The position numbers were made by a program, and so were the translations under genes. From an uncultured Gammaproteobacteria bacterium (lineage in GTDB: Bacteria; Patescibacteriota; Microgenomatia; UBA1406), in the NCBI GenBank assembly GCA_964414145.1, contig CAYPVH010000004.1, positions 10,849-74,848 on the forward strand: a stretch of DNA of 64,000 bases, in the 5' to 3' direction. Positions 1 to 64,000 of the stretch are shown here, piece after piece; positions within the stretch are counted from its first letter, which is position 1, and each line of letters opens with the position of its first letter. The notes below the pieces were generated by a model. The model worked only from the letters and a program-made list of their open reading frames with translations. It was not told where the DNA came from and searched no databases.

Positions 1-1167
1 CGGTCGATACAAATATTAGTACCACAGGTTTGGGATGAAGATGGGACTGTATTTATACCAGAGTTTATAAACAAGGGATGGAAATTTCTGTTGGACCCGG
101 TTTATGGCTATTATATAACCATATCTAAAATTATTACGGCAGTGTCGCTTACAGTTTCGTTTGTTTATTATCCATTTTTTAGCACTGTTTTATCATGGTT
201 GTTTATAGTATCGGTAGGCCTAGCTATAGCACTAAGTCCTACAAGTTTAAAAGGTAAGTATCTTTGTGCCATGCTAGTATTTTTAATACCATCTGATCCA
301 GAAGTATTTGGGTTACCGTTATATACATTTTGGTGGTCAGCATTACTTTTGTTTTTACTATTGTTTTGGAGTAAAAAAAGAAAAGATCTACTAATTCGCC
401 TTCTATACTTATTTGTTGGTGGCCTATCATCTACAATCATTATAATAGTGTCACCTATTTTATTTTTAAGAGCCCTAATTTATAGAAAAAAAACAGAGGT
501 TTATATAGCTATTGTCGCAGCAATTATTTTATTAATACAATTAAGTGCTACGATAGGATTTGTTACGAAAAGTTATACTTCTTTAACTAAAATTGCTTAC
601 TACATTGTACCGAATTATTTTGGTAATTTTGTTCTTGGTAATTTGTATAGTTCATGGTTTTTACTGGTTCACTTTGGAGTACTAATTCTGTATTTTATTT
701 TAAAATATTTATACAAAAACTATAGAAACATAAACCTGTGGATTTTGCTATACCTGTTATTTACTATAATTATCGTTACAGCAGTTCGTACTGATATAGC
801 TGGTATTAATCCAAAGAATGTTGGACCAAGATATTTCTTTTATCCATTTATAATACTTTATTGGATACTCGTTCAGCTTTTTTATAATAGTAAGAAAGTA
901 AAAGAAAAACTTTATGCTTTAGCCTTTATTGTTCTTGCTTTACTTAACTTTATTCCTGTTGTAGACAGGGAAAAAACAGACAATCTATATTGGAAGTACA
1001 ACGTTTATAAGTGTACTTATAATAAGCAGTATAATATACCTATACAATATGATGGAAACGAGTATTCAGCTTGGTCGCTTAATTTGCCAGGTAATAAATG
1101 TAAGGAATTAATAAGTAAAGATTTGTTTAATAAAACTGTTATAAAACTGAAAAATAATGAGAAGTAA
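1..1167 (+). CDS. polytopic membrane protein of the glycan locus, 5'-truncated by the window edge
   Basis: The frame of the 91..1167 ORF is open from nt 1 (RSIQILVPQVWDEDGTVFIPEFINKGWKFL precedes the listed TTG), so the true start lies upstream. Many hydrophobic spans. It sits next to GT and methyltransferase genes. Confidence 0.5.
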   Translation, partial: RSIQILVPQVWDEDGTVFIPEFINKGWKFLLDPVYGYYITISKIITAVSLTVSFVYYPFFSTVLSWLFIVSVGLAIALSPTSLKGKYLCAMLVFLIPSDPEVFGLPLYTFWWSALLLFLLLFWSKKRKDLLIRLLYLFVGGLSSTIIIIVSPILFLRALIYRKKTEVYIAIVAAIILLIQLSATIGFVTKSYTSLTKIAYYIVPNYFGNFVLGNLYSSWFLLVHFGVLILYFILKYLYKNYRNINLWILLYLLFTIIIVTAVRTDIAGINPKNVGPRYFFYPFIILYWILVQLFYNSKKVKEKLYALAFIVLALLNFIPVVDREKTDNLYWKYNVYKCTYNKQYNIPIQYDGNEYSAWSLNLPGNKCKELISKDLFNKTVIKLKNNEK

Positions 1168-1804
1168 AATTATTGAATTAATATATAAAAATAGATTTAT
1201 AAATCAACAAGAAAGAGATGCTATGTGGAAAGTAATTATAAATAGTTACTTAAATAAATACTTTGATCGGAAAGATTCGGTAATGGAAATAGCATGTGGT
1301 TATGGTGAGTTTATAAATAATATTAAGTGTAAGAAGAAATACGCACTTGACCTAAATAAACAAGTAAAAAATAAATTAAACAAAGATGTGTTGTTTTATC
1401 TATCCTCTGCAACAAAAATCCCGCAAAAAATAAAGAATTTAGATAAAGTATTTATAAGTAATTTTTTTGAGCATATAACAAGGAAAGAAATTATTGAAGT
1501 TATTAAAGAAATAAAACGAGTATTAAAAACAGGTGGTGAAGTTGTTGTTTTACAACCTAATTACAGATTTTGTGCAAAAGATTATTGGATGTTTTTTGAT
1601 CATATAACACCTATTGACGACAGGGCACTTATAGAAGTCTTTTTAGCTAATGGTTTTAAATGCAGGTTGAACATTGAAAAGTTTTTGCCTTATACTACAA
1701 ATAGTAAATTACCACAAAGCAGTATATTTATTAAGATATACTTAAAGCTTCCATTTTTGTGGAAAGTCTTTGGCAAACAAAGTTTGTTGATTTTTGAAAA
1801 ATGA
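1157..1804 (+). CDS. class I SAM-dependent methyltransferase
   Basis: Motif I VMEIACGYGEF and a post-I/II layout (VFISNFFEHI, LKTGGEVVV). Overlaps its neighbours by 11 nt and 4 nt, consistent with an operon. Confidence 0.75.
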   Translation: MRSKIIELIYKNRFINQQERDAMWKVIINSYLNKYFDRKDSVMEIACGYGEFINNIKCKKKYALDLNKQVKNKLNKDVLFYLSSATKIPQKIKNLDKVFISNFFEHITRKEIIEVIKEIKRVLKTGGEVVVLQPNYRFCAKDYWMFFDHITPIDDRALIEVFLANGFKCRLNIEKFLPYTTNSKLPQSSIFIKIYLKLPFLWKVFGKQSLLIFEK

Positions 1805-2499
1805 AAATATCAATAATTGTACCGGTCTATCACGAAGAGAAAAACATATTAAATGTTTTTAAACAAATTAAGAAGCTTGTAAAGACAGAACACGAACTAT
1901 TGGTAGTTTATGATTCTAAAGAAGACCCTACTTACCCAGTAATGAACATGTATTTATCTAAAAAAAGGTTGAATAATATTAAATTGGTAGAAAATTGTAG
2001 TGGAAATAAAAAGGGTGTGATGAATGCTATAAAAACAGGATTTAGAAAAGCTAAAGGTGACGCAGTAGTAGTTTTAATGGCGGACCTGTCAGATGACATT
2101 ACGCAAATTGATGAAATGAAAAAACTGATAGATACTGGGTATGATATTGTTTGTGCTTCGCGCTATATGAAGGGTGGAAAAAAAATTGGTGGGCCATTTA
2201 TTAAGTCTTTATTATCTAAGACTGCGGGACTTACATTGCATTGGTTTTTTGGTGTACCAACACATGACTCAACAAATGCTTTTAAAATGTATAAGAAAAA
2301 GGTACTGAATTCAATAAAAGTTGAAAGTACAGGTGGTTTTGAATATTCTTTAGAAATTGTTTTAAAGGCATTCAAAAAAGGCTATAGAATAACAGAAATA
2401 CCAACAGTTTGGACAGATAGAGTTAATGGTAAATCAAATTTTAAACTAATGAAATGGTTACCCAATTATATTAGCTGGTACACATCTATATTTAAGTAG
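1801..2499 (+). CDS. family 2 glycosyltransferase (polyprenyl-phosphate sugar synthase-like)
   Basis: N-terminal ISIIVPVYHEEKNI and MADLSDD (a DXD-like motif). Size and layout resemble Dpm1/GtrB-type GT2 enzymes. Confidence 0.8.
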   Translation: MKISIIVPVYHEEKNILNVFKQIKKLVKTEHELLVVYDSKEDPTYPVMNMYLSKKRLNNIKLVENCSGNKKGVMNAIKTGFRKAKGDAVVVLMADLSDDITQIDEMKKLIDTGYDIVCASRYMKGGKKIGGPFIKSLLSKTAGLTLHWFFGVPTHDSTNAFKMYKKKVLNSIKVESTGGFEYSLEIVLKAFKKGYRITEIPTVWTDRVNGKSNFKLMKWLPNYISWYTSIFK

Positions 2500-2504
2500 T
2501 CTTT

Positions 2505-4046
2505 TTATTTAGAATAAATTTCAAAATCGTTAATTACTACTGGTTTAAGATTGAGATTATAGAAGCGCGCTCTTTCTTTAATAAATTTATTTTTTAAAGG
2601 GAAACCGGCTTTGTATACTGCCATAAGTTTCATACTATTTTTTTCGATATTATTAATTGATTTTGAAATGCTGGGATCGGTTTCTGTTGAACTACCGCGT
2701 ATCATTATGGCTTTTCTTTCTGAGTAATAAGGGAGTGTTGAATCCCAGTCGTAGCCATATACAAGTATAATGTCAGTATCATTAGTTTTTGATTTAATGT
2801 AACTGGACGCTTCCCTAATATTATTGTTATTACTCATTTGAATAGGAAGATAGTAACTAAAATAGCGAAGATAAAAATTTGTAAAAATTAATGACGCAAA
2901 GAAAAATGAAAGAAAAACTAAGTTAGTTTTTTTGCTTTCAATTAGGCTAATAATTGCAAATCCCAATGCAGCTAATAAAAAAATAACATTAGCATAATAG
3001 TAATAGTGATGCACAAAATAAAGATTGGTAAATATAAGTGGGCCAATAAAATAAGCAAATATTAATACTAATATGTGTTTGTAATACTTCATTCTTAAAA
3101 TAATTGGTATAGAAACAATAAGTAAGAGTAGTATTGTTGTTAAAATATTAAAGCTGGTTAGATTATAAAGAGTATGAGAAAAAATTTGCTTCCAGGTAGA
3201 TAAAGATAATTTTTGACTAAGTGTTCCAAAGTTCCAGGCAAGTAACGCATTTGAAGTAATAAAATTTTCAGCGAGCGGGTTTAAATTCTTTACATTGTCT
3301 GCATATTTAGTCCACATGTATGAAATTGAAATTGGGATACCAAAGAGAAGAAGTCCGGAGAAGGCTTTATTAAGTACGTAACTATATTTAAATTGGTACT
3401 TTTTTAAAAAATCAAACAAGAACAAAAGCCCAGCTAAAATAAAGAAAGGAACAAATGTAGTTGTTTTTGTTAAACCGGCCAATATTCCAGAAACTATTCC
3501 TAGAAATAAAAACAGTTTTACTGATTTTATTTGAAAATATAAAACATATAAAAGAAATAATAGTGAAAAGAATAATGCCGTTGATTCAATCATAAATGAC
3601 CGAGACCAAAAAATATAAACAGGACTTGCAAGAATAATACTTAATAAAATAAGTATGTTAATTTTTTTTTTAATATATATTTTTAGAATTAAATACGATG
3701 GAATTAGGGATAAATAAAAAAAGGCAATACTTACTAATCTACCGGCTGTATCGAGGTTAATTTTAGTAATAATAGTGACTATAGCAACAAGCCATTGGTA
3801 TATTGGGAATTCCATAGGAATAGACCAGGGTGCACCCAAAACCGGTGTAATATAATTTAGTTTAATACCTTCTTTAACTAAATAAAATGTAGAGATGGCA
3901 GTTTGATTTTGTCGAAAACCATACATATTATTAAGATCGTTACCAATTCCTAGGAACGAAAAAATAAGATGAATTAAGAGAGTAATGAAAAAAATTGAGA
4001 CTATATATAAACTAATATTTTTTCTTTTTAGAATATTTTTAAACAT
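2505..4046 (-). CDS. GT-C type membrane glycosyltransferase (ArnT/PMT-like)
   Basis: 513 aa. More than 10 hydrophobic spans are followed by a soluble C-terminal domain. Paired with a polyprenyl-P sugar synthase-like GT2. Confidence 0.5.
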   Translation of the reverse strand: MFKNILKRKNISLYIVSIFFITLLIHLIFSFLGIGNDLNNMYGFRQNQTAISTFYLVKEGIKLNYITPVLGAPWSIPMEFPIYQWLVAIVTIITKINLDTAGRLVSIAFFYLSLIPSYLILKIYIKKKINILILLSIILASPVYIFWSRSFMIESTALFFSLLFLLYVLYFQIKSVKLFLFLGIVSGILAGLTKTTTFVPFFILAGLLFLFDFLKKYQFKYSYVLNKAFSGLLLFGIPISISYMWTKYADNVKNLNPLAENFITSNALLAWNFGTLSQKLSLSTWKQIFSHTLYNLTSFNILTTILLLLIVSIPIILRMKYYKHILVLIFAYFIGPLIFTNLYFVHHYYYYANVIFLLAALGFAIISLIESKKTNLVFLSFFFASLIFTNFYLRYFSYYLPIQMSNNNNIREASSYIKSKTNDTDIILVYGYDWDSTLPYYSERKAIMIRGSSTETDPSISKSINNIEKNSMKLMAVYKAGFPLKNKFIKERARFYNLNLKPVVINDFEIYSK

Positions 4047-4051
4047 CTTAA

Positions 4052-4972
4052 TTATTTTGAATAAGTAAGCCTTAAACCCTTTGTTATATTAATTTTAGGA
4101 CTCCAGTTAAATTCATTTTTAAAACGAGATATATCTAGAACAACAGACTTGGCGTCTATTGGCCTGATATCTTTAAAACTCGGATCTAATTTTGTTTTAG
4201 ATATTTCTTTTAATATTTTCCATATCTTTGCAATACTAGTCCCCTCCCCTGTTCCTAAATTATAAGTATTAAACTTTGTGTTTTTTGGAAAAGACAATGT
4301 AATTGCTTTTACTAAGTCGTCTATATATATAAAGTCGCGTATCAGCTTTCCATTACCATATAGAATGGGCTTGGTTTTATTTTTTATGTTATTGATTAAT
4401 GAAGGAATTAAGCCAAAGCCTTCTTTTTGTTTTTGCCCCGGACCATATGGATTACTTATTCTATATACAAGATAAGGTACTTGATATATTTTATAAAAGT
4501 AATGTAGGTAGTATTCTATTGCAATCTTTGTAATAGCGTGGGGTGAGTGTGGTTGTATATGTTCACTTTCAGAAATATATTCACTGTTGTTTATACCATA
4601 AATACCACCCCCAGACGATGTATAAACAATTTTTTTTACGCCTATCTTATTTAAGACTTCAATTAACTTTATTTGTGAAACAAGATGATTGTTTATTTCT
4701 TGTAATGGGTTTTGCATTGACGAGTAAGGAACAGATGAAGTTGTTAGGTTAATTACAATACAGTTATTATCAATATTCTTTTTAAGTATATTTACATTTG
4801 ATATATCGCCTTCAAAAACTTCTACATTATTATTAAAAATTTTTGAAATATTTTTCTTAGTTTTTATATTACGAACAAGTATTTTAATGTTGCAATTGCC
4901 GACCTTCGCTATTTCTTTAAGTAAATTAGAGCCAATAAATCCGGTTGCGCCGAGAATTACCACGGTTGTCAT
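4052..4972 (-). CDS. NAD-dependent sugar epimerase/dehydratase (extended SDR)
   Basis: GATGFIGSNL Rossmann motif, YTSSGG, and RISNPYGPGQ. The YxxxK position reads HAITK (see findings). Confidence 0.8.
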   Translation of the reverse strand: MTTVVILGATGFIGSNLLKEIAKVGNCNIKILVRNIKTKKNISKIFNNNVEVFEGDISNVNILKKNIDNNCIVINLTTSSVPYSSMQNPLQEINNHLVSQIKLIEVLNKIGVKKIVYTSSGGGIYGINNSEYISESEHIQPHSPHAITKIAIEYYLHYFYKIYQVPYLVYRISNPYGPGQKQKEGFGLIPSLINNIKNKTKPILYGNGKLIRDFIYIDDLVKAITLSFPKNTKFNTYNLGTGEGTSIAKIWKILKEISKTKLDPSFKDIRPIDAKSVVLDISRFKNEFNWSPKINITKGLRLTYSK

Positions 4973-6180
4973 TATTTGTTAAGTAATTGATAATAAAGTT
5001 GCTCGGTAGTGACGGCTTCATTTTCGATTGAATAAGGATAAAAGATATTATTTTTAAATTTAAGTTTGTCCTTATAAGCTTGCGTAAGTTGTTTAGCTAA
5101 TGAGTCAATATTACCAAATTCAAAAACATAACCATTAGTGCCATGGTTTACTAGTTCTTGTGAGCCGGTTGCGTTAGGAACAATAATTGGAACACCATAA
5201 GCAAGAGAAGCAACACAAACTAACGGGTATGTTTCGGCCCATAGTGAGGGTTGAACAACGATATCGGCTTCTTGGTGAATCTTTGCCGTTTGATCTATTG
5301 TATATGTACCGGGAAAAATTATTCGCTTATCCTTACCCTTTAATTTTAATAAAAAATTCATGTAGCTATTATCACCGTAAGACGATCCATAAACCTTTAA
5401 TTTTAATCTTGGTTGTTTAAGTTTCTTAAAAGCCTGAATTAATATATGTGCACCTTTGTGGGGTAATAATGAGCCGGTAGATATAATAGTAAAATCTTTC
5501 TTCTTTTTATTTGCTAGAGGTGAAAATTTGTTAAAGTAATTAAATCCGTGCCTTATTAAGGCGAGTTTTGACATATCGTATCCATTAAATTTGAACAGAT
5601 CTGCAAGATAATTTGCTGAGGCGACTAAGGCATCGGCATTTTTAATAATACTTTGTGATTCTTTAACACGTTCTTGTATGCGTGATAATAAAAGATTACG
5701 ATAACAAAACTTTTTACAATTTAAACCATTGTCTGAGGAGACACAAGGAGCATTGTTATTCCTAACCAATAAACCTTTTGGACACATTAACCAATAATCA
5801 GTTAAAGTAATTACTGTTTTGATATTTTTCTTTTTTGCTTCCCAGAAGGCAGAAGCCATTCTCATGGGATGAGCAATATGAAAAAGATCTGGTTTTTCTT
5901 TTTTGAATAGATCTGAAAAATATTTACTTATACATGAGTTACTTAATTCAAATGAAATCGAACTCTCATTTGAACATTTAACATATGTTACTTGTAAATT
6001 TTTATATATATAATCACTTTGAATCAATTCTTGTTGCTGAGATATGTTTGCTGGATTGTATGTAATGATATGGATTTCGTGGCCGAGTTTTTGCATCATG
6101 GTTGCAAGATTGTAAAGATATAGTTCTGTACCTGTATAGTAATTTGGAAAAAATTGATGAATTGAATAAGTTATTTTCAT
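4972..6180 (-). CDS. GT4 (GT-B fold) glycosyltransferase
   Basis: C-terminal EX7E-type region: AETYPLVCVASLAYGVPIIVPNATGSQELVNHGTNGYVF. Confidence 0.8.
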   Translation of the reverse strand: MKITYSIHQFFPNYYTGTELYLYNLATMMQKLGHEIHIITYNPANISQQQELIQSDYIYKNLQVTYVKCSNESSISFELSNSCISKYFSDLFKKEKPDLFHIAHPMRMASAFWEAKKKNIKTVITLTDYWLMCPKGLLVRNNNAPCVSSDNGLNCKKFCYRNLLLSRIQERVKESQSIIKNADALVASANYLADLFKFNGYDMSKLALIRHGFNYFNKFSPLANKKKKDFTIISTGSLLPHKGAHILIQAFKKLKQPRLKLKVYGSSYGDNSYMNFLLKLKGKDKRIIFPGTYTIDQTAKIHQEADIVVQPSLWAETYPLVCVASLAYGVPIIVPNATGSQELVNHGTNGYVFEFGNIDSLAKQLTQAYKDKLKFKNNIFYPYSIENEAVTTEQLYYQLLNK

Positions 6181-7709
6181 ATATTGTTTTTCAAAAAAAG
6201 ATTAACCCCGTTTATATTATCATTGATTTTATCTTGTGATAGATAATATTGAGACAAGTGGTTGCTGGCAAACAATGCAAATAACTTATCAACAAGAATA
6301 TATTGTTGTTTTGGTTCTAGAAGTGATATTTTCCACCTACTATTTATATCTGTTAAGATATTTAAAATAAAGCTATCAAAATTTTTATGTAGACTTAAAT
6401 ATAGATCTGTATTTAATTTGCCAGTATTATTATTTAATAAATCACTAAGTAAGCGCACAGAAGAGAAGGTATAATTTAGTAACTTGTGATTTGAATTAGT
6501 TAATATAAGGAAGGGATTAGAATAATTACCTGAATTAATTTTGTTTTCAATTTCTTTTCCAGCCTTTAATAAATTGTAAATAATAGTATAAATATCTACT
6601 TTACTATGATGGTAATTTACTTTTTCATTAAATACTTTATTTAGAAATATATTATCAACATAGTACCGTTTTAATAATTGATCTGCTGAGCGATTATGAG
6701 AATGAATAACGCCATTTGAGTAGATATAACCAAGCCTATGACCGCCTTCAATTAATCTTTTACCCAGTTCTAGGTCTTCGCCGTAGGTATATTTTTCGTT
6801 ATATCCGTTAGAATTTATAAAAAGCTCTTTTTCAAAAACGGCGTAAACATCATCAATAGTACAATAAGCTCGTTTTATATTACTTTTCATTTTTTTAAAA
6901 ACACTTGGTTCTATTTTAATAACCTGATCAGAACTATTTGGAGATATCATATGGCTAAAATTATAAATTTGCCAACATGCAAATACATCTGCGTCAAATC
7001 GTGGTGTTTGCTTTGCTGAAGCCGCTTTTATTTTATTAATTTTTAAGTAATTAATAGTATCGTTTATAGTAATATTATTTAGCATGAAAGCGTCTTGAAC
7101 TGTAAATATTAAGTATTTACCAGATGCCTTGCTGGCCCCAAGGTTACGAGCCGTAGAATGACTAAATGTATTTTTATTAATCTTTACAATTTTTGCATCA
7201 TACTTAGTTGCTATTTTAAGTGTGTTATCTTGTGAGCCAGAATCTATAATAATAATCTCGAGGTTCTTAACATTTTTTTGGTTTACGATTTTCTTTAAAA
7301 CAATATCGAAAGTTGGTCCAGCATTATATGTAGGAATTACTACTGATACTGAATCATTTATTATTGTTCTTTCTTTATCCTTGGCTGTATAACTTTTAGT
7401 ATAACTACGATGTTTGTTATAAATACTAAATTTTTTTACTTCGTTTTTTTGTGAGATTCCGAATTTTTGAATAAATTTTTTTATATTATATTTATATTCA
7501 AAAGGTAGAAGATCTGTTATATAGCCTAAATTGAATAGGCTTTTTTTTATTGAATTAACGTTTTGCCAAAAGTTATATGCTTTTGCATTTGTTATTAAAA
7601 CAAACTGTTTTTTTAAATTATGTTTATGTTTTTTTAGAATATCAAGATTAGTTTGTAGCTCGTTTTTTAAACTATTATCTGAGTTAGTAAAGTCCAGTAG
7701 ATTTTTCAT
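6177..7709 (-). CDS. family 2 glycosyltransferase with an N-terminal coiled-coil-like extension
   Basis: VSVVIPTYNAG, IIIIDSGSQDNT and YGEDLELG. About 110 aa of charged helical sequence lie at the N-terminus. Confidence 0.75.
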   Translation of the reverse strand: MKNLLDFTNSDNSLKNELQTNLDILKKHKHNLKKQFVLITNAKAYNFWQNVNSIKKSLFNLGYITDLLPFEYKYNIKKFIQKFGISQKNEVKKFSIYNKHRSYTKSYTAKDKERTIINDSVSVVIPTYNAGPTFDIVLKKIVNQKNVKNLEIIIIDSGSQDNTLKIATKYDAKIVKINKNTFSHSTARNLGASKASGKYLIFTVQDAFMLNNITINDTINYLKINKIKAASAKQTPRFDADVFACWQIYNFSHMISPNSSDQVIKIEPSVFKKMKSNIKRAYCTIDDVYAVFEKELFINSNGYNEKYTYGEDLELGKRLIEGGHRLGYIYSNGVIHSHNRSADQLLKRYYVDNIFLNKVFNEKVNYHHSKVDIYTIIYNLLKAGKEIENKINSGNYSNPFLILTNSNHKLLNYTFSSVRLLSDLLNNNTGKLNTDLYLSLHKNFDSFILNILTDINSRWKISLLEPKQQYILVDKLFALFASNHLSQYYLSQDKINDNINGVNLFLKNNI

Positions 7710-7710
7710 A

Positions 7711-10368
7711 TTATTTGCCTATTATAAGTTTTCTAATTCTACAATAAGCTTGCCAAAGCTTAAAAAATTTTGCCGACTTAATTTTATTTAGCTGGCTTTC
7801 AAATATTGCTATTTCTTGCTTTTCTATTTCAAGAGCTTCATTTAGTTCTTGTATTTCTGCTATTTCTTTTTTTATACTATTCAGTTCATTTTTTGCTTTT
7901 AAAAGCTGTTTTTCGAGATTTGATTTAGATTTATTATTAGTATTTTCAATTTTATGTAAACTAGACTTATCATTTACGGTTTTAATTAGCGTAGTAAAGA
8001 ATGATTCTGAAATTAGTTTAAAAGGACTTGTATTTATATAATTATTTTTAGCAGAACTTATTACATTCAATATTTTTTTACCATAATTTTCTTTGCTAAT
8101 AATTTTTGTTATGGATTGATAGGCATTACTGCCAAATTTAGCAATATGTTTTTTATTCTTTAAAAAATATTCAATTTTACTACTTAGTTCCTCAATGTTG
8201 CCAGGCGTATATAAAAAGCCGTTTTTACCTTCTTCAATTAGTTCTGGAGTACCACCGCTATTAGTACCAATTACCGGTTTTTTAAGTAGCATTGCTTCGG
8301 CGGTTACCCTACCGAAAGCTTCGTTTTTTGAACAAGTCAAAACAATATCTGCAGAATCAATTAGTGGATAAGGGTTATTAATAAATGGGTGTATGACTAC
8401 CCTATTATTAAGGCTATTGTCTTCTACATATTTTATAAGTTTGTTTGCGTATTCTTTGTTTTCGAATTGTCCAACTATTGCTAGTTCTACTTTGTAACCT
8501 TTCTTAATTAAGTTGTCTGTGGCAAGTAATGCGTCTAGTTGGCCTTTTGAAGGTATTATTGTGCCTAGAGTTAATAGTTTAGTACTGTTTTTAAGATTAA
8601 AAAATTTTGTTTGCAGTTTTTCTTTTACTTGTTCTTCCGGTATTTTTATGTAGTTATAAGCAACTGTAATTTTATTATCATCTATATGGTCTTTGTAGAA
8701 ATTTTTGATGGCTTGTGAATTAACAACAACCGCACTTGAAGTTTGATTAATAAATTTTTTAGTTTGTTCTTCACCCAAATCAAAATGCAAGCCATGATCT
8801 GATTTACCGTATTCCCTTAAGTGCCAAACATGGGGCTTGTTTAATATTTTGGCGGTAATTGCACCCCAAGGAATACTTGCGGTATTGGTGTAAATAACAT
8901 CTGGGTCTAGAGCAGACAATTGTGGAATTGCCTTTAAAAGGCTTGCTAATGATTGAGATAAGTTAGTTTTTTTACTGTTATATTTAATTCTTTCTAGTCT
9001 TGCCCACCAACCATAGTTAACGATAATAGTTTGTACCGATCTTTCTTTAAGCTCTTCAGAAAGTGGACCATTTGAAGGTAGAACAACAGTAATGAAGGCA
9101 TCTTTTTGTAGTAATTCATCTATTAATTCCAGTAAAGAACGTTCTGAACCAGCGAGCAGAGATGAATGTGAAAATAGAAGAATTTTTATTGGTTTTTTCG
9201 GAATACTTAAAATACTTTTTTTTGATTCAAGTGCTTCATTATTATTAATTGGTTTATTATTTTGAACAACGAAGTTATAAAGATTTATTATTTTTTTATT
9301 TATAATTTTATCATTAAAACGTGACATAACTAATTTTCTGGCATTAGCAGACATTATTTTATAAGTACTATTACTGGTATTTATTGCCTTAATAAGGTTT
9401 TTGTTTATTTGATAGATATGATCTTCGCTAGACAAGAAGCCGGTCTTATTATTTATTACTTCTTCAGGAATACCACTATGATAAGTACCAATTACAGGAA
9501 TACCGCAAGACTGAGCTTCAATAACTACGGTAGGTAAACCTTCAGCGTCACCATTTTTGGCTGTTTTACTTGCATGAATTAAAAAGTCTGTCTTTTTAAA
9601 TACTTCAATTATTTCTTTATGTGATATTGCATTTTCAATTTTTATTGAATTCTCTAAACTATATTTTTCGATTAATTTGTTTAAGTAATTTTCTTCTGGG
9701 CCTGAACCGTAAATTGTATATTCAAATTTAAGTTTGTTATTTTGACTTATGATTAAAGAAAGGGCTTTGATTGCAGAATCTATTCCCTTTTTTTCAACTA
9801 ATCTACAAATACTTGTAAACCGAGTTTTACTATTTTTTGACTTGTTTATTTTATAAAAGAATGATACATCTGCCGTTAAAGGAATAATCCAGATTTTTTC
9901 GGGTTTAATGCCTAAATAAATAAGTCGTTGTTTTAGTGCATCGCTAACGGCAATAAAGGAAATATTAGCCTGATTTAAATATTTATATTTATTTTTTTCT
10001 GAATTAGCCATTACGTCAAAGCCATAGCAAGATATGAGTACTGGTATTTTTAAATTAAGAGCGTTTAGTGCTTTTTCTACTGCAACACCAGAAGGGAGAA
10101 AATGACAGTGAATCAGGTCGGTGTTTTTATTAATTTGTTTTTTGAGTTCATCAGGTTCAAAGCTTGAGTTATGAATATTGTCGTGAAAGTATGCAACTTT
10201 TTTATCAAGATTATATTTTTTAACATCGGGTTGAATTACTTTTTGTTGTGGATTGTGATTAGCAAGTATATTTATTTTGTGCTTATTGTTGATAGCATTA
10301 ATGATTTGTTTAAGTATGAAAGTTTCTGAATATGCAGGAAAACTGGTTAAAACAAATGTGATTTTCAT
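7711..10368 (-). CDS. fused double GT4 glycosyltransferase with a C-terminal coiled coil
   Basis: Two separate GT4 signatures: GDAEGLPTVVIEAQSCGIPVIGTYHSGIPEEV and NEAFGRVTAEAMLLKKPVIGTNSGGTPELIEEGKNGFLY. The last ~90 aa form a heptad-like helix (LEKQLLKAKNELNSIKKEIAEIQELNEALEIEKQEIAIFESQLNKIK). Confidence 0.75.
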   Translation of the reverse strand: MKITFVLTSFPAYSETFILKQIINAINNKHKINILANHNPQQKVIQPDVKKYNLDKKVAYFHDNIHNSSFEPDELKKQINKNTDLIHCHFLPSGVAVEKALNALNLKIPVLISCYGFDVMANSEKNKYKYLNQANISFIAVSDALKQRLIYLGIKPEKIWIIPLTADVSFFYKINKSKNSKTRFTSICRLVEKKGIDSAIKALSLIISQNNKLKFEYTIYGSGPEENYLNKLIEKYSLENSIKIENAISHKEIIEVFKKTDFLIHASKTAKNGDAEGLPTVVIEAQSCGIPVIGTYHSGIPEEVINNKTGFLSSEDHIYQINKNLIKAINTSNSTYKIMSANARKLVMSRFNDKIINKKIINLYNFVVQNNKPINNNEALESKKSILSIPKKPIKILLFSHSSLLAGSERSLLELIDELLQKDAFITVVLPSNGPLSEELKERSVQTIIVNYGWWARLERIKYNSKKTNLSQSLASLLKAIPQLSALDPDVIYTNTASIPWGAITAKILNKPHVWHLREYGKSDHGLHFDLGEEQTKKFINQTSSAVVVNSQAIKNFYKDHIDDNKITVAYNYIKIPEEQVKEKLQTKFFNLKNSTKLLTLGTIIPSKGQLDALLATDNLIKKGYKVELAIVGQFENKEYANKLIKYVEDNSLNNRVVIHPFINNPYPLIDSADIVLTCSKNEAFGRVTAEAMLLKKPVIGTNSGGTPELIEEGKNGFLYTPGNIEELSSKIEYFLKNKKHIAKFGSNAYQSITKIISKENYGKKILNVISSAKNNYINTSPFKLISESFFTTLIKTVNDKSSLHKIENTNNKSKSNLEKQLLKAKNELNSIKKEIAEIQELNEALEIEKQEIAIFESQLNKIKSAKFFKLWQAYCRIRKLIIGK

Positions 10369-10557
10369 ACATGTAGTATTATAAATGTTTATAGCTTAAA
10401 ATAATAACTAATTATCATGAAAAACGTAGATAAATAGAAACTAAGTAAATATGAGTTTAAAAATGCAAAAGTCCTATATATTTATCTTTAATTGATTTCT
10501 TAATACAAATTAAAGTTAATAATAAAAACTTAATAATAACTATTAATAAAAAAGAAG

Positions 10558-11625
10558 TTGTATATCGTGTTTATGATTAATAATCAAAAAATAAATATTT
10601 CGATTGTTGGACCTTATAGATATCATAATTTTGGTGACGATTTAATGGGGGCTGTCATGGTTAAAAAACTAATTAAAGATGGTTATAAACCTATAATACC
10701 AAAATTAAGTATAGAAAACTGTAATTGGCTAGGTATACCTTTTTTTGGCTCAACAAAGAAAGCTATATTAGAATCTAGAGGTGTTATTATTGGTGGTGGT
10801 GGAATTTTAGGAGATTCTGGAGTAAAACCTGATAATTACTATTTAAAGCTAGCATTAAAAGCTGTTATTCTTTGTTTATTTACAAGAAAAAATTACATAA
10901 TAACTGGCGTAGGAGCTGGTCCACTAGCAATGAAAACGTCTAAAATATTAACAATAATTAATTCATTGTTTACTGATTTTATAGGTGTAAGAGATGTAGA
11001 ATCAAGGACTTTTTTGGTAAAACTAGGTGTAAATAGAAATATAATAGTACATGGTGCCGATATAGCACTACTTTGGAATGATATTTTAGGGATTGATAAT
11101 AAGGTTAAGAAAAATAAAATTGGTATCCAATATGACATAGGTAGCTACGTTAACCATATTAATAATAACAAAAGTATTTTAGTTAACAATAAATTAAAGA
11201 ATTATCTACATAAAAATAAAGGAAAGATAACGGTAGTTACTAATGGACCTTATCAATCTGAGCTAACGAGAGAGTTAAAAAATATAAATGAAATAAACTA
11301 CGATTATTTGCCTGAATTCTTAAAAAAGTTAAAAGGTTTGAAGGTTATTCTAACTTCTCATCTGCATTTAGCCATTGCGGCATATGCCGCACGAATACCT
11401 TGTTTTTCAATATATGTAAGGGAAAAAACTAAAAGATTCTATAAACAGATTGGACATCCTGAGAGAGCAATAAAACTAGAAGATGCAACAGAAAAAAATA
11501 TTAGTAATATACTTTCACAGTTGGAAAAGACTAGCTGGACAGATTATGACGAGAGTACATTAATTAAACTAAAAAATCAGGCAAAAAAATTAATAGATTT
11601 TAAAAATTTATTAAATAAAAGATAA
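10558..11625 (+). CDS. polysaccharide pyruvyl transferase family protein
   Basis: ISIVGPYRYHNFGDDLMG at the N-terminus. Near the C-terminus, TSHLHLAIAAYAARIPCFSIYVREKTKRF resembles the RxH..I..G.P motif of CsaB/WcaK-type enzymes. The listed start is TTG, and the ATG at 10573 is an alternative. Confidence 0.6.
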   Translation: MYIVFMINNQKINISIVGPYRYHNFGDDLMGAVMVKKLIKDGYKPIIPKLSIENCNWLGIPFFGSTKKAILESRGVIIGGGGILGDSGVKPDNYYLKLALKAVILCLFTRKNYIITGVGAGPLAMKTSKILTIINSLFTDFIGVRDVESRTFLVKLGVNRNIIVHGADIALLWNDILGIDNKVKKNKIGIQYDIGSYVNHINNNKSILVNNKLKNYLHKNKGKITVVTNGPYQSELTRELKNINEINYDYLPEFLKKLKGLKVILTSHLHLAIAAYAARIPCFSIYVREKTKRFYKQIGHPERAIKLEDATEKNISNILSQLEKTSWTDYDESTLIKLKNQAKKLIDFKNLLNKR

Positions 11626-12896
11626 ATTTGATCCAAGATTTTACTTAAAGATGTCAGTAATTTTATATCTGAATATTTTCTTGACATATAAAATTCTATA
11701 TAATTTCTGTCCTTAAAATAAAATGTATCATCATCATCAATCTCATCCAGATTATTGATAATTACTTTTAAGTTTCCAAAGATATATGCTTTTTGAACAA
11801 GGTAATGTTTAATCTTTTTTTTATTGTTAACATTAATAATTTTTGGTTTATCTTGCATTACTTTAATCTCTCTTTTTGTATTCTGATAAAGTTCACTATA
11901 TATAAAAAGGGACTTGTTATATTTCATTTTGGTTAAGTCATTTTTAATTACGTTTATTATTATTTCTTTTAAATTTGTTATCGAAATACGATGATTATAG
12001 TTATGAAGTAAAATATTTGAAATAACTGGTATACGAAGAAGTTCTTCATTAAGTTCGCCACTATGACAAAAATTAGTTGTTGTAATTAGGCTGTCATTAC
12101 CTTCACCATGGTCACTTGTAACGATAAACCAAGAATTATTAAATGTTATATTATAATCACTAAATGTTTTGATTATTTGTGGTAAACGTAGAGAGTCAAA
12201 TTTTTCAATACCTTTTAAATAAAAATCAAGAAATAGATTTTTATGACCGTATTTTTTGGAGTTCGGGTGATTATAAATTTCATTAAAGCTTTCAAATGGA
12301 TATTTATTTTGATCGTAATTTGATTTGATATTTAGCTTGCTTCGTAAATTATCAATAGCTTTTAAGTAATCTTCATTTAAATTATGATCAAAAGATTTAT
12401 CCATAATATATAAGTATGGTTTATGAACATCAAATACATGTATAAAAATGAACCTTCTATTTTTATTTCTTTTTGAAGATAGTAAACCCCATAGGTTGTT
12501 CATATTTTCAAATGACTTATGTTTAAAACCCCGCCATATTTTCATCTCAGAAAACAATATCTTAGTGTCTGTGTACAGATATGTTTCAAAATTAAGATTG
12601 TTAAACTCTTCTGTTAATGTTGAGATATTTGGATTAAGTTTTTGTTTAAAATCAAAAAATGATCTAATTCCATGTAATTGTGGATACACTCCGGTAAATA
12701 AACTAGCATGTGCAGACGTAGTATACGTATTAGTAGAATATGCATTTATAAAACTAGTACCTGTTTGGGCAATTCTATCTAAATTTGGGGTATTAACTGA
12801 TTTGTAGCGATCTTTGCCATAGATTATATCACGATTATAATTTATACAGTCTGCTCTAAGGGAATCTATACTTATAATAACTACATTATTAAACAT
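11577..12896 (-). CDS. sulfatase-like / alkaline-phosphatase-superfamily enzyme (no TM domain)
   Basis: VVIISIDSLRADC metal/nucleophile region, HASLFTG, and VTSDHGEG. Its 3' end overlaps the convergent pyruvyl transferase gene by 49 nt. Confidence 0.6.
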   Translation of the reverse strand: MFNNVVIISIDSLRADCINYNRDIIYGKDRYKSVNTPNLDRIAQTGTSFINAYSTNTYTTSAHASLFTGVYPQLHGIRSFFDFKQKLNPNISTLTEEFNNLNFETYLYTDTKILFSEMKIWRGFKHKSFENMNNLWGLLSSKRNKNRRFIFIHVFDVHKPYLYIMDKSFDHNLNEDYLKAIDNLRSKLNIKSNYDQNKYPFESFNEIYNHPNSKKYGHKNLFLDFYLKGIEKFDSLRLPQIIKTFSDYNITFNNSWFIVTSDHGEGNDSLITTTNFCHSGELNEELLRIPVISNILLHNYNHRISITNLKEIIINVIKNDLTKMKYNKSLFIYSELYQNTKREIKVMQDKPKIINVNNKKKIKHYLVQKAYIFGNLKVIINNLDEIDDDDTFYFKDRNYIEFYMSRKYSDIKLLTSLSKILDQIYLLFNKFLKSINFFA

Positions 12897-13677
12897 ATTT
12901 CTTTATCAATCCGTTTAAATTACAAAATCGTTCCTTGATAAATTTTTTATTAAAATGAAAGTAGGCACTGTGCTTAAATGATATTAATATCCAGTTTTTA
13001 AAGTCGTGCCACTCTTTAAATCCCTTTTTTAGTTTAGAACTGGTTGTTAAATGGTTGTGAATTACACCAATATTTGGGGCAATACCAAATTTGTAGCCCT
13101 GCTCTTTTAGAGTTAGAAAAAGGTCTACATCTTCTAGATACGCAAAGAAACGCTTATCGAAACCACCAATATTAATAAATGTATCACGGCGAATAAGCAA
13201 ACACGCGGCAGTTAAGCCGTCGATATTAATATCGTTTTGAGGAGATAGGACTAGTTCTACTTTGCCAAAAGGTAATACTTTATAACCGTAATTCTCTACC
13301 CTACCCTGTTTATTTTGTAAAACAGGTGAAACTGCAGTAAGTTTGTTTATTTTTGTAAATTTGATTAATTCAGAAATGAGCTGCGAAAAAGATTGTTTAA
13401 GTTTTAATTCGATGTCGTCGTTTAGTATTAAAAGCCATTCAGTTTTGGCCGTTTTTGCACCAATGTTTACAGCAGCGGCAAAGCCAATGTTTTTGGTTTG
13501 GGGTAAATAAGTTATACCCGGTATATTTGAAAGACCATGTTTTTTGCTGTTTGGTTGGTTATCTATTATTATTGTGTTGACCTTTTCCTTAGATAGTAAA
13601 TTAACCAAGTAAAAAAGACCGGAGTTATTAAGCATTGTGGGAATAATGACGGTGACTTTTGAAACCAATGCAGTCAT
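12889..13677 (-). CDS. family 2 glycosyltransferase
   Basis: VTVIIPTMLN, IIIDNQPNS, LILNDDIE, and YLEDVDLF (ED motif). Confidence 0.75.
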   Translation of the reverse strand: MTALVSKVTVIIPTMLNNSGLFYLVNLLSKEKVNTIIIDNQPNSKKHGLSNIPGITYLPQTKNIGFAAAVNIGAKTAKTEWLLILNDDIELKLKQSFSQLISELIKFTKINKLTAVSPVLQNKQGRVENYGYKVLPFGKVELVLSPQNDINIDGLTAACLLIRRDTFINIGGFDKRFFAYLEDVDLFLTLKEQGYKFGIAPNIGVIHNHLTTSSKLKKGFKEWHDFKNWILISFKHSAYFHFNKKFIKERFCNLNGLIKKYV

Positions 13678-13779
13678 ATTTAATTAAATAATAAATAATT
13701 ATTGATATTTAGAATCAACACATAATATACAATCAAATTTTTGTTGACATCTCTATTATTAATATATATAATACTTATA

Positions 13780-14412
13780 TCACGCCCGAGATGCTTGCAT
13801 CTCGGGGTTTTTAATTACATTAACTAACTGCTCTTTATTTGTTAATAGTATTTTCTTAATTTTCTGTTGTTGAGTAATTGATATTGTTTGGAACAGGCTT
13901 TTATTGAAGAAAAATACTATTGTTTGATAATGATAAATAAAACGTCTGGGAATGCGGTTTTGTAATGCAAGAACACTGATTTTAACTTTATTTAACTCAG
14001 CAATTTTGAGCGCGTGCATAAAATCTGCATCTCCGGATATTAAATATATATTACTGTAATATTTGAGATGAGAATGATGGACGATATCAACTGCTAATTT
14101 TACATCTACTTCTTTTTCTTTTCCGCTTGTTTTAGAACGATAGCCCTTAAAAAAAATTACATTTTTTGTACTTCTTACAGATCGATAAAATAAATTTTCA
14201 TTTATTAGATAGTTTTTTTCCTTCCTTGTTGGCTTATTTGGTTTTGGAGAATATGAAGCATAAAAATAAATTTTGTCAAACTTTGTTCTAATGTGCTTCT
14301 GAATTTCTGTTATTAAATTATTAAAGTTTAAATATTGTTTGGGTCCAAATAAATCATACTGTCCTGAATATAGATTTGATCCGTCTATATAAATTGCAGT
14401 TTTTTTCTTCAC
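13780..14412 (-). CDS. NYN/LabA-like domain protein (predicted RNase fold)
   Basis: AIYIDGSNLY, EKEVDVKLAVDIV and YLISGDADFMHALK match the NYN/LabA acidic-residue pattern. GTG start. Confidence 0.7.
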   Translation of the reverse strand: MKKKTAIYIDGSNLYSGQYDLFGPKQYLNFNNLITEIQKHIRTKFDKIYFYASYSPKPNKPTRKEKNYLINENLFYRSVRSTKNVIFFKGYRSKTSGKEKEVDVKLAVDIVHHSHLKYYSNIYLISGDADFMHALKIAELNKVKISVLALQNRIPRRFIYHYQTIVFFFNKSLFQTISITQQQKIKKILLTNKEQLVNVIKNPEMQASRA

Positions 14413-14418
14413 AATATT

Positions 14419-14443
14419 ATTCTATCAAAACATTTGCTAGAAT
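14419..14443. promoter_or_regulatory. symmetric divergent -10 pair (ATTCTA-N13-TAGAAT), each 6 nt from a start codon
   Basis: Plus-strand TAGAAT at 14438-14443 is 6 nt before the ATG at 14450. Minus-strand TAGAAT at 14424..14419 is 6 nt before the GTG at 14412. Confidence 0.4.
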
Positions 14444-14449
14444 TATTGG

Positions 14450-15178
14450 ATGACCGCTGTAATTAGGGCAAAAAACTTGCATAAATACTTTTATTTAAAC
14501 TACCAGCAAACATTAAAAGAGCTGGTACAAGCTATTTTTGTAGGCCAAAAAACAAGGGAAAAGGTACACGCCTTAAACAACATAAATTTTGAAATAAAAA
14601 AGGGCGAAACAGTAGGGATAATTGGTAAAAATGGTGCAGGAAAAAGCACCCTTTTAAAGCTGATTGCCGGCGTTTCGTTCCCGACCACCGGGAGTTTAGA
14701 AGTAAAGGGCAAAATAGCGCCTTTAATTGAGCTTGGTGCCGGGTTCCACCCCGAATTAACCGGAAAGGAAAATATATTTTTAAATGGAGTAATTTTAGGC
14801 ATGGATGAGAAGTATTTGGTAGATAAGTTTGAAGAAATTGTAGCTTTCTCAGAACTAGATATGAAGTTTATCTATACCCCAATAAAGTACTACTCCTCAG
14901 GTATGTACATGCGCCTTGCCTTTTCGGTGGCAATATTTACTAACCCAGAAATTTTATTGGTGGACGAGATTCTAGCCGTTGGCGACACAGCTTTCCAAAA
15001 AAAGTGTATGGATAAGATGAACCAATTTAAAAAGGAAGGCGTTACCATAGTTTATGTTTCGCATAGCATGGGTCAGGTACAGTCATTTTGCGACAGAGTG
15101 ATTTATCTAAGAAACGGTGAAATTGAAGCCGACGGACTTTCAAAAGATGTTGTTAGTCAATATATAAATAATAATTAA
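14450..15178 (+). CDS. polysaccharide/teichoic-acid-type ABC exporter ATPase (Wzt/TagH-like, no C-terminal glycan-binding domain)
   Basis: Walker A GKNGAGKST, signature YSSGMYMRLAF, and Walker B ILLVDE. Confidence 0.9.
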   Translation: MTAVIRAKNLHKYFYLNYQQTLKELVQAIFVGQKTREKVHALNNINFEIKKGETVGIIGKNGAGKSTLLKLIAGVSFPTTGSLEVKGKIAPLIELGAGFHPELTGKENIFLNGVILGMDEKYLVDKFEEIVAFSELDMKFIYTPIKYYSSGMYMRLAFSVAIFTNPEILLVDEILAVGDTAFQKKCMDKMNQFKKEGVTIVYVSHSMGQVQSFCDRVIYLRNGEIEADGLSKDVVSQYINNN

Positions 15179-15179
15179 T

Positions 15180-15941
15180 ATGATCAAATATTGGCCGCTA
15201 ATAAAAAAACTAACATTAAGAGAAATAAAAGCTCGCTACAAGCAAAGCTTTTTGGGCTTGTTTTGGGTAATACTTAACCCCTTTTTCTTAATGCTTATAA
15301 TGAGTTTTGTTTTTAGTACCATTATGCGGTTTGGCGACCTGGGTGTTCCCTACCCTGTATTTTTATATGCGGGTTTACTGCCCTGGACATTTTTTAGCGT
15401 TTCATTAAGCAGTTCTATGGATGTATTTTTTGGCAATTCTTCACTGTTAAAAAAAGTTTATTTCCCAAGGCAAATTTTGGTTTTATCTAACCTTTTGGCA
15501 AAGGCCTTTGATTTTTTTCTTTCGTCACTTATATTTTTTGGCTTAATGTTATTTTTTAAAGTGCCGTTTAGCTGGTTTATATTGTTTTTTATTCCAATTT
15601 ATATACTCCATTTTATATTTACCTACGCCATTGCATTGATATTGGCTTCACTTAACTTGTTTTACAGGGATATACAATACTTGTTTAACTTAATATTAAA
15701 TTTGTGGTTTTACCTAACCCCTATTATTTATTCAACCGAATATTTTCCCGAAAAATACAGGTGGATATTTAAGATTAACCCGATGTCTGTGTTTATTAAT
15801 GCATACAGACAGGTATTATTGGGGGGCGATTGGCCAAGCTGGTCTAGTTTAGCGGTGGCTGGGGCAATTACCGGAATACTATTGGTTTTAGCTAATTTAA
15901 TTTTCAATAAACTACAGAAAAGCTTTGCCGATGTTGTTTAA
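15180..15941 (+). CDS. ABC-2 type exporter permease (Wzm/TagG-like)
   Basis: Six hydrophobic spans, an N-terminal REIKARYKQSFLGLFW motif typical of ABC-2 permeases, and a position directly adjacent to the ATPase gene. Confidence 0.8.
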   Translation: MIKYWPLIKKLTLREIKARYKQSFLGLFWVILNPFFLMLIMSFVFSTIMRFGDLGVPYPVFLYAGLLPWTFFSVSLSSSMDVFFGNSSLLKKVYFPRQILVLSNLLAKAFDFFLSSLIFFGLMLFFKVPFSWFILFFIPIYILHFIFTYAIALILASLNLFYRDIQYLFNLILNLWFYLTPIIYSTEYFPEKYRWIFKINPMSVFINAYRQVLLGGDWPSWSSLAVAGAITGILLVLANLIFNKLQKSFADVV

Positions 15942-15966
15942 GGTTATGGCTGCTTTTTTACAACAC

Positions 15967-15994
15967 TTGACTATTTTATAACAAGATATATACT
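15967..15994 (+). promoter_or_regulatory. sigma70-like promoter for metK (TTGACT-16 nt-TATACT)
   Basis: TTGACT at 15967-15972 and TATACT at 15989-15994. It lies ~150 nt upstream of the metK ATG. Confidence 0.45.
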
Positions 15995-15999
15995 TTACT

Positions 16000-16145
16000 T
16001 TTACCAGTATCCAGAGTGCCGGTTTGTTGTTAAATCAACACAGTTACTAAGCTGAACCGTCAGACAACCGAGGTTTACCGCGGTGTCAAGTTAGTTCCCG
16101 ACGAATGTTGGGAAGATACGCCTTTATAAATTAAAAAGGAAAAAT
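16000..16145 (+). promoter_or_regulatory. long, comparatively GC-rich structured 5' leader of metK (candidate cis-regulatory RNA, class not recognised)
   Basis: Local stems: TGTTG/CAACA (16025-16042), CTGA/TCAG, and TTCCC/GGGAA (16095-16114). CCTTT (16121-16125) can pair with the AAAGG of the SD (16135-16139). Confidence 0.3.
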
Positions 16146-17255
16146 ATGAAAAGCTTTTATTTGACTTCTGAATCTGTTTGTTCCGGCCACCCCGATAAAA
16201 TTTGCGACCAAATAAGTGACGCTATTGTTGACGAGGCAATTAAACATGACAAATATTCACGCGTAGCAGTTGACACAATGGTTACCGAGGATTTTGTAGC
16301 CATTGCCGGTGAGATTACAACAAATTCTAAAATAGATTATGAAAAAATAGCCAGGCAAACAATAAGAGAACTTGGATTTACCAGCAAATGTTTAAACTTT
16401 ACAGATAAGTCCCCTATTTTAGTAAAGGTACATACCCAGTCTAATGAAATTGCGGAAGGCGTAAACAATAATGGTGCCGGAGACCAGGGGATGATGTATG
16501 GGTATGCTTGCAGTGAAACTGAAGAGATGATGCCATTGCCAATAATGTTGGCTAATAATTTAGTAAGGGCAATCGATAAAGCGCGAGTGAGCGGGAAAAT
16601 TAAACACCTAAGGCCAGATGGAAAAGCGCAAGTGACTGTTAGGTATGAACAGGGCAAACCAAAAGAAGTAACCCAGGTAGTAATGGCTGTTCCCCATGAC
16701 CCTTGTTTAAGTAGAGCCGAGTTAAAAGATCAGTTATATAAAAAGATTGTTGTGCCAGTACTAGCAAGGCGTAACCTTAAAATAAAAAAAACTGATTTTA
16801 TATTAAACGGAACCGGCATATGGCATTTATCAGGCCCGTCTGCAGACACCGGTTTAACAGGCCGGAAAATAATAGTTGATACCTATGGTGGTGTTGCCAG
16901 AGCGGGTGGCGGTGCTTTTTCGGGCAAAGACCCTACAAAAGTTGATAGGTCTGGGGCGTACGCTGCCCGATATTTTGCTAAAAACATTGTTGCCAATAAA
17001 TTTGCCGATAGGTGTGAAGTACGCTTAGCTTATTATATAGGTGCCAAAAAACCGGTAATGATTGACGTTGAAACATTTGACACCAGAAAAAAAAGTAAGG
17101 ACTATATTTTAGCTTTTATAAGTGAGCTAATGAATCCGTCTGTTGCAGAGATAATTGAAAGATTGAATTTAAGGCAACCAATATACAAGAATACCGCTTG
17201 TTATGGACACTTTGGCAGGGATGAATTTCCTTGGGAAAGGGTTGAAACGGTTTAA
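16146..17255 (+). CDS. metK: S-adenosylmethionine synthetase
   Basis: GHPDKICDQISDA, GAGDQGMMYGYA, DTYGG, and GAFSGKDPTKVDRS. Confidence 0.95.
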   Translation: MKSFYLTSESVCSGHPDKICDQISDAIVDEAIKHDKYSRVAVDTMVTEDFVAIAGEITTNSKIDYEKIARQTIRELGFTSKCLNFTDKSPILVKVHTQSNEIAEGVNNNGAGDQGMMYGYACSETEEMMPLPIMLANNLVRAIDKARVSGKIKHLRPDGKAQVTVRYEQGKPKEVTQVVMAVPHDPCLSRAELKDQLYKKIVVPVLARRNLKIKKTDFILNGTGIWHLSGPSADTGLTGRKIIVDTYGGVARAGGGAFSGKDPTKVDRSGAYAARYFAKNIVANKFADRCEVRLAYYIGAKKPVMIDVETFDTRKKSKDYILAFISELMNPSVAEIIERLNLRQPIYKNTACYGHFGRDEFPWERVETV

Positions 17256-17908
17256 ATCTGCTCTTGTAGCCGTTTTAGGTTTTGAATAATAACCACTCGC
17301 CGCTTTTGAGTATGGCCCAAGATTCCCATATTTTGCAGCTTTTTAAGATCGAAGCTAACCGTTTCGCGAATCATACCGGTAAAGCTGGCAATGTCTTCGT
17401 GAGTTAAGGGCACGTCTAGTACAACTGAGCCGTCTTTTTGTTCTTTACCAAACCGACTAGCCATTAAGTTAATGAAAGAGGCAATTTTTTGCCTGGCCGA
17501 GTCGTACATTAGGCTTTCCATAACCAAAAGCAAGTTGTCTACGCCCTTGGCAAAATCGGCGTTGAGAGAATCTAATACATTGGGGTTATTTTTAATAAAT
17601 TCTACTACCTTTGCCTTTTCTTCTTTTTGAACCGTTAATGGGCTTTGAGCGGTGTAAAAAAACCTGTTTTTAACACTGTGCATGGTGAAAACCAGAGGTA
17701 AAATGCTACCGGGCCCATAAAGGCTAACAGACCTTTCGCGGCCTTCGGAATTAACACTATACTGGCGAACATAACCGCTTTTAACATAATAAATGTTAGT
17801 TACAGTTTTATTAGCTTCGATTAAGTTTTCGCCCCTTTTTAACTTGATTTGTGGCTTATTTTCAAAAAGTGATTCTATAGTTTGGTTAGATTGATTGTTA
17901 TTATTCAT
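17252..17908 (-). CDS. Crp/Fnr family transcriptional regulator
   Basis: A cNMP-binding-like beta-roll N-terminal half plus a C-terminal HTH (THEDIASFTGMIRETVSFDLKKLQNMGIL). Its 3' end overlaps metK by 4 nt. Confidence 0.7.
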   Translation of the reverse strand: MNNNNQSNQTIESLFENKPQIKLKRGENLIEANKTVTNIYYVKSGYVRQYSVNSEGRERSVSLYGPGSILPLVFTMHSVKNRFFYTAQSPLTVQKEEKAKVVEFIKNNPNVLDSLNADFAKGVDNLLLVMESLMYDSARQKIASFINLMASRFGKEQKDGSVVLDVPLTHEDIASFTGMIRETVSFDLKKLQNMGILGHTQKRRVVIIQNLKRLQEQI

Positions 17909-17989
17909 AGACTAAACATAGTAACATAAATGGCATACAGTTGTCCAGATAGAATTGTTAGACTGGTCACATTATTTAATAAAATTAAG

Positions 17990-18656
17990 AAAACCTAGTA
18001 GGAATCTAGGAATTTGGGATATAGGAATTTAGGAATATAAGAATAAATTCCAATAACCAAATACCAATTTCCAAACAAATCACAAAATACAAAATACAAA
18101 CAATAACAGGAATATATGAATATAAGAATTTAAGAATATAAATAAAAGCACGAAATCCAAATATCGAAATCCGAAATAATATCAAATAATCAATATCAAA
18201 TTATAAAACAGAACTCATAATTCATAATTCATAATCCGTAATACGTAATAGATAAATAGACTATGTGTCATGTTGAATCGTCGATTGAGGCGATGAAACA
18301 TCCCATGGGATTCTTCGTTACTCTCAGAATGACATGTGGAAAAAAAATAGAAAAATTGCTCTATTGTTTCATTGCTTCATTGTTCCCGCCTCTAACGGCG
18401 GGTGAATAGAGTGTCATCTTGAGCGAATGCAAAAGTTCCCATAGGATTCTTCACTTGCGTTCAGGATGACGGATAAAATAACCAATGACCAATTACCAAT
18501 TGACCAGATAATTACCAATTTTCAATAATCAAGGTAACAAGTACGAATTGAATGCTTAAATTTTTGTTTTGTTTGTTGTTTGAAATTTGTTTGACCTCCG
18601 ATTCGGAGGGTTTGGAAATTGTTTTTTTGGATCTTGGGATTTTATTTACCATCTTA
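17990..18656. repeat. noncoding modular low-complexity repeat tract A (family 1)
   Basis: Contains modules shared with 20800-21440, 25310-25390, 37020-37331 and lepA 21671-21740. For example, a 43-nt identical block at 18166-18208 equals 21049-21091. Also holds two imperfect palindromic elements (18260-18350, 18411-18471). Confidence 0.85.
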
Positions 18657-19229
18657 TTATTTATTCCCCCACTGACGGCTGGGGAGTTTGAATAGGTTTT
18701 CACGGAAAGAAAGCTTTTTAACATGCAAAAACCATTCCTGGAGTAATTTTAAAATAATGGCTATTGCTACAAATATGTAAAGATATGTTCCTTGAATAGC
18801 AAAACCGAGAAAATTTACGTAAGAACCCAAAACAAGAAGAATAAAGATGTTTTCGAATAGATTGGGGAAAAGAAATAAGTAAAGGCGGTTTTGGGTATAG
18901 GCAAAAAAAATTGTACCAACGGTACGAAGAAGAAAGAGTGACAAAAATATTAAGAACAGATGGGGAAAATTAATAGTAACAAAGACTAATATTAGGGTGT
19001 ACCAAAAATAGTCTATGGCCTTGTCTACCAGTTCGTATGTATTTTGGCTAAAAGTTTGATTACAGGCAAAATCGGCGTCGAAAGTATCTAGGAAAACAGA
19101 AAAAAATGTTGCTAAGAGCGGATTGGTAAAGACCAGAACAGCAAATATAATTCTGGCTAAAAGAACTAAAAAATAAAAACAATAATGAAACAAGTGCTTA
19201 CTGTTTAGAATTTTATAAAGTAAGTACAT
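18657..19229 (-). CDS. hypothetical integral membrane protein
   Basis: 190 aa with 5-6 hydrophobic spans and no recognisable motif. The C-terminal codons run into repeat tract A, so the 3' end is uncertain. Confidence 0.4.
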   Translation of the reverse strand: MYLLYKILNSKHLFHYCFYFLVLLARIIFAVLVFTNPLLATFFSVFLDTFDADFACNQTFSQNTYELVDKAIDYFWYTLILVFVTINFPHLFLIFLSLFLLRTVGTIFFAYTQNRLYLFLFPNLFENIFILLVLGSYVNFLGFAIQGTYLYIFVAIAIILKLLQEWFLHVKKLSFRENLFKLPSRQWGNK

Positions 19230-19346
19230 ATACTAATTACGTTATAAATTAATTATGTAGTTGTCAAAGGATATGTGCAATTACTGTATAGTTGTAATAA
19301 GCCCAAGATAGATATATAATTATATTTTCTGATAAATTGTATTAAT

Positions 19347-20786
19347 ATGACAAATAAATTTACCAAAATTACAGCTACAATTGGCCCTTCATCGGACAGC
19401 TTGGAAACAATTGAAAAATTGATATTGGCCGGCGTGAATATATTCCGATTTAACTTTAAACATAATACTTTAGTTTGGCACGAAGAGCGCATAAAACGAG
19501 TTAATGAAGTGGCTAAAAAACTTAACGTGTCTATTGGTACGTTAATCGACCTTCAAGGGCCGGAAATACGGCTTAAGATGGCCGGGGACGAAATAGAGGT
19601 TGACAGAGGGGACGAATTACTTTTAAGTGAAGAAGCGTTAGTTGGTCAGGAACAAAAAGCCATTTCTATTTCCCACCCGAGCATTATAAAGCATTTGGAA
19701 AACGATCAGTTAATACTTGCCGACGACGGTCGATTTGCTTTTACATTGAAGGAAATAAGTGGAAAAAAATATTTGGTAAGCCAAAACAAAGGCAAACTAA
19801 AAAACAATAAATCATTAAATATTCCCGGCGCTCAATTCCCTTTTCCGGTATTAATAGAAAAAGATTTTGATGGTTTAAAGTTGGCGGCAAAGGGTGAAAT
19901 TGATTTTGTTGCCCTTTCTTTTGTAAGAAGCGCCAGCGACATTGAAACCCTTCGTGAAGAGATGGATTTGCTTAAAATCAAAGCCAAAATTATTGCCAAA
20001 ATAGAGACTAAAATGGCAATCGACAACTTGGGCCCAATAATTAGGGCTACAGACGGCGTGATGGTAGCCAGAGGTGACCTGGGCGTTGAAATACCAATGG
20101 AACAAGTACCTTACTACCAAAAATTAATAATTAAAAAGTGTGTTGAAAGAGGTATACCGGTTATAACGGCTACTCAGATGATTGAGTCTATGATTGTAAA
20201 CCCATTTCCCACACGGGCCGAAGTTTCGGATGTAGCCAATTCTGTATATGACTATACAGATGCGGTAATGCTTTCTGCTGAATCGGCTACCGGTTTGTAC
20301 CCAGAAAAAACAGTAAAAATTATGGCCAGAACGGTGGCTTTTAACGAATCTAGGCTAACTGAAGATATGCGTAAAACCTTTACTTATAAGCAAAATGACC
20401 AAGAAGCCAGGATAGCCGATACTGCTTATAACCTTTATTTACAGTCGATGAATTCAAACGAAATGGTTTCGGGGTTTGTAATATTAACCCAAACAGGTAG
20501 AACCGCCAGGCTTGTAGCCCGCTACCGCCCTGGGGTGCCAATTTATGCTTTTTGCCCTTCAAAGGAGGTAGCAGACAGTTTAACTTTAAGTTATGGCGTA
20601 ATTCCTATTGTTCAGGAGCAGATATATAGCAAAAAGGTTGAGGTAACCAGTGATCATGTACGAGAAGTAACCAAATTTTTAAAGAGATGTGAAATGATTA
20701 CGGAAGGTGCTAATGTGATTGTACTTCATGGTGAACGTTGGACTTTAGAGGGCAAAACATCGACGGTGAAATTGATAGAGGTCTAG
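19347..20786 (+). CDS. pyk: pyruvate kinase
   Basis: TKITATIGPSS, FRFNFKHN, MVARGDLGVEIP, and MLSAESATG. Confidence 0.95.
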   Translation: MTNKFTKITATIGPSSDSLETIEKLILAGVNIFRFNFKHNTLVWHEERIKRVNEVAKKLNVSIGTLIDLQGPEIRLKMAGDEIEVDRGDELLLSEEALVGQEQKAISISHPSIIKHLENDQLILADDGRFAFTLKEISGKKYLVSQNKGKLKNNKSLNIPGAQFPFPVLIEKDFDGLKLAAKGEIDFVALSFVRSASDIETLREEMDLLKIKAKIIAKIETKMAIDNLGPIIRATDGVMVARGDLGVEIPMEQVPYYQKLIIKKCVERGIPVITATQMIESMIVNPFPTRAEVSDVANSVYDYTDAVMLSAESATGLYPEKTVKIMARTVAFNESRLTEDMRKTFTYKQNDQEARIADTAYNLYLQSMNSNEMVSGFVILTQTGRTARLVARYRPGVPIYAFCPSKEVADSLTLSYGVIPIVQEQIYSKKVEVTSDHVREVTKFLKRCEMITEGANVIVLHGERWTLEGKTSTVKLIEV

Positions 20787-20799
20787 CAATTTTTAAATT

Positions 20800-21440
20800 G
20801 CTAGAAAAAACAAATCACAAATACCAATTTCCAAACCTTCCGAATCGGAGTGCAAACAAATCACAAATACCAAAAAGCATACTTAAAAAAAATTGCTACA
20901 TTGCTAAATTGTTAAACTGCCAGAAGAAAATAACAAGATCCAAGTAACAATTTCCAAACAAGTTCCAACCAACAAAATACAAACAAAGATAAGAATATAC
21001 TTCATTATCAATAACCAATAACCAATTGACCAAGTAAATCCGAATATTGAAATCCGAAATAATATCAAATAATCAATATCAAATTATAAAAAAGTACTTA
21101 TAATTCATAATCCGTAATTCGTAATAGATAAATAGAAAAATTGTTCCATTGCTTCATTGTTCTAATTAAAGTACAAGAGTACTATAGTACAGAAGTACTT
21201 TAGTAATATCAGCTTTTTATTTATTAACTAAAAACTTTAAATTCTAAACTTTCAGTGATGGGATCCTTCTCCGCCAGATGGCGGATCAATTACCAATTGA
21301 CCAAATAATCTCGAATTATCAATGTCAAATATTAAGTTAACAATAACACTATAACACTTTTATACTACTACACTTTATTTATTCACTACTTTATCAATTT
21401 ACAAATTTACTAAGTTACCAGCTTACTAACTTACCAATTT
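20800..21440. repeat. noncoding modular low-complexity repeat tract B (family 1)
   Basis: Colinear with tract A: aaatccgaa.. module at 21036-21063, cataattc..cgtaatagataaatag at 21099-21135, and aaaaattg..cattgcttcattgttc at 21136-21163. Also carries the ccaattaccaattgaccaa module and the ccgaatcgg hairpin module (20837-20852). Confidence 0.85.
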
Positions 21441-21455
21441 AAGTTGGATTTATCG

Positions 21456-21461
21456 TATAAT
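21456..21461 (+). promoter_or_regulatory. TATAAT -10 box 6 nt upstream of the lepA ATG (candidate leaderless transcript)
   Basis: cgTATAATacctagATG. Confidence 0.35.
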
Positions 21462-21467
21462 ACCTAG

Positions 21468-23270
21468 ATGAAAGATAGCTTGATTCGCAATTTTGCCATA
21501 ATTGCCCACATTGATCATGGTAAGTCTACCCTTGCCGATAGATTAATGGAAATAACCGGTCTGGTAAAAAAGGGTGACCACGCCGAACAATTACTAGATA
21601 CCAACCCTATTTCACGTGAGCGAGGTATAACGATTAAACTGGCACCAGTAACTATGAAATACAAATTATCAAATCCGAATATCGAAATCCGAAACAACAA
21701 AAAATCGGAAATCCATAATTCGCAATCCGTAATTCGTAATCAAGATTCAGAATACATTCTGAATCTTGTTGATACTCCCGGACATGTTGATTTTTCGTAT
21801 GAGGTTGAAAGGACTTTAGCCTGTGTTGAAGGTGTAGTATTATTGGTAGACGCTACTCAAGGCATTCAGGCCCAAACAATTGCCCATGCTTATAAAGCTT
21901 TGGAAATGAATCTAAAGATAATACCGGTAATAAATAAAATTGACCGCCCCGAAGCTGAGGTAGAAAAATGTGTAGCCGAGCTTTCGGATTTTTTAGGGGT
22001 TGCAGAAAAAGAAGTTTATAAAATATCGGCAAAAACGGGCGCTGGGGTTGAAGAATTACTGAGGGGGGTAATTGAAAAAATTCCCGGGCCGTTAATAAAC
22101 CCGGACACTAACACGAAGGCGCTAATATTTGATTCGTATTACGACCCTCATAAAGGGGTTATTGCCTTTGTACGCGTATTTGATAACAAAATTGAAAAAG
22201 GTGACCAACTGGAACTATATGCTTCCAAAACCAAATTTGAATCACTAGACGTTGGCATATTTAAGCTAAACCTGGAAATTAAAAGTGAAATTGGTTCGGG
22301 GCAGATCGGCTACGTTGTGACCAATTTAAAACGAATTCATTTGGTTAGGGTTGGTGATACGATTATTAACAACAACAAAACTACTCCCCTGCCCGGTTAT
22401 AAAAAGATTAATCCGGTGGTTCATGCCCACATATTTACAACTGACGCTGCCGACTACCCAAACTTGGAAAAGTCTTTGGAAAAGCTATATTTAAACGACG
22501 CTTCACTTGAATTTGAACCAATCTATTCCCAAACATTAGGACCAGGATTAAGGGTAGGATTTTTAGGACTGCTACATGCCGACGTAGTTCGCGAAAGGTT
22601 GGAACGGGAATTTGGCCAAAGTTTGGTGTTAACCCCCTCAAGAGTAGATTTCAAGATTATTAACAATGAATACTGGGAACCATATGCCAAAGTTAATATT
22701 ATTACACCAACTACCGAGTTGAGCAATGTGTTGAAATTGTGCCAAAGTTACAGAGCGGTTTTATTGTCTACCAATAATGTTAGTTTGGGCAGTCAGGTAA
22801 TGCTTACATATGAATTCCCCATGTCGGAATTGATGAGTAATTTTTATGATAAGTTGAAAAGCGTTTCTTCCGGGTATGCTAGTTTGGATTGGGAGTACAT
22901 TGAGCACCGAAGGGTAAACGCAGAACGGTTGGAAATTATGATTAACAACGACGTTGTTGAAGAGTTTTCGGAAATAGTTGTAGCAGAACGCGCCGATACA
23001 AGGGCAAGGACCATTGTAGACAAGCTAAAAGAAATAATTCCCAGACAAATGTTTGAGGTTAGAATACAGGCCAGGTATAAAGGTAGAATTTTAGCCAGTA
23101 ACAGAGTTGCTCCTTTTAGAAAAGATGTAACGGCAAAGTTATATGGTGGTGACCGATCGCGTAAAGACAAGCTCTTGAAAAAACAAAAGAAGGGTAAAAA
23201 ATTAATGAAGCAGATTGGCAAGATAGAAATACCCAAGGAATCTTTTATAAAACTTTTCAAATCCAACTAA
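21468..23270 (+). CDS. lepA: elongation factor 4 (LepA) carrying a repeat-derived insertion in the G domain
   Basis: G1 AHIDHGKST, G2 RERGITIK, G3 DTPGHVDF, G4 NKID, and the C-terminal LepA-specific tail (KLLKKQKKGKKLMKQIGKIEIP). See findings for the insert at 21666-21745. Confidence 0.95.
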   Translation: MKDSLIRNFAIIAHIDHGKSTLADRLMEITGLVKKGDHAEQLLDTNPISRERGITIKLAPVTMKYKLSNPNIEIRNNKKSEIHNSQSVIRNQDSEYILNLVDTPGHVDFSYEVERTLACVEGVVLLVDATQGIQAQTIAHAYKALEMNLKIIPVINKIDRPEAEVEKCVAELSDFLGVAEKEVYKISAKTGAGVEELLRGVIEKIPGPLINPDTNTKALIFDSYYDPHKGVIAFVRVFDNKIEKGDQLELYASKTKFESLDVGIFKLNLEIKSEIGSGQIGYVVTNLKRIHLVRVGDTIINNNKTTPLPGYKKINPVVHAHIFTTDAADYPNLEKSLEKLYLNDASLEFEPIYSQTLGPGLRVGFLGLLHADVVRERLEREFGQSLVLTPSRVDFKIINNEYWEPYAKVNIITPTTELSNVLKLCQSYRAVLLSTNNVSLGSQVMLTYEFPMSELMSNFYDKLKSVSSGYASLDWEYIEHRRVNAERLEIMINNDVVEEFSEIVVAERADTRARTIVDKLKEIIPRQMFEVRIQARYKGRILASNRVAPFRKDVTAKLYGGDRSRKDKLLKKQKKGKKLMKQIGKIEIPKESFIKLFKSN

Positions 23271-23444
23271 AGTTTTTGTATATTTTTTGTGTATTATGCT
23301 TACGCAAAATGACTACTTTAGAAAGGTACAACAATTATTACTATTCTCAGAATAATTTAGCAATCAAAACACTAGTCTGCCATTAGCAGACTAATAAGAT
23401 GAGTGCCAAATTTTTAGATATTTGGCCAGCAACATCTTGTTCTA

Positions 23445-23453
23445 TGTTATAAT
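23445..23453 (+). promoter_or_regulatory. extended -10 (TGtTATAAT) 6 nt upstream of the murF-like ATG
   Basis: aTGtTATAATattcagATG. Confidence 0.35.
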
Positions 23454-23459
23454 ATTCAG

Positions 23460-24848
23460 ATGTTGAGTAGACTATTTAATACGCTATCAACAACTGTCTA
23501 TTTTCCAGTATGCAGATATTTTAGATTTTTTGCAAGTATTATTTTAAAGAGATGGCGGCCTAAGATAATTGTAGTTATGGGATCTGCCGGAAAGACCAGT
23601 GCTCATAGGCTCATATATAAACTTCTTGGGCAGAACGTAAGTATTCGAAAGAGCAAAAAAGCCAATAGTGCACTTGGCGTACCGCTTGATATATTGGGAA
23701 TTCATTTTACCAACTATTCAAAACGTGAATGGTTGTTAAATATTATTAAGATTCCTTTTTACTCTGTATACAGATACTTGTTTCCCTATAAAGAAAAGTA
23801 CTACCTGATTGAATTAGATGTAGACAGGCCCGGAGAGATGAAATTTGCTGCCGGGTATATAAAACCGGAAATTATATTTTGGACCAGTAGCTTTGCTACT
23901 CATACTGCTAACTTTTCAGCATTAGTTACCAAAAATAAAAAGCTTAGCGAAGAGCAAGCGGTAGCAAACGAATTTGCAAGGTTGGTTTACAAACTAAACA
24001 AAAATGGATTACTGATTTATAATGGCGACAGTAAGTATATTAAGAAGGCTATTTCCAAAATTAATAAGAAGAAGCTTGCCATTAAAGAAGATAATGGTAA
24101 ATATTCTTTTAGCGCCTGGTCTGTGTACAGAAAACGTACTGAATTTGAAATTTTAATCAATAAAAACAAGAAAAACGAAGGCCAGGTTTTTCAAGTTGTT
24201 GTGCCTTATATTGTGCCAAAGAATTTTGGCTATACTTTGGTAGCATTATATGTACTTGCCGATATCTTTAAAATAGATAGAAAAACCGTAGACACGGTTT
24301 TGGAAAATAGTAGCTTTCCGCCCGGTAGGTTAACTGTGTTTGAAGGCATAAACGACACCAAGATAATAGATTCCAGTTATAATTCAAGCTTTGAATCGGC
24401 GTATGGTTTGCTTGAGGTTTTGGCGGAATATAGTGGTAAGCGTAAAATAGCGGTAATTGGAGATATGAGAGAACTTGGGAAACAGTCGGAAGCAGAGCAC
24501 CTGAAATTGGCAAAAGCAATAGTACAATTTGGAATTGATCAAGTAATATTAGTTGGTACCGAAACTGCGGAATATATTTTTCCGGTTTTATTAAAGGCAG
24601 GTTACACCGATACTAATTTGCATCATTTTTACAACACTTACCAAGCAGGGTTGTTTTTAAAGGAAACAATACTAAAAAAGGGTGACACGGTATTAATAAA
24701 AGCTTCGCAAAATACCTTGTTCTTTGAAATAATAACAGAAATGTTGCTGGCCAATAAAGCTGACGAAGATAAACTTTGCCGCAGAGAGCCGATCTGGCAA
24801 GTTAAAAGACAGAGAATTACAGACGAATTTTATAAAAGTATTGAGTAG
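23460..24848 (+). CDS. Mur ligase family protein (MurF-like UDP-MurNAc-peptide ligase)
   Basis: P-loop VVMGSAGKTS, the central-domain DVDRPGE region, and IGDMRELG, which is typical of MurF. Confidence 0.6.
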   Translation: MLSRLFNTLSTTVYFPVCRYFRFFASIILKRWRPKIIVVMGSAGKTSAHRLIYKLLGQNVSIRKSKKANSALGVPLDILGIHFTNYSKREWLLNIIKIPFYSVYRYLFPYKEKYYLIELDVDRPGEMKFAAGYIKPEIIFWTSSFATHTANFSALVTKNKKLSEEQAVANEFARLVYKLNKNGLLIYNGDSKYIKKAISKINKKKLAIKEDNGKYSFSAWSVYRKRTEFEILINKNKKNEGQVFQVVVPYIVPKNFGYTLVALYVLADIFKIDRKTVDTVLENSSFPPGRLTVFEGINDTKIIDSSYNSSFESAYGLLEVLAEYSGKRKIAVIGDMRELGKQSEAEHLKLAKAIVQFGIDQVILVGTETAEYIFPVLLKAGYTDTNLHHFYNTYQAGLFLKETILKKGDTVLIKASQNTLFFEIITEMLLANKADEDKLCRREPIWQVKRQRITDEFYKSIE

Positions 24849-24862
24849 AATATATTAGATTA

Positions 24863-25261
24863 ATGGAAAACAAAAAAATTGTAGCTATTATTATTACTAC
24901 CTTTGCTTTTTTGTTTGCTATATTGTTTGTAGTTTATAGTTTTTCGGCAAACAAGCCTGTACGAACGTATTCACCTAAAGAGTTGCAGGATAAACTTGAG
25001 GAAAAGAAGTTTATATACTTTTACACGTCTACTTGCCCGGTTTGCAAACAGCTAACTGAGTGGCTAAGCAAAAATAATATTACTACCGAAAAATTTGGGT
25101 TTGAAAAGATTAATGTTGAAAATAATGATAATGCCGGTTTGATGTATCAGGCAGCTGCAATGTGCGAAATACCCCAGACCCAAGTAGGCGTGCCTTTTAT
25201 ATATAAGAATGGCAAGTGTTATTTGGGACTAGCTGAAGCGATGGAAGCGTTTAAGCTATGA
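24863..25261 (+). CDS. membrane-anchored thioredoxin-fold protein (CPVC active site)
   Basis: N-terminal TM helix, YFYTSTCPVCKQL, and a cis-Pro-like VGVPFIY followed by G.C. Confidence 0.6.
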   Translation: MENKKIVAIIITTFAFLFAILFVVYSFSANKPVRTYSPKELQDKLEEKKFIYFYTSTCPVCKQLTEWLSKNNITTEKFGFEKINVENNDNAGLMYQAAAMCEIPQTQVGVPFIYKNGKCYLGLAEAMEAFKL

Positions 25262-25912
25262 GTTAAGAGTTAAGAGTTAAGAGTTAGGTGATAATTAAAA
25301 GAGAGATATATTCGAAATCCGAAATAATATAAGAGTGCCAAAACCCAAAAAACAATTTCCAAACAAATCACAAACTACAAAAAACAAACAAAGATAAGAA
25401 TTTTGGAATATAGGATAATTTAAAATTAAAAATCAAAAATTAAAAATTTGAAGTAAAAAGTAACAACTAAGAATTTAAGAATATAAGACAAGAGTTAGGA
25501 GAAAAGAGTTAAGATAAGGTGAAAATAAACAGAAATCAATTTTCTACTTTCTTTTTTCTATTACTAATCTCCAATTTCTAGAAACTAATTTCTATTTATT
25601 AACTATAACACCATAATACTTTAATATCTTCACACTTTACATACTGGATTGACTAATGTATTTTGTCTAATATATCTTGTCTATTGAATAATGTATATTG
25701 TCTATTGAATAGTGTATATTGTCTATTGAATAGTGAATATTGTATATTGATTATTGTCTCTTGTATTCTGGATATTGACTAATGGATTTTGTCTACTGGA
25801 TACTGGATAATTCATACTGACTAATGTATATTGTCTAATGTATATTGTCTAATGTATATTGTCTAATGTATATTGTCTAATGTCTACTGTATATTGTATA
25901 TTGACTAATGAA
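25259..25912. repeat. noncoding repeat tract C (7-mer, 21-mer and 14-mer tandem arrays plus family-1 fragments)
   Basis: gttaaga x3-4 at 25259-25288. The 21-mer tgtctattgaata(a/g)tg(t/a)atat x3 spans 25678-25740. The 14-mer ctaatgtatattgt has 4 perfect copies plus 1 degenerate copy at 25821-25890. Family-1 fragments lie at 25310-25390. Confidence 0.9.
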
Positions 25913-25914
25913 TT

Positions 25915-26811
25915 CTACATTATCGAATAGCTGATTGTGTGGGTGGCTTTATCTGACATTTGCCTGTTATAGGCGTTAACAATGTTGCTCATTAAATAAG
26001 AAATCATAATTGGACCAGTACCGTTTATAACCGGTGTATAAAAAGCCGATTTTTCGGCAATTTCAGCCTCAACATAATCACCCATGGTTTTGCCCTCTTC
26101 TTTATGATAACCAAAATTAATAAGAGTTACCCCTTCTTTTATGTTTTGTGAAGTAATAATATTTTGACCGGTTGAAGTAATTAATATGTCGGCTTGTTTA
26201 TAAAAAACATCTGTGTCTGGGGTTTTTTTGTGCGTAATCACTAAGGCCATTTTGTGATCGACTAAAGTGTTTGCAATAGGTACGCCTGTTGTTTTTCCCC
26301 TGCCAGCCAAAACCACAAATTTTCTTTTGAATGATTTTTTAAAGAAATCTCTGTCTTTAGGAGTAACTTCCCAAGACGAACCATTTGTTGTGATGTATTT
26401 AAGTATGGAAAGAGTAGTTAAGCCAACCGGTGATTTGTAAGGAGTTTTGTATTTTTGCGCTTCCACTTCTTTGTTGAGTGGTATAAAGTTGTCTAGTGTT
26501 GGCGAAGACAGTTCTGGGGGGAGCGGCCGTTGTACAACAACGGCATGGTACTTTCTGCTATTTGCTATTTCTCTAAGATTGGTTGCAAAAACCTGAAAAA
26601 GTGGAGTTTGCGGGTAGTGAATTACTTCGAGGTCAATTCCTATTTCTTTGGCTAGTTCTTTCTTTTTCTGAATAAAAACATGGGTTAATTCATCATTACC
26701 GACGTAGAAAATAGCCGCTTTTGGTGGCGTTTCGTCTACATAATTTTCTTCTAGTCTTTTTTTAACTTTAGCTTGTATTTCTCTGGCTATTTCAAGACAA
26801 TTAATTTTCAT
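25915..26811 (-). CDS. folD: bifunctional methylene-THF dehydrogenase/methenyl-THF cyclohydrolase
   Basis: VVVQRPLP, AGRGKTTGVPIANTL, and TPVINGTGPIM. I place the start at the ATG at 26811 (MKINCLEIA), 4 nt after the gyrA stop, rather than at the listed 26838. Confidence 0.75.
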   Translation of the reverse strand: MKINCLEIAREIQAKVKKRLEENYVDETPPKAAIFYVGNDELTHVFIQKKKELAKEIGIDLEVIHYPQTPLFQVFATNLREIANSRKYHAVVVQRPLPPELSSPTLDNFIPLNKEVEAQKYKTPYKSPVGLTTLSILKYITTNGSSWEVTPKDRDFFKKSFKRKFVVLAGRGKTTGVPIANTLVDHKMALVITHKKTPDTDVFYKQADILITSTGQNIITSQNIKEGVTLINFGYHKEEGKTMGDYVEAEIAEKSAFYTPVINGTGPIMISYLMSNIVNAYNRQMSDKATHTISYSIM

Positions 26812-26815
26812 TTTT

Positions 26816-29302
26816 TTACAATAATGTTGCGCTGGCAATTCGATCTGTTTTACTTGAAAAACGCATCACAATTACCCCTTGGGCTGTTCTTGATAATTTG
26901 GGTAATTGTTTTAATGGTAGTTTTACCGTTTGACCGCTAGTTGACGTTAAAGCCAATTCGGTATTTTCGTCGGACACAAGAGACGAAAAACAAATTTGCC
27001 CGGTTTTTTCGGTAATTGTTGCCGCCTTAACTCCCATACCACCCCGATTTTGAAGGCGGAAAAGAGAAGCCTTTACCAATTTCCCGTAGCCTTTTTTAGT
27101 AATAATAACGATTTTACTTTCTTTTAAACGGTCTTTTGGTACCAGGCTCATTGAGGTCACAACTTCACCTGACTTTAGCCGGATTCCTCGCACACCTTGT
27201 GCGGTTCTACCCATAGAACGAACATTTTCTTCATCAAAAGTAATGGCCTTTCCCCCTGAGGAAACAATAAAAATAAAGTCGTCTTTGTCTACAATTTCCG
27301 CACCAATCAGTTCGTCGTTACCAGACAGTTTTATAGCAATTAACCCGCTTGAGCGGATATTGATGTAATTTGTAAGATTGGTTTTTTTGACAGTTCCGTG
27401 TTTTGTGGTGAAAAAAACCGACTTGTTCTTTATTTTGCTAATATCGTTTGGGTCGTAGCTAAAGAAGGTGGTTACATTTTCGTTTTGTTCGGTTGAGATT
27501 AAGTTAACAATTGCCTTACCTTTGGCTTGACGTGACGTTTCGGGAACTTCCCAGGCACGCAAGTCGAAAACCCTACCCTTATCGGTGAAGAAGAGTAGGT
27601 TATCGTGAGTTTGGGCGTATTCCATCTTCATTACTGCGTCGCCATCGTTGGTTTTTATTGCAGTAATCCCCTTGCCTCCCCTTTTTTGGGTTTTGAAAGC
27701 TGAGGGTGGAAGTTGTTTAATATAGCCGTTTTCGGTTAAGATAATATATGTTTCTTTGTTTGGAATTAACTGTTCATCTGTAAATTCACCTGGTCTTGTT
27801 TTTATAATCTTTGTTTTTCGTTCGTCACCATATTTTTCTTTGAGTTCTATAAATTCCTTTTTAACAAGGGCAATAATGTTTGTTAATGACGAGAGCAGCT
27901 TTTCTAACCTTTCAATTTCGGCTTTTAGTTCTGTAAGTTCTTTTAATAGCTTATCTTTTTCAAGACCGGTTAAGCGCTTTAGCTGCATATCTAAAATGGC
28001 TTGTGCTTGAAGGTCGGAAAATTTGAAGCGGGCAATAAGGTTGGCTTTTGCTTGTACTTCGGCAGGTGATTTTTTAATTATTTCAATAACCTCGTCTATG
28101 TTATCTATGGCAATTAATAAGCCGTCTAGTATGTGTGCCCTTGCTTTGGCAATTTTTAGATCGTATCTGGATCTTTTGATAACCACCAGTAAACGATGAC
28201 GAGTAAAGTGTTCTAGTGCTGCCTTTAAGGTTAGTGTTATTGGAGTACCTTCAACCAAAGCTACCATATTTACCGGAAATGTTGTTTGCAGTTGTGTTTT
28301 TAGGTATAAATTATTTAAGATTTTTTTAGCTACCGCGTCTCTTTTAAGTTCTACAACTACTCTAATACCTTCTCTATTTGATTCGTCACGAAGGTCTGAA
28401 ATGCCCATAATTTTCTTTTCTTGCGCCAAATTAGCAATTTTTTGCACCAGTGTTGCTTTGTTAACTTGGTAAGGTAACTGAGTAATAACAATCGCCTGCT
28501 TTCCGCTTTTATTGGTTTCAATGTTAGCCACGCCACGCATTAGAATTGAATTCCTACCTGTTGTGTAAGCTTCGGCAATGTCTTTTTCGCTGTAAATAAT
28601 GCCACCGGTGGGAAAATCTGGGCCTTTAATGTGTTCCATGATTTGCTCTAGCGTTGAGCTAAAACTTACCATACCGGCTGCTTCGTCTATTGTTGCTTCT
28701 TTATCATAAGTATGATTATCGGTAAGCATAATTAGCGCGTCTAGTACTTCGGAAATATTGTGAGGCGGTATTTTTGTGGCCATACCAACAGCAATACCTT
28801 CACCCCCATTTATAAGAAGGCTGGGAATTCTGGTTGGCAAGAAAAGCGGCTCTTTTAATGTATTGTCGAAGTTGTCTACAAATTCAACCGTTTCTTTGTC
28901 TATGTCGGTCAATAATTCTTGAGATATTTTTTCTAGTTTTACTTCGGTGTAACGCATGGCAGCTGGCGGGTCGCCGTCTATAGAACCAAAGTTACCCTGG
29001 CCCTTCACAAATCTATACCTCATGGAAAAGTCTTGCGCCATTCTAACCAGGGCTTCGTAAACTGAGCTGTCGCCATGCGGGTGGTATTTACCCAGAACCT
29101 CACCAACAACCTTAGCACTTTTTGAATATCGGGCGTTATACGACAACCCCAATTTATTCATTGTGAATATAATGCGGCGATGTACCGGTTTTAAGCCGTC
29201 ACGAACATCTGGGAGTGCCCTCATTACAATCACAGACATAGCATAATCAAGGTAAGACTGCTTCATCTGTTGTGTTATGCTTGTCTGGACTATTTGATTC
29301 AT
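26816..29302 (-). CDS. gyrA: DNA gyrase subunit A
   Basis: [17 protein letters not shown] (catalytic Tyr region), and C-terminal beta-pinwheel repeats. Confidence 0.97.
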
Positions 29303-29829
29303 TATTTTGAAAGACTCTTTTTAACTGCGGCTATTGCGGCATCTTTACCCAAAAATTTATCTGTTTTTACCCATTTGTTTGGTTCTAGTTCTTTATAGTG
29401 ATCAAAGAAGTGCTTAATTTTTTCTTTGACGGCTGCTGGCACATCTGATATGTCGTTATATTTTCCGTAAAGCGGGTCTATTTTCAATACCGGAACGGCA
29501 ATAATTTTTGTGTCCACACCAGCCTCGTCTTTCATCTGCAGCATACCGATCACTTTACATTTAACAACAACACCAGGGATGACCGATTCGGAAGAAAGAA
29601 TCATAACATCTGTGGGATCGTTATCTTCGCTTAGAGAGTTTGGAATAAAACCGTAATTAAAAGGAAACTTCATGGCAGTATATAAAAACCTGTCTGCCAT
29701 TAGAAAGCCGGTTTTTTCGTCTATTTCGTACTTTACATAGCTATCTTTGGAAATTTCTACATAAACCAGCGCTTCGGGAAGTTTGCTTGGACTTGTTTTT
29801 AGTTTCGAAAAATTTAACATATTAAACAA
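29302..29829 (-). CDS. ppa: inorganic pyrophosphatase (family I)
   Basis: [38 protein letters not shown], and KIIAVP. Its stop TAA overlaps the gyrA ATG by 1 nt (TAATG). Confidence 0.85.
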
Positions 29830-29869
29830 TTAAACTAATAATAATACTTAACTTTACCCTTAATTTTTG

Positions 29870-31771
29870 TTAGATATCCAAATTAGCGCTCTTTGCGTGC
29901 GTTTGGATAAACTTTTTACGAGGAGGAACCTTTTCCCCCATTAGCATACTGAAAACCTTGTCGGCTTCTTCTGCGTCTTCTATATTAATTTGTTTTAAAA
30001 TTCGGTTGTCGGGATTCATGGTTGTTTCCCAAAGCTGTTCGGGGTTCATTTCACCCAAACCTTTATATCTTTGCAAATTATAGTTACCGTTAAAATTTTC
30101 GGCTATGATTTTTTTCATTTCTGAATCGTTATAGGCGTAAAAGATTTTTTTACCTGCATAAAGTTTGTAAAGCGGTGGTTGGGCAACATACATGTGCCCG
30201 TTTTCGATTAATTGAGGTAAGTGACGAAAGAAAAAAGTTAGGATTAATGTCATGATATGTTCGCCGTCTACGTCTGCGTCTGTCATAATTACAATTTTGT
30301 GGTATCTGAGTTTTTTGTAATCAAAAAGATCTGAAATACCAGTGCCTAGTGCAATTACCAAGTCGCGTAGTTCACGAAAGGCCATAATTTTGTCTAGGTA
30401 TGATTTTTCGGAATTAAGTACTTTACCCCTAAGTGGTAAAATAGCCTGAATTTTACGATCTCTACCTTGCTTGGCCGAACCACCTGCAGAGTCGCCTTCT
30501 ACAATGAATAGTTCTGATTTTGCCGGATCCTTTTCCCTACAGTCTGCCAGTTTTCCAGGGAGTGCGGCGCCTTCGAGCGCACTTTTACGAATTACCGAAT
30601 CGCGTGCGGCTTTTGCGGCTAGCCTGGCTTGCTGGGTAACCAACACCTTTTGCATTATACTTTGTGCGTTTGCCGGGTGTTCTTCAAAATACCTTTGTAA
30701 ATGGTTTTTGACGATTGTGTATACCGCCGATTGAACTTCGGCGTTGCCTAACTTGGTTTTTGTTTGGCCTTCAAATTGTAGGTTTGTTGAGGGCATTTTA
30801 ATGTAAACTATGGCGGTTAAGCCATCTTTGGCGTCGTCGCCTGATATATTACCTTTTTTTAAAATGTTTTCTTTATTGCCATAGTCATTGATTATTTTTG
30901 TTAAAGCACTTTTGAAGCCAGTTTCGTGAGTACCGCCTTCTTTAGTATTGATTACATTTACATAAGACATTATGTTGTCTTTTATATAATCGGTGTATTG
31001 AACGGCGATTTCTACTTCTACATCTTCTTTGTGGTCTTTAAAATAAATAACCGGGTGCAAAACTTCTTTGCTTGTATTCAATTCTTCCACAAGTGAAGTA
31101 ATACCGCCTTCGAAGAAGTAACCGCTTTTGGCGCCGGTTCGGTTGTCGAAAACTTTAAACAAAACGCCTGGTGTTAAATAGGCCCTTTCTTTAACTTGTT
31201 TTAAAACTTTTTTAATTTCGAGTTCTGTGTTTTCTTTAAAAATTTCGGTATCGGGTATAAAGGTTATGGCAGTACCACTTTCGCTTTCTAAACCCAATGT
31301 AGATTTGCTTATTATTTTTACTTCTGTGATGGGTTTTCCTTTACTGTATTCTTGCGAGTAGACTTTTCCGTCTCTTTTAACTTCAACAACTAAATGACTG
31401 GAAAGAGCGTTAACAACACTACTGCCAACACCATGCAAACCACCCGAAACTTTATAGGCTTTGGCGTCGAATTTTGCCCCGGCATGAAGTTTGGTTAGTA
31501 TTATTTCGAGAGCACTTTTATTGTACTGGGGCATTATGTCTACGGGAATACCTCTACCGTCATCGATGACCGTAAGGTAACCGTTATCCATAATTTTTAT
31601 GACTATGCTGGTGGCATAACCGGCAAGAGCTTCGTCTATGGAGTTGTCTATGATTTCGTTAAGACAGTGATGCACCCCGTCTAGCGACGTGGTACCTATA
31701 TACATGGCTGGCCTTTTACGAACGGGTTCTAGCCCTTCCAGAACAACAACAGATTTTGCGTCATAAGCCAT
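29870..31771 (-). CDS. gyrB: DNA gyrase subunit B
   Basis: LEGLEPVRKRPAMYIG, GGLHGVGSSVVNALS, EGDSAGGSAKQGRDR, and PLRGKVLN. Confidence 0.97.
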   Translation of the reverse strand: MAYDAKSVVVLEGLEPVRKRPAMYIGTTSLDGVHHCLNEIIDNSIDEALAGYATSIVIKIMDNGYLTVIDDGRGIPVDIMPQYNKSALEIILTKLHAGAKFDAKAYKVSGGLHGVGSSVVNALSSHLVVEVKRDGKVYSQEYSKGKPITEVKIISKSTLGLESESGTAITFIPDTEIFKENTELEIKKVLKQVKERAYLTPGVLFKVFDNRTGAKSGYFFEGGITSLVEELNTSKEVLHPVIYFKDHKEDVEVEIAVQYTDYIKDNIMSYVNVINTKEGGTHETGFKSALTKIINDYGNKENILKKGNISGDDAKDGLTAIVYIKMPSTNLQFEGQTKTKLGNAEVQSAVYTIVKNHLQRYFEEHPANAQSIMQKVLVTQQARLAAKAARDSVIRKSALEGAALPGKLADCREKDPAKSELFIVEGDSAGGSAKQGRDRKIQAILPLRGKVLNSEKSYLDKIMAFRELRDLVIALGTGISDLFDYKKLRYHKIVIMTDADVDGEHIMTLILTFFFRHLPQLIENGHMYVAQPPLYKLYAGKKIFYAYNDSEMKKIIAENFNGNYNLQRYKGLGEMNPEQLWETTMNPDNRILKQINIEDAEEADKVFSMLMGEKVPPRKKFIQTHAKSANLDI

Positions 31772-31883
31772 AGACTAATCATTATATCAGAGAAAAATAG
31801 CTTCTACAACTGATATGTGTTAAGGCTGGGGCTTTAGCACAATACGTGTAGTATATGCTATGGGTTTGTTAATTATAGTAACT

Positions 31884-32900
31884 TTATTGTCTAACAATAA
31901 TTTTCTGGTTTCCTGTAGCTGGATCTGCTACTACTTTTACCACTCTAGTCGTTTCATTACCTTCATAATACTCTATTACTTTATCTTGCCTTACTACATT
32001 TTTATCACGATCTTCTTGTATGACTTGTCTAACATATTTTCTTGGTATGCCATCTGGTTCATATGAATAATATTCAACTATAATGAAAGTCGTACCTGCA
32101 ATATGATCTATTTCGACGGTTTTCTTTGTCGATGAAGTTACTCTTTTATCGTCATCGATTGTATAACTAGTTTGTGAGTCAAACTTACGGGTTGTTTTTT
32201 GTGTTTCTGGATCGATATGTTCTTCGTTTTCTGCAACTATGTACCCGTTTTCATCGTAATATGAGTCTGATAAATAAGTTGCTACACTAGTAGCTTGATC
32301 GTATTCTCTATAACTTTGTTGTTGTACATTACCTGTTTGCGGGTTTGTTCTACGTTCACGACGTGTCGTCCAACTTTTACTACCATATTGTTTTGATTTT
32401 TCTACCAAATTTACTAATTTGCCAGCTTCATAATAAGATGTAGTATGTATTTCTTTAGCAACTTCTACATCACTTTCTGCTCTTACTAGCTTTTTAGTAA
32501 ACATGTGACTTTTTCTTCTAGTTTCTAGATCGTAGTCTGTTACGGTATGTAGTTTTAATTCGTTTGTGTCTGGGTAATATTCTTCTTCGATTGTTCTTAA
32601 TGGACTTTGTCTGTTTCTTTCATCACCTTGTGGTGTAGTATAAGTTGCACTTCCAAAGTATGTTATTAACTTTCTAGTTAATTTTTTTGGACCAATTGGT
32701 TGTTTAGTGTGTTCTACAACTATTTTAGTAATTGGTCTTCCAGCAATATCGCGTTCGAATATAGTTGTTCTAGTGTCTCCATTATCATCAACTCTTACAA
32801 CTTCTTTAGGTCTTAGTTTTCCTTGAGGATCTTCAATTCTTTTTATATTATATTCAACAATATAAAATAATATTATATATGTAAACCTATAGTATGTCAA
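31884..32900 (-). CDS. orphan beta-rich repeat protein with YD-like hairpin motifs; start codon unresolved
   Basis: Recurrent Y-Y-x-x-x-G/D units (EEYYPDTNEL, SYYEAGKL, SYYDENGYIV, YYSYEPDGIPRK, EYYEGNETT). No signal peptide. The listed TTG start is itself the -35 box of a perfect promoter-like sequence. Confidence 0.45.
   Translation of the reverse strand: MTYYRFTYIILFYIVEYNIKRIEDPQGKLRPKEVVRVDDNGDTRTTIFERDIAGRPITKIVVEHTKQPIGPKKLTRKLITYFGSATYTTPQGDERNRQSPLRTIEEEYYPDTNELKLHTVTDYDLETRRKSHMFTKKLVRAESDVEVAKEIHTTSYYEAGKLVNLVEKSKQYGSKSWTTRRERRTNPQTGNVQQQSYREYDQATSVATYLSDSYYDENGYIVAENEEHIDPETQKTTRKFDSQTSYTIDDDKRVTSSTKKTVEIDHIAGTTFIIVEYYSYEPDGIPRKYVRQVIQEDRDKNVVRQDKVIEYYEGNETTRVVKVVADPATGNQKIIVRQ
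32872..32900 (-). promoter_or_regulatory. consensus sigma70-like promoter TTGACA-17 nt-TATAAT (minus strand)
   Basis: TTGACA at 32900..32895, a 17-nt spacer, and TATAAT at 32877..32872. Confidence 0.45.
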
Positions 32901-33017
32901 GTATGTATTCTATTAGTAAAATACAGAATGTTGAATTAATTGAATATATTAATATAGGCTTTTTATATTTATGGAATAAAGATTGATCGGTTGATAAAAT
33001 AGTATAATAACTAGATT

Positions 33018-33092
33018 GCCGAGGTAGCTCAGGGGTAGAGCAACTGTTTTGTAAACAGTAGGTCCGGGGTTCAAATCCCCGCCTCGGCTCCA
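33018..33092 (+). tRNA. tRNA-Thr (anticodon UGU), CCA encoded
   Basis: Cloverleaf read by hand: GCCGAGG/CCTCGGC acceptor, GCTC/GAGC D stem, ACTGT-TTTGTAA-ACAGT anticodon arm, and CGGGG-TTCAAAT-CCCCG T arm. Confidence 0.9.
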
Positions 33093-33099
33093 AGGTAAA

Positions 33100-33450
33100 T
33101 TGTTAAAATCAATATTTATTAGACAGTATCCAATAGACACTAGACAGTATCCAATAGACACTAGACATTATTCAAAATACATTATTCATTAAGCTATATA
33201 TAATATTAATAGGACAACATTCTTCACAATAGAAACAAAACAGAATCTAGATCAAAAAAGTATTTTGAATATTAATTATTAACATTTACTATTTTGTTTT
33301 TGTGACTTTTCTGCTTTACTTTACTATGTATTTAAGCCATTGGATATTGGATAATGAATGATAGATAATAATTGCTACTGTATCTTGTCCACTGAATTCT
33401 GTCTTTTTTAATACTGGATATTGTATAATGAATAATAGCTATTGATTATT
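33100..33450. repeat. noncoding repeat tract D (family 2, inverted relative to tract C)
   Basis: The 21-mer tagacagtatccaatagacac x2 (33120-33161) is the reverse complement of the tgtctattg(a/g)a.. units of tract C. Also ctggatattg/ggataatgaat words at 33340-33440. Confidence 0.8.
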
Positions 33451-33452
33451 AA

Positions 33453-34643
33453 TTACTTTTCCAAATAATACTTTTTATTTTTTAACTTTTCGGGAAGGAG
33501 GCTTTTGGACTTTTCCGGGTACATTTCGTAACCTTTACCGTAACCGATTTGTTTCATATATTTGGTTGGGGCGTTTCTTAGTTCTAGAGGTATTGGTAGG
33601 TTGCCCAAAGTTTTTACATCATTTAACGCCATAAAATAGGCGTTGTAGGCATTGCGATTCTTTTTAGCCAGCGCCAAATATACCGTGCCATGAGCCAGGT
33701 TGATTTGGCATTCGGGATAACCAATAGTTTCGCAAGCACGGAATACTTCGTTGGCAACCACAAGCGCGGTTGGTTGGCCCATACCCACGTCTTCACTGGC
33801 AAAAATTACCATTCGCCGTGCTATAAAAAGAGGGTCTTCGCCGGCTTCTACCATTCTGGCCAAGTAGTGGATGGCGGCGTTAACATTACTGGCACGCATA
33901 CTTTTAATGTAAGCCGAAATGGTGTTATAGTGTTCTTCACCTGCCTTGTCGTATAACCTACTGCTTTTATTTTGAAAAATTTCGAGAATAGTTTTTGGTG
34001 TGATTTGTTTTTCTTTGTACCCCGTTACCGCAAGTTCGAGTGCGTTCAGTGCTACTCGCGCGTCACCACCTGAGAGCTCTACAAGTAAGCCTTCTGCCTC
34101 TTTATTTAGTTTTTTGTTATGCTTCCCAAGGCCATTTATTTTATCTGTTAACGCTTGATTTATTAGTTCTACAAGATTTTCGTTTGTTAGTGGCTTCAGC
34201 AAAAACACTTTTGAGCGGGAAAGAAGGGGTGATATAACCTCGAAAGATGGGTTTTCGGTTGTTGCGCCAATTAAAGTAATAATATTAGATTCTACATAAG
34301 GCAAGAGCACATCTTGTTGGGCTTTGTTCCAACGATGAATTTCGTCTATAAAAATTAACGTTTTTTTACCATTTTTTGTTCTTTCCTTGGCCAAGGTGAT
34401 AATTTCCATTAAGTCTTTTTTACCGCTGGCTACCCCGGAAAGGGCGTGAAATTGAGCATTGGTAGATTTGGCAATAATATAGGCAAGAGTGGTTTTACCT
34501 ACCCCGGGCGGACCCCAGAAAATCATAGAGAAAAGATTCTTATTGGAAATTGCGTTATAGATTATTTTGTTTTTGGCAACCAGATGTTCTTGACCAATGA
34601 ATTGTGAAAGTTTTTGTGGGCGCATTCTAAACGCAAGGGACAT
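33453..34643 (-). CDS. rarA: replication-associated recombination protein A (AAA+ ATPase)
   Basis: FWGPPGVGKTTLA, FIDEIHRWNKAQQD, and GDARVALN. The C-terminal MgsA domain carries HYNTISAYIKSMRASNVNAA. Confidence 0.9.
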   Translation of the reverse strand: MSLAFRMRPQKLSQFIGQEHLVAKNKIIYNAISNKNLFSMIFWGPPGVGKTTLAYIIAKSTNAQFHALSGVASGKKDLMEIITLAKERTKNGKKTLIFIDEIHRWNKAQQDVLLPYVESNIITLIGATTENPSFEVISPLLSRSKVFLLKPLTNENLVELINQALTDKINGLGKHNKKLNKEAEGLLVELSGGDARVALNALELAVTGYKEKQITPKTILEIFQNKSSRLYDKAGEEHYNTISAYIKSMRASNVNAAIHYLARMVEAGEDPLFIARRMVIFASEDVGMGQPTALVVANEVFRACETIGYPECQINLAHGTVYLALAKKNRNAYNAYFMALNDVKTLGNLPIPLELRNAPTKYMKQIGYGKGYEMYPEKSKSLLPEKLKNKKYYLEK

Positions 34644-34670
34644 ATTGAGGCATATTTTACCAAAGTTTGT

Positions 34671-36080
34671 TTATTTTTTATTAATTTCGATGCTATAGGC
34701 AGAATTAGGAGGCATTAGTAAAGTTTTTTGGATTACGCCCCTTGGCGCTTGAACTTCTTCGGTTACAACTTGCCCATTCAAACTGGTTGTTGTTACTGTA
34801 TAGTTACCCGGAACTAGGTTTGTAATTGCAAACGGTACGGATTCTGTATTTTTATTTTCAAGGTCGTAATTTACCAAAACTACCGCGTATTTGTTTTTGG
34901 TAAAAGAAGCAATTCCTTTTACAAAAGAACCTTCACCCTGTACGTAAAGCTGGTGGCGATATAGCACGTTTAAAAGTTTGAGAGCATTATACCTAGGCTT
35001 AGCTTCGCCACTATTGGTAAATATACCCCAGCGCGGTTCTGGACCGTCTTTAATATCGAAGGCAAAGGCCATTTCTACTTTTTCTTCAATTAAGTACCTA
35101 ATAGTTGCAAGAGTGTGGGCGGCACCAACATTGGTTTCGCTAATTGGATTTGGATTAGAATCAAAGCCCCATTCCGAAATAATTAAAGGTAAATTTTTGT
35201 ATTTTTGGTAAGGTGATCGGCTTAACCAACTATGAACACTATTTACATCGTTTTTATAGTCGTCTGTTCTTTGTGAGTAATGATGCCATGATATAAAATC
35301 TATTCTGAGATTGTTAGCTTCAATATAATCCAGCAAGCGAAGAAACCAATTTTGATAGGCTTTGGTAGTTACCGGCCCACCAAGATAGAAATGATAAACA
35401 TTAGCTGCTTCTTGTGCGCCTTTTGAAGAATAGTAATACATAGCTTTATAATCTTTTTCACCGCCATATAAACTCCATTTACCAAAACTTTCAAGATCCG
35501 GTTCGTTCCAAACTTCGTAGTAGATATTGTTCATCCACTCGCCATATACACCGCCGCAAAGCCTGGTATTTTTTCCGCTATAATGTTCGACTGTGCTTTT
35601 AACCAGTTGCTGCCATTCTTGCCAGTCTTTTGGTTGTGAAATTAAAGAGCCGTCTAGTGATATTTCGGGTGGCATATAACCGAGTGAAAAGAAAGGCTTG
35701 GCACCAATGTGGTAAATATCGCAAACAGTTTTATCTAGTTGTGTCCAGTCAAATTCTAGGTGGCCGGCATTGTTTCTTTTGACTACGTTGTAGAAGTCGT
35801 AAATATGATCTAACCTAATGTAGCGAGGTTGGAGTGCAGAAGTTTGGTAAACTACATTCTCAAGCATTCTAACCCCCTGCTCTTCCCCACCCTGGGCCAG
35901 AGCTTTCCAGTTATGACTAAGTGGGCCAGTATATTTTTTTACGTCTATTAAGATGTTTGCTTTTCGGTATGTGGCGCGAGATAAAAATTTAAAACTGGTA
36001 TTTTTACCGATGTATAGAATAAGTACTAAGGTAATTGCAAGGAATATAAATATAAGAGTATTTTTAATTCTTATAAACAT
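34671..36080 (-). CDS. membrane-anchored TIM-barrel glycoside hydrolase (GH39/GH5-like)
   Basis: N-terminal TM helix, YYEVWNEPD (acid/base Glu context), and ISEWGFD (nucleophile Glu context). Confidence 0.5.
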   Translation of the reverse strand: MFIRIKNTLIFIFLAITLVLILYIGKNTSFKFLSRATYRKANILIDVKKYTGPLSHNWKALAQGGEEQGVRMLENVVYQTSALQPRYIRLDHIYDFYNVVKRNNAGHLEFDWTQLDKTVCDIYHIGAKPFFSLGYMPPEISLDGSLISQPKDWQEWQQLVKSTVEHYSGKNTRLCGGVYGEWMNNIYYEVWNEPDLESFGKWSLYGGEKDYKAMYYYSSKGAQEAANVYHFYLGGPVTTKAYQNWFLRLLDYIEANNLRIDFISWHHYSQRTDDYKNDVNSVHSWLSRSPYQKYKNLPLIISEWGFDSNPNPISETNVGAAHTLATIRYLIEEKVEMAFAFDIKDGPEPRWGIFTNSGEAKPRYNALKLLNVLYRHQLYVQGEGSFVKGIASFTKNKYAVVLVNYDLENKNTESVPFAITNLVPGNYTVTTTSLNGQVVTEEVQAPRGVIQKTLLMPPNSAYSIEINKK

Positions 36081-36143
36081 ATTAAATCATTATATCTGAA
36101 TTTTTGTTTTTGATTTGTTTATATTATAATAAGGTACTGTTTC

Positions 36144-36162
36144 TAAATTAATTGCCAGAGTG
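36144..36162 (+). repeat. duplicated 5' flank plus first 9 nt of tRNA-Leu
   Basis: taaattaattgccagagtg at 36144-36162 versus ttaaataattgccagagtg at 36298-36316. Confidence 0.8.
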
Positions 36163-36307
36163 TTCGAGGATCAAGAACTGTATACTTGCAGTTCGCAGTC
36201 CTGTACTGTGCTTGTCACTAGTACAGGATGAGTAGCAGAAATGGATAAGTTTTTTACGGGAGCATACGCTGAGACTGATATAATTGAAAGCAGTGCTTTA
36301 AATAATT

Positions 36308-36395
36308 GCCAGAGTGGCGGAATTGGCATACGCGCAGGACTTAAAATCCTGTGGCCCTTTGGGTCGTATGGGTTCGAGTCCCATCTCTGGCACCA
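36308..36395 (+). tRNA. tRNA-Leu (anticodon UAA), class II, CCA encoded
   Basis: GCCAGAG/CTCTGGC acceptor, CAGGA-CTTAAAA-TCCTG anticodon arm, a long variable arm, and ATGGG-TTCGAGT-CCCAT T arm. Confidence 0.9.
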
Positions 36396-36611
36396 GCCTT
36401 CGCTTAAGCTTCGGCCGGCAAGGCACGTTTATAGGTGGGATTAATTGAGTCTCGCCCCTCATAGTCCGTAGGACGACGTGGGGTCCCATCTCTGGCACCA
36501 GCCTTCGCTTAAGCTTCGGCCGGCAAGGCACGTTTATAGGTGGGATTAATTGAGTCTCGCCCCTCAAAGTCCACCGGTTGGCGGATGACGTGGGGTCCCA
36601 TCTCTGGCACA
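36396..36611 (+). repeat. two tandem ~105/110-nt units, each ending in a copy of the tRNA-Leu 3' end
   Basis: Unit 1 is 36396-36500 and unit 2 is 36501-36610. Their first 66 nt are identical. gtcccatctctggcacca occurs at 36378-36395 and 36483-36500, and its first 16 nt recur at 36595-36610. Confidence 0.9.
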
Positions 36612-36669
36612 TTATAAAGAGTTTGCAAGTATTCTTGCAATTACTCTTTGTTATGTCCGTTTTTTCATT

Positions 36670-36740
36670 CGGGATGTAGCTCAGATGGCTAGGCGGTCCG
36701 ACGTTATGTCGGACAGGTCGCTTTGCTTTCCCTTTTTTTC
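36670..36740 (+). pseudogene. tRNA-Pro-like 5' fragment / degenerate tRNA paralogue
   Basis: 26 nt identical to the tRNA-Pro 5' region including 3 nt of flank (36667-36692 = 36796-36821). A 7-bp hairpin follows (GTCCGAC-gttat-GTCGGAC), then AGGTCGC as in the variable/T-stem junction. There is no T arm, and a T-run lies at 36733-36739. Confidence 0.6.
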
Positions 36741-36798
36741 GATTGCTTGTTTATATTGTTCCTATGGAGTAATTAGTTTATAATTGGAATTACATATT

Positions 36799-36875
36799 CG
36801 GGATGTAGCTCAGATGGCTAGAGCGCACGCTTTGGGAGCGTGAGGTCGCGAGTTCAAGTCTCGCCATCCCGACCA
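36799..36875 (+). tRNA. tRNA-Pro (anticodon UGG), CCA encoded
   Basis: CGGGATG/CATCCCG acceptor, CACGC-TTTGGGA-GCGTG anticodon arm, and GCGAG-TTCAAGT-CTCGC T arm. Confidence 0.9.
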
Positions 36876-36992
36876 GTTCCAATCGCACAGTTTTCTAGAT
36901 AGATAGGATCCGTGCGAGTTCCCCGATACGCTTCGCTTTATCGGGACTAACTCAGAATAAACCTCACTTCGTATCGGTAACTCTGAGTTGAG

Positions 36993-37011
36993 CAAGTCTC
37001 GCCATCCCGAC
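36993..37011 (+). repeat. duplicated tRNA-Pro 3' end fragment
   Basis: caagtctcgccatcccgac at 36855-36873 (inside the tRNA) recurs at 36993-37011. Confidence 0.85.
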
Positions 37012-37019
37012 ACATAAAA

Positions 37020-37331
37020 AAATTCCAAATCTCAAATATCAATTTCCAAGCCCTCCGAATCGGAGGGCAAACAAATTACAAATACCAAAAAACAAATAAG
37101 AAGTAAATTTTTTCATGGCTAAGATACATGTCATGATGACAGGAGTGAATTATCAAGAATCAATTACCAATTGACCAATTAAGCAAATAAATCCGAAATC
37201 CGAATATCGAAACTCGAAACAATATCAAAGCACCAAAATCCAAAAAATTCACTTTGTCGGCCTGCTGGCGGACTTCGAGGGGCAGGTAAAATCAAAATAA
37301 ATTCCGAATAACAAACCTAGATACAAATACT
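37020..37331. repeat. noncoding modular repeat tract E (family 1), bracketed by a perfect 39-nt direct repeat
   Basis: Modules: caatttccaag-ccctccgaatcggaggg-caaacaaattacaaataccaaaaaa (37040-37091), caattaccaattgaccaa (37161-37178), and aaatccgaaatccgaatatcgaaa (37189-37212). The 39-nt repeat sits at 36912-36950 and 37332-37370. Confidence 0.85.
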
Positions 37332-37392
37332 GTGCGAGTTCCCCGATACGCTTCGCTTTATCGGGACTAATTCTGTCTTCTTGCTGAATTAA

Positions 37393-38391
37393 TTAAACCA
37401 AACTTTGTTGAGTTTCTTTATTTTCTGAGTTATACAAAATTCCCATATGTTTATACGCCTGCCTGGTTGCGACCCTGCCCTTGGGGGTACGCTTGATAAA
37501 CCCAAGTTGTAGCAGGTATGGTTCTATAAACTCTTCTACGGTTTGTTTGTCTTCCGACAAGGCCATAGAAAGCGTTTCTACCCCTGTTGGCCCGCCATCA
37601 AATTTATTAATTAATGTTTCCATGTATTGCCTGTCTTGTGAAAATAAACCCAAACTATCTATTTCCAGTATTTCAAATAATTTTTTAATTAATGAACTTT
37701 CTATAATTTTATGCTCGTCTACTTGATATAAGTCTCTGGCACGCTTTAGAATTCGGTTCGCAATTCTGGGGGTCTTGCGTGACCGCCTGGCTATTTCCAT
37801 TGCTGCCGATTCTTCGATATTCAAATTCATAATCGCGCTATTTCTGATTATGATTTGCTGAACCTCACCTTCGGTGTAATAATCTAGTCTTAAAACCAAT
37901 CCAAACCTGTCTCTCATGGGGGAAGACAGTAAAGCGACTCTGGTTGTTGCCCCAATTACCGTTATTTTAGGTACAGGAAGGCGAACATTTCTAGCTGACG
38001 GGCCTTTTCCCAAAACAATATCTAGATTATAGTCTTCAAGTACAGGGTAGAGCGCTTCTTCTACCGCTTTTGGTAAACGATGAATTTCATCTATAAACAA
38101 TATGTCTCCATTTTTTAGATTGGTTAAAATTGCAGCTAAGTCGCCGGCCCTTTCAATAGCCGGACCGGAACTGATTTTTATATCTCCTTCAAGTTCAGTT
38201 GCCAAAATATGAGCAAGCGTGGTTTTACCTATACCCGGTGGTCCGTAAAAAAGTAAGTGCTCTGCCGACTCTTTTCTTTTCTTGGCTGCGTCTATAAACA
38301 AGGATAGACTTTTCTTTACCTTTCCTTGACCAATATAATCTTTAAGAGTTTTTGGCCGAAGTTGAGTATCTATGCTTTTAGTTGGTTTCAT
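37393..38391 (-). CDS. ruvB: Holliday junction branch migration helicase RuvB
   Basis: GPPGIGKTTLA, FIDEIHRL, and GATTR. The C-terminal winged helix carries LLQLGFIKRTPKGR. Confidence 0.97.
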   Translation of the reverse strand: MKPTKSIDTQLRPKTLKDYIGQGKVKKSLSLFIDAAKKRKESAEHLLFYGPPGIGKTTLAHILATELEGDIKISSGPAIERAGDLAAILTNLKNGDILFIDEIHRLPKAVEEALYPVLEDYNLDIVLGKGPSARNVRLPVPKITVIGATTRVALLSSPMRDRFGLVLRLDYYTEGEVQQIIIRNSAIMNLNIEESAAMEIARRSRKTPRIANRILKRARDLYQVDEHKIIESSLIKKLFEILEIDSLGLFSQDRQYMETLINKFDGGPTGVETLSMALSEDKQTVEEFIEPYLLQLGFIKRTPKGRVATRQAYKHMGILYNSENKETQQSLV

Positions 38392-38962
38392 TGTTACTTA
38401 AATACTTTAATGCGTGGGTTATTCTTTCTTGTAAAGTTCCAGTTTTTGGTATTTTTGAAAACACTGTTTCTGCCTGAGCTTTTTTAAAACCTAAACTAAC
38501 AAGTGCGTCTATTACCAGATTATCTTCTTCTGTGAACGCAGCGTTGTCTATTTTAAATTCGGCATTGAATTTACTTGATAATTCGAGAAGAATTTTTTGA
38601 GACATTTTTTTGCCAATACCGGGAATTGCCGAAAAATAATGACTGTTTTGTTCTTTTACAGCTGCCACTAATTTTTCTACCTTATTAAAACCGATAATTG
38701 AAATGGCGGTTTTTGGACCGATACTTGAAATGTTAATTAACATATTGAATATTTTTAATTCTTCGTTAGTAGTAAAGCCATACAGACTGATTTCGTTTTC
38801 ACGAACATGAGTGTGAATTAAGATTTCAATATTTTCACCTTCTTTTAATTTAGCTAGAGAGAATGGGGATAAATTTACTTTGTAGTAAACACCAGAGGCA
38901 GTTTCAATAAGGCAATATGATGTATTGATTGTGTCTACCCTACCCTTGATTTTTCCGATCAT
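38378..38962 (-). CDS. ruvA: Holliday junction DNA-binding protein RuvA
   Basis: MIGKIKG start, an OB domain, HhH repeats (ISSIGPKTAISI and IPGIGKKMSQKI), and a 14-nt overlap with ruvB. Confidence 0.85.
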   Translation of the reverse strand: MIGKIKGRVDTINTSYCLIETASGVYYKVNLSPFSLAKLKEGENIEILIHTHVRENEISLYGFTTNEELKIFNMLINISSIGPKTAISIIGFNKVEKLVAAVKEQNSHYFSAIPGIGKKMSQKILLELSSKFNAEFKIDNAAFTEEDNLVIDALVSLGFKKAQAETVFSKIPKTGTLQERITHALKYLSNNETN

Positions 38963-38996
38963 ACAAGTAATTTTAGCACAAAGTTTTGCCTTGGGT

Positions 38997-39473
38997 TTAT
39001 GAGAGTAGTTGATTCATAGATAAGTACGTCATGCCGCAAGCGAGGGCGTCTACTGTATCATCTAATTTTGGTACTTTTTTTAGTTCCAGCAGTGTTATAA
39101 CCATTCTTTCTACCTGATCTTTTTTAGCAGACCCATAACCGGTTAAAGTTTGTTTTATCTGAAGTGGTGTAACTTCTATAACTTTCAAGTTATTAACTGC
39201 CGCTGCCAAAAGCATTACGCCTTGTGCCTGACCAACAATTATGGCCGTTTTTTGATTAGAATTAAAAAATACTTTTTCAATTACCATAATTTTAGGCTGA
39301 TGTTTGGTAATTGTTTTTATGAGTGACTGATATATTACTTGTAGCCTTTTTTCTTTGTTTGTTTTTACGCTGGTTTCGATACAACCATATTCAACTGGAT
39401 TAATTTTACCGTTTTGCTTGTATAAAACCGCCCAACCGGTTCGGGCAATACCCGGATCTAATGAAATAATCAT
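38997..39473 (-). CDS. ruvC: crossover junction endodeoxyribonuclease RuvC
   Basis: MIISLDPGIARTGWA and VIEKVFF, plus C-terminal DDTVDALA (catalytic Asp). Start placed at the ATG at 39473. Confidence 0.85.
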   Translation of the reverse strand: MIISLDPGIARTGWAVLYKQNGKINPVEYGCIETSVKTNKEKRLQVIYQSLIKTITKHQPKIMVIEKVFFNSNQKTAIIVGQAQGVMLLAAAVNNLKVIEVTPLQIKQTLTGYGSAKKDQVERMVITLLELKKVPKLDDTVDALACGMTYLSMNQLLS

Positions 39474-39527
39474 TACATCTTCGTTAATCATTAAGAAAGA
39501 TGTTATCAAATTCTTTGTGAATTTATT

Positions 39528-40025
39528 TTAACCTTGTTCCTTATCTTCTTTTATGAGGTACTTATCCATTAAAACCGGAATTTGATTTTTTAGGTAACTT
39601 GCCATAAATTCTTCTTCGTTAATATTCTGATCCGACAGCCTAACTACATCTTTTAAATTAAGCCGTCTACCGATTTCGGTGAGAACTTTATACTGTGCAA
39701 TTTCGTAATTTTCTAATGCATATTCGTAGGTAGCATTTTTAACCGGCTTATGTGAATTTAATTCTTTTGGAATAGTATTTTCCATATTGATTATAGTTTC
39801 TCTTGTTTCTGGACTGGCTTCTTCTATAGTGCCCCCTAAATTTGTAATTACTTTTTCAACTCGTTTTGTTTGTCGCATTGTTGTTTCTCTGTGCTGTTTT
39901 ATTTGCTTCTGTAAATCTGGAAAATTATTTGCATCGTTGATATGCTGATCTAAAATCTTAGAAATTTCAACTTCCATAGTGTGAATGTTATTCAGCCAGC
40001 CTAGTACTAAATCTCTGTTTTGCAT
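39528..40025 (-). CDS. ferritin-like four-helix protein (DUF892/YciE-YciF-like)
   Basis: Family-like pattern: L..L..IHTMEVEI.K.L....., then LQKQIKQHRETTMRQTKRVEKVITNLGG, then ENYEIAQYKVL. Assignment is from memory of the family profile. Confidence 0.5.
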   Translation of the reverse strand: MQNRDLVLGWLNNIHTMEVEISKILDQHINDANNFPDLQKQIKQHRETTMRQTKRVEKVITNLGGTIEEASPETRETIINMENTIPKELNSHKPVKNATYEYALENYEIAQYKVLTEIGRRLNLKDVVRLSDQNINEEEFMASYLKNQIPVLMDKYLIKEDKEQG

Positions 40026-40220
40026 ACTTAAATATTACATATTAACGGTAAATGTAATATATAACAGTTGTAAGAATTAATTAAGTAACGGGTAAATACC
40101 AAAGCCCAGCATTTCGCCAGGCTTTAGCAAAATTAAAACTACTAAATGATATTTCTACACCATGAGTTTAGTATTAGGTTTTAGTAATAATATAGTAAAT
40201 AAATAGTTTATAATTACACT

Positions 40221-41087
40221 ATGCCACCAGACAAATATACGGCAACTTGGGTATCTCATACCTCTATATCTGATTTTCTAACATGCCCCAGGGCTTATTA
40301 TTTAAAAAATATTTATAAAAATCCTAAAACAGGTAATAAAATGCAAATTATTTCTCCACCTTTGGCACTTGGCCAGGTGGTTCACGAAATTATTGAATCG
40401 CTTTCTGAAATAGAAGTTAAAAAGCGCTTTATTGAACCCTTGAGTTTGAAATTAGACAAACTATGGCCCAATATTAGTGGAGAAAAAGGTGGGTTTTTAA
40501 ATAAAAAAATCGAGGCAGAATATAAAAATAGAGCAGAAACGATGCTTTCAAGAATTACAACAAATCCCGGACCGTTAACAAAACTTGCAGTAAAAATTAA
40601 TATGGACCTTCCCTATTACTGGTTAAGTGAAGATGAAGAAATAATATTATGCGGAAAGATTGATTGGTTGGAATATATTGAAGACATAGATTCGGTTCAT
40701 ATAATAGACTTTAAAACAGGTAGGAGTAATGAAAAAAAGGATTCTTTACAATTGCCAATATATTACCTGCTGGCAAAGAACTGCCAGAAAAGAGATGTTA
40801 TTAAATCTAGCTATTGGTATTTGGACCGTGATGAGGGTATGGTGGAAAATAAACTACCTGATTATCAATCTTCTTCCTTAAAATTATTGGAAATTGCCCG
40901 AAAAATAAAAGTTGCAAGAAAACTAAACCACTTTAACTGCCCGCTAAAAACAGGTTGTTATGCATGTTTACCTTTTGAAAACGTATTAAAGGGTAAAGCT
41001 AAACTGGTTGGTAAAAATAGCTTTGGCCAAGATATATACATTGACACAGATTTAGACACCCCAAATCGAGAAGGCACTATTCTTTAA
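40221..41087 (+). CDS. PD-(D/E)XK nuclease with Cas4/AddB-type Fe-S cysteines
   Basis: An N-terminal Cys (FLTCPRAYYLK) plus a C-terminal C..C...C..C-like cluster (FNCPLKTGCYAC). Core motifs GKIDWLE and IIDFKTG. Confidence 0.65.
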   Translation: MPPDKYTATWVSHTSISDFLTCPRAYYLKNIYKNPKTGNKMQIISPPLALGQVVHEIIESLSEIEVKKRFIEPLSLKLDKLWPNISGEKGGFLNKKIEAEYKNRAETMLSRITTNPGPLTKLAVKINMDLPYYWLSEDEEIILCGKIDWLEYIEDIDSVHIIDFKTGRSNEKKDSLQLPIYYLLAKNCQKRDVIKSSYWYLDRDEGMVENKLPDYQSSSLKLLEIARKIKVARKLNHFNCPLKTGCYACLPFENVLKGKAKLVGKNSFGQDIYIDTDLDTPNREGTIL

Positions 41088-41850
41088 TACAAATCACTAC
41101 CATAACGCTTTTATATTCGCTTATTAAGCTTTTATTAGTTTTTATAAATGAAGATGAACCACCATCTAAGTTTAGAGAGTTATTTATTTCTATATTTTCC
41201 TTTTGGGCCATTTTTTTTACTATTAAAGGAAGGTTGGAAAGTAGCGGTCCGGAATAAGTTGAATTAGGCATAAAAAAGATAGCAAAATATATATTGCCGT
41301 TAATGTCTTCCATAACTACTGAACGCCTAGCTTGCTTGTCTGCATTTATTACAAGGTTAAGCGGATTACCATTTTGAACCAATATTGGCCCGGATTGAAT
41401 AGCGTTAACAGTTCCTTCGGGCGGTTCTATATTTTCAATTTTAAAGATGTTATTTGGGTATGTAGTAAAGTAGCCATTAAGAAAATTGTTATTGGTAGAT
41501 TTTTGAATTTTTTGTTCGTTAATTATTAACAAACCGATCGGTTTGTTTCTTGTGTCGTAAAAACCACCATTAATCGCTTTTTTGCATTTTTCATTTTTTA
41601 CAATGTCTTGTGCGGCTTCTTCTTTATTGTTAAGGACAATGTTTATTTGTTCATTCTGTTTAACTGAGAAAATTAGATATTGATATTTTTTTCCTTTATA
41701 TGTTATTGGATTTCCGATGTTTACTGAATTCTGTTGAGTTTCATTTTTTAATATATTTCTTTGGCTATATGCTTTAATAAAGTTGTTTAGAGTGTTGTAT
41801 GTATAATAGAAAAAATATATAGCAATTGCTGTTATTAATAATTTTTTCAT
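41077..41850 (-). CDS. secreted/anchored phosphodiester glycosidase-like (DUF2233-like) protein
   Basis: N-terminal TM/signal segment, AINGGFYD...PIGLLIINEQK, and NLDGGSSS. Confidence 0.5.
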   Translation of the reverse strand: MKKLLITAIAIYFFYYTYNTLNNFIKAYSQRNILKNETQQNSVNIGNPITYKGKKYQYLIFSVKQNEQINIVLNNKEEAAQDIVKNEKCKKAINGGFYDTRNKPIGLLIINEQKIQKSTNNNFLNGYFTTYPNNIFKIENIEPPEGTVNAIQSGPILVQNGNPLNLVINADKQARRSVVMEDINGNIYFAIFFMPNSTYSGPLLSNLPLIVKKMAQKENIEINNSLNLDGGSSSFIKTNKSLISEYKSVMVVICIKE

Positions 41851-41926
41851 TTTCTTATTATATATTTTTACAAAACACTTACCTTTTTTTGTGCTAAAAC
41901 TATTAATTTATTGTAATACTGCTTTC

Positions 41927-42250
41927 GTGCAAAAATCTGATATATACTTAGATAGTAAAATTACTACTAACCACGAGGAAATAAGGGATTGGATTGAAAA
42001 TAACGGCGGTAAGCCCAAAATTATTGACAATATAGATGCAGAGTCTGATTCAATTGGTATACGAGTGGACTTTAATGGAATTGATAATGATATATACTTG
42101 GAAAATAATCTAAAATTAGGAAATAATTTAGCTTGGAGTGAGTTTTTTGATATTTTTGAAAAAGAAAACTTAGCCTTTGAATACAGTATTAAATTTGATA
42201 AAAATAACCCAGCTTTAAGTTACCGATTCTTAAATAGAAAAGAACAGTAA
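41927..42250 (+). CDS. small conserved hypothetical protein
   Basis: ITTNHEEIRDWIENNGGKPKII ... IRVDF ... LAWSEFFDIFEKENLAFEY resembles a widespread small family of unknown function (from memory). The start is either the GTG at 41927 or the GTG at 41891. Confidence 0.45.
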   Translation: MQKSDIYLDSKITTNHEEIRDWIENNGGKPKIIDNIDAESDSIGIRVDFNGIDNDIYLENNLKLGNNLAWSEFFDIFEKENLAFEYSIKFDKNNPALSYRFLNRKEQ

Positions 42251-42252
42251 TA

Positions 42253-42660
42253 TTATTCTGCCTTCTTTTTAAGCTTGTAGTTTGGCACAATGTTTAAGAT
42301 ATTTCCTTCTTGATCTTCTATGGTTGTTGCCCCGGTTTCGGTTACGTATTTTGCCAAATATGACGAAAGCATTTCTTTGGCGTTTTTTAGCCTATCTTTA
42401 ACATCATCTAAATTCTGCTTTAATGCAACTGTAGAACTTAATTTGTTCATACCTTCGACAACCTTTTTCTTTTCTGTTTTTAATTCTTTTGTTTTTTCTT
42501 CAAGTTCATGAATTTTAGCATCATTTGTAAAAGTATCGTTGTATTGTTCCCTTTTTTCTCTTAGGGTTTGTTGAAGTTCTTGGATGTCTCTGATATATCT
42601 TTTTATTACAACATCTAGTTCTAGAAACTGTTTTGATTGGTCAATATCTGAGTTATTCAT
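42253..42660 (-). CDS. hypothetical coiled-coil protein
   Basis: Heptad-rich charged sequence. Start placed at the ATG at 42660 (MNNSDIDQSK). No motif recognised. Confidence 0.4.
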   Translation of the reverse strand: MNNSDIDQSKQFLELDVVIKRYIRDIQELQQTLREKREQYNDTFTNDAKIHELEEKTKELKTEKKKVVEGMNKLSSTVALKQNLDDVKDRLKNAKEMLSSYLAKYVTETGATTIEDQEGNILNIVPNYKLKKKAE

Positions 42661-42730
42661 ATATAAATTATTAAAACTGATAAGAAAATAACTATACAGT
42701 TTGAAACTATTTTCGTCAAACATATATTTT

Positions 42731-42758
42731 AAAAAAGAGGCCGTTTATTAACGGCCTC
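42731..42758 (-). terminator. rho-independent terminator (minus strand)
   Basis: GAGGCCGTT-(4 nt)-AACGGCCTC followed by TTTTTT when read on the minus strand. Confidence 0.7.
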
Positions 42759-42942
42759 TCGGTACTTAGCCAAAACATATTATGTAGATACTCTTAGCTA
42801 AATAAAATATTTGTTAAGAAGAGTTTTTACCTATATGTTTTGTGCTTAAATATCTAATTTATAATACTGTTGATATTACCGATGTTGAGTTAGTTATGTG
42901 TTTAAGAGTCGTAAGTAAACTGTAAGGTTTTTTATTAATTGA

Positions 42943-43272
42943 TTACTTTTTTCGAGCAGATAGTTTTAGTTTTTGAAACCAATTTCTTTTATACATTACG
43001 GCGATTATTGAATATACTGCTATATCGTTCCAAGTTTCTTCAATTGATTCATTGGTAGGTTTTTTATTATTTTGAAGTAAGTTACGTAAACGATTTATTT
43101 TATCGTTTATTCTGTAACATATTCCTAGTTCTCCGGTGTCTAGAATGTTACCTTTTCCATAATCCAAATTCTTTTTTATGAATATTTCTTCTAGCTCTAG
43201 AGACACTTGTCTGAATGCTTCTTCAAGAGTTTTTGGTTTTTCCATTGTTGATGTTTTTACTAATAATTTCAA
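42943..43272 (-). CDS. small helical protein, DUF1599-like (nucleotide-modification-associated domain 1-like)
   Basis: KKNLDYGKGNI..GELGICYRINDKINRLRNL...WNDIAVYSIIAVM resembles the DUF1599 pattern, which is often phage-associated. Assignment is from memory. Confidence 0.4.
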   Translation of the reverse strand: MKLLVKTSTMEKPKTLEEAFRQVSLELEEIFIKKNLDYGKGNILDTGELGICYRINDKINRLRNLLQNNKKPTNESIEETWNDIAVYSIIAVMYKRNWFQKLKLSARKK

Positions 43273-43330
43273 TTATATAATTTTAAAAAATAATTTAGTA
43301 AATAGAATTGGTATAATTCTTGTATATTAA

Positions 43331-44914
43331 ATGCAAGGCAAAGCTAAGAGTTTGAAGCCTTTAATTAAAAGACAAGAAGACTTATTTACAAGTTATGTTT
43401 TGGACTTTTCGCTTACAAACGCCATTTATGAAAGTACTAGCATTGCCTTAACCGTACTTGACAAAAATTTAACAATTCTTTCTGCTAATAAATCATTTTT
43501 AAAGAAATTTAATCTGGAAACAAGTGAAGTTATTAATAAATCTTTGGCTTCAGTACAACAAGGTAAAATACTTCCGACTAAATTTGTTAGTTCTTTAAAA
43601 CGAGCAATTAAGAATAATGTAAATATTGGTGGATTTTTATTGGAGTATGAAAATTTTCATGGTAGCAAAATTTTTTATAAACTTAATGCTCAGAAAATAT
43701 CTTTGTCTAATTTTAAGACCGATTTGTATTTATTACAATACATGGAAATTACCGATCAGATAAAGACAGAGAGGAACCTGACCGTAATATCTAAACTACT
43801 CGATAGGACTGCTGGTGAAGTTAGAAAAGAAAGAAGCTTTTTGAATAAAATTCTAGACAAAATACAGATAGCTATTCTTTATGTTGATAGGGATTTAACA
43901 ATTAAAAACTGTAATAAAGAAGCAGCAGATTTTTTACGATATAAATACAATAAGTTAGCTAATATTCCTATAAATCAATTAAAAAAGAGCCATTATAGAA
44001 TAGTTGATATATTAGAAAATGTTATATCTTCGGGTAAAAGTATTTACACTAAAACTATTTCTGTTAGTTCTAATTCGCACAGTAAAAATACTAAGTACTA
44101 CTTAATTTCTTGTATTTGTGACAAAAATTCAAAGAAAAAAATACTAGGAGCCTTTTTTCAGGCACAAGACATTACTTCTTTGGTTTTAACAAAAGAAAGG
44201 CTAGAAAGAGAAAGAAAAAAACTTGAGCAGTTGGAGGAACGAAAAGATCGGTTTATTAGCATGGCAAGTCATGAGCTTAGAAACCCAATCACAACAATTA
44301 GCGCTTATTTACAACTAATAGAAAAGAAAAACTTATTTAAAAAAAATAATAAATTTAAAAAATATTTACAAAAAGCCATTAGCCAAGTTGATAAGTTAGT
44401 GCTCTTAATTGATGATCTTCTGGATGTTAGCAAAATTGAAGAAGGAAAAATTATATTAAAAAATAGAAAAATAAATCTAAATAATTTTATAAAAAAAATA
44501 GTCAATCAAACTAGAGCAGTAAATAAAGACTTTAGTATTACAATTAAAAAAGGTAGGGATATAAACATACTTGGTGATACAGACAGACTAGAGCAGGTTT
44601 TTGTTAATATATTAAATAATTCCATAAAGTTTTCAGCAAAAAACAAGCAGATTATAGTTGGCTTTAAAATAACGAGTGGTTTTGTAACTGTGTTTATTCA
44701 AGACTTTGGCATAGGAATACCCAAGGCTGAAATTAACATGGTATTTAAAAGATTTAGAAGATCTAGCGAGGCCAGTAAAATGATGATTGAGGGTACTGGC
44801 CTCGGGCTTTATATATGCAAAGAAATTGTTAAACTACATGGTGGCAAAATTTGGGCTGAAAGTAGTTTACATAAAGGTTCTACCTTCTATATAAGCCTTC
44901 CCTTGGCTAATTAA
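43331..44914 (+). CDS. cytoplasmic PAS-domain sensor histidine kinase (orphan)
   Basis: H box MASHELRNPIT, N box NILNNSIKFS, G1 DFGIGI, and G2 GTGLGLYICKEIVKLHGG. No TM segment. No response regulator gene in the window. Confidence 0.85.
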   Translation: MQGKAKSLKPLIKRQEDLFTSYVLDFSLTNAIYESTSIALTVLDKNLTILSANKSFLKKFNLETSEVINKSLASVQQGKILPTKFVSSLKRAIKNNVNIGGFLLEYENFHGSKIFYKLNAQKISLSNFKTDLYLLQYMEITDQIKTERNLTVISKLLDRTAGEVRKERSFLNKILDKIQIAILYVDRDLTIKNCNKEAADFLRYKYNKLANIPINQLKKSHYRIVDILENVISSGKSIYTKTISVSSNSHSKNTKYYLISCICDKNSKKKILGAFFQAQDITSLVLTKERLERERKKLEQLEERKDRFISMASHELRNPITTISAYLQLIEKKNLFKKNNKFKKYLQKAISQVDKLVLLIDDLLDVSKIEEGKIILKNRKINLNNFIKKIVNQTRAVNKDFSITIKKGRDINILGDTDRLEQVFVNILNNSIKFSAKNKQIIVGFKITSGFVTVFIQDFGIGIPKAEINMVFKRFRRSSEASKMMIEGTGLGLYICKEIVKLHGGKIWAESSLHKGSTFYISLPLAN

Positions 44915-45428
44915 TATTAACAACTTCAATCTTGCTTGCGTTATGTTGATTTAATATGCTTCTTGATTCAAAACTACCACTCTTCTCCGGCACCGCTAGT
45001 ATTATCGCTCCTTTTTTTATTATATCTTCATAATACTTTGCGCTTTCCTCTGGTATTCCAATACAGGTAAGCGCACCTACTATACCACCTGCAAGCGCAC
45101 CTGTTACCGCACCGGAAACCGTTGTTGCTGCTGCACCAGTTAAACCCAATGCTGCTGCAATTGGACCACCAATTAAAATTGCACCAATGCCAGGAATTGC
45201 TATAGCCCCAACCCCAATTAAGAAACCAGCAATACCACCAATAATACCCCCTACTGCTGTTCCTTCTGCTGCTTCGTTTAGTGCTGAATTTTCTCGTGTA
45301 GGTTTAATAGTACCTTCCTTTGCAACAACCGATATATCTTTTGGGCTGTATCCATGTTCGTTTAGTTCTTCAACAGCATTGTTTGCGTCTACTTCATTTT
45401 CAAAAACTGCTATGTTTACTTTGGCTAT
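44907..45428 (-). CDS. YflT/general-stress-protein-like protein with a glycine-zipper membrane segment; non-canonical (ATA) start
   Basis: The frame is open upstream of the listed TTG, back to the TGA at 45437..45435. The sequence (M/I)AKVNIAVFENEVDANNAVEELNEHGYSPKDISVV is the YflT-type N-domain. It is followed by GGIIGGIAGFLIGVGAIAIPGIGAILIGGP and IPEESAKYYEDIIKKGAIIL. A strong SD, GAAAGGAGGTGAA, lies 9 nt upstream of the ATA at 45428. Confidence 0.6.
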   Translation of the reverse strand: MAKVNIAVFENEVDANNAVEELNEHGYSPKDISVVAKEGTIKPTRENSALNEAAEGTAVGGIIGGIAGFLIGVGAIAIPGIGAILIGGPIAAALGLTGAAATTVSGAVTGALAGGIVGALTCIGIPEESAKYYEDIIKKGAIILAVPEKSGSFESRSILNQHNASKIEVVNIN

Positions 45429-45540
45429 TCTTATTCACCTCCTTTCAAGTTTTAATTATTATCCTCTAATATGAATAATTTACTTACTGGTAGTAAAAAT
45501 ACAACAAGCTTTTTGAAAGAGAAAAGTAAGATGTTAATTA

Positions 45541-45579
45541 AAAATAAAGAAACCCGGAATATAAAATCCGGGTTTCTTT
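45541..45579 (-). terminator. rho-independent terminator after the 61-aa gene (stem usable in both directions)
   Basis: AAAGAAACCCGGA-(8 nt)-TCCGGGTTTCTTT with T-rich sequence on both sides. It begins 10 nt after the stop at 45590. Confidence 0.7.
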
Positions 45580-45589
45580 ATTTCTTTTC

Positions 45590-45775
45590 TTATTTATTTA
45601 GCTTTTCTAGTTTTGCGATATCATCTTTACTTAGTATTTTGTAGAGTTTAATTTTCTTTCCGTCTACTACTTTAACAGCGCTAGCTGCTTTTCTACCATT
45701 TTTCATTGTTTTTAGTTCTACGTCTTTTTCATCAACGTCGATCTTTTTTTTAAGTTGTACACTATAAAATTGCAT
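45590..45775 (-). CDS. 61-aa highly basic protein (candidate small nucleic-acid-binding protein)
   Basis: SD GAAAGGAGGTGAA precedes the ATG. It contains 16 Lys and 1 Arg against 9 Asp/Glu, and it has its own terminator. No family recognised. Confidence 0.5.
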   Translation of the reverse strand: MQFYSVQLKKKIDVDEKDVELKTMKNGRKAASAVKVVDGKKIKLYKILSKDDIAKLEKLNK

Positions 45776-46072
45776 TAATCAATTTCACCTCCTTTCGTTT
45801 TTTTTATATTAATTGCCCTTGCTACAAGTATGAAGTATATGTTATTTAGAATAGTTGTCAAGTAAAGTAGGATTGAATCAATACATTTCTAAAACATAAT
45901 CACATTATGTTTTATAAAGAAATATTCCCTTTTCTTTTAAACAAATTGTGTTTTCTGCGCCTATAGCACTACCTTTCATAATATAACGTAGACCTATTAC
46001 CTTGCTCCATTAGTACTTTTTTTGTTTATACCTAACCCTTAAAAAGCCACTAAAGTACCATTGTTTTCACTA

Positions 46073-46429
46073 CTAAAATATTATGAGTAACAGTGTAATA
46101 ATACCAATCGTAATATATGGTCGCAAAACTACAATAAATTCCTTAACTTGATTGTAGTTTGTCCTTGTAACTATATTGGCGGTGATATTTTTTATCATAA
46201 TCATGGAGCCAAGCAATAACTTATCTACTGTTTTTATTAGAAAATAGATAAATAAAATAACACTAAACAGTAGTAGTGACATGGATGTAAAATAAGTAAC
46301 AAATAAGGTTTCTTGATGTAACATGTATGCAGCAGGCATTACTTGAGTAAACACCAGAAAAGAAAACGATAAAAATAACAATGACACTAGAGCTAAATTA
46401 TTATTAATATATTTAGTTAAACGATGCAT
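46073..46429 (-). CDS. hypothetical membrane protein
   Basis: 118 aa with 3-4 hydrophobic spans and no motif. Confidence 0.35.
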   Translation of the reverse strand: MHRLTKYINNNLALVSLLFLSFSFLVFTQVMPAAYMLHQETLFVTYFTSMSLLLFSVILFIYFLIKTVDKLLLGSMIMIKNITANIVTRTNYNQVKEFIVVLRPYITIGIITLLLIIF

Positions 46430-46633
46430 AATCAGAAATATACTATCTTACCGTTTAGATTTAATAAAAATAGTTGAAGATATTGGTAAGAAACCATTAA
46501 CAATATTATGAAGAACATTTAAAAATATTTAACATTACATAATATCTGATATCCTGTCTTCAAAAATTTAGTCATCAATGAAAACTTGTACCTCACCTTG
46601 TACTATATGACGATCTTTATACGATGTTGAATG

Positions 46634-46704
46634 CTGGGAGACAGGGACTCGAACCCCGATTAACGGCTCCAAAGGCCGCTGTGCTACCATTGCACCATCT
46701 CCCA
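46634..46704 (-). tRNA. tRNA-Gln (anticodon UUG), CCA not encoded
   Basis: Minus-strand cloverleaf: TGGGAGA/TCTCCCA acceptor, GCGGC-CTTTGGA-GCCGT anticodon arm, and CGGGG-TTCGAGT-CCCTG T arm. Confidence 0.85.
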
Positions 46705-46778
46705 AATAAGTGATTTCTGTTAACATATTTTATTATCTTTTGCTTGCAAATACAAGCTTTATCATTCATAATTTATTT

Positions 46779-47702
46779 ATGATTACTATCTTCAAGCGAG
46801 GTGTTAAGCAGGAATCTTTCAGCACACTAAAAAAACCAGAAGTCGGCTCTTGGATTAGAGTTCAAAAACCAACCCTGGCAATTCTTGACAATTTAATCAA
46901 AATGATTCCCGGCTTAGATAAAGATATTTTACAAGATACAGTTGACATTCACGAAATGCCCAGAATTGAAAAAGAGGGTGACTTTATTTACATATTGGTT
47001 AGAGCCCCAATAATAAAAGATAACCAACTTTTAACTGCCCCTTTTCTTCTTGTTGTTTCCAGTAAGTACTTTATTTCTTTTGAACCAACTGAATTAAATT
47101 TCCTGGATCATTTAATGAGTCCATATGAAGATATTTATACAACACAACGCTCTAAATTATTAATCTATTCTTTGATTTACTTAAGTAGAGAATATGCTTA
47201 TCACACAGAGGATTTATATAAAAGTACTCAGCAAAAAAAAATCCTTTTAAAAAAACTTAAATCAGCTGACTTGGTTCATTTAATTGAAGCTGAAGAAATT
47301 TTAAATTCATTTATTACTTCTCTTATGCCAACAATTAATGTTATGGAGCGAATTTTGTCGGGTAAGTCAATCACTTTTCATAAAAATGACCAAGACTTAA
47401 TACAGGATTTAATTATTGAATACAGGCAAACACTATCGCTGGCTCAAACCACAGTTAAAAGTACCCAAAATATTCGTAGTGCCTACTCTACCATTATTGA
47501 CTATAACCAAAATATGGTTATTAAATTTCTTACTTCTTTCACGATTATACTTACAATCCCAACAATTGTTGCAAGTATATATGGAATGAACGTTGGCTTA
47601 CCTTTTCAAGGGCAACCCTATGCATTTTGGATTGTAATTCTATTTACTTTCTTCCTTTCCGCTATTGCATATATTATATTTCACCTAATGGATTGGCTTT
47701 AA
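46779..47702 (+). CDS. corA: CorA family magnesium/cobalt transporter
   Basis: YGMNV signature between two C-terminal TM helices. Start placed at the ATG at 46779 because the listed GTG at 46710 abuts the tRNA. Confidence 0.8.
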   Translation: MITIFKRGVKQESFSTLKKPEVGSWIRVQKPTLAILDNLIKMIPGLDKDILQDTVDIHEMPRIEKEGDFIYILVRAPIIKDNQLLTAPFLLVVSSKYFISFEPTELNFLDHLMSPYEDIYTTQRSKLLIYSLIYLSREYAYHTEDLYKSTQQKKILLKKLKSADLVHLIEAEEILNSFITSLMPTINVMERILSGKSITFHKNDQDLIQDLIIEYRQTLSLAQTTVKSTQNIRSAYSTIIDYNQNMVIKFLTSFTIILTIPTIVASIYGMNVGLPFQGQPYAFWIVILFTFFLSAIAYIIFHLMDWL

Positions 47703-47708
47703 GAGTTT

Positions 47709-48158
47709 TTATAGTTCAAGCCTTACAAAGTCTCCAATATTAATGTTTTCACCTAGCTTTGTTATGCTTGCTTTTATTAGGTTTGCTACTGTAATTTTAG
47801 GATCTCTAATATAGGCTTGGTTTAATAACTCATCTGAAGTTTTTGGGTTCATAGAGGCGATTTGCATTGCAATTTCGTAAGCTAATTTTTTAAAGTCTTC
47901 ATTTTTTGCTACAAAGTCGGTTTGACATAAAAGCGATACCATCGCTCCTATTTTTCCATTATGATGAATATAAGATGTAATCACACCTTGTTCTGTAGCT
48001 TTTTCCTTTTTTTTGTCTGCTAATTCGACACCCCAGACTTTAAGCAATTCTTCTGCCTTCTTTATATCATTGCCGGCTTCTGATAAAGCTTTACTGACTA
48101 AAGCAATTGAAACACCTGTTTTACTTCTTAGTTCCTTTATTTTTTGTATTTTTGTCAT
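47709..48158 (-). CDS. tsf: elongation factor Ts (short form)
   Basis: UBA-like N-terminus IKELRSKTGVSIALVSKALSEAGNDIKKAEELLK and the core GKIGAMVSLLCQTDFVAKNEDF. Only 149 aa. Confidence 0.8.
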   Translation of the reverse strand: MTKIQKIKELRSKTGVSIALVSKALSEAGNDIKKAEELLKVWGVELADKKKEKATEQGVITSYIHHNGKIGAMVSLLCQTDFVAKNEDFKKLAYEIAMQIASMNPKTSDELLNQAYIRDPKITVANLIKASITKLGENINIGDFVRLEL

Positions 48159-48957
48159 CTTTTTTATTCTTTGTTACCTTTGACGTCTTAACTTTCTTTA
48201 CTATTTTTTTCTTCTCTTTTGGTTCTTTTTCTTCAACTGAATCTTTTTTTACTTTAGTTGGTTTGTATGCGTCAAATAACGCTTCTAATACATACGTTAG
48301 TGCCGCGCTTGAGTCATCATTCATAACGATTGGATAATCAACCTCTGTAGGATCTGCATTTGTATCCAATATGGCAAATATTTTTGTTTTTTTGCTATTA
48401 TCATAATCCTTATACTGATTTTCTTTTATAGTTTCGTTGATTACATTCTTTTCTTTTTTGGTATCAATAACCAATATATTTTCTGGTACATCTGTAAGGG
48501 TTAAAACACCTTTATAGACCCTTAATAATTTACTAAGTTCTCTTTCAAGAACAGATCTTTCATGTTTTAGCATTACATCCCACTTTCCGTTATTTTTTTC
48601 TTCGATATATTTATTCGTCTTTTCAATATTTTTTTTAATTTCTGCAAAGTTGGTAAAAAAACCACCGACCCATTTTTCACTAATATAAGGAATTTCCAAT
48701 TCCATACACTTCTCTTCTATGTAGTTTTTCACTACTCTCTTAGTTCCAACAACAAGTAGGGTTTCCCCCAACTTACCAATTTGCTGTAGTTGGTTCATTG
48801 CTTCTTCAATGGATTGTTTGGTTTTAAAAAGATCAATTAGGTATATACCATTCTGAGGTTTATAAACATAGGATAGTACTTTTGGATTGGTTCTTGATAC
48901 TTTGTGACCGAAATAAGCGCCTCTTTCTAGAAGTTCTTTTACATCAATATTTTTCAT
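48121..48957 (-). CDS. rpsB: 30S ribosomal protein S2 with a Lys-rich C-terminal tail
   Basis: GAYFGHKVSRTNPKV, LLVVGTKR, and ILDTNADP. The tail EEKEPKEKKKIVKKVKTSKVTKNKKDDKNTKNKGTKK overlaps the tsf start by 38 nt. Confidence 0.9.
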   Translation of the reverse strand: MKNIDVKELLERGAYFGHKVSRTNPKVLSYVYKPQNGIYLIDLFKTKQSIEEAMNQLQQIGKLGETLLVVGTKRVVKNYIEEKCMELEIPYISEKWVGGFFTNFAEIKKNIEKTNKYIEEKNNGKWDVMLKHERSVLERELSKLLRVYKGVLTLTDVPENILVIDTKKEKNVINETIKENQYKDYDNSKKTKIFAILDTNADPTEVDYPIVMNDDSSAALTYVLEALFDAYKPTKVKKDSVEEKEPKEKKKIVKKVKTSKVTKNKKDDKNTKNKGTKK

Positions 48958-48978
48958 AATTTTCCTCCTTTAAACTAT

Positions 48979-49029
48979 CTCTATTTGTATAGATTCGCAT
49001 AATTTGCGAACAAAGAGGATCAAATAGAG
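48979..49029 (-). promoter_or_regulatory. structured rpsB 5' leader (nested stem-loops next to the SD)
   Basis: In the mRNA sense: CTCTATTTG...TTCGCA-aatta-TGCGAA...CAAATAGAG (9-bp outer and 6-bp inner stems), then AAAGGAGG-aaaatt-ATG. The internal CCTC could mask the SD. Confidence 0.35.
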
Positions 49030-49097
49030 TGGTTTATTTACTCTCAATTAATAATAGATCAGAGTATACAATATCTTTTCTTAAAACTCAAACACTC

Positions 49098-49988
49098 TTA
49101 TTTTTTCTTTAATACTTTTTCGAGAAATTTTCTAAATTCTCCATTTATCCCTTCATGCTCCAACGAAAACTCGACAACTGTTTTAATATATTCAAGCTTA
49201 TTACCAGTATCATAATATCGACCATTATCTATTTCGCAAGCATAGACTGGTACCCCCATTTGTTGTAGTTTGTTAATAGCATCTACTAACCATATCTCGC
49301 CCCCCTTACCGGGAACTAGTTCCCTAAGTGCATTAAATATTTCCGGAGGTAAAATATAGGCGCCATGCGTAGCTAAGTTAGATGGTGCTTCTTCGGCTGT
49401 TGGCTTCTCCACTATTCTTTTTATTTTAAAAACCTTTTCACCAACTTTCTCAAGGTCAGCAATGCCATAACGGCTTAGATTCTCTTTCTCATGGATTCTA
49501 ACACCAGAAATTACGATTCCGCCATATTTCTCCCACACATTAATCATCTGCTTTAGTCTAGGTGGGTTTGAGTGAATAAATTCGTCACCCCACATTACAG
49601 CAAAAGATTCCTTTCCGATAATTGGCTCTGCAGACAGTACTGGTGTTCCGTTACCATATGGTCCTTTCTGACGCACATAGATAAAGTTTGCTAAGTTAGC
49701 AATATTTTCTACTTCATCAAGTAATGGTCTTTTTTTATCACCTCCAAGCTTAAGATTTTCAACCAATTCCCTACTTGGTAAATCAAAATGATCTTCTATT
49801 GCCCGTTTAGCAGCACCCGTTACTACTATAACATCTTTTATACCAGACTTAACCGCTTCTTCAACTACATATTGGATTACCGGTTTATCTACAACAGGAA
49901 GCATTTCTTTAGGCATAGCTTTTGTTTGAGGTAAAAATCTTGTACCAAAACCTGCTGCCGGTATAACAACTTTATTTATTTTTTTCAT
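49098..49988 (-). CDS. galU: UTP--glucose-1-phosphate uridylyltransferase
   Basis: VIPAAGFGTRFLPQTKAMPKEMLPVVDKP and the VEKP motif (IVEKPTAEEAPSNLA). Confidence 0.9.
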   Translation of the reverse strand: MKKINKVVIPAAGFGTRFLPQTKAMPKEMLPVVDKPVIQYVVEEAVKSGIKDVIVVTGAAKRAIEDHFDLPSRELVENLKLGGDKKRPLLDEVENIANLANFIYVRQKGPYGNGTPVLSAEPIIGKESFAVMWGDEFIHSNPPRLKQMINVWEKYGGIVISGVRIHEKENLSRYGIADLEKVGEKVFKIKRIVEKPTAEEAPSNLATHGAYILPPEIFNALRELVPGKGGEIWLVDAINKLQQMGVPVYACEIDNGRYYDTGNKLEYIKTVVEFSLEHEGINGEFRKFLEKVLKKK

Positions 49989-50027
49989 ATCAAATACAAT
50001 AAATTTCTAATAATATAACATATTAAG

Positions 50028-50447
50028 TTAATTTGAAGATATAAATTTTACTGTTAACCCTGATGGAAGTGGTTGATTTTCAACAGCGGCTGTAACACTT
50101 GCTTCTCCCGGTTCAAGGGATGTTAATGTAAATTCAACTTTTCCATATCTATCGGAGACATTATTTGCACCGGTAAGCTGGCCAAATGTTGTTGCAAGGC
50201 TAACCTGTTTATCAGCAATTGCAAGCCCATCTTCGTTTCTTACAAAAACACTTATTTTTGAAGCATCTACTCCATCAGCTTGAACCTCAAACTTAGTAGC
50301 AATAACTAAACACTTCTCTATTGATATATCTTTCTTAGCAGCTTGAGTTAAAAAAGGAAGGCGGTTATTACTCAAAACCAAGTAGGTAATGACCATAAAA
50401 AACAATACAAACAGCAATAGGAATAGGTTTAATTTTTTGTCACCCAT
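50028..50447 (-). CDS. membrane-anchored protein with a bacterial Ig-like (Big_1-type) domain
   Basis: N-terminal TM helix. VQADGVDASKISVFVRNEDGLAIADKQVSLATTFGQL...GKVEFTLTSLEPGEASVTAAV fits the invasin/intimin Ig-like pattern. Confidence 0.5.
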   Translation of the reverse strand: MGDKKLNLFLLLFVLFFMVITYLVLSNNRLPFLTQAAKKDISIEKCLVIATKFEVQADGVDASKISVFVRNEDGLAIADKQVSLATTFGQLTGANNVSDRYGKVEFTLTSLEPGEASVTAAVENQPLPSGLTVKFISSN

Positions 50448-50500
50448 CGGTATAATTATAGCATAGGCAGATTATTACAAACTGTCAAGGATGTTATTTT

Positions 50501-50899
50501 ATGAAATTATTTTTAAATATAGATAAAACTTGCTATAACACTGATATTCCCAATAAAATCATTTCTTTTATATCAGAACGTGGGCATGATATATTAAATA
50601 TTAGCGACTTGAAAGATCCCATTAATTCGAAGACATCTGTTATTTTTGAAAATAGCCTTGGCTACTTAAAAAAATCTGACTTTGTGGTTATGATATGTAA
50701 CATACCTATATTTGATCACGGTTTTATTTGTGCTCATTCGGTACTTAATTTACAAAAAAAAACACTGCTTTTATATAATCAAAAATATATATCCAGGCTT
50801 TCAGATCTCGTTTCTGGATGTACCTTGAATAACTTTTACCTTAAACAATACAAAAATATAAATGAAATTAAAACAACCCTTACCCTCTTTAATCTTTAA
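50501..50899 (+). CDS. hypothetical small Rossmann-like protein, apparent paralogue of the N-terminal domain of the tmk fusion
   Basis: LKKSDFVVMICNIPIFDHGF....KKTLLLYNQ parallels IEKADCIVAEGSFPSTTIGGE...NKPVLVLLYKD in the 55292..56395 protein. Similarity judged by eye only. Confidence 0.35.
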   Translation: MKLFLNIDKTCYNTDIPNKIISFISERGHDILNISDLKDPINSKTSVIFENSLGYLKKSDFVVMICNIPIFDHGFICAHSVLNLQKKTLLLYNQKYISRLSDLVSGCTLNNFYLKQYKNINEIKTTLTLFNL

Positions 50900-52505
50900 T
50901 AAAAAAATTTTAGTTCTTGTTGTGCTATTAACTCTAATCTTTACGCGACTATATAATCTTAGATGGGGATTACCATTTTTATTCCATCCCGACGAAAACA
51001 ATATGACTTATGCCATTTCTCAACTCACATGCAACCTTAACAAAATTAGCTTTATTAATAATTTAAAAGATTGTTTTAATCCCAATTTTTATGCTTACGG
51101 ACAGTTTCCACTTTACTTGGCAAAATTATTATCTAATTTATTTAACAGCACCAGCTTACAAACCTATGCTTTGTCTTTACGAATGATTTCCGCTTTTTGT
51201 TCTATAATTTCTGGGATTGTTCTTTATAGAATAATTATTAAAAAAACATCTTTCAAATGGGCTTATTTAAGTTTAGTCATATATATATTTACTCCTGGGC
51301 TAATTCAGTTATCCTATTTTGGCACTACTGAAAGCATCATAATTTTACTAATTTTAGTTCTAATAAATCTTAGGGCCAATCATTTATCATTAAGTGCTTT
51401 GATCTCAGGTATCGGAATTGCTACAAAAGTATCTTTCATGCCTTATAGTCTAATACCACTATTATTTTTATGGCTCAAAAACGGTTCGGTTTTGCTTAAA
51501 AAGTATACATTTCTACAAACTTTAAAATATTTACTTTTTATGTTCTTATTCGCAATTATATTTTCTCCGCATAATTTAATAAATTATAATGATTTTATTA
51601 GGTCTCTTTCATATGAATCGGGTGTAGCTGCTGGCCATATTCTTGTTTTTTATACCAGGCAATTTTTGTATACATCCCCAATCATCTTTCAAATAACCAA
51701 CATACTTTCATATAGTTTAGGTTTTCCTTTAATGATATTAGGTGTGGCTTCATTTGTAGTCCTCATCATTAAAAGAAAGTTTGAATATCCACTTATATTA
51801 ACTTTACTTACAATAAGTACAGTATTTCTTTATGTAAAATGGACCAGATTTATTTCCCATACATACCCTATATTTATAATACTTTCAGTTCTTTTATTAT
51901 TTTATTTGAATAAAAAGTTTAGATTAATTTCATATTTTATTGTCTTTACTCTTCTATTATTTCAAACCATCTTTGGTATAGATTTTATGAAAATTTACTT
52001 TAAAAATGATACAAGAATAGAAGCTTCTAATTGGATAAACAATTCAATTAAAAGTAAATCGAATATTCTAACTGAATCTGCAAATGTTTTAGATATTCCA
52101 ATATACAACAATAATTCATTTAATATCAGAAGTTTATTTCTATATAACATTGATTCAGATCAGCAGCTTAGTAACTTAACGTTTAAACTATTAAAAACAT
52201 CTGATTATGTAATCGTACCTTCAAGAAGAGTCTTCATGAACCACACATGCTATACCTCGGAAACAGGAAGCATTATAAGAAAAGAAAATAGTAACTGTTT
52301 GAAAAAAGAAATTATTTACCCTAAAATCACAAAGTACTACAATACTCTTTTTGGTCCGAATTATAAATTGGTCAAAACAATTTCCCCATTTTTACCAAAT
52401 AAAAATCTATTCATTTTTCACCAAAATAGCGAAAAAGCAGAAGAAACTTGGTCTGTTTTTGATCATCCCACGATCAGAATTTATAAAAATTTACGAACGA
52501 TCTAA
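50862..52505 (+). CDS. GT-C type membrane glycosyltransferase (ArnT/PMT-like)
   Basis: 547 aa. RWGLPFLFHPDEN in the first loop (acidic DE motif), more than 10 TM spans, and a soluble C-terminal domain. Confidence 0.5.
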   Translation: MKLKQPLPSLIFNKKILVLVVLLTLIFTRLYNLRWGLPFLFHPDENNMTYAISQLTCNLNKISFINNLKDCFNPNFYAYGQFPLYLAKLLSNLFNSTSLQTYALSLRMISAFCSIISGIVLYRIIIKKTSFKWAYLSLVIYIFTPGLIQLSYFGTTESIIILLILVLINLRANHLSLSALISGIGIATKVSFMPYSLIPLLFLWLKNGSVLLKKYTFLQTLKYLLFMFLFAIIFSPHNLINYNDFIRSLSYESGVAAGHILVFYTRQFLYTSPIIFQITNILSYSLGFPLMILGVASFVVLIIKRKFEYPLILTLLTISTVFLYVKWTRFISHTYPIFIILSVLLLFYLNKKFRLISYFIVFTLLLFQTIFGIDFMKIYFKNDTRIEASNWINNSIKSKSNILTESANVLDIPIYNNNSFNIRSLFLYNIDSDQQLSNLTFKLLKTSDYVIVPSRRVFMNHTCYTSETGSIIRKENSNCLKKEIIYPKITKYYNTLFGPNYKLVKTISPFLPNKNLFIFHQNSEKAEETWSVFDHPTIRIYKNLRTI

Positions 52506-52510
52506 ATTTA

Positions 52511-53917
52511 CTATTGTTTCTTATTAGTATCTAATCTTTTATATAGTACCGCTATCTTATCTCTGTATAACTGTTCCCATCCAAACATCTTCGCCTTCTC
52601 ATTTAAAGTTAGATCGAGAAATGTGCCACTCTGAATAATTAAATAGTCAGTTTTCATTTTTCTTAAAAATATGTTCCAACCCTTACGTGCTTGAATAACA
52701 CCAAGGTATACAGTATAGGGACTTTCGTTATGCTTGTTAAACCATGCTGGCATTCGACCATCAACAAAAACCTTGGCTTTTGGGTACTGCCATATTAAGT
52801 AGCCTCCCCATTCATAGGCATTATAAATATTACCTTTAAGATTAGGGTTTTTTTTAACAAGTTTCACTGGCATCTTAAAACCATATTTACAATAATCAGC
52901 TTCTTTTGCTACAAGTACTTTCTGATTGTGTAACTGAAGCAGTGCAAGTAGCATTACTGAACTTACAAAGCCTAGATATATTACACTAGGCAGTTGCCAT
53001 TTCTTAAACCAAGTCTTAATAGTATTAACAGTATTAAACATAACAAAAGGCCACATCCAGAATAAGTAAGGCAAATTACGCCTAGCCTTAATTGTTATAA
53101 AAGCAAAAAGCAGTAACAAAATCACCTCGGTATTTAATCTTAATCGTTTTTCTCTATAAAGTAAGTACAAATAAACCAGAAGTAATACAATTATTGTTAT
53201 GATTGTGAATGATGATGGACTAACCCACTCAGCGATAAGGGTGTTTAAAGGCATTCTGTAATGCCTGAGTAGCTCAAAATATACAGTCTCTCGGAAGGGA
53301 TTAATTAAAGTCGCTATGAAAGAAATAATAAACAACAATAAGAAATCGCGCCTTTGTTTGGAATTTGTGAGAGCTTCGATTAGTATAATAATTAAGCCAA
53401 GAAAGAACCCACCATGTGTATTAGCCCAGACTATGTGAATTAAAAAAACTATAGAAAACAACACGGTTTTACTTTTTTTATTTTGTAGAGCTTCTCTAGC
53501 ATACTTAACAAACAGATATACCAAAAATGTGAAAAGTACAGACCAAATCTGTGGTCTGTAGCCAATTTGAATAATGGTTAATGAACCAATAAAAAAAATA
53601 ACGCCGGCTAATATCTTTGCTAAATTCGAGTGAATGTCTTTTATTAATATATAGATAATCGCCGTAAATAAGAGTGCCCCCAATAGAGATAAGCCTACGA
53701 AACCAAATTTATTAAACACAATTGCCATACTGGAATCAAATAACCAAGAAGGATAAGCAAAAAAGTATTTTGGTAAATAGTAGGAATATTCGTTAAAATC
53801 GCACAAATTTCCGTTATTAATCAAGTCAAGCCCACAGCGGTAATGCCAACCAAAATCAGTATCAGAGATTGGTAAAAAACCAAGAAAGAAAGCAACTACA
53901 AGTAATATGTACAGCAT
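52511..53917 (-). CDS. polytopic membrane protein (possible GT-C-like)
   Basis: 468 aa. A first-loop acidic motif (ISDTDFGWHYRCG), more than 10 TM spans, and a soluble C-terminus. Confidence 0.4.
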   Translation of the reverse strand: MLYILLVVAFFLGFLPISDTDFGWHYRCGLDLINNGNLCDFNEYSYYLPKYFFAYPSWLFDSSMAIVFNKFGFVGLSLLGALLFTAIIYILIKDIHSNLAKILAGVIFFIGSLTIIQIGYRPQIWSVLFTFLVYLFVKYAREALQNKKSKTVLFSIVFLIHIVWANTHGGFFLGLIIILIEALTNSKQRRDFLLLFIISFIATLINPFRETVYFELLRHYRMPLNTLIAEWVSPSSFTIITIIVLLLVYLYLLYREKRLRLNTEVILLLLFAFITIKARRNLPYLFWMWPFVMFNTVNTIKTWFKKWQLPSVIYLGFVSSVMLLALLQLHNQKVLVAKEADYCKYGFKMPVKLVKKNPNLKGNIYNAYEWGGYLIWQYPKAKVFVDGRMPAWFNKHNESPYTVYLGVIQARKGWNIFLRKMKTDYLIIQSGTFLDLTLNEKAKMFGWEQLYRDKIAVLYKRLDTNKKQ

Positions 53918-53949
53918 CTAATTTACTATATAACAGATTTGCTACACTG

Positions 53950-55287
53950 TCACTTCAAGATATAACTGTCTTTAACCGGAAAAGTATTACATAAACCTTT
54001 AATTCTCTGCTTTACTGCTCTTATTTCTTTCGACATAGTTATAATTTTGTCTCGGTTGCTTTTTTTTCGTTGTGACTTGGAATCTAGTTTCAAGTTTATA
54101 TTAATCTTTTTGATTGATTTGATAACCTGGTCAATTAATTTAGCTATCAAAACCATTTCCTTCTCTCCCATTCCTCTGCTTGTTATACCAGGTGTTCCCA
54201 TTCTAATGCCGGATGGATAAAGTGGTGGGTTGGAGTCAAATGGCACTTTATTTGCATTTATTATAATTCCGGCCTTCTCAAGCGCTTCAGCTGCGGTATT
54301 ACCCAGAATTCCGGTATCTCTCAAGTCAACTACTATAACATGAGTATCGGTTCCATCGGCAACTAATTTATAACCTAGCTTCTTCAGTTCATTTGCCAAA
54401 GTTTTTGCATTTTTTACCACTTGATTACCATATCGGTTAAATACTTTCGTATCTGCCTCGTGTAAAGATACAGCCAGGGCAGCGGTAACATTATTATGTG
54501 GCCCTCCTTGCATTCCAGGAATAATTGCTTTGGCAATTCTATTGTCTAGCTCGCTATTCTTATTAAGGCCTCGCTCTGTTACCATAATCATTGCTCCACG
54601 AGGGCCTCTTAGAGTTTTATGAGTTGTTGTTGTAACTATATGCGCATATGGAACTGGAGATGGATAGTCGCCCGAAATAATCAGTCCCACAACATGCGAC
54701 ACATCAGCCAAGAGATACGCTCCCACACTATCTGCCATTTCACTAAATTTTTTCCAGTTAATAATTCGTGGATAATGAGTTGTTCCGGCAACCAACATTT
54801 TGGGCTTAACTTTCTTTACCTGCTCAGCAAGCTTATCATAATCAATTAGTTCATCCTTACCTACTGTGTATTGAATGCTGGTAAAGTATTTACCAGAAAA
54901 TGTAATATTTGGAACGCCGTGTGTTAAATGCCCACCTGAATCTAAGGACATCCCCATTATTACGTCATATGGCTTCATCGTAGCAAAGTATACTGCAGCG
55001 TTTGCCGGTGATCCCGAATATGGTTGAACATTAACGTATGGCACTTTAAATAACTTCTTTGCTCGCTCTATACAAAGACTCTCAATCTGATCAATAATCT
55101 CGTTCCCTTGGTAATATCTTAAATTCGAGTAACCTTCGGAATATTTATTAGTTAACTTACTTCCCAGCGCTTCCATAACCGCTTTTGAGGCATAGTTCTC
55201 GGAAGGAATCATCATTAAGGTCTCTTCTTGTCTTTTCTCTTCCAAATTAATAAGCTTTGCTATAGTAGGATCAGTTTTCTTTAGCAT
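53950..55287 (-). CDS. glyA: serine hydroxymethyltransferase
   Basis: MIPSENY, GYPGNRYY-like SNLRYYQG, and TTTTHKTLRGPRG (PLP lysine). Confidence 0.97.
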   Translation of the reverse strand: MLKKTDPTIAKLINLEEKRQEETLMMIPSENYASKAVMEALGSKLTNKYSEGYSNLRYYQGNEIIDQIESLCIERAKKLFKVPYVNVQPYSGSPANAAVYFATMKPYDVIMGMSLDSGGHLTHGVPNITFSGKYFTSIQYTVGKDELIDYDKLAEQVKKVKPKMLVAGTTHYPRIINWKKFSEMADSVGAYLLADVSHVVGLIISGDYPSPVPYAHIVTTTTHKTLRGPRGAMIMVTERGLNKNSELDNRIAKAIIPGMQGGPHNNVTAALAVSLHEADTKVFNRYGNQVVKNAKTLANELKKLGYKLVADGTDTHVIVVDLRDTGILGNTAAEALEKAGIIINANKVPFDSNPPLYPSGIRMGTPGITSRGMGEKEMVLIAKLIDQVIKSIKKININLKLDSKSQRKKSNRDKIITMSKEIRAVKQRIKGLCNTFPVKDSYILK

Positions 55288-55291
55288 TGTT

Positions 55292-56395
55292 TTATTTTAT
55301 TATTTTTTCTTTTTTAAGTACGTTAACAATTTTTTTATTAATATAATCCTTACTATATATTTTCCCGGAACTGTTTGTACAATCAATTTTTTTCCAATGT
55401 TTATGCATTCTACACAGTTTTAAGAACATCTCTTCACTTTTAATTCTATATTCAATGTCTTTTTCAACGATATCCAGTTTTTTACCCTTAACATAGTCTC
55501 TAATACTTTTTTTCTTGGTTAGCTCTAAACCTACCTGCCAGGGTACATAAAGATATATTACAATATCCTCTTTTGGTATTTTATGTACTTTATATTCCAA
55601 CTCATATATCCAAGATAAATACTTTTCTGATTCTTTTTTTGTACTGAATCTATTTCCCCAATGAGCCATATTCGAGGTAGCATACCGATTACAAAGAATT
55701 AAACCACCTTTTAATAAATAATCACTCATTTCTTCTTTTATTGATGCCCTGTCAAGTGCGTATGCGAGTGACGCTAAATACGGTGACAAAGTGTCTAAAT
55801 TACCAAAATCACCATTTAGCATCTTACCAACTATAGCACCATGAAATGAGGTATAGTAACGTGGGAAATCGTATATTCTATGAGAATACTTATTGTCTTT
55901 CAATTTTTTGGCTAACAACTTTACTTGGGTTGCCTTACCAGAACCATCACCACCATCAATAACTACCAGCTTTCCTTTTCTTTTATAGTTAAAGGCAACA
56001 TGATTAAAGAATTTTTTAATTATATAGCTAATATTATGTTTGTCATAGTGTTCAATAAAAATATTTTCTGAAGGATTTCCCAAAAGCATTGGACTTATCT
56101 GATCTGCATGGTCTTTGTACAAAAGAACTAAAACTGGCTTATTATTCATTAAAGCATAAACTATTTCACCGCCTATGGTTGTTGATGGAAATGAACCCTC
56201 AGCTACAATGCAATCTGCTTTTTCAATTAATTCCTTCCTCTTTTTGAAATATTTGGTGCTGGATGATTTTTTAAAATGATTACTCTTTATCAGTTTAATA
56301 TTTACAGGTAATTTACTGAATTGTTTTTCTAGAATCTTGAGTAGATCAGCATTAGAATTATTTATATCTTTCTCAGCTGTATAAAAAAAATACAT
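55292..56395 (-). CDS. tmk: thymidylate kinase fused to an N-terminal ~140-aa Rossmann-like (nucleoside 2-deoxyribosyltransferase-like?) domain
   Basis: The C-terminal part carries VVIDGGDGSGKATQ (P-loop), the DRY-like region CNRYATSNMAH, and a lid. The N-terminal part has no kinase motifs but contains ADCIVAEGSFPSTTIGGEIVYAL..KPVLVL. Confidence 0.75.
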   Translation of the reverse strand: MYFFYTAEKDINNSNADLLKILEKQFSKLPVNIKLIKSNHFKKSSSTKYFKKRKELIEKADCIVAEGSFPSTTIGGEIVYALMNNKPVLVLLYKDHADQISPMLLGNPSENIFIEHYDKHNISYIIKKFFNHVAFNYKRKGKLVVIDGGDGSGKATQVKLLAKKLKDNKYSHRIYDFPRYYTSFHGAIVGKMLNGDFGNLDTLSPYLASLAYALDRASIKEEMSDYLLKGGLILCNRYATSNMAHWGNRFSTKKESEKYLSWIYELEYKVHKIPKEDIVIYLYVPWQVGLELTKKKSIRDYVKGKKLDIVEKDIEYRIKSEEMFLKLCRMHKHWKKIDCTNSSGKIYSKDYINKKIVNVLKKEKIIK

Positions 56396-56407
56396 TTTAT
56401 ATAAAGA

Positions 56408-57163
56408 TTACTTTGTTTCAAGTAATACTTTTATTGAAGGAGTCATAGACCCGGTTATATATACTTCATTAATATACTTTTTATTTATTGCTTTTATTAG
56501 TGCATCAATATTTTCTTTAAGTTGTTTTGTAGTAAAACTTACTTTACCAACAACTTGATGTAAAATAGGAAACTTAGATTCCGATTTATAATGAATAGTG
56601 CCTGACTGAAGTTTTTTCTTTGCTTTTTCTACATCTTCAACTAAAGTCCCCTTCTTTGGTGAAGGCATTAAACCTTTTGGGCCTAGGAAACGCGCATATT
56701 TAACAATGTCTTTCATATCTGAAGTCTTTGCTAATAATATATCGAAATTTATGGTTTTAGCTTCAAGTTCTTTAATTACTTCTTTGCCAAATATAGCTAC
56801 TTTTATTTCTTTTCCGGTACCATGAGGAAGAGTAACCTCTCCTTTCACTGACTTATCATTTAGATTAATGTGAATTTCAACAGATGCATCGAATTTTTCA
56901 TAAGATATTTCTTTAAGTAATTTTACAGCGTCTTCTATAGAATAAAGCTTGTCTTTATTTATCTTACTTTTAGCTTTAAGAAATTTTTTTCCTTTTGCTT
57001 TATTTTTCCTGTTTACTGTAATTGATTCAACTATACTCTTTTTCGATTCCTTAGTTTTTTTCTTTTTCTTATCTTCAACGCTTAAAGATTTTTTCTTATT
57101 ATCTTTTTCTTCAATCTCTGTTATCTCTGTTACACCAATTGTTGTTTTTTTTGTTTTTCCCAT
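56408..57163 (-). CDS. rplA: 50S ribosomal protein L1 with a ~55-aa Lys/Glu-rich N-terminal extension
   Basis: The core starts around KFLKAKSKINKDKLYSIEDAVKLLKE. Also PHGTGK, FLGPKGLMPSPKKGT, and its position after rplK. Confidence 0.9.
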   Translation of the reverse strand: MGKTKKTTIGVTEITEIEEKDNKKKSLSVEDKKKKKTKESKKSIVESITVNRKNKAKGKKFLKAKSKINKDKLYSIEDAVKLLKEISYEKFDASVEIHINLNDKSVKGEVTLPHGTGKEIKVAIFGKEVIKELEAKTINFDILLAKTSDMKDIVKYARFLGPKGLMPSPKKGTLVEDVEKAKKKLQSGTIHYKSESKFPILHQVVGKVSFTTKQLKENIDALIKAINKKYINEVYITGSMTPSIKVLLETK

Positions 57164-57174
57164 ATTATTTTTTT

Positions 57175-57597
57175 TTATTCTGTTTCAACACCCATACTTC
57201 TAGCTGTGCCTGCAACGATTTTCTTAGCTTGGTCAATGTTGTTTGTATTTAAGTCTTCCATTTTTTCTGTTGCTATTTGTTCTAAGTCAGCACTACTTAA
57301 TTTACCAACCTTTTCTTTATTTGGTTTTCCTGAACCAAGTTTAATTCCAAGTTTTTTCTTGATTAGTTCTGCAACAGGTGGAAGTTTTGTAACAAATGTA
57401 AAAGTTCTGTCTTCGTATATAGTGATTACCACAGGTATGATCTGTCCTTTTTTGTCACTGGTTTTTGCGTTATATTGATTTACAAAATCCATGATTGGTA
57501 CACCATGTTGCCCAAGTGCCGGACCAGCCGGAGGAGCTGCTGTTGCCTGACCAGCAGGTAAATTCAACTTAACAATTGCTTTTATTTTTTTTGCCAT
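57175..57597 (-). CDS. rplK: 50S ribosomal protein L11
   Basis: [19 protein letters not shown], and [11 protein letters not shown]-like [11 protein letters not shown]. Confidence 0.97.
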
Positions 57598-57599
57598 AT

Positions 57600-58166
57600 T
57601 TATATTTTTTGAATTTGTAGGAAATCTAAATCAACAGGTGTTTCGCGTCCAAAAATAGAAATTAAAACCTGAGCTTTTCCCTGATCTTCGTCTACCGACT
57701 GTACTGTACCCAAAAAATCAGTAAAAGGCCCATCAACAATCTTAACAGCTTCACCTTTTGAAAACTTTGCTTTAAACTTTGGCGACTCTTGTTCTGCAAA
57801 TTTTAATATTGCATCAACTTCTTTTGCAGAAATAGGAGTTGGTTTATTTCCAGCTCCAACAAACCCAGTTACACCTTCTGTTGTTCTTACTACAAGCCAA
57901 CTATCGTCATTTAGGATCATACTGACAAGGATATATCCCGGAAACAACTTTTCTTTAACTTTCTTTTTTTTACCTTGTTTAATGGTAATAATATCCTTCA
58001 TAGGTACTACAATATCGAATATCTGATCTTCAAATCCTAATGTAACGATTCTTTGTTCCAGTGCTGTTTTGGTTTTTTGTTCATAACCAGCCTGTGTATG
58101 AACAACATACCAGCGTGCATTATCACGGTTGCCATCTTTAGCTGTATTTATTTCTTTGTCTTCCAT
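57600..58166 (-). CDS. nusG: transcription termination/antitermination factor NusG
   Basis: NGN domain [19 protein letters not shown], and [21 protein letters not shown]. Confidence 0.92.
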
Positions 58167-58364
58167 TTAACTCTTCAAGCTAAGTAATATTTTTAAACCT
58201 TGAGCAAAAATATAATCAAATAAACCAATATATAACCCGAGCAAGGTAGAAATTATAACAACGACCAATGTTAAATGCAATGCTTCTTGCTTGCTTGGCC
58301 ACTCAACTTTTTGCAATTCCTCTTTAATATTTTTAAAAATATTTGGGTTTATTTTATCTTTCAT
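58167..58364 (-). CDS. secE: preprotein translocase subunit SecE
   Basis: 65 aa. ELQKVEWPSKQEALHLTLVVVIISTLL, a single TM helix, and a position immediately upstream of nusG. Confidence 0.8.
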   Translation of the reverse strand: MKDKINPNIFKNIKEELQKVEWPSKQEALHLTLVVVIISTLLGLYIGLFDYIFAQGLKILLSLKS

Positions 58365-58410
58365 AGCTTAAATTATAAACGATTTAACTTAAGTAAGCAA
58401 TTTGAAACAT

Positions 58411-60999
58411 TTAGTTTTCATCTTGATTGTCAGGTGTATCTGTTGGTGTAATGCTGGAATCCACTATATCTGTTTTTACTCCGATTGTTATCTCTTTTTC
58501 TTCTTTGCTGTCTTTCTCATTTATAGCAATAATTTTAACTTTATATACACCGTCATCTAGATGGATTATTTTGTCAAGTACAGAATCGTTTGTATCTAAT
58601 TTCAATTCGTTATTTACAACAACCTCAACTTTTTTTATTTTAGTTGTAGATACTGCTTTTACATATATTCTAATGTCGTTGCTGTCATATCGTTTGCCAT
58701 CACTTGGTTCAAGCAACGATATATTTATAGAATCTGAATCATTGTCTGATGTTTCTGTTGGTGGTTTCCATTTTTCGTCTGACTGTTCTCTTGCCCACTT
58801 ATCTATTGCTTCTTGCCATCTATTAATACCATCTGTTGATAGTGGATCTTCTTCATAAACAACAAAGAATTCTTTTTCATCATAATTGTTGTTATTAATC
58901 TCTATTGGGTTTGCTTTTTTATTTGAGTTTCTTAAAATTTTTATTTTACTATAAAAGCTTGATATTTCTTTTGGTTCTGATCCTTCAATAAAGTACTCGG
59001 AACGTTTAGGATAGTCATTATGAGGTAGACCACCAAATATTGAATCTATTTCTAATGCTATTATTCCACTTGGTTTTTCAATTATTCCGTCTTTATAGTC
59101 TTTTTCAAATGCTTTAATAAATACACGTCGCCAAATTGGAGCAGCTCCGCTTACTCCAGATGATAGAAGTGGATTCATTGCTTCATTATCATTATTTCCC
59201 ACCCAAACACCTACGACCAAATCTTTAGTATATCCTACGGTCCAGTTGTCTTTTTTATCATCTGTGGTTCCAGTTTTTGCGGCAACAGTCTTTCCGCTGA
59301 TATTTAAGTAGTTATTTGCTCCGAATGTAAGTAGTCGAGCATTATTGTCACTTAAGATATGTGATATTAGAAATGCAACTTCCTTTGATATGACCTGATT
59401 TTTATTTATCTTTTTTTGCTTATATATTATTTTATTCTTGTAATCTTTAACTTCTTTAATAGCGCTTGGTGTTATAGATTCACCACCATTTGCAAAAATA
59501 GAGTAAGCCGATACCAAATCTAGTAATCTTACCTCGCCACCGCCAAGTGTTATTGATAGCCCAAATCGTTCCATATTCTCATTGCTAGGAGCTAGTGTGG
59601 TTAACCCGGCATCTGATACCAACTGCAAAAAGGGTTTCAGCCCCGACCTTGCAAGTACTTTTACTGCAGGCACATTCAGAGAACTTCCCAAAGCATATCT
59701 CAGTTGCACAGGACCACGATATTTACCATCATAATTGACAGGCTCATAAGAATCCTGTGATTCAGATTGTTTAAAGTTAGTTGGAACATCCATAACGGTT
59801 GTTGACGGTGTCATACCGTTTTCAAATGCAAGGGCGTATGTAAATGGCTTAAGTGTTGAACCCGGTTGACGTAATCCCAAGGCAGCATTAAACTTTCCAA
59901 ATTCATTATTATTAAAGTCAACAGAGCCAACCATAGCCAATATTTCACCTGAATTTGGATCTATAACAACAACAGCTGCATTTGTAATATTTAAACCAGA
60001 AGCTGCCTTGATTTCTTCTTTTACAATCTTTTCGATTTCTTCTTGTAATTCAAGATCTAAGGTTGACTTAATTACTAAACCTTTTTTATATAAAGCCTCA
60101 TCTTCAACCATTTCGTCAAGTAAGTCTTTTATATAAAATACAAAATGAGCCGCAGGTATGTTTTCCATTCTCTTGCTGAATTTAACCGAATCCAACTTTT
60201 TTACTAATTCTTCTTCTTTTTCTTCAGTAATGTATTTATCTTCCCTCATACGTCTTAATACTTCTTTAGTACGTACTTTATATGCATCTTTTGTTCCAAT
60301 TGAAGGTGAGTAGTAACTTGGTCTTTGTGGCAAACCGGCTAATATTGCACTTTCAAGTAAAGTTAGGTCTTTAGCATGTTTTTCAAAGTATACTTGAGAC
60401 GCCGATTCAATGCCATATGCTGTTCCCCCATATGGCGCCATATTCATATACATTTCAAGAATTTCCTTTTTTGTATATCGCCTTTCCAATTCAACCGCTA
60501 AAACCAATTCCTTGATTTTTCTAGTTATGGTTCTTTCAGCAGTAAGTAAATTATTTTTTACCAGTTGTTGTGTTAGAGTAGAACCGCCTTCAGTACTACT
60601 TGTAAATATATTTTTTAATAGAGCACGAATGATTCCGAAAAGCGAATAACCCTTGTGTTTAAAAAAGTCTTTATCTTCAATTGCAACTGTAGCTTGCCAA
60701 GAATATTCCGGTATCTTGTTTAATTTAATTGGAACGATATTCTTGTCATCAAACACCTGATAAACAACCTCTCCATCTCTATCAAGAATTGACGTTGAAT
60801 ATTTGGCATTCTTACTAATATTGTCTGGGGTAGGAAGGTCTCTAACAATAACCGAAATTATTAAGAAAGGCATAACTATAAAAGCAACCACTAAAGCTGC
60901 AATAAAATACTTTGGCTTTTTTATAATTGCCTTCATTATCGACGACTGAGCTTTTCTTAGCCGTCTCTTCTTAGGTAAAAATGCAAAATCTCTTTTCAT
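58411..60999 (-). CDS. class A penicillin-binding protein (PBP1A-type transglycosylase/transpeptidase) with a C-terminal Ig-like/acidic extension
   Basis: GT51 motifs EDKDFFKHKGY and GGSTLTQQLVKN. Transpeptidase motifs STLKPF (SxxK), SLN, and KTGTT. About 150 extra C-terminal aa end in TPTDTPDNQDEN. Confidence 0.9.
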   Translation of the reverse strand: MKRDFAFLPKKRRLRKAQSSIMKAIIKKPKYFIAALVVAFIVMPFLIISVIVRDLPTPDNISKNAKYSTSILDRDGEVVYQVFDDKNIVPIKLNKIPEYSWQATVAIEDKDFFKHKGYSLFGIIRALLKNIFTSSTEGGSTLTQQLVKNNLLTAERTITRKIKELVLAVELERRYTKKEILEMYMNMAPYGGTAYGIESASQVYFEKHAKDLTLLESAILAGLPQRPSYYSPSIGTKDAYKVRTKEVLRRMREDKYITEEKEEELVKKLDSVKFSKRMENIPAAHFVFYIKDLLDEMVEDEALYKKGLVIKSTLDLELQEEIEKIVKEEIKAASGLNITNAAVVVIDPNSGEILAMVGSVDFNNNEFGKFNAALGLRQPGSTLKPFTYALAFENGMTPSTTVMDVPTNFKQSESQDSYEPVNYDGKYRGPVQLRYALGSSLNVPAVKVLARSGLKPFLQLVSDAGLTTLAPSNENMERFGLSITLGGGEVRLLDLVSAYSIFANGGESITPSAIKEVKDYKNKIIYKQKKINKNQVISKEVAFLISHILSDNNARLLTFGANNYLNISGKTVAAKTGTTDDKKDNWTVGYTKDLVVGVWVGNNDNEAMNPLLSSGVSGAAPIWRRVFIKAFEKDYKDGIIEKPSGIIALEIDSIFGGLPHNDYPKRSEYFIEGSEPKEISSFYSKIKILRNSNKKANPIEINNNNYDEKEFFVVYEEDPLSTDGINRWQEAIDKWAREQSDEKWKPPTETSDNDSDSINISLLEPSDGKRYDSNDIRIYVKAVSTTKIKKVEVVVNNELKLDTNDSVLDKIIHLDDGVYKVKIIAINEKDSKEEKEITIGVKTDIVDSSITPTDTPDNQDEN

Positions 61000-61141
61000 A
61001 ATATATGCTTTAATGCTATTATATTAAATATGAAACAAATAAAAAAATTATTTACAAAAAACAAAAATAATATAGTAAAAATCTTAATAATTATTGCTTC
61101 AGTTCTTCTACTTGCTTCATCTTTTTACCATATTTCTTAGC

Positions 61142-63169
61142 ATGAGCCATACTCTTCACTTAAAAGACAATATAACAAAAATACCGGGGATTGGTCCAAC
61201 AACATTTTTTAAGTTTCAAAAGAAAAATATTACGACTGTTTTTGATTTATTAAAACTTTATCCGTTAAGCTATACTGACTACTCTATTATTAAAAAAGTC
61301 AGCCATCTAAATATTAGTGATGTAGCAACTATCTGTGGCAAAATAACCAAGTTTGAAACCCAGTTTACAAGAAACAGAAAACTAACAATCCAAAAAGCAG
61401 TGTTGTGCGATAACTCAGGATGTATTGATCTAATTTGGTTTAATCAGCCCTTTTTAAAACAGTCAATATCTGAAAATAGCGAATACTACTTTTCCGGTAT
61501 TACTGATTCTTATGGTAGTAAACTTATTTTTAAGCCAAGCAACTACGAAGTAAAGTCTACTATTCAACTTAACACAGCCAGAATTGTGCCAAACTATACC
61601 CAATCTATGAAAATTTCAAGCAGATTTATAAGAAAAATAATGTCTTGCGTTCTCAATTCCATAGACAAAACCGAGTTAAAAGAGTACTTAATCACAAACA
61701 ATTTGAATTTACCATCACCATTTAAAACTTTCTCTAATTTACATCTTCCTACTAATCTTGAAGATCTAGAACAGGCAAAAAAAAGATTGTTATTTGAGAA
61801 ATTACTTGCTATATCTCACCAAAATAGAAAGCTAACACTCGAAAATCGGTTGCATAATGGTTACAAAATTAAATCAGACAATAAATCTGCTACTAACTTC
61901 AATACTAACTTACCCTTTAAATTAACTTCTTCTCAAAATACTGCTATATCGGAAATACTTGCAGACTTGTCTACCGGTATACCAATGAGCAGAATGCTTC
62001 TTGGAGATGTTGGAAGTGGAAAAACTGTTGTAATAACCAGAGCTATATATGAAGTTTACAATAACAATTATAAATCGATTGTGCTTGTACCGACAGAGAT
62101 TTTAGCCAAACAGCATTTTTCAACCATCTGCAACTTTCTTCAAAAAACCAAAGCTAAAATTACTTTACTAACATCAAAAACAAATAAAATAAATCTAGAT
62201 TTTGATATTTTGGTTACAACTCATAAAGCCTTCTATTTAAATAAACAGTTCAATAATGTTGCTTTAGTTGTTATAGATGAACAGCACAAGTTTGGCGTTG
62301 ATCAAAGACAAAAACTAGTTAAATTATGCACCAATCATGGTCGCTCCCCTCACCTACTATCTGTTTCCGCTACTCCAATTCCACGTTCTCTGGCCTTAGT
62401 AATATTTGGAGGCACACAAATATCAATGTTAGAAGAGATGCCCATTGGTCGAAAACCCGTAAAAACCTATTTCATTCCTCAGCAAAAAAGAGAAGATGCG
62501 TATAAATGGATAAACACAAAAATTTTAGGCTTCAAAACACAGGCATTTGTTGTTTGTCCGTTAATTGAAGAGTCTCAAAGTAACAAAGATAACGAACTGA
62601 AGTCTGTTGTAAATGAATTTAATGCCCTTAGCAGGGTATTTAATAAACTAAAAATCGATTTACTTCACAGTAAAGTAAAAGACAAAGATAAAGTAATCAG
62701 TAATTTTGAAAAAAACAAAACTAATATTTTGATTACAACTACAGTAGTTGAGGTTGGTATCGATATGAAAAACGCAAGTATTATGATTATAGAAGATGCT
62801 GATAGGTTTGGTCTATCACAACTGCATCAATTAAGGGGCAGAATCGGAAGGGGCGTTGACCAATCATATTGCTTCTTGTTTTCAAAGAGTACTAATTCCG
62901 ACACAATAAAAAGATTGAAAATTTTACAAAAAATTAATAGCGGGTTTAAATTGGCCGAATATGACTTAAGATTAAGAGGGGCAGGTCGTTTACATGGAAC
63001 AGAGCAGCATGGACATAGTCTAATTGATACCAATTTATTACTTAACAAAACCTTTATGAGTAGTTTGTCACAATACACAAATATATTGGTTGAAAAAGAT
63101 GATAAGTTTATTTATAATTCATTATTTAAGGAAATAGGTGAAGATATTAATTATTTATTTCAAATTTAA
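61142..63169 (+). CDS. recG: ATP-dependent DNA helicase RecG
   Basis: Wedge/OB N-terminus, LTSSQNTAI, GDVGSGKT, DEQHKFG, SATPIPRS, and QLHQLRGRIGRG. Start placed at the ATG at 61142. Confidence 0.92.
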   Translation: MSHTLHLKDNITKIPGIGPTTFFKFQKKNITTVFDLLKLYPLSYTDYSIIKKVSHLNISDVATICGKITKFETQFTRNRKLTIQKAVLCDNSGCIDLIWFNQPFLKQSISENSEYYFSGITDSYGSKLIFKPSNYEVKSTIQLNTARIVPNYTQSMKISSRFIRKIMSCVLNSIDKTELKEYLITNNLNLPSPFKTFSNLHLPTNLEDLEQAKKRLLFEKLLAISHQNRKLTLENRLHNGYKIKSDNKSATNFNTNLPFKLTSSQNTAISEILADLSTGIPMSRMLLGDVGSGKTVVITRAIYEVYNNNYKSIVLVPTEILAKQHFSTICNFLQKTKAKITLLTSKTNKINLDFDILVTTHKAFYLNKQFNNVALVVIDEQHKFGVDQRQKLVKLCTNHGRSPHLLSVSATPIPRSLALVIFGGTQISMLEEMPIGRKPVKTYFIPQQKREDAYKWINTKILGFKTQAFVVCPLIEESQSNKDNELKSVVNEFNALSRVFNKLKIDLLHSKVKDKDKVISNFEKNKTNILITTTVVEVGIDMKNASIMIIEDADRFGLSQLHQLRGRIGRGVDQSYCFLFSKSTNSDTIKRLKILQKINSGFKLAEYDLRLRGAGRLHGTEQHGHSLIDTNLLLNKTFMSSLSQYTNILVEKDDKFIYNSLFKEIGEDINYLFQI

Positions 63170-63172
63170 ATT

Positions 63173-63323
63173 ATGGCAGCAGAACCGAAAAGAAAAATTT
63201 CAACACAAAGGAAAGGCAAAAGATTAGCATCAAAAAAAGAAGTTTCTGAAGACTGTTTTGTGTAAACATTGTAGTAAGCAGAAGCTTCCCCATCACGTTT
63301 GCCCACATTGTGGTAAAGCATGA
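63173..63323 (+). pseudogene. rpmF: 50S ribosomal protein L32 gene interrupted by a 1-nt frameshift in an A7 run
   Basis: Frame 0 reads MAAEPKRKISTQRKGKRLASKKEVSEDCFV* (stop at 63263). The +1 frame downstream of the A7 run (63232-63238) reads KKKFLKTVLCKHCSKQKLPHHVCPHCGKA* (stop at 63321-63323), which is the L32 zinc-ribbon. The ORF track missed this gene. Confidence 0.8.
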
Positions 63324-63712
63324 AAACAAGTAAAGATCCTAGGCATCAAAGAAGAGTAACACTGCTTAAATCATTGTATAGTATTCAATTTAAGAACTCA
63401 AATCAGCCCAAGCTTACGAGAAGTACAAAAAAACAGTTTGATTTAATTGTTACTAAAATCGGTCCTATTAATTCTACAATTAACAAATATGCTCAGAAGT
63501 TTTCTACAGAAAAAATGGCTAAAATAGATTTAGCGATTCTCCAACTTGGTGTATTTGAACTACTTTTTGATAAATCAATCCCCTACCGTGTTGTTGCCGA
63601 TGAATCCATTGAGCTGGCTAAAGAATACGGAGCTCAGGCATCGCCTAAATTTATTAGTGGTATTTTAGGATCAATTATTAATAATCACATCAAACTAGAT
63701 GAAAAGAATTAA
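63320..63712 (+). CDS. nusB: transcription antitermination factor NusB
   Basis: PRHQRRVTLLKSLYS, LAILQLGVFELLF, ESIELAKEYG and FISGILGSI. Its ATG overlaps the rpmF stop (ATGA). Confidence 0.85.
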   Translation: MKTSKDPRHQRRVTLLKSLYSIQFKNSNQPKLTRSTKKQFDLIVTKIGPINSTINKYAQKFSTEKMAKIDLAILQLGVFELLFDKSIPYRVVADESIELAKEYGAQASPKFISGILGSIINNHIKLDEKN

Positions 63713-64000
63713 ATCGCTTGAATCCAAAATAAATATTATTTTTAAAGATAAGGATTTGCTTTTAACAGCTCTTACTCATCCTTCCTTTATTAATGAAAAT
63801 GATATTGATAGAGATTCTTATCAAAGATTAGAGTTTTTTGGTGACGCAGTTCTAGAGTTTCTAGCATCTAGACATTTATATGAAAGTTTTAAAAATATTA
63901 GAGAAGGCCGACTAACAGAAATTAGAGCAGCTTTAGTAAGAACTGAAACTCTATCAATCTGCGCAAAAAAGATTCGTTTAGGTGAATATCTTTTTCTTTC
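63699..64000 (+). CDS. rnc: ribonuclease III, 3'-truncated by the window edge
   Basis: The frame from the ATG at 63699 reads MKRIKSLESKINIIFKDKDLLLTALTHPSFINEN...YQRLEFFGDAVLEFLASRHLYE, which contains the RNase III signature. It was not in the ORF track because it runs off the window. Confidence 0.85.
   Translation, partial: MKRIKSLESKINIIFKDKDLLLTALTHPSFINENDIDRDSYQRLEFFGDAVLEFLASRHLYESFKNIREGRLTEIRAALVRTETLSICAKKIRLGEYLFL

Follow-up and report, generated by a model that had tools for sequence, protein, structure and literature searches.

Low-complexity tracts in a Patescibacteria genome share a probable arm sequence with four-helix-bundle gene cassettes of other bacteria

The 64-kb window (the whole stretch of DNA analysed here) carries genes for an ABC transporter, a Crp-like regulator, pyruvate kinase, LepA, a Mur ligase, FolD, GyrA, PPase, GyrB, MgsA and RuvB, in synteny with a sister genome. 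Five intergenic tracts, A to E, have modules in common well above chance, and an additional copy, the sixth, lies in frame within lepA. The features are as follows.

17990–18656, unstranded: tract A, a mosaic of heptad and octad word arrays (tandem-repeat arrays found by TRF).
18139–18214 and 18566–18648: A-rich left and T-rich right parts of tract A that can pair, with long-range stems (MFE −155 versus −120 for shuffles, z = −4.8).
18145–18176, plus strand: solo arm, module 1, in the canonical CGAAAT dialect (nhmmer E = 1.3e-3; exact match to the core AATATCGAAATCCGAAA).
18178–18250, plus strand: inner words and module 2, with AATATCA, TCATAAT and CGTAAT arrays (period 7, up to 100% matches; colinear with tract B, 90% to 21036–21131).
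18251–18345, unstranded: nested hairpin of another class (GTCAT...ATGAC), which A has and the colinear stretch of B lacks, with AATAG at both ends.
18409–18476: second copy of the GTCAT...ATGAC hairpin class, with a 14-bp stem.
18562–18643, minus strand: inverted module 4 (CAATTTCCAAAC / AAATCACAAA words) with a 21-nt mini-hairpin at 18594–18614 (inverted repeat pairs and alignment).
20787–21467, unstranded: tract B, in the pyruvate kinase–lepA spacer, with modules 4, 3, 1, 2 and 5, then TTTACCAA-type arrays.
20832–20852, plus strand: 21-nt mini-hairpin insertion (CAAACCTTCCGAATCGGAGTG) in module 4, then a second CAAAC (module-4 alignment).
21030–21060, plus strand: solo arm, module 1 (nhmmer E = 1.8e-3).
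21666–21749, plus strand: in-frame lepA insert of ~84 nt (28 aa), combining module 1 with a module-2-like array (nhmmer E = 2.4e-5 at 21671–21697).
21738–21765: palindrome with 13-bp arms, directly after the lepA insert.
25262–25914, unstranded: tract C, with GAGTTAA ×4, a short arm at 25305–25324 (nhmmer E = 0.047), an empty module 4 at 25338–25415, AATTAAA arrays and a 14/21-nt array at 25648–25910.
33093–33452, unstranded: tract D, lying downstream of tRNA-Thr and consisting of a 21-nt array (TAGACAGTATCCAATAGACAC) that repeats the tract C array in inverse orientation.
37010–37392, unstranded: tract E, downstream of tRNA-Pro, with module 4 and its mini-hairpin at 37047–37067 and module 3 at 37161–37181.
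37180–37227, plus strand: the best-preserved arm, in tract E (nhmmer E = 5.7e-10).

Both the tracts and their shared modules were re-found where the original prediction had placed them. In total 103 14-mers occur in at least two tracts, against a mean of 0.2 (maximum 4) in 200 dinucleotide-preserving shuffles, and 71 16-mers are common to tracts against 0 in shuffles; size-matched coding segments share none. The module-1 core gives 5 matches at up to 3 mismatches where 0.5 are expected, and 0 of 100 shuffles gave 5. The predicted 7–8-nt phasing is also present: lag-7/8 identity is 0.38–0.58 in the tracts versus 0.27–0.28 in coding DNA, and no 7–8-nt phased array was found elsewhere in the 64 kb at a stringent threshold. 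The arrays consist of short tandem runs of 2–5 near-identical words, with gradual drift along the array.

A repeat search of the window aligns 18153–18248 in tract A to 21036–21131 in tract B at 90% over 96 nt, including the identical 43-mer (18166–18208 = 21049–21091) already noticed at these two loci, which lie 2.9 kb apart. The colinearity reaches further than predicted, to ~18385, and is broken in tract A by the nested insertion at 18251–18345, whose length of ~95 nt is defined by the bracketing repeat blocks, the gap being placed uncleanly in a MAFFT alignment of A and B. The same search pairs 20811–20907 with 37026–37122 (81%) and finds module copies within 25312–25415. It also bears out the claim that one module is inverted in tract A relative to B and E, because 18562–18643 matches 37018–37099 (78%) and 20814–20874 (82%) in inverted orientation. 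Tract D is part of the same phenomenon as tracts A, B, C and E, and 101 nt of it are 72% complementary to 25629–25729, forming an inverted repeat pair. The mini-hairpin site in module 4 is filled at 20832, 37047 and 18594–18614 (minus strand) and empty at 18068, 25355 and 20951. Module order and orientation vary from tract to tract. The tracts are a mosaic of several heptad 'dialects' with at least two unrelated classes of nested smaller hairpins, so that the modules are shared as predicted but do not form the single 'Family-1' that had been proposed.

Folding differs between the tracts (z-scores are relative to mononucleotide shuffles). Tract A folds end to end with significant stability, but through non-cognate words; the overall fold of tract B is not significant (z = −1.8), tract C has no fold signal, and tract D has ends that can pair in predicted stems although its overall z of −0.7 is not significant.

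The sister genome has the same genes in synteny and spacers of 14 nt versus 681 nt (tract B), 0 nt versus 653 nt (tract C) and, at a further position, 203 nt versus 1312 nt; after the Crp-like gene, where the window has tract A, its spacer is only 114 nt. The tracts are therefore missing at the orthologous spacers, a comparison proposed with the original prediction, and are unusually long non-coding stretches as it had held. On this comparison of sequences, the tracts appear to have been gained in this Patescibacteria lineage (Microgenomates-like, going by its LepA relatives) after its split from the nearest sequenced relative. GC content is ~33% in this genome versus 53% in the sister.

The insertion in lepA is in frame, and it lengthens a LepA loop to 53 aa versus 25 aa in the closest relatives. 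In blastp comparisons with the sister proteins, 32 gap positions occur, in LepA alone. The reading frame is intact and the same 600-aa protein is recorded at NCBI. Relatives carry hairpins of the same family in frame at two sites of LepA, and many close LepA relatives are without them. In the palindrome that follows the insert, the left half is complementary to host coding sequence and changes together with it, so that the palindrome resembles a templated inverted copy.

Module 1 (AAATCCGAATATCGAAATCCGAAA) matches the terminal arm of an element that recurs in ten or more phyla, its ends nearly identical. Its 24-mer occurs in at least 120 stretches of a species-representative genome set, and the hosts among the matches listed include, going by record titles, Patescibacteria, Planctomycetota, Verrucomicrobiota, Desulfobacterota, Nitrospirota, Omnitrophota, WOR-3, Aminicenantes, Binatia and Gammaproteobacteria, with one isolate (Wenzhouxiangella sp. 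15190, locus L118). The element is also found in long-read MAGs with Mb-scale contigs. Among these listed matches, its left end is sharp and 93 copies fold as hairpins. Much the commoner form lacks the gene and consists of two arms that form an AT-rich imperfect hairpin of 110–190 nt. The full form, of ~550–650 nt, has an A-rich arm of 4–5 heptads (AAATYCG, AAATCCG, AATATCG, AAATCCG, AAAC, AAAT...), a gene for a ~120-aa four-helix-bundle protein and an inverted T-rich arm. The gene belongs to TIGR02436/PF05635, the S23p or '23S rRNA IVS protein' family, related to the Avd protein of diversity-generating retroelements (DGRs).

Seven four-helix-bundle ORFs are present in the module-1 loci listed, and the two that were scanned match TIGR02436 (E = 3.5e-18 and 3.7e-26). 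Six of the seven lie between an A-rich and a T-rich arm, the order being invariably A-arm, ORF, T-arm. In an independent test on 80 metagenomic relatives of the protein, chosen by protein similarity only, the A-arm is found upstream in 62 and the T-arm downstream in 64; the arm stops exactly 7 nt short of the ATG in 41 of the 80, and upstream–downstream pairing reaches z < −3 in 44 of 75 metagenomic cassettes. An nhmmer arm profile built from metagenomic four-helix-bundle cassettes only, with the window sequence excluded, matches exactly five window copies (E from 6e-10 to 0.05), indicating homology between module 1 and the arms of the cassettes.

All five of these copies are solo arms on the plus strand, a strand bias. 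No partner inverted arm for them was detected in the window by profile search or core scan, and no TIGR02436/PF05635 ORF or remnant was detected in the 64 kb by hmmsearch or tblastn (best E = 0.69). Since the window has neither partner arm nor ORF, its copies are best regarded as ORF-less relics and not as members of the full cassette, to which the window would be linked through arm homology.

Cassette arms also come in other versions. In the CTAAAT and ACAAAT versions both arms change together, and four G positions form G–C pairs in 28–33 loci and T–A pairs in 5–7. The ACAAAT dialect resembles module 4 of the window (loci L193, L209 and L001). Locus L097 and the Nostoc punctiforme plasmid pNPUN02 have other heptads, with (AATTCGC)×4 upstream and (GCGAATT)×4 downstream of the gene. 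Co-clustering of protein and dialect is partial, 5 of 10 CTAAAT cassettes having a CTAAAT cassette as nearest neighbour. In ~1 Mb of fetched loci, modules 2, 3 and 5 are all but absent, and so are the TAGGAAT and TGTCTAAT arrays. Statistical homology to cassette arms is thus apparent for module 1 only, and the other window modules are termed dialects by analogy.

Among the element loci listed, flanking genes are co-directional in 53 cases, convergent in 16 and divergent in 14, and these loci in other genomes show no preference for promoter or terminator positions. Elements are found within operons such as S8–L6 and S12–S7. Some cassettes occupy the same locus (leuC–leuD, or an ABC-transporter pair) in several metagenomic lineages, which fits vertical inheritance and could mean function.

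Taken together, the tracts are probably accreted, partly decayed selfish non-coding DNA of an IVS-like cassette family ('heptad-arm elements'), amplified by slippage. Decayed mobile DNA was among the candidates of the original prediction, and it gains support from the absence of the tracts in the sister, copying in two orientations, the nested hairpins, the lepA copy and the arm homology. In the window, slippage would have multiplied the solo arms and other-dialect arrays locally, recombination would have shuffled them, and still smaller hairpins would have invaded them. Insertions would persist at sites that tolerate them, namely spacers, positions following tRNAs and, for lengths divisible by three, a presumed surface loop of LepA. 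The other modules may be arms of the same kind, the ORF-less forms may have arisen from the full form by internal deletion, and we infer that the elements are selfish rather than useful. More speculatively, the four-helix-bundle protein (pentameric and nucleic-acid-binding) might recognise the heptad arrays.

Replication slippage and template switching, acting purely locally in a reduced genome that is AT-rich and poor in repair, could instead have generated the tracts as cryptic simple sequence, with occasional gene conversion accounting for similarity between loci. The drifting word runs, the low GC content relative to the sister and the templated look of the lepA palindrome agree with such an origin, which is nevertheless unlikely because it leaves unexplained the 24–35-nt identity to elements in at least ten phyla, the matches from a profile trained on unrelated metagenomes and the identical 43-mer at two separate loci. 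Slippage probably contributes to array growth without explaining where the arrays came from.

It is also quite unlikely that the tracts are functional DNA binding-site arrays (for a nucleoid protein, the adjoining Crp-like regulator or the four-helix-bundle protein) kept for organising the chromosome or for control of the housekeeping genes beside them. Regular, phased words of 7–8 nt would suit such a role. The three variable positions of the arm heptad pair in just 36–50% of cases while the CGAAA part is conserved, as protein-recognition words would be, and repeated protein-binding words account for these periodic mismatches as well as a plain RNA stem does, or better. The joint dialect switches of the two arms and the cassettes kept at one locus in several lineages point the same way. 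Yet the syntenic sister has the same genes and none of the tracts, the tracts differ in module order and orientation, nested hairpins interrupt the copies, one copy is within the lepA coding region, and across phyla the elements do not prefer divergent (promoter) or convergent spacers. The tracts are thus probably not a dedicated binding array.

A role as structured or protein-sponging non-coding RNAs, for example as GGA-rich decoys on the T-rich strand or as stems processed by RNase III that adjust how stable neighbouring mRNAs are, is improbable. The long stems of tract A and of canonical elements and the location of elements inside operons would accord with it, as would the RNase III-substrate stems of rRNA intervening sequences (IVSs), which share this architecture (PMC4990558). 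Set against these points, Rfam returns only tRNAs at gathering score in the window and in 16 element-carrying loci, neither tract B nor tract C gives a fold signal, the module-1 copies of the window are without a partner arm, and pairing is periodic and imperfect. Assembly artefact (collapsed or chimeric low-complexity reads), a concern raised with the original prediction and a natural one for low-complexity repeats in a metagenome-assembled genome, is extremely unlikely given that gene order matches the sister across every tract, that the lepA copy keeps its frame in a protein also recorded at NCBI, and that the same element occurs in long-read MAGs and an isolate genome.

Counting against selfish heptad-arm elements are the lack of a four-helix-bundle gene in the window, the restriction of arm homology to module 1, the strand bias, the cassettes kept at one locus, the periodic arm mismatches and the want of a mobility signature. 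The ~90 copies in other genomes have the ends AAATYCGAA...TTCGRATTT, and no target-site duplication is seen at these ~90 ends of the large element, whose flanks are without a direct repeat; only the 21-nt mini-hairpin shows a duplication (CAAAC). No transposase family is enriched in the 132 flanking ORFs of the loci listed, and RAYT/Y1 transposases are absent from the 25 commonest families of this limited sample, in which PF05635 came to light instead.

Full-text literature searches for the DNA words and translated peptides returned nothing relevant, and no description of the element was found in Rfam or the searchable literature. Searches on IVSs, S23p and four-helix-bundle proteins returned a Coxiella IVS paper (PMC4990558) and a paper on rRNA insertions in the candidate phyla radiation (CPR) (PMC11270868), with nothing on heptad arms outside rRNA. 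The closest known relatives are these rRNA IVSs with an S23p/23S_rRNA_IVP ORF (in Leptospira, Coxiella and Brucella, and in CPR rRNA genes). As in the full-length relatives of module 1, terminal inverted repeats pair into a long stem that encloses the gene for a four-helix-bundle protein of ~120 aa, from one and the same Pfam/TIGRFAM family. Both kinds of element have ORF-less short forms, are AT-rich relative to the host and are sporadic, the last two properties suggesting horizontal spread. Unlike rRNA IVSs, the copies described here lie outside rRNA, in spacers, operons and even a protein-coding gene, and an Rfam scan finds no rRNA gene in the window. The arms may also be set apart in being built of heptad-word arrays whose ends are nearly identical from phylum to phylum.

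Cyanobacterial STRR heptamers, with 'small dispersed repeats' (SDRs) of 21–27 nt nested in them, were reportedly described by Mazel et al. in 1990 and Elhai et al. in 2008 (Genome Res 18:1484). The window resembles them in its tandem heptamers in non-coding DNA with a nested hairpin of 21 nt flanked by a CAAAC duplication; many different heptads per genome, and tiny GC-rich hairpins inside arrays, are further points of likeness. STRRs are described as limited to heterocystous cyanobacteria, whereas the host here is a CPR bacterium with different heptads. In N. punctiforme pNPUN02, STRR-type heptamers are the inverted arms of a four-helix-bundle gene, a link for which we know of no earlier statement.

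Rickettsia palindromic elements (RPEs), said to have been reported by Ogata et al. in 2000, are small repeats found in spacers and in frame at surface-exposed, tolerated protein positions, to which the 28-aa insert in a LepA β-hairpin loop, and the second LepA site in relatives, are comparable. The resemblance is functional only. The host clade differs, the sequences are presumably unrelated and the lepA copy in the window is not palindromic; to our knowledge, RPEs have no associated gene.

MITEs, REP/REPIN elements and BIMEs (PMC3116915; PMC10969869) are likewise short, non-coding, hairpin-forming and multicopy, with conserved ends and a variable centre, and they also occur inside operons and in mosaic tracts of several motif types. 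The present elements differ from MITEs in that the large element has no target-site duplication and its longer form encodes a four-helix-bundle protein in place of a transposase-encoding partner. They differ from REP/REPIN elements in that no RAYT is found among the flanking ORFs sampled and the associated gene is that of the four-helix-bundle protein. We know of no REP–RAYT pair with end sequences conserved across phyla.

A wider possibility, which we put forward tentatively and regard as rather doubtful, is that inverted, lineage-specific heptad arrays and a four-helix-bundle protein (S23p/IVP, an Avd relative) make up one pan-bacterial class of selfish cassette that has so far gone unrecognised. 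Copying or retention would be promoted by the protein, through recognition of its cognate array as either DNA or RNA, and ORF-less hairpins would be non-autonomous offspring. Such a class would unify rRNA IVSs, STRRs, CPR in-frame inserts and rRNA insertions, and the tracts of the window.

The window ties together the origin and spread of rRNA IVSs (a question since 1990), the equally old question of what cyanobacterial heptamers mean, and the role of TIGR02436. These four-helix-bundle proteins are abundant, and we know of no role for them outside diversity-generating retroelements. The elements offer a handle in an arm sequence conserved in at least ten phyla, a constant arm–gene–arm layout, cognate dialects and many ORF-less derivatives. 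They swell spacers in otherwise compact CPR genomes, put low-complexity peptides into essential proteins such as LepA, create spurious ORFs and are likely to break short-read assemblies.

Phages are no obvious carrier, as the module-1 24-mer has only 3 matches in 2.9 million viral contigs. Counts for modules 2, 3 and 4 in viral-contig scans are about those expected by chance, as estimated from pattern length rather than from a computed control. One viral match (L330) falls within an array of heptamers resembling the STRR arrays of cyanobacteria.

The word-like modules of the original prediction are present where it placed them in the four tracts that we read. The tracts and the nested elements needed below are as follows:

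17990-18656: tract A
20787-21467: tract B, between the PK gene and lepA
25262-25914: tract C
33093-33452: tract D
37010-37392: tract E
18262-18340 and 18409-18476: two ~70-nt hairpins of one class, their stems of GTCAT...TGAGCG / CGTTCAGGATGAC type

A repeat search confirms that modules recur between loci and in both orientations. Tracts A and B, predicted to be colinear, align at 90% over 96 nt (18153-18248 and 21036-21131), including the identical 43-mer; 20811-20907 matches 37026-37122 at 81%; and the module described as inverted in tract A (18562-18643) matches both 37018-37099 and 20814-20874. The search also identifies two features absent from the earlier account: tract D, which follows tRNA-Thr, is sequence of the same kind and the inverse of part of tract C, and modules 1 and 2 have a further copy within the reading frame of lepA. 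The tracts have far more words in common than chance predicts, with 103 distinct 14-mers common to tracts (0.2 expected from dinucleotide-preserving shuffles) and 71 16-mers (0 expected); the same comparison finds none in coding controls. The module-1 core occurs 5 times in the window (0.5 expected). The proposed 7-8-nt phasing is seen as a lag-7/8 identity of 0.38-0.58 in the tracts versus ~0.27 in coding DNA, and in a sliding scan of the 64 kb such arrays are confined to the word tracts.

LepA homologues place the host in the Patescibacteria, as Microgenomates/Roizmanbacteria-like; a protein identical to the LepA of the window is deposited from a 136.7-kb NCBI contig. The nearest relative with a long contig, GCA_002305675.1 (LepA 67% identical; 53% GC), has the same gene order from the ABC transporter to RuvB. 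Comparison with this sister genome supports the claim that the noncoding tracts are unusually long: the PK-lepA spacer is 681 nt in the window versus 14 nt in the sister, the spacer before folD 653 nt versus 0 nt, and that in the tRNA-Leu/tRNA-Pro region 1312 nt versus 203 nt. Because the gene order is shared and the sister spacers are short, the tracts are lineage-specific gains on a conserved, compact backbone. GC content in the window is ~26-44% (about one third on average), a very strong shift in base composition for two related CPR genomes; protein identity to the sister is 57-80% for most shared genes.

Module 1 extends far beyond this lineage. Its 24-mer AAATCCRAATATYGAAATCCGAAA is found in at least 120 stretches of a species-representative genome collection, where by our own arithmetic ~0.02 would be expected by chance in 596 Gb at equal base frequencies. 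By record title, hosts among the matches listed include many CPR classes, Planctomycetota, Verrucomicrobiota (including Kiritimatiellia and Lentisphaerae), Desulfobacterota, Nitrospirota, Omnitrophota, WOR-3, Aminicenantes, Binatia and Gammaproteobacteria, with host GC from 39 to 64% and one isolate (Wenzhouxiangella sp. 15190); only 3 viral contigs carry the 24-mer. The conserved block comprises AAATYCG, the seed and CAAAT, and stops abruptly at its left end. The seed forms the 5' arm of an imperfect, AT-rich hairpin in 93 copies; most of these hairpins span 110-190 nt, and they end ...TTCGRATTT. No target duplication is seen at element ends in copies from other genomes. Of the flanking gene pairs, 53 are co-directional, 16 convergent and 14 divergent, which looks like unselected intergenic placement, and some copies lie inside ribosomal-protein operons. 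Rfam holds no model for the element, and its sequence is absent from the searchable literature. A Thermoguttaceae MAG has three tandem arm and short-spacer copies, 46 nt apart, upstream of one hairpin (L073, 478-593), showing that tandem amplification of arms is possible.

When 132 flanking ORFs are scanned against Pfam, PF05635 (23S_rRNA_IVP) ranks among the top three families (3 members, tied with AAA_21 and DAO), and an HMM search finds seven four-helix-bundle ORFs in the 120 module-1 loci listed. Six of the seven are enclosed by an A-rich and a T-rich arm in units of ~550-650 nt, and the order A-arm, ORF, T-arm is invariable. Both scanned proteins belong to TIGR02436 ('four helix bundle protein') and are related to PDB 2RLD, and the six arm-flanked proteins are 60-73% identical even though their host names come from Gemmataceae, Desulfobacterales and CPR Peribacteria. 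As an independent test we took 80 metagenomic loci by protein similarity only: an A-arm lies upstream of the gene in 62 and a T-arm downstream in 64, in 41 exactly 7 nt separate the arm end from the ATG (...CGAAACAAATTCAA-ATG), and upstream-downstream pairing exceeds that of shuffles (z < -3) in 44 of 75. Module 1 is homologous to the arms of this cassette. The inner arm of several ORF-less hairpins has the sequence ...CAAATGACCAAAAC, resembling the last arm bases plus the ORF start (N-termini such as MTK), as expected for internal deletion derivatives, and the ORF-less forms probably arose from the full cassette. The cassette shares its arm-gene-arm architecture with S23p-bearing intervening sequences (IVS) of 23S rRNA (PMC4990558), and genes of the 23S_rRNA_IVP/four-helix-bundle family have been reported inside CPR rRNA insertions (PMC11270868).

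The heptad vocabulary of the arms, or dialect, varies. CTAAAT replaces CGAAAT in all heptads of both arms in ~10 of the 80 loci, the four G positions form G-C pairs in 28-33 loci and T-A pairs in 5-7, and the switch happened more than once. Two loci (L193 and L209) use ACAAAT/ATTTGT words that resemble module 4 of the window, and a more distant four-helix-bundle gene (L097) has TCAATGG-type heptads on its flanks. Plasmid-borne relatives of the gene are overwhelmingly from Nostoc and Anabaena. Its arms on N. punctiforme pNPUN02 are (AATTCGC)x4 and, inverted, (GCGAATT)x4, which are STRR-type heptamers; on A. cylindrica pANACY.01 and a Nostoc sp. TCL26-01 plasmid the gene lies between cas2 and cas1, on the opposite strand, with (AGTAAAA)n arms. 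Judged from these cases, inverted arrays of lineage-specific heptads around the four-helix-bundle family look like a general pattern, one that makes the many vocabularies of the window intelligible. Separately, in several lineages the cassette sits between leuC and leuD (metagenome loci L137, L154, L186, L187, L206 and L208; flanks judged from terminal peptides) in both CGAAAT and CTAAAT dialects; the insertion is either ancient and inherited vertically or marks a hot spot.

The ITIK-DTPGH interval of LepA has 53 residues in the window versus 25 in the closest relatives, and the 28 extra residues (LSNPNIEIRNNKKSEIHNSQSVIRNQDS) are a translated module 1 and module-2-like array with the frame kept. 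Many of 120 relatives have other inserts at the same loop, several of which read as translated hairpins (for example ...EIRNPKQIQ...FEFRASSF). The insert DNA is a complete hairpin of the heptad-arm family in the lepA genes L123 and L125, and in L123 the arm profile matches both arms (E = 5e-9 and 1e-6). The lepA gene of P0101 (L124) carries a short in-frame element of the family (3540-3601) at a second site, in the linker joining the G domain to domain II (peptide NSKSEARNSRQILNSNFGIS); the loop of L126 contains an unrelated hairpin, GTCATCCCCG...CGGGAATGAC. In-frame LepA-loop inserts of other CPR bacteria include hairpins related to the ~70-nt class of tract A (translated ...HPELVSGS... and ...VIPVKTGIH...RLRGND...). 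Directly 3' of the insertion point, at the edge of this hot spot, the window has a palindrome with 12-13 bp arms (21738-21765) that codes for NSEYILN. The corresponding peptide across the window, L123, L124 and L125 is (N/D)SEY(I/T)LN(L), pairing in these four sequences is kept by two compensatory changes, and the palindrome occurs with and without the heptad-arm element. Conserved host coding sequence has its reverse complement in the left half of the palindrome, and the two co-vary; the palindrome could have arisen as a templated inverted duplication, or could serve as a target for insertion. FolD (3' end 25915-25955, minus strand) appears to have a 13-aa C-terminal extension relative to the sister protein that runs toward tract C, and repeat-derived sequence may encode it.

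Arm profiles built with no sequence from the window match five sites in it; every match is on the + strand, and no partner arm accompanies any of them. A 64-kb search for the four-helix-bundle gene finds neither the gene nor a remnant of it. End-to-end folding is possible for the whole of tract A (z = -4.8); the same test gives no such fold for tracts B and C. Module 4 is interrupted by a 21-nt insertion, made up of a CCTCCGAATCGGAGG hairpin and a CAAAC duplication, in three of its six copies and is free of it in the other three, and tract A carries a ~95-nt element of another hairpin class where tract B runs uninterrupted. With their solo arms, filled and empty module-4 sites and ~95-nt element, the tracts are layered, combining heptad arrays of several dialects, solo arms of a pan-bacterial element and smaller nested hairpins.

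Copying between loci, lineage-specific gain, nesting and tolerance in coding loops are all observed. The tracts are probably selfish DNA that accumulates wherever it is tolerated, with slippage multiplying the words; pure slippage is unlikely to have produced the tracts. The lack of target duplication and of a transposase, the periodic mismatches within arms, the concerted dialect switching across both arms and the constant spacing between arm and start codon hint at a protein that reads the heptad words; the pentameric Avd-like four-helix-bundle protein itself may be that reader. That the tracts are functional binding arrays is slightly more doubtful than pure slippage, and that they are ncRNA is improbable. 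An artefact is scarcely credible, and assembly error as their source is rejected by the synteny with the sister genome and its 14-, 0- and 203-nt spacers.

The kinds of element involved are already known: IVS elements, STRR/SDR (cyanobacterial heptamer and small dispersed repeats), RPE-like in-frame repeats and MITE/REPIN. In the searchable literature, which is incomplete and includes neither Elhai 2008 nor the early IVS papers, we found no description of the heptad-arm cassette outside rRNA, near-identical element ends across phyla, ORF-less hairpin progeny of the cassette, in-frame cassette-family copies in CPR LepA, or a link between the cassette and STRR-type arms in Nostoc.

The tRNA genes near tract E have repeats of their own. 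Two tandem 105-nt units follow tRNA-Leu(taa) at 36308-36610 (TRF period 105, 98% matches), each ending in a copy of the last ~17 nt of the tRNA (GTCCCATCTCTGGCAC), as if a tiny element had repeatedly integrated into the tRNA 3' end; no such units are present in the sister genome. A partial 5' copy of tRNA-Pro(tgg) lies upstream of it (36670-36700), and its 3' end is copied at 36993-37011. A repeat search shows tract E bracketed by two copies (36912 and 37332) of a 42-nt repeat that contains a hairpin (GTGCGAGTTCCCCGATACGCTTCGCTTTATCGGGACTAA).

Follow-up and report, generated by a model that had tools for sequence, protein, structure and literature searches.

The two palindromes at 18267-18333 (copy 1) and 18413-18470 (copy 2) of the 64-kb window, by which we mean the whole stretch of DNA analysed, were shown by sequence comparison to be gene-less doublets of Ssn-related hairpin motifs (SRM). 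In other genomes, a ~100-aa single-domain GIY-YIG gene lies between the same units, single or as doublets, which are inverted relative to one another, and the doublet looks like both ends of such a hairpin-gene-hairpin unit without the gene. Taken whole, with the identity of the elements, their relatives and the mechanism and history proposed for them below, we consider this explanation likely.

The window is a segment of a bacterial chromosome with a GC content of ~30% across its length. Two of its intergenic tracts, A and B, are degenerate tandem arrays with a period of 7 nt (locally 8 nt); their lag-7 autocorrelation was 0.43-0.58, compared with 0.28 in coding DNA. The tracts and the elements considered here are as follows.

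17909-18656: tract A, flanked by a Crp/Fnr gene and a 190-aa ORF, both on the − strand
18152-18259, + strand: left module, heptamer-periodic AT-rich repeats in common with tract B 21035-21135
18260-18350: 91-nt extra segment, made up of 7 nt (ACTATGT), the 67-nt hairpin doublet and 17 nt (ATGTGGAAAAAAAATAG)
18267-18302, + strand: left unit of copy 1, GTCAT-GT-TGA-ATCGTCGATTGAGGCGAT-GAA-AC-ATC, with the GT/AC stem intact and an inner hairpin of its own
18303-18308: centre of copy 1, CCATGG, joining the inverted units
18309-18333, − strand: right unit of copy 1, GTCAT-TC-TGA-GAGTAAC-GAA-GA-ATC, with the TC/GA stem intact
18351-18386, + strand: right module, an 8-nt periodic ATTGnTTC array; counterpart in tract B at 21136-21163
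18413-18470: copy 2, a partly decayed doublet, from covariance-model matches and folds
20787-21467: tract B, flanked by pyruvate kinase and lepA
21255-21296, − strand: relic of one unit in tract B, with ATGGGATCCTTC, inner hairpin TCCGCCAGATGGCGGA and TCA; the GTCAT end is decayed
37130-37154, + strand: possible solitary degenerate unit, GTCAT-GA-TGA-CAGGAGT-GAA-TT-ATC, from a loose unit regex

Pairwise alignment of tracts A and B confirmed the 91-nt difference between a filled and an empty site that had been claimed in the original prediction. The left and right modules were collinear between the tracts (~92% identity in local alignment), and the 91 nt were present in tract A only, tract B being contiguous there between 21135 and 21136. 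The X-Y module reads CGTAATAGATAAATAG up to the indel point and AAAAATTG...CATTGCTTCATTGTTC beyond it, and the left and right modules at the indel had no occurrence in the window outside the two tracts. The ATTGnTTC array of the right module is longer by one octamer in tract A than in tract B, and several further small indels, of 7 and 8 nt, separate the tracts. The description of tract B as an empty site holds in so far as it is without the 91 nt, but the tract does carry a decayed unit of the same family at about 21255-21296.

The core of the extra segment, 18267-18333, consists of two inverted hairpin units of ~25-36 nt joined by CCATGG, on the plan [GTCAT-xx-TGA-(inner hairpin)-GAA-x'x'-ATC]-CCATGG-[reverse unit]. 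As a result of the inversion about CCATGG, one GTCAT unit starts each DNA strand. Copy 1 matched all 34 family-conserved positions and kept both covarying stems. It had been described as an imperfect long hairpin; however, its minimum-energy fold as ssDNA was two separate unit hairpins on either strand, in agreement with the covariation of the family. The second related copy, predicted near 18411-18471, was found at 18413-18470 by covariance-model matches in both halves. Its left unit has AAA in place of GAA and TTC in place of ATC, its centre reads CCATAGG and its right unit has one stem mismatch. Copy 2 folded as one long hairpin because its arms resemble each other. The pattern common to the two copies was expected 0.00 times in shuffled sequences. 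Shared flanks of the copies (AATAGA...GGAWAAAATA) were seen by eye, but alignment gave them no support.

We scanned a collection of species-representative genomes with the doublet pattern GTCAT..TGA...CCCATRGGAT...TCAGRATGAC. It matched at 18 loci, distributed over more than 10 MAGs from a range of phyla (Gamma- and Alphaproteobacteria, Firmicutes, Tissierellia, Saccharimonadales, Komeilibacteria and other Patescibacteria); the source genome was not represented. The plasmid collection and the viral contigs yielded no doublets, and a literal text search of the literature for the hairpin sequence returned only irrelevant primer matches. The canonical form of the family is [GTCAT-xx-CTGA-(GC hairpin, e.g. 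GCGAAGC)-GAA-x'x'-ATC]-CCATGG-[inverted unit]. The spacer was 6 nt long in 13/35 doublets; 12 of these 13 had CCATGG, the spacer seen most often among family members. Over 41 units, covariation was evident at xx/x'x' and at the first base pairs of the inner stem: 95.5% of the cells were paired, 36 were changed on both sides and 0/500 shuffles did as well, compared with 19-49% paired in slid controls. These compensatory changes in the stems indicate that the hairpin is real.

In many phyla, doublets that lack a gene occupy short gaps between genes, some of these gaps being ~70 nt. Their ends are sharp, with T before GTCAT in 27/32 and A after ATGAC in 30/32. Two loci of one MAG (L008 and L015) carried doublets identical at 58/58 positions within unrelated flanks, and another MAG had near-identical copies at no fewer than three loci (L009, L019 and L023). 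We take the identical doublets in one MAG and the wedging into very short gaps as signs of copying at the level of the family.

A covariance model, R1, was built only from 36 foreign units, from other phyla, and run unfiltered over the 64-kb window. It returned exactly four unit matches, corresponding to both halves of copy 1 and copy 2.

18306-18336, − strand: right half of copy 1, 39.8 bits, E = 1.8e-9, the best match in the window
18442-18473, − strand: right half of copy 2, 36.4 bits, E = 2e-8
18264-18305, + strand: left half of copy 1, 27.6 bits, E = 8e-6
18410-18441, + strand: left half of copy 2, 26.7 bits, E = 1.5e-5

No further match in the window had an E value below 2.6. The tract-B relic at 21255-21296 went undetected by the model. 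It was recognized from ATGGGATCCTTC at 21258-21269 (a 12-mer search gave 3 matches, compared with 0.04 expected), and alignment and folding placed it at a site homologous to the position of copy 2, directly upstream of CAATTACCAATTGACCA. The stub predicted at 37128-37145 fits the loose unit pattern at 37130-37154 and is followed, 6 nt on, by a CAATTACCAATTGACCA module, its position being homologous to those of copy 2 and the tract-B relic, but it gave no match to the model at E ≤ 10. The window has three perfect CAATTACCAATTGACCA modules, each located ≤20 nt downstream of copy 2, the tract-B relic or this stub. The presence of CAATTACCAATTGACCA modules downstream of the older copies suggests that an early doublet was propagated with the mosaic.

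Hairpins of the kind GTCATCCTGAGCG... were presumed to adjoin small GIY-YIG genes, and this was tested here. At one locus, L024, a 101-aa ORF matched the Pfam GIY-YIG family (PF01541, 1e-17). A distance of 2 nt separates the end of one hairpin unit from the ATG of this ORF; a second unit contains its TGA stop and is followed by an inverted unit. For the L024 protein, at least 8000 homologues with 60-79% identity occur in various phyla; in the PDB, the only structural relative by sequence was a remote match, UPF0213 1ZG2. Many annotated GIY-YIG C-termini read into the hairpins, e.g. ...CHPERSEGS and ...LRSE. As a separate observation, spurious peptides such as "VILSEAKD" and "FASLRMT" originate from hairpins of the GTCATCCTGAGCGAAGCGAAGGATC type.

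When L024-type proteins were aligned and used to scan metagenomes, 80 loci encoding homologues were obtained. A GTCAT hairpin was present within 150 nt upstream of the gene in 53/80 loci, downstream in 52/80 and on both sides in 43/80. The upstream units were mostly in the + orientation, on the gene strand, and the downstream units were mostly inverted (−). In 58/80 of these metagenomic loci, ~100-aa single-domain GIY-YIG genes had the same units at their flanks, and 57/80 carried the TGA..GAA variant. In a Patescibacteria MAG (L115), the GIY-YIG gene is bracketed by two complete doublets; the four gene-flanking units scored 15.7-29.3 bits with R1, compared with 39.8 for the best unit of copy 1. 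This high score, next to the decay of copy 2 and the tract-B relic, points to copy 1 being either recent or under constraint. Among viral contigs, relatives of the GIY-YIG protein were represented by one weak locus only.

Some of these hairpins resemble the NTS repeat of Neisseria. The flanking hairpin of one GIY-YIG locus (L055), GTCATTCCCGCGAAAGCGGGAATCCAG, fits the NTS consensus exactly, those of two others (L047 and L063) are close NTS variants, and homologues at 50-60% identity were flanked by hairpins of the Neisseria type or nearly so. Because some homologues carry NTS or near-NTS flanking hairpins, the GIY-YIG partner family appears to be the Ssn family (PMC11893778). According to tblastn, the 64-kb window contains no GIY-YIG gene, in keeping with the claim that the gene for a partner enzyme is absent from it. 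A search for a partner of the TnpA(REP)/IS200 type, or another transposase, had been proposed; the loci flanked by the hairpins elsewhere point instead to a ~100-aa GIY-YIG nuclease of the Ssn type. Two Ssn proteins, encoded on 15-18 contigs, were each found in one unchanging genomic context across samples. The ssn gene looks single-copy and stable, resembling RAYT and unlike a hopping IS. An indel of 47 nt between strains, close to one of the ssn genes, proved to be an unrelated palindrome.

The NTS of Neisseria and the SRM related to it flank ssnA (Chenal et al., Nat Commun 2025, PMC11893778). That paper gives the Neisseria NTS as CGTCATTCCCGCGMAVGCGGGAATCYRG, with the consensus CGTCATTCCCGCG-MAV-GCGGGAATC and an overlap with the dRS3 repeat. 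SsnA is described there as a 94-aa single-domain GIY-YIG nuclease that binds the hairpin as ssDNA only, on one strand only, and cuts upstream of it. Cutting that is restricted to ssDNA, strand-specific and 5' of the hairpin is reported for Neisseria and Wolbachia homologues, together with the finding that Ssn does not bind RNA. The authors also remark on the IS-like architecture of NTS-ssnA-NTS and on the analogy with REP/RAYT, mobility not having been demonstrated (PMC11893778).

NTS and SRM, as described there, have much in common with the units reported here (PMC11893778). Both have the frame (C/T)GTCAT + stem ... stem' + ATC, both are hairpins of 20-50 nt with an orienting 5' GTC lead, both flank ~95-100-aa single-domain GIY-YIG genes on either side in an IS-like manner (here in related loci) and both are dispersed in the intergenic DNA of many phyla. 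All four window units read GTCAT...(A/T)TC, with a stem starting at AT. The variant differs from NTS in that its stem has a conserved TGA/GAA internal mismatch pair and a variable inner hairpin. The published SRM expression, HGTCWYN(0-2)YYVSBRHN(0-5)WNVSBRGN(0-2)RNCYNB (from PMC11893778), had 0 matches in the window, and canonical units of the variant fail it too. It matched 1/80 of the GIY-YIG loci, compared with 57/80 that have the TGA..GAA variant. Further differences are that the window units form gene-less inverted doublets about CCATGG, an arrangement that the relevant passages of Chenal et al. do not describe (PMC11893778), that the 64-kb window has no ssn gene and that the host is a Patescibacteria bacterium, probably from the neighbourhood of Microgenomates/Roizmanbacteria.

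The doublets also resemble the REPIN/RAYT system, in which the replicating unit is non-autonomous and consists of two inverted short hairpins, the single-copy partner gene is flanked by the same hairpins, and the repeats are intergenic and without a target-site duplication (TSD) (Bertels & Rainey 2011, PMC3116915). They differ from it in that the partner of the Ssn doublets is a GIY-YIG protein (PF01541) and not a Y1/HUH RAYT transposase, and in that the lead is GTCAT and not a GTAG-type tetranucleotide as in REP. Like the MITEs Correia of Neisseria and Nezha of cyanobacteria, the doublets are short, non-coding, inverted at their ends and located between genes; they resemble internal-deletion derivatives, their ends being common to the hairpin-GIY-YIG-hairpin units elsewhere. 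Unlike MITEs, the family has no TSD, its ends are self-folding hairpins and not simple TIRs, and its partner is not a DDE transposase. The NIMEs of Neisseria and the BIMEs of E. coli are hairpin repeats in mosaic intergenic tracts of few reshuffled modules. The present tracts are comparable in that each of the three perfect CAATTACCAATTGACCA modules follows an SRM copy or relic, and differ in that the modules are degenerate 7-8-nt tandem arrays and not RS units of 50-150 bp. Overall, the original reading of the element as non-autonomous and MITE/REP-like stands as regards a dispersed palindromic family, built of two inverted hairpins, with no partner gene in the window; the TSD and a TnpA(REP)/IS200 partner are not supported.

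The activity reported by Chenal et al. (2025) suggests how such a doublet might be processed. The cognate Ssn would bind the hairpin only in single-stranded DNA, on the strand that reads GTCAT, and would cut a few nucleotides 5' of it. Since binding and cutting would occur on the GTCAT strand only, the doublet would be cut just outside both ends, once per strand. These two cuts could then lead to REPIN/RAYT-like copying or excision via ssDNA, without target-site duplication. With respect to history, we propose that an old doublet joined a repeated mosaic module and that copy 2, the tract-B relic and perhaps the 37130 stub are its relics. Copy 2 is most likely older than copy 1, and copy 1 most likely a later arrival in tract A. 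The AAATAG repeat at the borders of the extra segment would most simply be a by-product of the heptamer-periodic context and not a transposase footprint.

Two other accounts of the element seem to us very improbable. In one of these, the palindrome is selected as RNA, being a structured RNA or regulatory hairpin such as an sRNA, a terminator or an mRNA-stabilising element. The unit stems do covary and, on the + strand, the RNA folds of the doublets beat those of shuffled sequences (z = -2.6 and -3.5), helped by G-U pairs. However, both neighbouring genes are encoded on the − strand, for which the RNA fold is unremarkable (z = -0.04 and -1.9), and no Rfam family matched even at E ≤ 10: at gathering score, Rfam identified only 4 tRNAs in the window, and nothing in 17900-18700 was credible at E ≤ 10. 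The covariation is accounted for by the association with GIY-YIG genes together with the ssDNA-only activity reported in PMC11893778. An intrinsic terminator was rejected, as no terminator-like T-run follows either doublet on either strand; an A-run follows copy 1 on the + strand. The other account is that of a classic MITE, in which a cut-and-paste or copy-in transposase (DDE or similar) would have inserted an element of 91 or 85 nt with terminal inverted repeats, producing a 6-nt AAATAG TSD. The ends of the element are inverted, and the AAATAG direct repeat borders the extra segment, occurring at the end of the insert and in its left flank. Yet the repeat does not adjoin the conserved termini: it is 7 nt and 11-17 nt away from the canonical GTCAT...ATGAC ends, on their outer side. 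No flanking duplication was found at copy 2 or, at offsets 0-6, in 32 doublets of other genomes, and the supposed classic TSD signature is in this respect not a property of the family. For random 91-nt segments in the tracts, the probability of a junction homology of ≥6 nt was 0.026. Moreover, the associated gene family is that of a GIY-YIG nuclease and not of a DDE transposase. Of the 6-nt duplication first described, then, the repeat is present and the TSD reading is weak: the repeat is probably not a TSD, and it provides marginal evidence, equally compatible with a slippage deletion.

Such a deletion would give the indel the reverse polarity. The X-Y module would have had the doublet with its flanks, and tract B would have lost the 91 nt by slippage or microhomology-mediated deletion between the AAATAG repeats; the element would belong to the same family. 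With one further A, the microhomology at the junction is 7 nt. The length of the indel, 91 = 13 × 7, keeps the heptamer register of the 7-nt periodic tracts, in which slippage is expected given their lag-7 autocorrelation, and tracts A and B differ by the other 7- and 8-nt indels noted above. In addition, the indel exceeds the 67-nt doublet by 24 nt, 7 on the left and 17 on the right, that are outside the canonical element and that one clean doublet insertion leaves unexplained. Against a deletion, copy 1 is undecayed at the 34 conserved positions, at which an equal age would predict ~2.7 changes (P ~0.07, an estimate). Decay is evident in the older members of the family within these tracts, and there are independent signs of copy gain in the family elsewhere. 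As an explanation of the difference between the tracts, we regard the deletion as unlikely, if far from negligible. We favour a gain in A over a loss in B because copy 1 is intact, the flanks are ~8% diverged and the older copies are decayed. Gain is, in our estimate, somewhat on the probable side and loss distinctly improbable, with a more complex recombination making up the rest.

The population provided no filled/empty polymorphism at this site: an insertion polymorphism had been suggested as a check, and 3/3 metagenome contigs spanning the site, from three samples, were filled and 99.9-100% identical. In the nearest relative genome (L106/L107, 67% LepA identity), gene order is conserved, and the spacers are 14-114 nt long and contain no hairpin units. 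The whole tracts are therefore lineage-specific, and this relative cannot polarise the indel. A metagenome scan based on pyruvate kinase recovered no orthologous tracts in relatives, and the proteins at the window edges were matched only in 1-4 kb contigs of the same population.

In this otherwise compact Patescibacteria chromosome, the element is one component of unusually large mosaic intergenic tracts. With its assignment, a palindrome that would otherwise have been classed as an orphan MITE acquires a name and a partner protein, and this places the widely seen GTCATCCTGAGCGAAGCGAAGGATC-type hairpins in the Ssn nuclease system. As the published SRM pattern misses the very common TGA..GAA variant, the prevalence of SRM and Ssn has probably been underestimated. 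The doublet architecture, the sharp ends and the lack of a TSD provide circumstantial support for the Ssn-hairpin units being, or having been, mobile. We tentatively raise the possibility, which we hold to be less than probable, that Ssn nucleases and their hairpins constitute a third, independent system of the kind "domesticated nuclease plus self-copying hairpin doublet", analogous to RAYT/REPIN. The gene-less doublets centred on CCATGG would then be the replicating unit and would be copied via ssDNA, without a TSD, in trans by a single-copy nuclease, and copy 1 would represent a recent event in a CPR bacterium. If this is true, no mobilising enzyme known for a prokaryotic repeat family would be smaller than the ~100-aa GIY-YIG domain.

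Long intergenic regions of the window are mosaics of degenerate 7-nt, and some 8-nt, tandem repeats:

17909-18656, mosaic tract
20787-21467, mosaic tract, the pyk-lepA spacer
25262-25914, mosaic tract
33093-33452, mosaic tract
36876-37392, mosaic tract

The lag-7 autocorrelation was 0.43-0.58 in these tracts versus 0.28 in coding DNA. In GCA_002305675.1, the closest available relative, the pyk-lepA spacer is 14 nt rather than 681 nt, and synteny is otherwise conserved. Judged from this comparison, the long tracts are a lineage-specific expansion in this Patescibacteria (Microgenomates/Roizmanbacteria-like) genome.

The window also carries the following features:

36308-36395, tRNA-Leu
36396-36610, tandem duplication of a ~100-nt unit (gccttcgcttaagcttcggccggcaaggcacgtttataggtgggattaattgagtctcgcccctca...gtggggtcccatctctggcac), directly downstream of tRNA-Leu
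36910-36950 and 37332-37372, near-identical copies of a separate hairpin repeat, gtgcgagttccccgatacgcttcgctttatcgggactaa
20822-20870, 37040-37090 (+) and 18585-18625 (reverse), recurrent module with a short GC hairpin, TTTCCAAnCCCTCCGAATCGGAGGGCAAACAAATCACAAATACCAA
18490-18506, 21287-21303 and 37161-37177, perfect CAATTACCAATTGACCA modules

The tandem duplication is GC-rich (0.48) relative to the surrounding DNA. The gtgcgagttccccgatacgcttcgctttatcgggactaa copies flank both sides of the tract at 36876-37392. The TTTCCAAnCCCTCCGAATCGGAGGGCAAACAAATCACAAATACCAA module, found in three tracts, bears no relation to the GTCAT hairpins, the units related to those flanking ssn genes in other genomes. 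For each of the three perfect CAATTACCAATTGACCA modules, a GTCAT-hairpin doublet, relic or stub is found 0-20 nt upstream. The adjacency suggests that hairpin and CAATTACCAATTGACCA were copied together, as parts of one composite module.

In other genomes, GTCAT hairpins flank genes encoding an Ssn-type, ~100-aa single-domain GIY-YIG nuclease. Among 80 metagenomic loci (L026-L105) and the retrieved proteins P0001-P0120, Ssn-type ORFs start at an ATG 2-30 nt past the upstream hairpin unit and frequently terminate at the TGA within GTCATCCTGA. The hairpins often supply the ORFs' own signals. Because the stop codon often lies inside a hairpin, the C-termini of annotated Ssn-type proteins are read from hairpin sequence, as in SS*, CHPERSEGS and LRSE. 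Around an unrelated ssn gene, a 47-nt indel separates strains of one species (L116-L120, about 2574-2620). The palindrome that contains this indel (GTAGGGGCGGCTATCAGCCGCCC...) is GC-rich, lies downstream of a gene for a HAD hydrolase and is not a GTCAT hairpin.

Repeat DNA also occurs within a coding sequence:

21468-23270 (+), lepA
21663-21746, in-frame insertion of 84 nt (28 aa), KLSNPNIEIRNNKKSEIHNSQSVIRNQD, in the G domain

According to a LepA comparison, the nearest relative's protein lacks these 28 residues. The inserted DNA comprises heptamer modules common to the intergenic tracts, aaatccgaatatcgaaatccgaaa ... ccataattcgcaatccgtaattcgtaat, and its length is a multiple of both the repeat and the codon (84 = 12x7 = 28x3). 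By this arithmetic, repeat DNA has invaded an essential gene with the reading frame kept.

Follow-up and report, generated by a model that had tools for sequence, protein, structure and literature searches.

An in-frame insertion in lepA of a CPR bacterium contains intergenic-type heptamer repeats and ends in an inverted copy of adjacent lepA codons

The lepA gene of a CPR/Patescibacteria bacterium was found to carry a recent, lineage-specific and translated in-frame insertion. It contains near-copies of noncoding repeat modules from the same 64-kb stretch of DNA, which is the region that we studied (the window). Throughout CPR, the codon position at which it lies is a hot spot for lepA insertions that change rapidly. 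The features discussed below are collected in Table 1.

Table 1. Coordinates of lepA, its insert, the related repeat units and the junction palindrome in the window
Feature	Position	Strand	Remarks
lepA / EF4 gene	21468..23270	+	600 aa ORF, all G motifs (G1-G5) intact
In-frame insertion LSNPNIEIRNNKKSEIHNSQSVIRNQDS, 84 nt / 28 aa	21666..21749	+	Between beta2 (residues 61-66) and beta3 (residues 95-102)
Module A copy AAATCCGAATATCGAAATCCGAAA (AAATCCG/AATATCG heptamers)	21671..21694	+	0 mismatches to pattern
Module B copy (CATAATT/CGTAATT heptamers)	21714..21740	+	Intergenic copies at 18223 and 21099
Palindrome 5' arm CAAGATTCAGAAT, encodes QDSE	21741..21753	+	Inverted copy of ILNLV codons
Palindrome 3' arm ATTCTGAATCTTG, encodes conserved ILNL(V) of beta3	21756..21768	+	Includes CTG
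Nearest donor-like repeat unit (A...B, then AGAT)	21036..21129	+	pyk-lepA spacer, 635 nt upstream, same orientation
Second full intergenic A...B unit	18153..18253	+	Module matches and alignment
Partial intergenic copy	37196..37245	+	Module A and middle part resembling the lepA copy

Pfam scans covered 57 open reading frames (ORFs) of the window. The lepA product has the GTP_EFTU, EFG_C and LepA_C domains (E = 9e-39 for LepA_C), its top structure matches are solved LepAs, and its AF2 model (mean pLDDT 83.5, pTM 0.79) is confident outside the insert. The borders of the insert were set by comparison with solved LepAs and with the four closest homologues of our search, which have a 16-aa spacer. 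Between GITIK (G2) and DTPGH (G3), the window LepA has 44 aa, compared with 16 aa in these four homologues and 20-21 aa in non-CPR proteins. Query residues ~72-93 are unmatched in the solved LepA structures (Aquifex 2ywe; E. coli 3cb4/3deg), which implies a spacer of 21 aa in E. coli. The extra length was part of the original prediction and is confirmed, and the structure comparison also agrees with the E. coli value of about 21 aa given there. ORF analysis bore out the further claim that the reading frame stays open across the insert. The interpretation of the surplus peptide as an in-frame, lineage-specific insertion is supported by the homologue alignment, with its 16-aa spacers in the four closest sequences.

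In the AF2 model, residues 67-94 are coil, and pLDDT is below 50 for residues 73-91. The insert lies at the tip of the hairpin that beta2 and beta3 form in the G domain, a presumably solvent-exposed turn, and the peptide most probably forms a disordered loop that is neutral for function. LepA is highly conserved, yet dispensable in E. coli under laboratory conditions, and therefore its earlier description as essential was too strong. Elsewhere in the window, a candidate second in-frame insert in ribosomal protein L1 was rejected, as the split Pfam match represented a Lys/Glu-rich N-terminal extension.

The insert contains two modules, A and B, both built from heptamers. The proposal that they are near-copies of noncoding modules proved correct. 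Intergenic copies of module A were located at 18153 and 21036 (one mismatch each) and at 37196 (two mismatches), and copies of module B at 18223 and 21099 (three mismatches each). Module A had no match in 100 shuffles, and module B likewise had none in shuffles. In a blastn comparison, module B of the insert was 92% identical to 21100-21125 over 26 nt. Module A is followed by module B with constant order and orientation in all copies, and alignment verified the common order that had been reported for the two intergenic tracts. According to local alignment, the nearest unit, which lies upstream of lepA, is collinear with 21671-21746 of the insert (~76 nt). The lepA copy falls short of a full unit, its middle being shorter than in the intergenic units. 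Within the modules, identity between the insert and the window's intergenic copies is 92-96%, and the middle of these copies is ~18 nt longer, so that they are at most putative donors. Modules A and B are also present at the orthologous pyk-lepA spacer position of a closer relative (L207/P0121, see below) and absent from its lepA, which indicates that the intergenic copies are older than the lepA copy.

Eight segments of the window have lag-7 periodicity. Seven of them are intergenic or at gene edges, and the eighth is the lepA insert, the sole CDS-internal segment with this feature typical of the intergenic arrays. Among the CDSs of the window, lepA alone gave significant matches to intergenic DNA. 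With a 7-nt periodicity and a mostly intergenic location, the repeats qualify as heptanucleotide (STRR-like) arrays. The folding stability of the intergenic units does not exceed that of shuffles (z = -0.87 and +0.19), which ruled out a MITE-like palindrome, and modules A and B are only ~65% inverted-similar, as judged by eye. Cyanobacterial STRRs are intergenic direct repeats of heptanucleotides. Comparable repeats, of the unit TAACTGA, occur in Beggiatoaceae (PMC4679880). Like the window repeats, both form abundant arrays with a 7-nt period, confined to intergenic DNA and of no established function. They differ in taxon and unit and have not been reported as sources of in-frame inserts, and the window arrays are, unlike them, degenerate mosaics with composite units of ~100-500 nt.

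The end of the insert has another origin. Over its last 9-13 nt, it repeats the downstream ILNLV codons in inverted form, and together with these codons this stretch makes up a perfect inverted repeat with arms of 13+13 nt, 2 nt apart. The first 9 nt of the 5' arm are the 3' end of the insert. These 9 nt (CAAGATTCA), which are reverse-complementary to the downstream codons, lengthen a natural seed palindrome, GAAT-ac-ATTC (GAATACATTC, codons E-Y-I), to the perfect 13+13. At 21741-21768, a reverse-complement copy of a flank thus abuts its own flank, as in a repair scar. A perfect 12-bp hairpin directly after the insert had been described in the original prediction. The hairpin is indeed perfect, with a 3' arm that encodes ILNL, but its arms are 13 nt long, and rather than following the insert it overlaps it, the 5' arm being the 3' end of the insert and an inverted copy of host codons.

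Perfect inverted repeats of at least 12 nt occur only twice in the window, and one of them is the lepA palindrome; dinucleotide shuffles gave 0.03 per window for stems of at least 13 nt. As DNA, the lepA hairpin has a folding energy of -10.9 kcal/mol (z = -5.9). The CTG in its 3' arm accounts for just 6.3% of the Leu codons of the window. A terminator was ruled out, as the hairpin lacks a T-run and was not called as one. A known structured RNA was also rejected, as four tRNAs were the only matches in the window to Rfam families at gathering score.

In this lineage, inserts at the site are nothing unusual, since 60 of 119 Microgenomates-type LepAs have a spacer longer than 23 aa, but the window segment itself is not an ancestral one: inserts are absent from the four closest homologues of the search, and P0121 has a different one. 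The latter protein came from the 90% cluster, after the comparison with the four homologues, and belongs to the closer relative L207/P0121 (85% at the amino acid level overall, ~80% at the nucleotide level in lepA, same synteny). At the same site, its lepA carries an unrelated insert of 77 aa and has its own perfect 14+14 palindrome, CCAAGTTTAGAGTA|TACTCTAAACTTGG, made from its own YTLNLV codons. Compared with the arm in the window there are five differences, all of which are matched in the opposite arm.

The inserts of Microgenomates-type LepAs are unrelated in sequence and interspersed in the tree. As an unbiased control, we used an independent genome set, a contig scan with mostly distant LepAs and no close relatives, in which spacers of at least 25 aa were present in 12 of ~59 CPR-type LepAs versus 0 of 19 non-CPR LepAs. 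Several inserts resemble DNA of their own genomes. The insert of L084 matches a repeat in its genome over 37 nt at 97%, that of L208 matches repeats over 23-34 nt at 88-96%, its own pyk-lepA spacer included, and that of L027 matches over 18 nt at 100%. In these three genomes and in the window, the filler has a template elsewhere in the genome, as expected of a repair scar.

The palindrome also recurs. Junction stems of at least 12 nt were found only in insert-bearing CPR lepA genes, the stems of all insert-less and non-CPR genes being 7 nt or shorter (for a few exceptions, see below). A metagenome scan for an 18-nt core returned 120 matches, 73 of which (64 unique) lie exactly at the lepA junction, and the junction palindrome is present in at least 64 distinct CPR lepA genes from many lineages. 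Its outer stem tracks the synonymous Leu codon, with TTG opposite AAT and CTG opposite GAT. The outer stem is paired in 57 of 64 cases (Fisher p = 3e-10; the statistics ignore phylogeny), and both stem states are present in at least nine LepA subtypes. A perfect inverted copy of the left flank, 9-16 nt in length, was identified in 17 of 78 insert-bearing loops. It derives from the VRMI[WY] codons and gives rise to the peptide PNH[AST], and variants of the Arg codon are matched in the copy. The window insert has no such left-flank hairpin. Mismatches in the stems show no excess of G.U pairs, and many palindromes are spacer-free, indicating copying at the DNA level. All 62 complete hairpin-selected inserts are in frame and free of stop codons, which indicates that they are translated; in the other forward frames, just 12-23% are open.

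A single core, ATTCAGAAT..ATTCTGAAT, predominates across phyla and uses the rare Leu codon CTG. This is suggestive of a sequence-specific constraint, of a binding site, or of shared ancestry or transfer, none of them accounted for by random snap-back. The persistence of perfect palindromes in very many lineages needs ongoing regeneration or conversion, or selection.

The reading that we favour, as marginally probable, is that breaks or forks at this site were repaired again and again by snap-back synthesis and by copying from ectopic templates. A break or a stalled fork at the turn codons would start the process. The right-side 3' end would then fold back on the E-Y-I seed and be extended by snap-back synthesis, which may jump to an ectopic low-complexity template, namely the intergenic repeats, before the end is rejoined. 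Selection would retain only in-frame, stop-free products in the permissive loop. The new perfect palindrome would itself be fragile and prone to re-breakage, and we propose that, owing to this fragility, the site breaks again and so becomes a self-perpetuating hypervariable hot spot in lepA across CPR. At the putative template-switch points, a shared AGAT follows module B with an offset of 2 nt, and the left border shows no clear microhomology. The repair-related genes of the window (RuvABC, RecG, MgsA and a PD-(D/E)XK nuclease) include nothing diagnostic.

Repair of this kind has precedents. Snap-back and trans templated insertions are known from SD-MMEJ and Pol-theta (PMC2943611, PMC5728401), foldback priming has been described (PMC10622511), and the bacterial G2L4 RT carries out MMEJ with snap-back synthesis (bioRxiv 10.1101/2022.03.14.484287). 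The lepA inserts share with SD-MMEJ products a reverse-complement copy beside the junction, filler from another locus, and priming from a short self-complementary seed, which in lepA is the GAAT..ATTC of the E-Y-I codons. However, the known cases are mostly eukaryotic junctions from experiments, in which the inserts measure from a few to tens of nt, whereas the lepA cases are fixed evolutionary scars in a bacterial gene that recur at one codon across a superphylum, with inverted copies of 9-17 nt and with filler of up to ~230 nt. In E. coli, quasipalindrome template-switch mutagenesis (the Ripley model) converts imperfect inverted repeats into perfect ones. Such switching would leave the arms identical, and so apparently "covarying", in the absence of selection. 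It has been described for point and cluster mutations in short quasipalindromes, but to our knowledge not for insert-flanking palindromes or long-insertion hot spots.

The same scheme can be generalized, although we think it doubtful that the general form holds. There may be a mutational process characteristic of CPR, not described before, in which snap-back templated insertion at AT-rich seed palindromes would carry intergenic repeats into permissive loops of conserved proteins, yielding self-renewing fragile palindromes and hypervariable loops, with lepA codon ~66/95 as the most conspicuous site. A stronger version would treat the ATTCAGAAT..ATTCTGAAT palindrome as a putative recognised functional site that drives the process. 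In the literature that we searched, neither lepA inserts nor flank-derived palindromes are described for CPR.

Other explanations have to be weighed against repair. The palindrome could be a selected functional element, either an mRNA hairpin for ribosome pausing, processing or stability or a DNA operator that binds a dimeric protein, and the variable loop could be adaptive, for example by diversifying the LepA surface. We consider this unlikely, even though the hairpin is kept with covariation in so many lepA genes and CPR lineages, occurs in a few genes without an extra insert (e.g., L163 and L205, with a 20-aa spacer), uses a rare codon, and lies in a region whose predicted RNA is, in other genomes, strongly more stable than shuffles (z -3 to -6). 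The stems are exact Watson-Crick stems without a G.U excess among mismatches, and many are spacer-free perfect DNA palindromes. Furthermore, in sets chosen without regard to the hairpin, a long perfect palindrome is absent from about two thirds of the insert-bearing LepAs, insert-less CPR lepA genes other than a few such as L163 and L205 entirely lack a junction stem of at least 12 nt, and the hairpin is neither terminator-like nor a member of an Rfam family at gathering score. Transposition into lepA of a small non-autonomous mobile element (MITE/RPE/REP-like), with the palindrome as preferred target and the hairpin as recognition site, much as in the IS200/IS605 or RAYT systems, which recognise hairpins, appears quite unlikely. 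RPEs and other MITEs are dispersed repeats that are found in frame inside conserved housekeeping genes, so that in-frame RPE insertion is already established (PMC10969869). The modules are dispersed, multi-copy repeats as well, and a single palindrome core prevails across phyla. Other CPR genes contain in-frame, perfectly palindromic inserts with both arms inside the insert, as in RPEs (examples are a PheT-like ORF of L112/L116 and, in L148, a second lepA site). The lepA case resembles RPEs in that the repeats also lie between genes and in that the insert is in frame, at a fold-compatible site, and translated as an extra surface peptide. However, RPEs are discrete palindromic elements of ~100-150 bp that encode a family-specific peptide and reside in many genes per genome, whereas here the arrays are non-palindromic heptamer repeats, lepA is the only gene struck in 64 kb with 57 ORFs, the insert is wholly different between relatives, and the junction palindrome comes from host flanking codons. 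In addition, the intergenic copies are unfolded (z about 0), no terminal inverted repeats or target-site duplication were seen by eye, and the lepA copy is incomplete, with its shorter middle. Inspection by eye traced the sole direct repeat at the borders, AATACA, to ancestral Tyr codons that are also present in insert-less homologues. In other genomes, several unrelated repeat types occupy the same codon, and the 5' arm always follows the local synonymous codons and not an element consensus. Among the 57 window ORFs, no Pfam family match to a transposase, RAYT, integrase or RT was obtained. The parallel with Rickettsia palindromic elements that had been drawn in the original prediction fails on structure, as the arrays do not fold and inspection by eye showed neither terminal inverted repeats nor a target-site duplication.

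Growth of the heptamer array in place by slipped-strand expansion, with the likeness to intergenic DNA due to a shared mutational or compositional bias, is very unlikely. It would fit the 7-nt periodicity of the insert, the unit-sized indels in a series of related lepA inserts (...FPISN.QFPINE... in L087/L114/L117/L165/L194), and the insert of L086, which seems to have grown from its own ILN codons. Yet the modules of 24 and 27 nt match at 24/24-23/24 and 24/27-24/26 positions, respectively, with order and orientation kept, and convergence to that degree is implausible for two distinct modules that are matched in order and have no match in shuffles. Hardly credible, finally, are the readings that the segment is a chimera of the assembly, or that it goes untranslated as an intervening sequence which translational bypass or RNA processing removes. 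Repeats misassemble easily, and identical TAC codons (Y65, Y96) flank the insert. On the surface, this pair is reminiscent of the codons for take-off and landing in T4 gene 60 and in mitochondrial "byp" elements, where a conserved gene likewise contains a short insert together with a hairpin. However, the insert has diverged from all intergenic copies while the frame was kept, inserts of the same kind recur in dozens of independent assemblies, and no stop codon follows the putative take-off codon Y65. Bypassed gaps are unconstrained in frame and stops, whereas the complete lepA inserts are all in frame and open (62/62, against the 12-23% of other forward frames), which would be unexpected for bypassed or excised sequence. 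Translational bypass was ruled out on these frame and stop statistics.

Insertions in conserved proteins are mostly met only as end products. In lepA, the donor-type DNA, the inverted copy at the junction and the turnover from relative to relative are still readable, and the data bear on break repair in reduced, uncultivated CPR bacteria. Repeat-like peptides and the "PNH.." and ".SEY" motifs in CPR LepA annotations have a trivial origin at the DNA level and are not to be taken for functional motifs. More broadly, our analysis suggests that the unusually long, repeat-filled intergenic regions of CPR genomes feed sequence into coding regions.

The window (33% GC) carries a lepA gene preceded by metK and genes for a Crp-family regulator, a membrane protein and pyruvate kinase (pyk), and followed by Mur-ligase-like and glutaredoxin-like genes. 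The best PDB matches of its product were solved LepA/EF4 structures, and its homologues assign the organism to the CPR, within Microgenomates/Roizmanbacteria. A recount between the GITIK (G2) and DTPGH (G3) motifs gave the 44 aa of the original prediction. This spacer measures 16 aa in the four closest homologues of the search (62-67% identity; LAPVTMRYGEYTLNLV and similar), which sets the insert at 28 aa, and 20-21 aa in non-CPR LepAs. HMMER alignments with the Aquifex and E. coli LepAs broke in two exactly at the insert. In an AlphaFold2 model (64-sequence alignment, pLDDT 83.5, pTM 0.79), beta2 (residues 61-66) and beta3 (95-102) were separated by coil (67-94), with pLDDT below 50 for residues 73-91, indicating that this LepA is built normally except at the tip of the beta2-beta3 hairpin, where the insert forms a disordered loop.

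Features of the window and of related lepA loci (L-numbers: loci of other genomes or metagenomes)
Feature	Position	Strand	Remarks
lepA	21468-23270	+	ORF, 600 aa; domains GTP_EFTU, EFG_C, LepA_C
lepA insert	21666-21749		LSNPNIEIRNNKKSEIHNSQSVIRNQDS; 84 nt, twelve heptamers; delimited against homologues with 16-aa spacer
Module A in lepA	21671-21694		Other copies 18153, 21036, 37196, at most 2 mismatches each
Module B in lepA	21714-21740		Other copies 18223, 21099, 3 mismatches each
Palindrome, 5' arm	21741-21753		Perfect 13 nt; reverse complement of 3' arm
Palindrome, 3' arm	21756-21768		ATT CTG AAT CTT G, conserved I-L-N-L-V codons
Palindrome of L003, L049			CAGATTCAGAAT..ATTCTGAATCTG
Palindrome of L017, L083, L084			TCAAATTCAGAAT..ATTCTGAATTTGA
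Palindrome of L207			CCAAGTTTAGAGTA / TACTCTAAACTTGG
Long intergenic tracts	17909-18656, 20787-21467, 25262-25914, 36081-37392		Mosaic repeats
Composite repeat units	17990-18530, 20800-21330, 25262-25955, 33100-33200, 37020-37330		Intergenic
Repeat array	25613-25955		14/21-nt periodicity, at least 14 copies
Long imperfect palindromic elements (two)	18262-18338, 18407-18472		Widespread GTCAT.CTGAG...CTCAGAATGAC type
Small GC-rich hairpins	18386-18403, 21270-21288, 37052-37068		Inside AT-rich arrays; e.g. TCCGCCAGATGGCGGA
tRNA-Leu(taa)	36308-36395		Followed by tandem units of ~105 nt (span 36308-36610)
Tandem copies	36378-36467, 36483-36572		99% identical; further stub 36583-36610
tRNA-Pro pseudo-copy, tRNA-Pro(tgg) and 42-nt-repeat region	36671-36720, 36799-36875, 36912-36953, 37332-37373
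Perfect inverted repeat	45542-45583		17-nt arms, 8-nt loop, AAATAAAGAAACCCGGA...; intergenic
EF-Ts	47712-48158	-	Just 149 aa
Thymidylate kinase	55295-56395	-	145-aa N-terminal extension
Ribosomal protein L1	56411-57163	-	Lys/Glu-rich N-terminal extension, ~70 aa

In the long intergenic tracts of the window, degenerate arrays with a 7-nt period are mixed with small GC-rich hairpins and long palindromic elements to form a mosaic, and several pieces repeat in identical order. Their composite units consist of several such arrays (e.g. CCAAT../CAAACAA.., AAATCCG.., CATAATT.., ATTGCTTC.., ACCAATTGACCA), again in identical order. Comparable heptanucleotide repeats are known from cyanobacteria. The arrays also resemble those of Beggiatoaceae (PMC4679880).

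Near-copies of two such 7-nt-periodic pieces, modules A and B, make up much of the insert; neither occurred in 100 shuffles. Local alignment showed 21671-21746 to be collinear with 21036-21129, the middle of the lepA copy being about 18 nt shorter. Within the window, lepA was the only coding sequence that matched intergenic DNA and the only one with a lag-7-periodic segment, the insert. The proposed in-frame origin from intergenic repeat modules was thus borne out, and the perfect hairpin said to adjoin the insert was found as well, with arms of 13 nt.

This hairpin belongs to the insertion itself. The insert ends with the first 9 nt of the 5' arm, and the GAAT..ATTC at the hairpin's centre comes from the ancestral E-Y-I codons, which form a natural seed palindrome. 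Only one other perfect inverted repeat in the window reaches 12 nt, and shuffles predict 0.03 stems of at least 13 nt per window; this other repeat, at 45542-45583, looks like a bidirectional terminator.

The insert is not ancestral. In a neighbour-joining tree with the loop left out, the window's LepA grouped among insert-less proteins. Decisive was the comparison with the closely related protein P0121 (locus L207, from a different metagenome, with shared pyk-lepA synteny and ~80% nucleotide identity), which hardly differs outside the loop (85% aa identity overall, loop positions being scored as gaps). At the identical codon position it carries an unrelated 77-aa insert (L207, 2704-2982; G2-G3 93 aa), evidence of rapid turnover of the loop. 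Modules A and B were present at the orthologous place in the L207 pyk-lepA spacer, indicating that the intergenic copies are older than the split and the lepA copy younger; copying ran from intergenic DNA into lepA.

The site itself is an insertion hot spot. The spacer exceeded 23 aa in 60 of 119 Microgenomates-type LepAs, the long spacers being mutually unrelated, of low complexity and interspersed with insert-less proteins. In a genome set chosen without regard to inserts, spacers of at least 25 aa were found in 12 of ~59 CPR-type LepAs versus 0 of 19 non-CPR LepAs. Inserts matched repeats of their own genome in L084 (intergenic, 37 nt at 97%), L208 (intergenic, including its own pyk-lepA spacer) and L027 (an 18-nt GC hairpin), and lag-7 arrays occurred within the lepA loop of L011, L017, L028 and L032. 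We also note that the long imperfect palindromic type of the window is translated in the lepA loop elsewhere in CPR ('RHPELVSGS..IPDQVRNDD' in L085, 'VIPVKTGIH..RLRGND' in protein P0108), as is a hairpin nearly identical to the small GC-rich ones, TCCGCCAGCTGGCGGA ('NPPAGG' in L027, recurring elsewhere in that locus).

The palindrome architecture recurs in other lepA loci, where the arm mirrors whichever synonymous codons are used locally. Among the genes of the unbiased set, only insert-bearing CPR lepA had stems of 12 nt or more; in all others the stem was 7 nt or shorter. A metagenome scan for the palindrome core ATTCAGAATNNATTCTGAAT matched at least 120 stretches; among the 120 matches listed, 73 (64 unique) lay exactly at the junction position of CPR lepA. 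Beyond the fixed core, 57 of 64 cases showed pairing between the first bases of the second Leu codon and the N/D codon (A.T 33, G.C 24; Fisher p = 3e-10), both states being seen in at least nine LepA subtypes, and the mean perfect extension beyond the core was 3.3 nt versus 1.7 +/- 0.23 in shuffles. Protein-level selection cannot account for an N-or-D choice that goes with a synonymous difference in the Leu codon. At the left junction, 17 of 78 insert-bearing loops had a perfect hairpin of 9-16 nt, formed by the conserved V-R-M-I-W/Y codons (5' arm) and an inverted copy of them (3' arm). This accounts for the 'PNH[AST]' peptides that recur in these loops, and where the left flank had a variant Arg codon, the inverted copy matched it. 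The window's insert has the right-hand hairpin alone.

By their reading frames, the inserts are translated. Hairpin-selected lepA genes were picked without regard to upstream frame; all 62 complete cases were in frame and stop-free, versus 15/65 and 8/65 open in the two remaining forward frames. Bypass, splicing and pseudogenisation are thereby excluded as general explanations.

The original prediction had invoked Rickettsia palindromic elements (RPEs). RPE/MITE elements insert in frame into ORFs and, like the lepA insert, turn repeat DNA into a tolerated surface peptide (PMC10969869). Beyond this functional likeness, membership was rejected: unlike such elements, modules A and B do not fold, no terminal inverted repeats or target-site duplications were seen by eye for the window's modules or insert, neither module occurred in another ORF of the window, and no transposase-type family was found among the 57 of its ORFs that were scanned.

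The junctions resemble templated-insertion repair scars. The overall pattern (flank, inverted flank, foreign templated DNA, inverted flank, flank) would be the expected product of snap-back synthesis at both break ends, copying of an ectopic template and rejoining, and this model fits the window base for base. A break 5' of GAA (E95) would leave the bottom-strand 3' end ...CAGAATGTATTC, whose terminal ATTC could pair with GAAT; extension would give exactly the 9 new top-strand bases CAAGATTCA, and synthesis would then proceed on an A...B repeat unit. Similar chemistry has been described for SD-MMEJ and Pol theta (PMC2943611, PMC5728401), foldback priming (PMC10622511) and a bacterial group-II-intron-like RT (bioRxiv 10.1101/2022.03.14.484287). 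Snap-back synthesis leaves unexplained why one core dominates, with the rare CTG codon (6.3% of the window's Leu codons), and why perfect stems persist long; a selected RNA or DNA function of the palindrome is a live alternative. Quasipalindrome template switching could hold the two arms identical. Perfect palindromes are break-prone (SbcCD in E. coli), which would explain both turnover between relatives and the build-up of long inserts.

Repeats elsewhere in the window include the units after tRNA-Leu, each ending in a copy of the tRNA 3' end (GTCCCATCTCTGGCAC); they look like serial integration/excision scars or a small element targeting the tRNA end. A partial pseudo-copy of the tRNA-Pro 5' half lies ~130 nt upstream of the intact gene, and a 42-nt hairpin-containing repeat (GTGCGAGTTCCCCGATACGCTTCGCTTTATCGGGAC...) has two copies, 98% identical and 420 nt apart.

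In other CPR loci, a PheT-like ORF of ~620 aa (L112, 739-2607, minus strand; L116, 2960-4804, plus strand) contains in-frame perfect palindromes (arms 13-23 nt) near aa 75-92 and 511-527; their sequences differ between these related genomes, and both arms lie inside the insert, RPE-like. L148 lepA has a second in-frame palindrome (482-510, NPQGSWNPEGV) in the G-domain/domain II linker, and a family-2 glycosyltransferase of L084 (1572-1616) has an in-frame heptamer-type insert, ENSKIQISRSKQIPNSKFEIKN, matching repeats that also occur in the L084 lepA insert. Such inserts are therefore a broader CPR tendency, of which lepA is the most conspicuous example but not the sole one. Full-text literature searches found no description of the lepA hot spot or of flank-derived palindromes. 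The insertion is real, and its core reading as an in-frame intergenic-repeat insert with a hairpin holds; the more interesting result, beyond that framing, is a hypervariable insertion hot spot that extends across the CPR, is flanked by hairpins and bears a snap-back signature.
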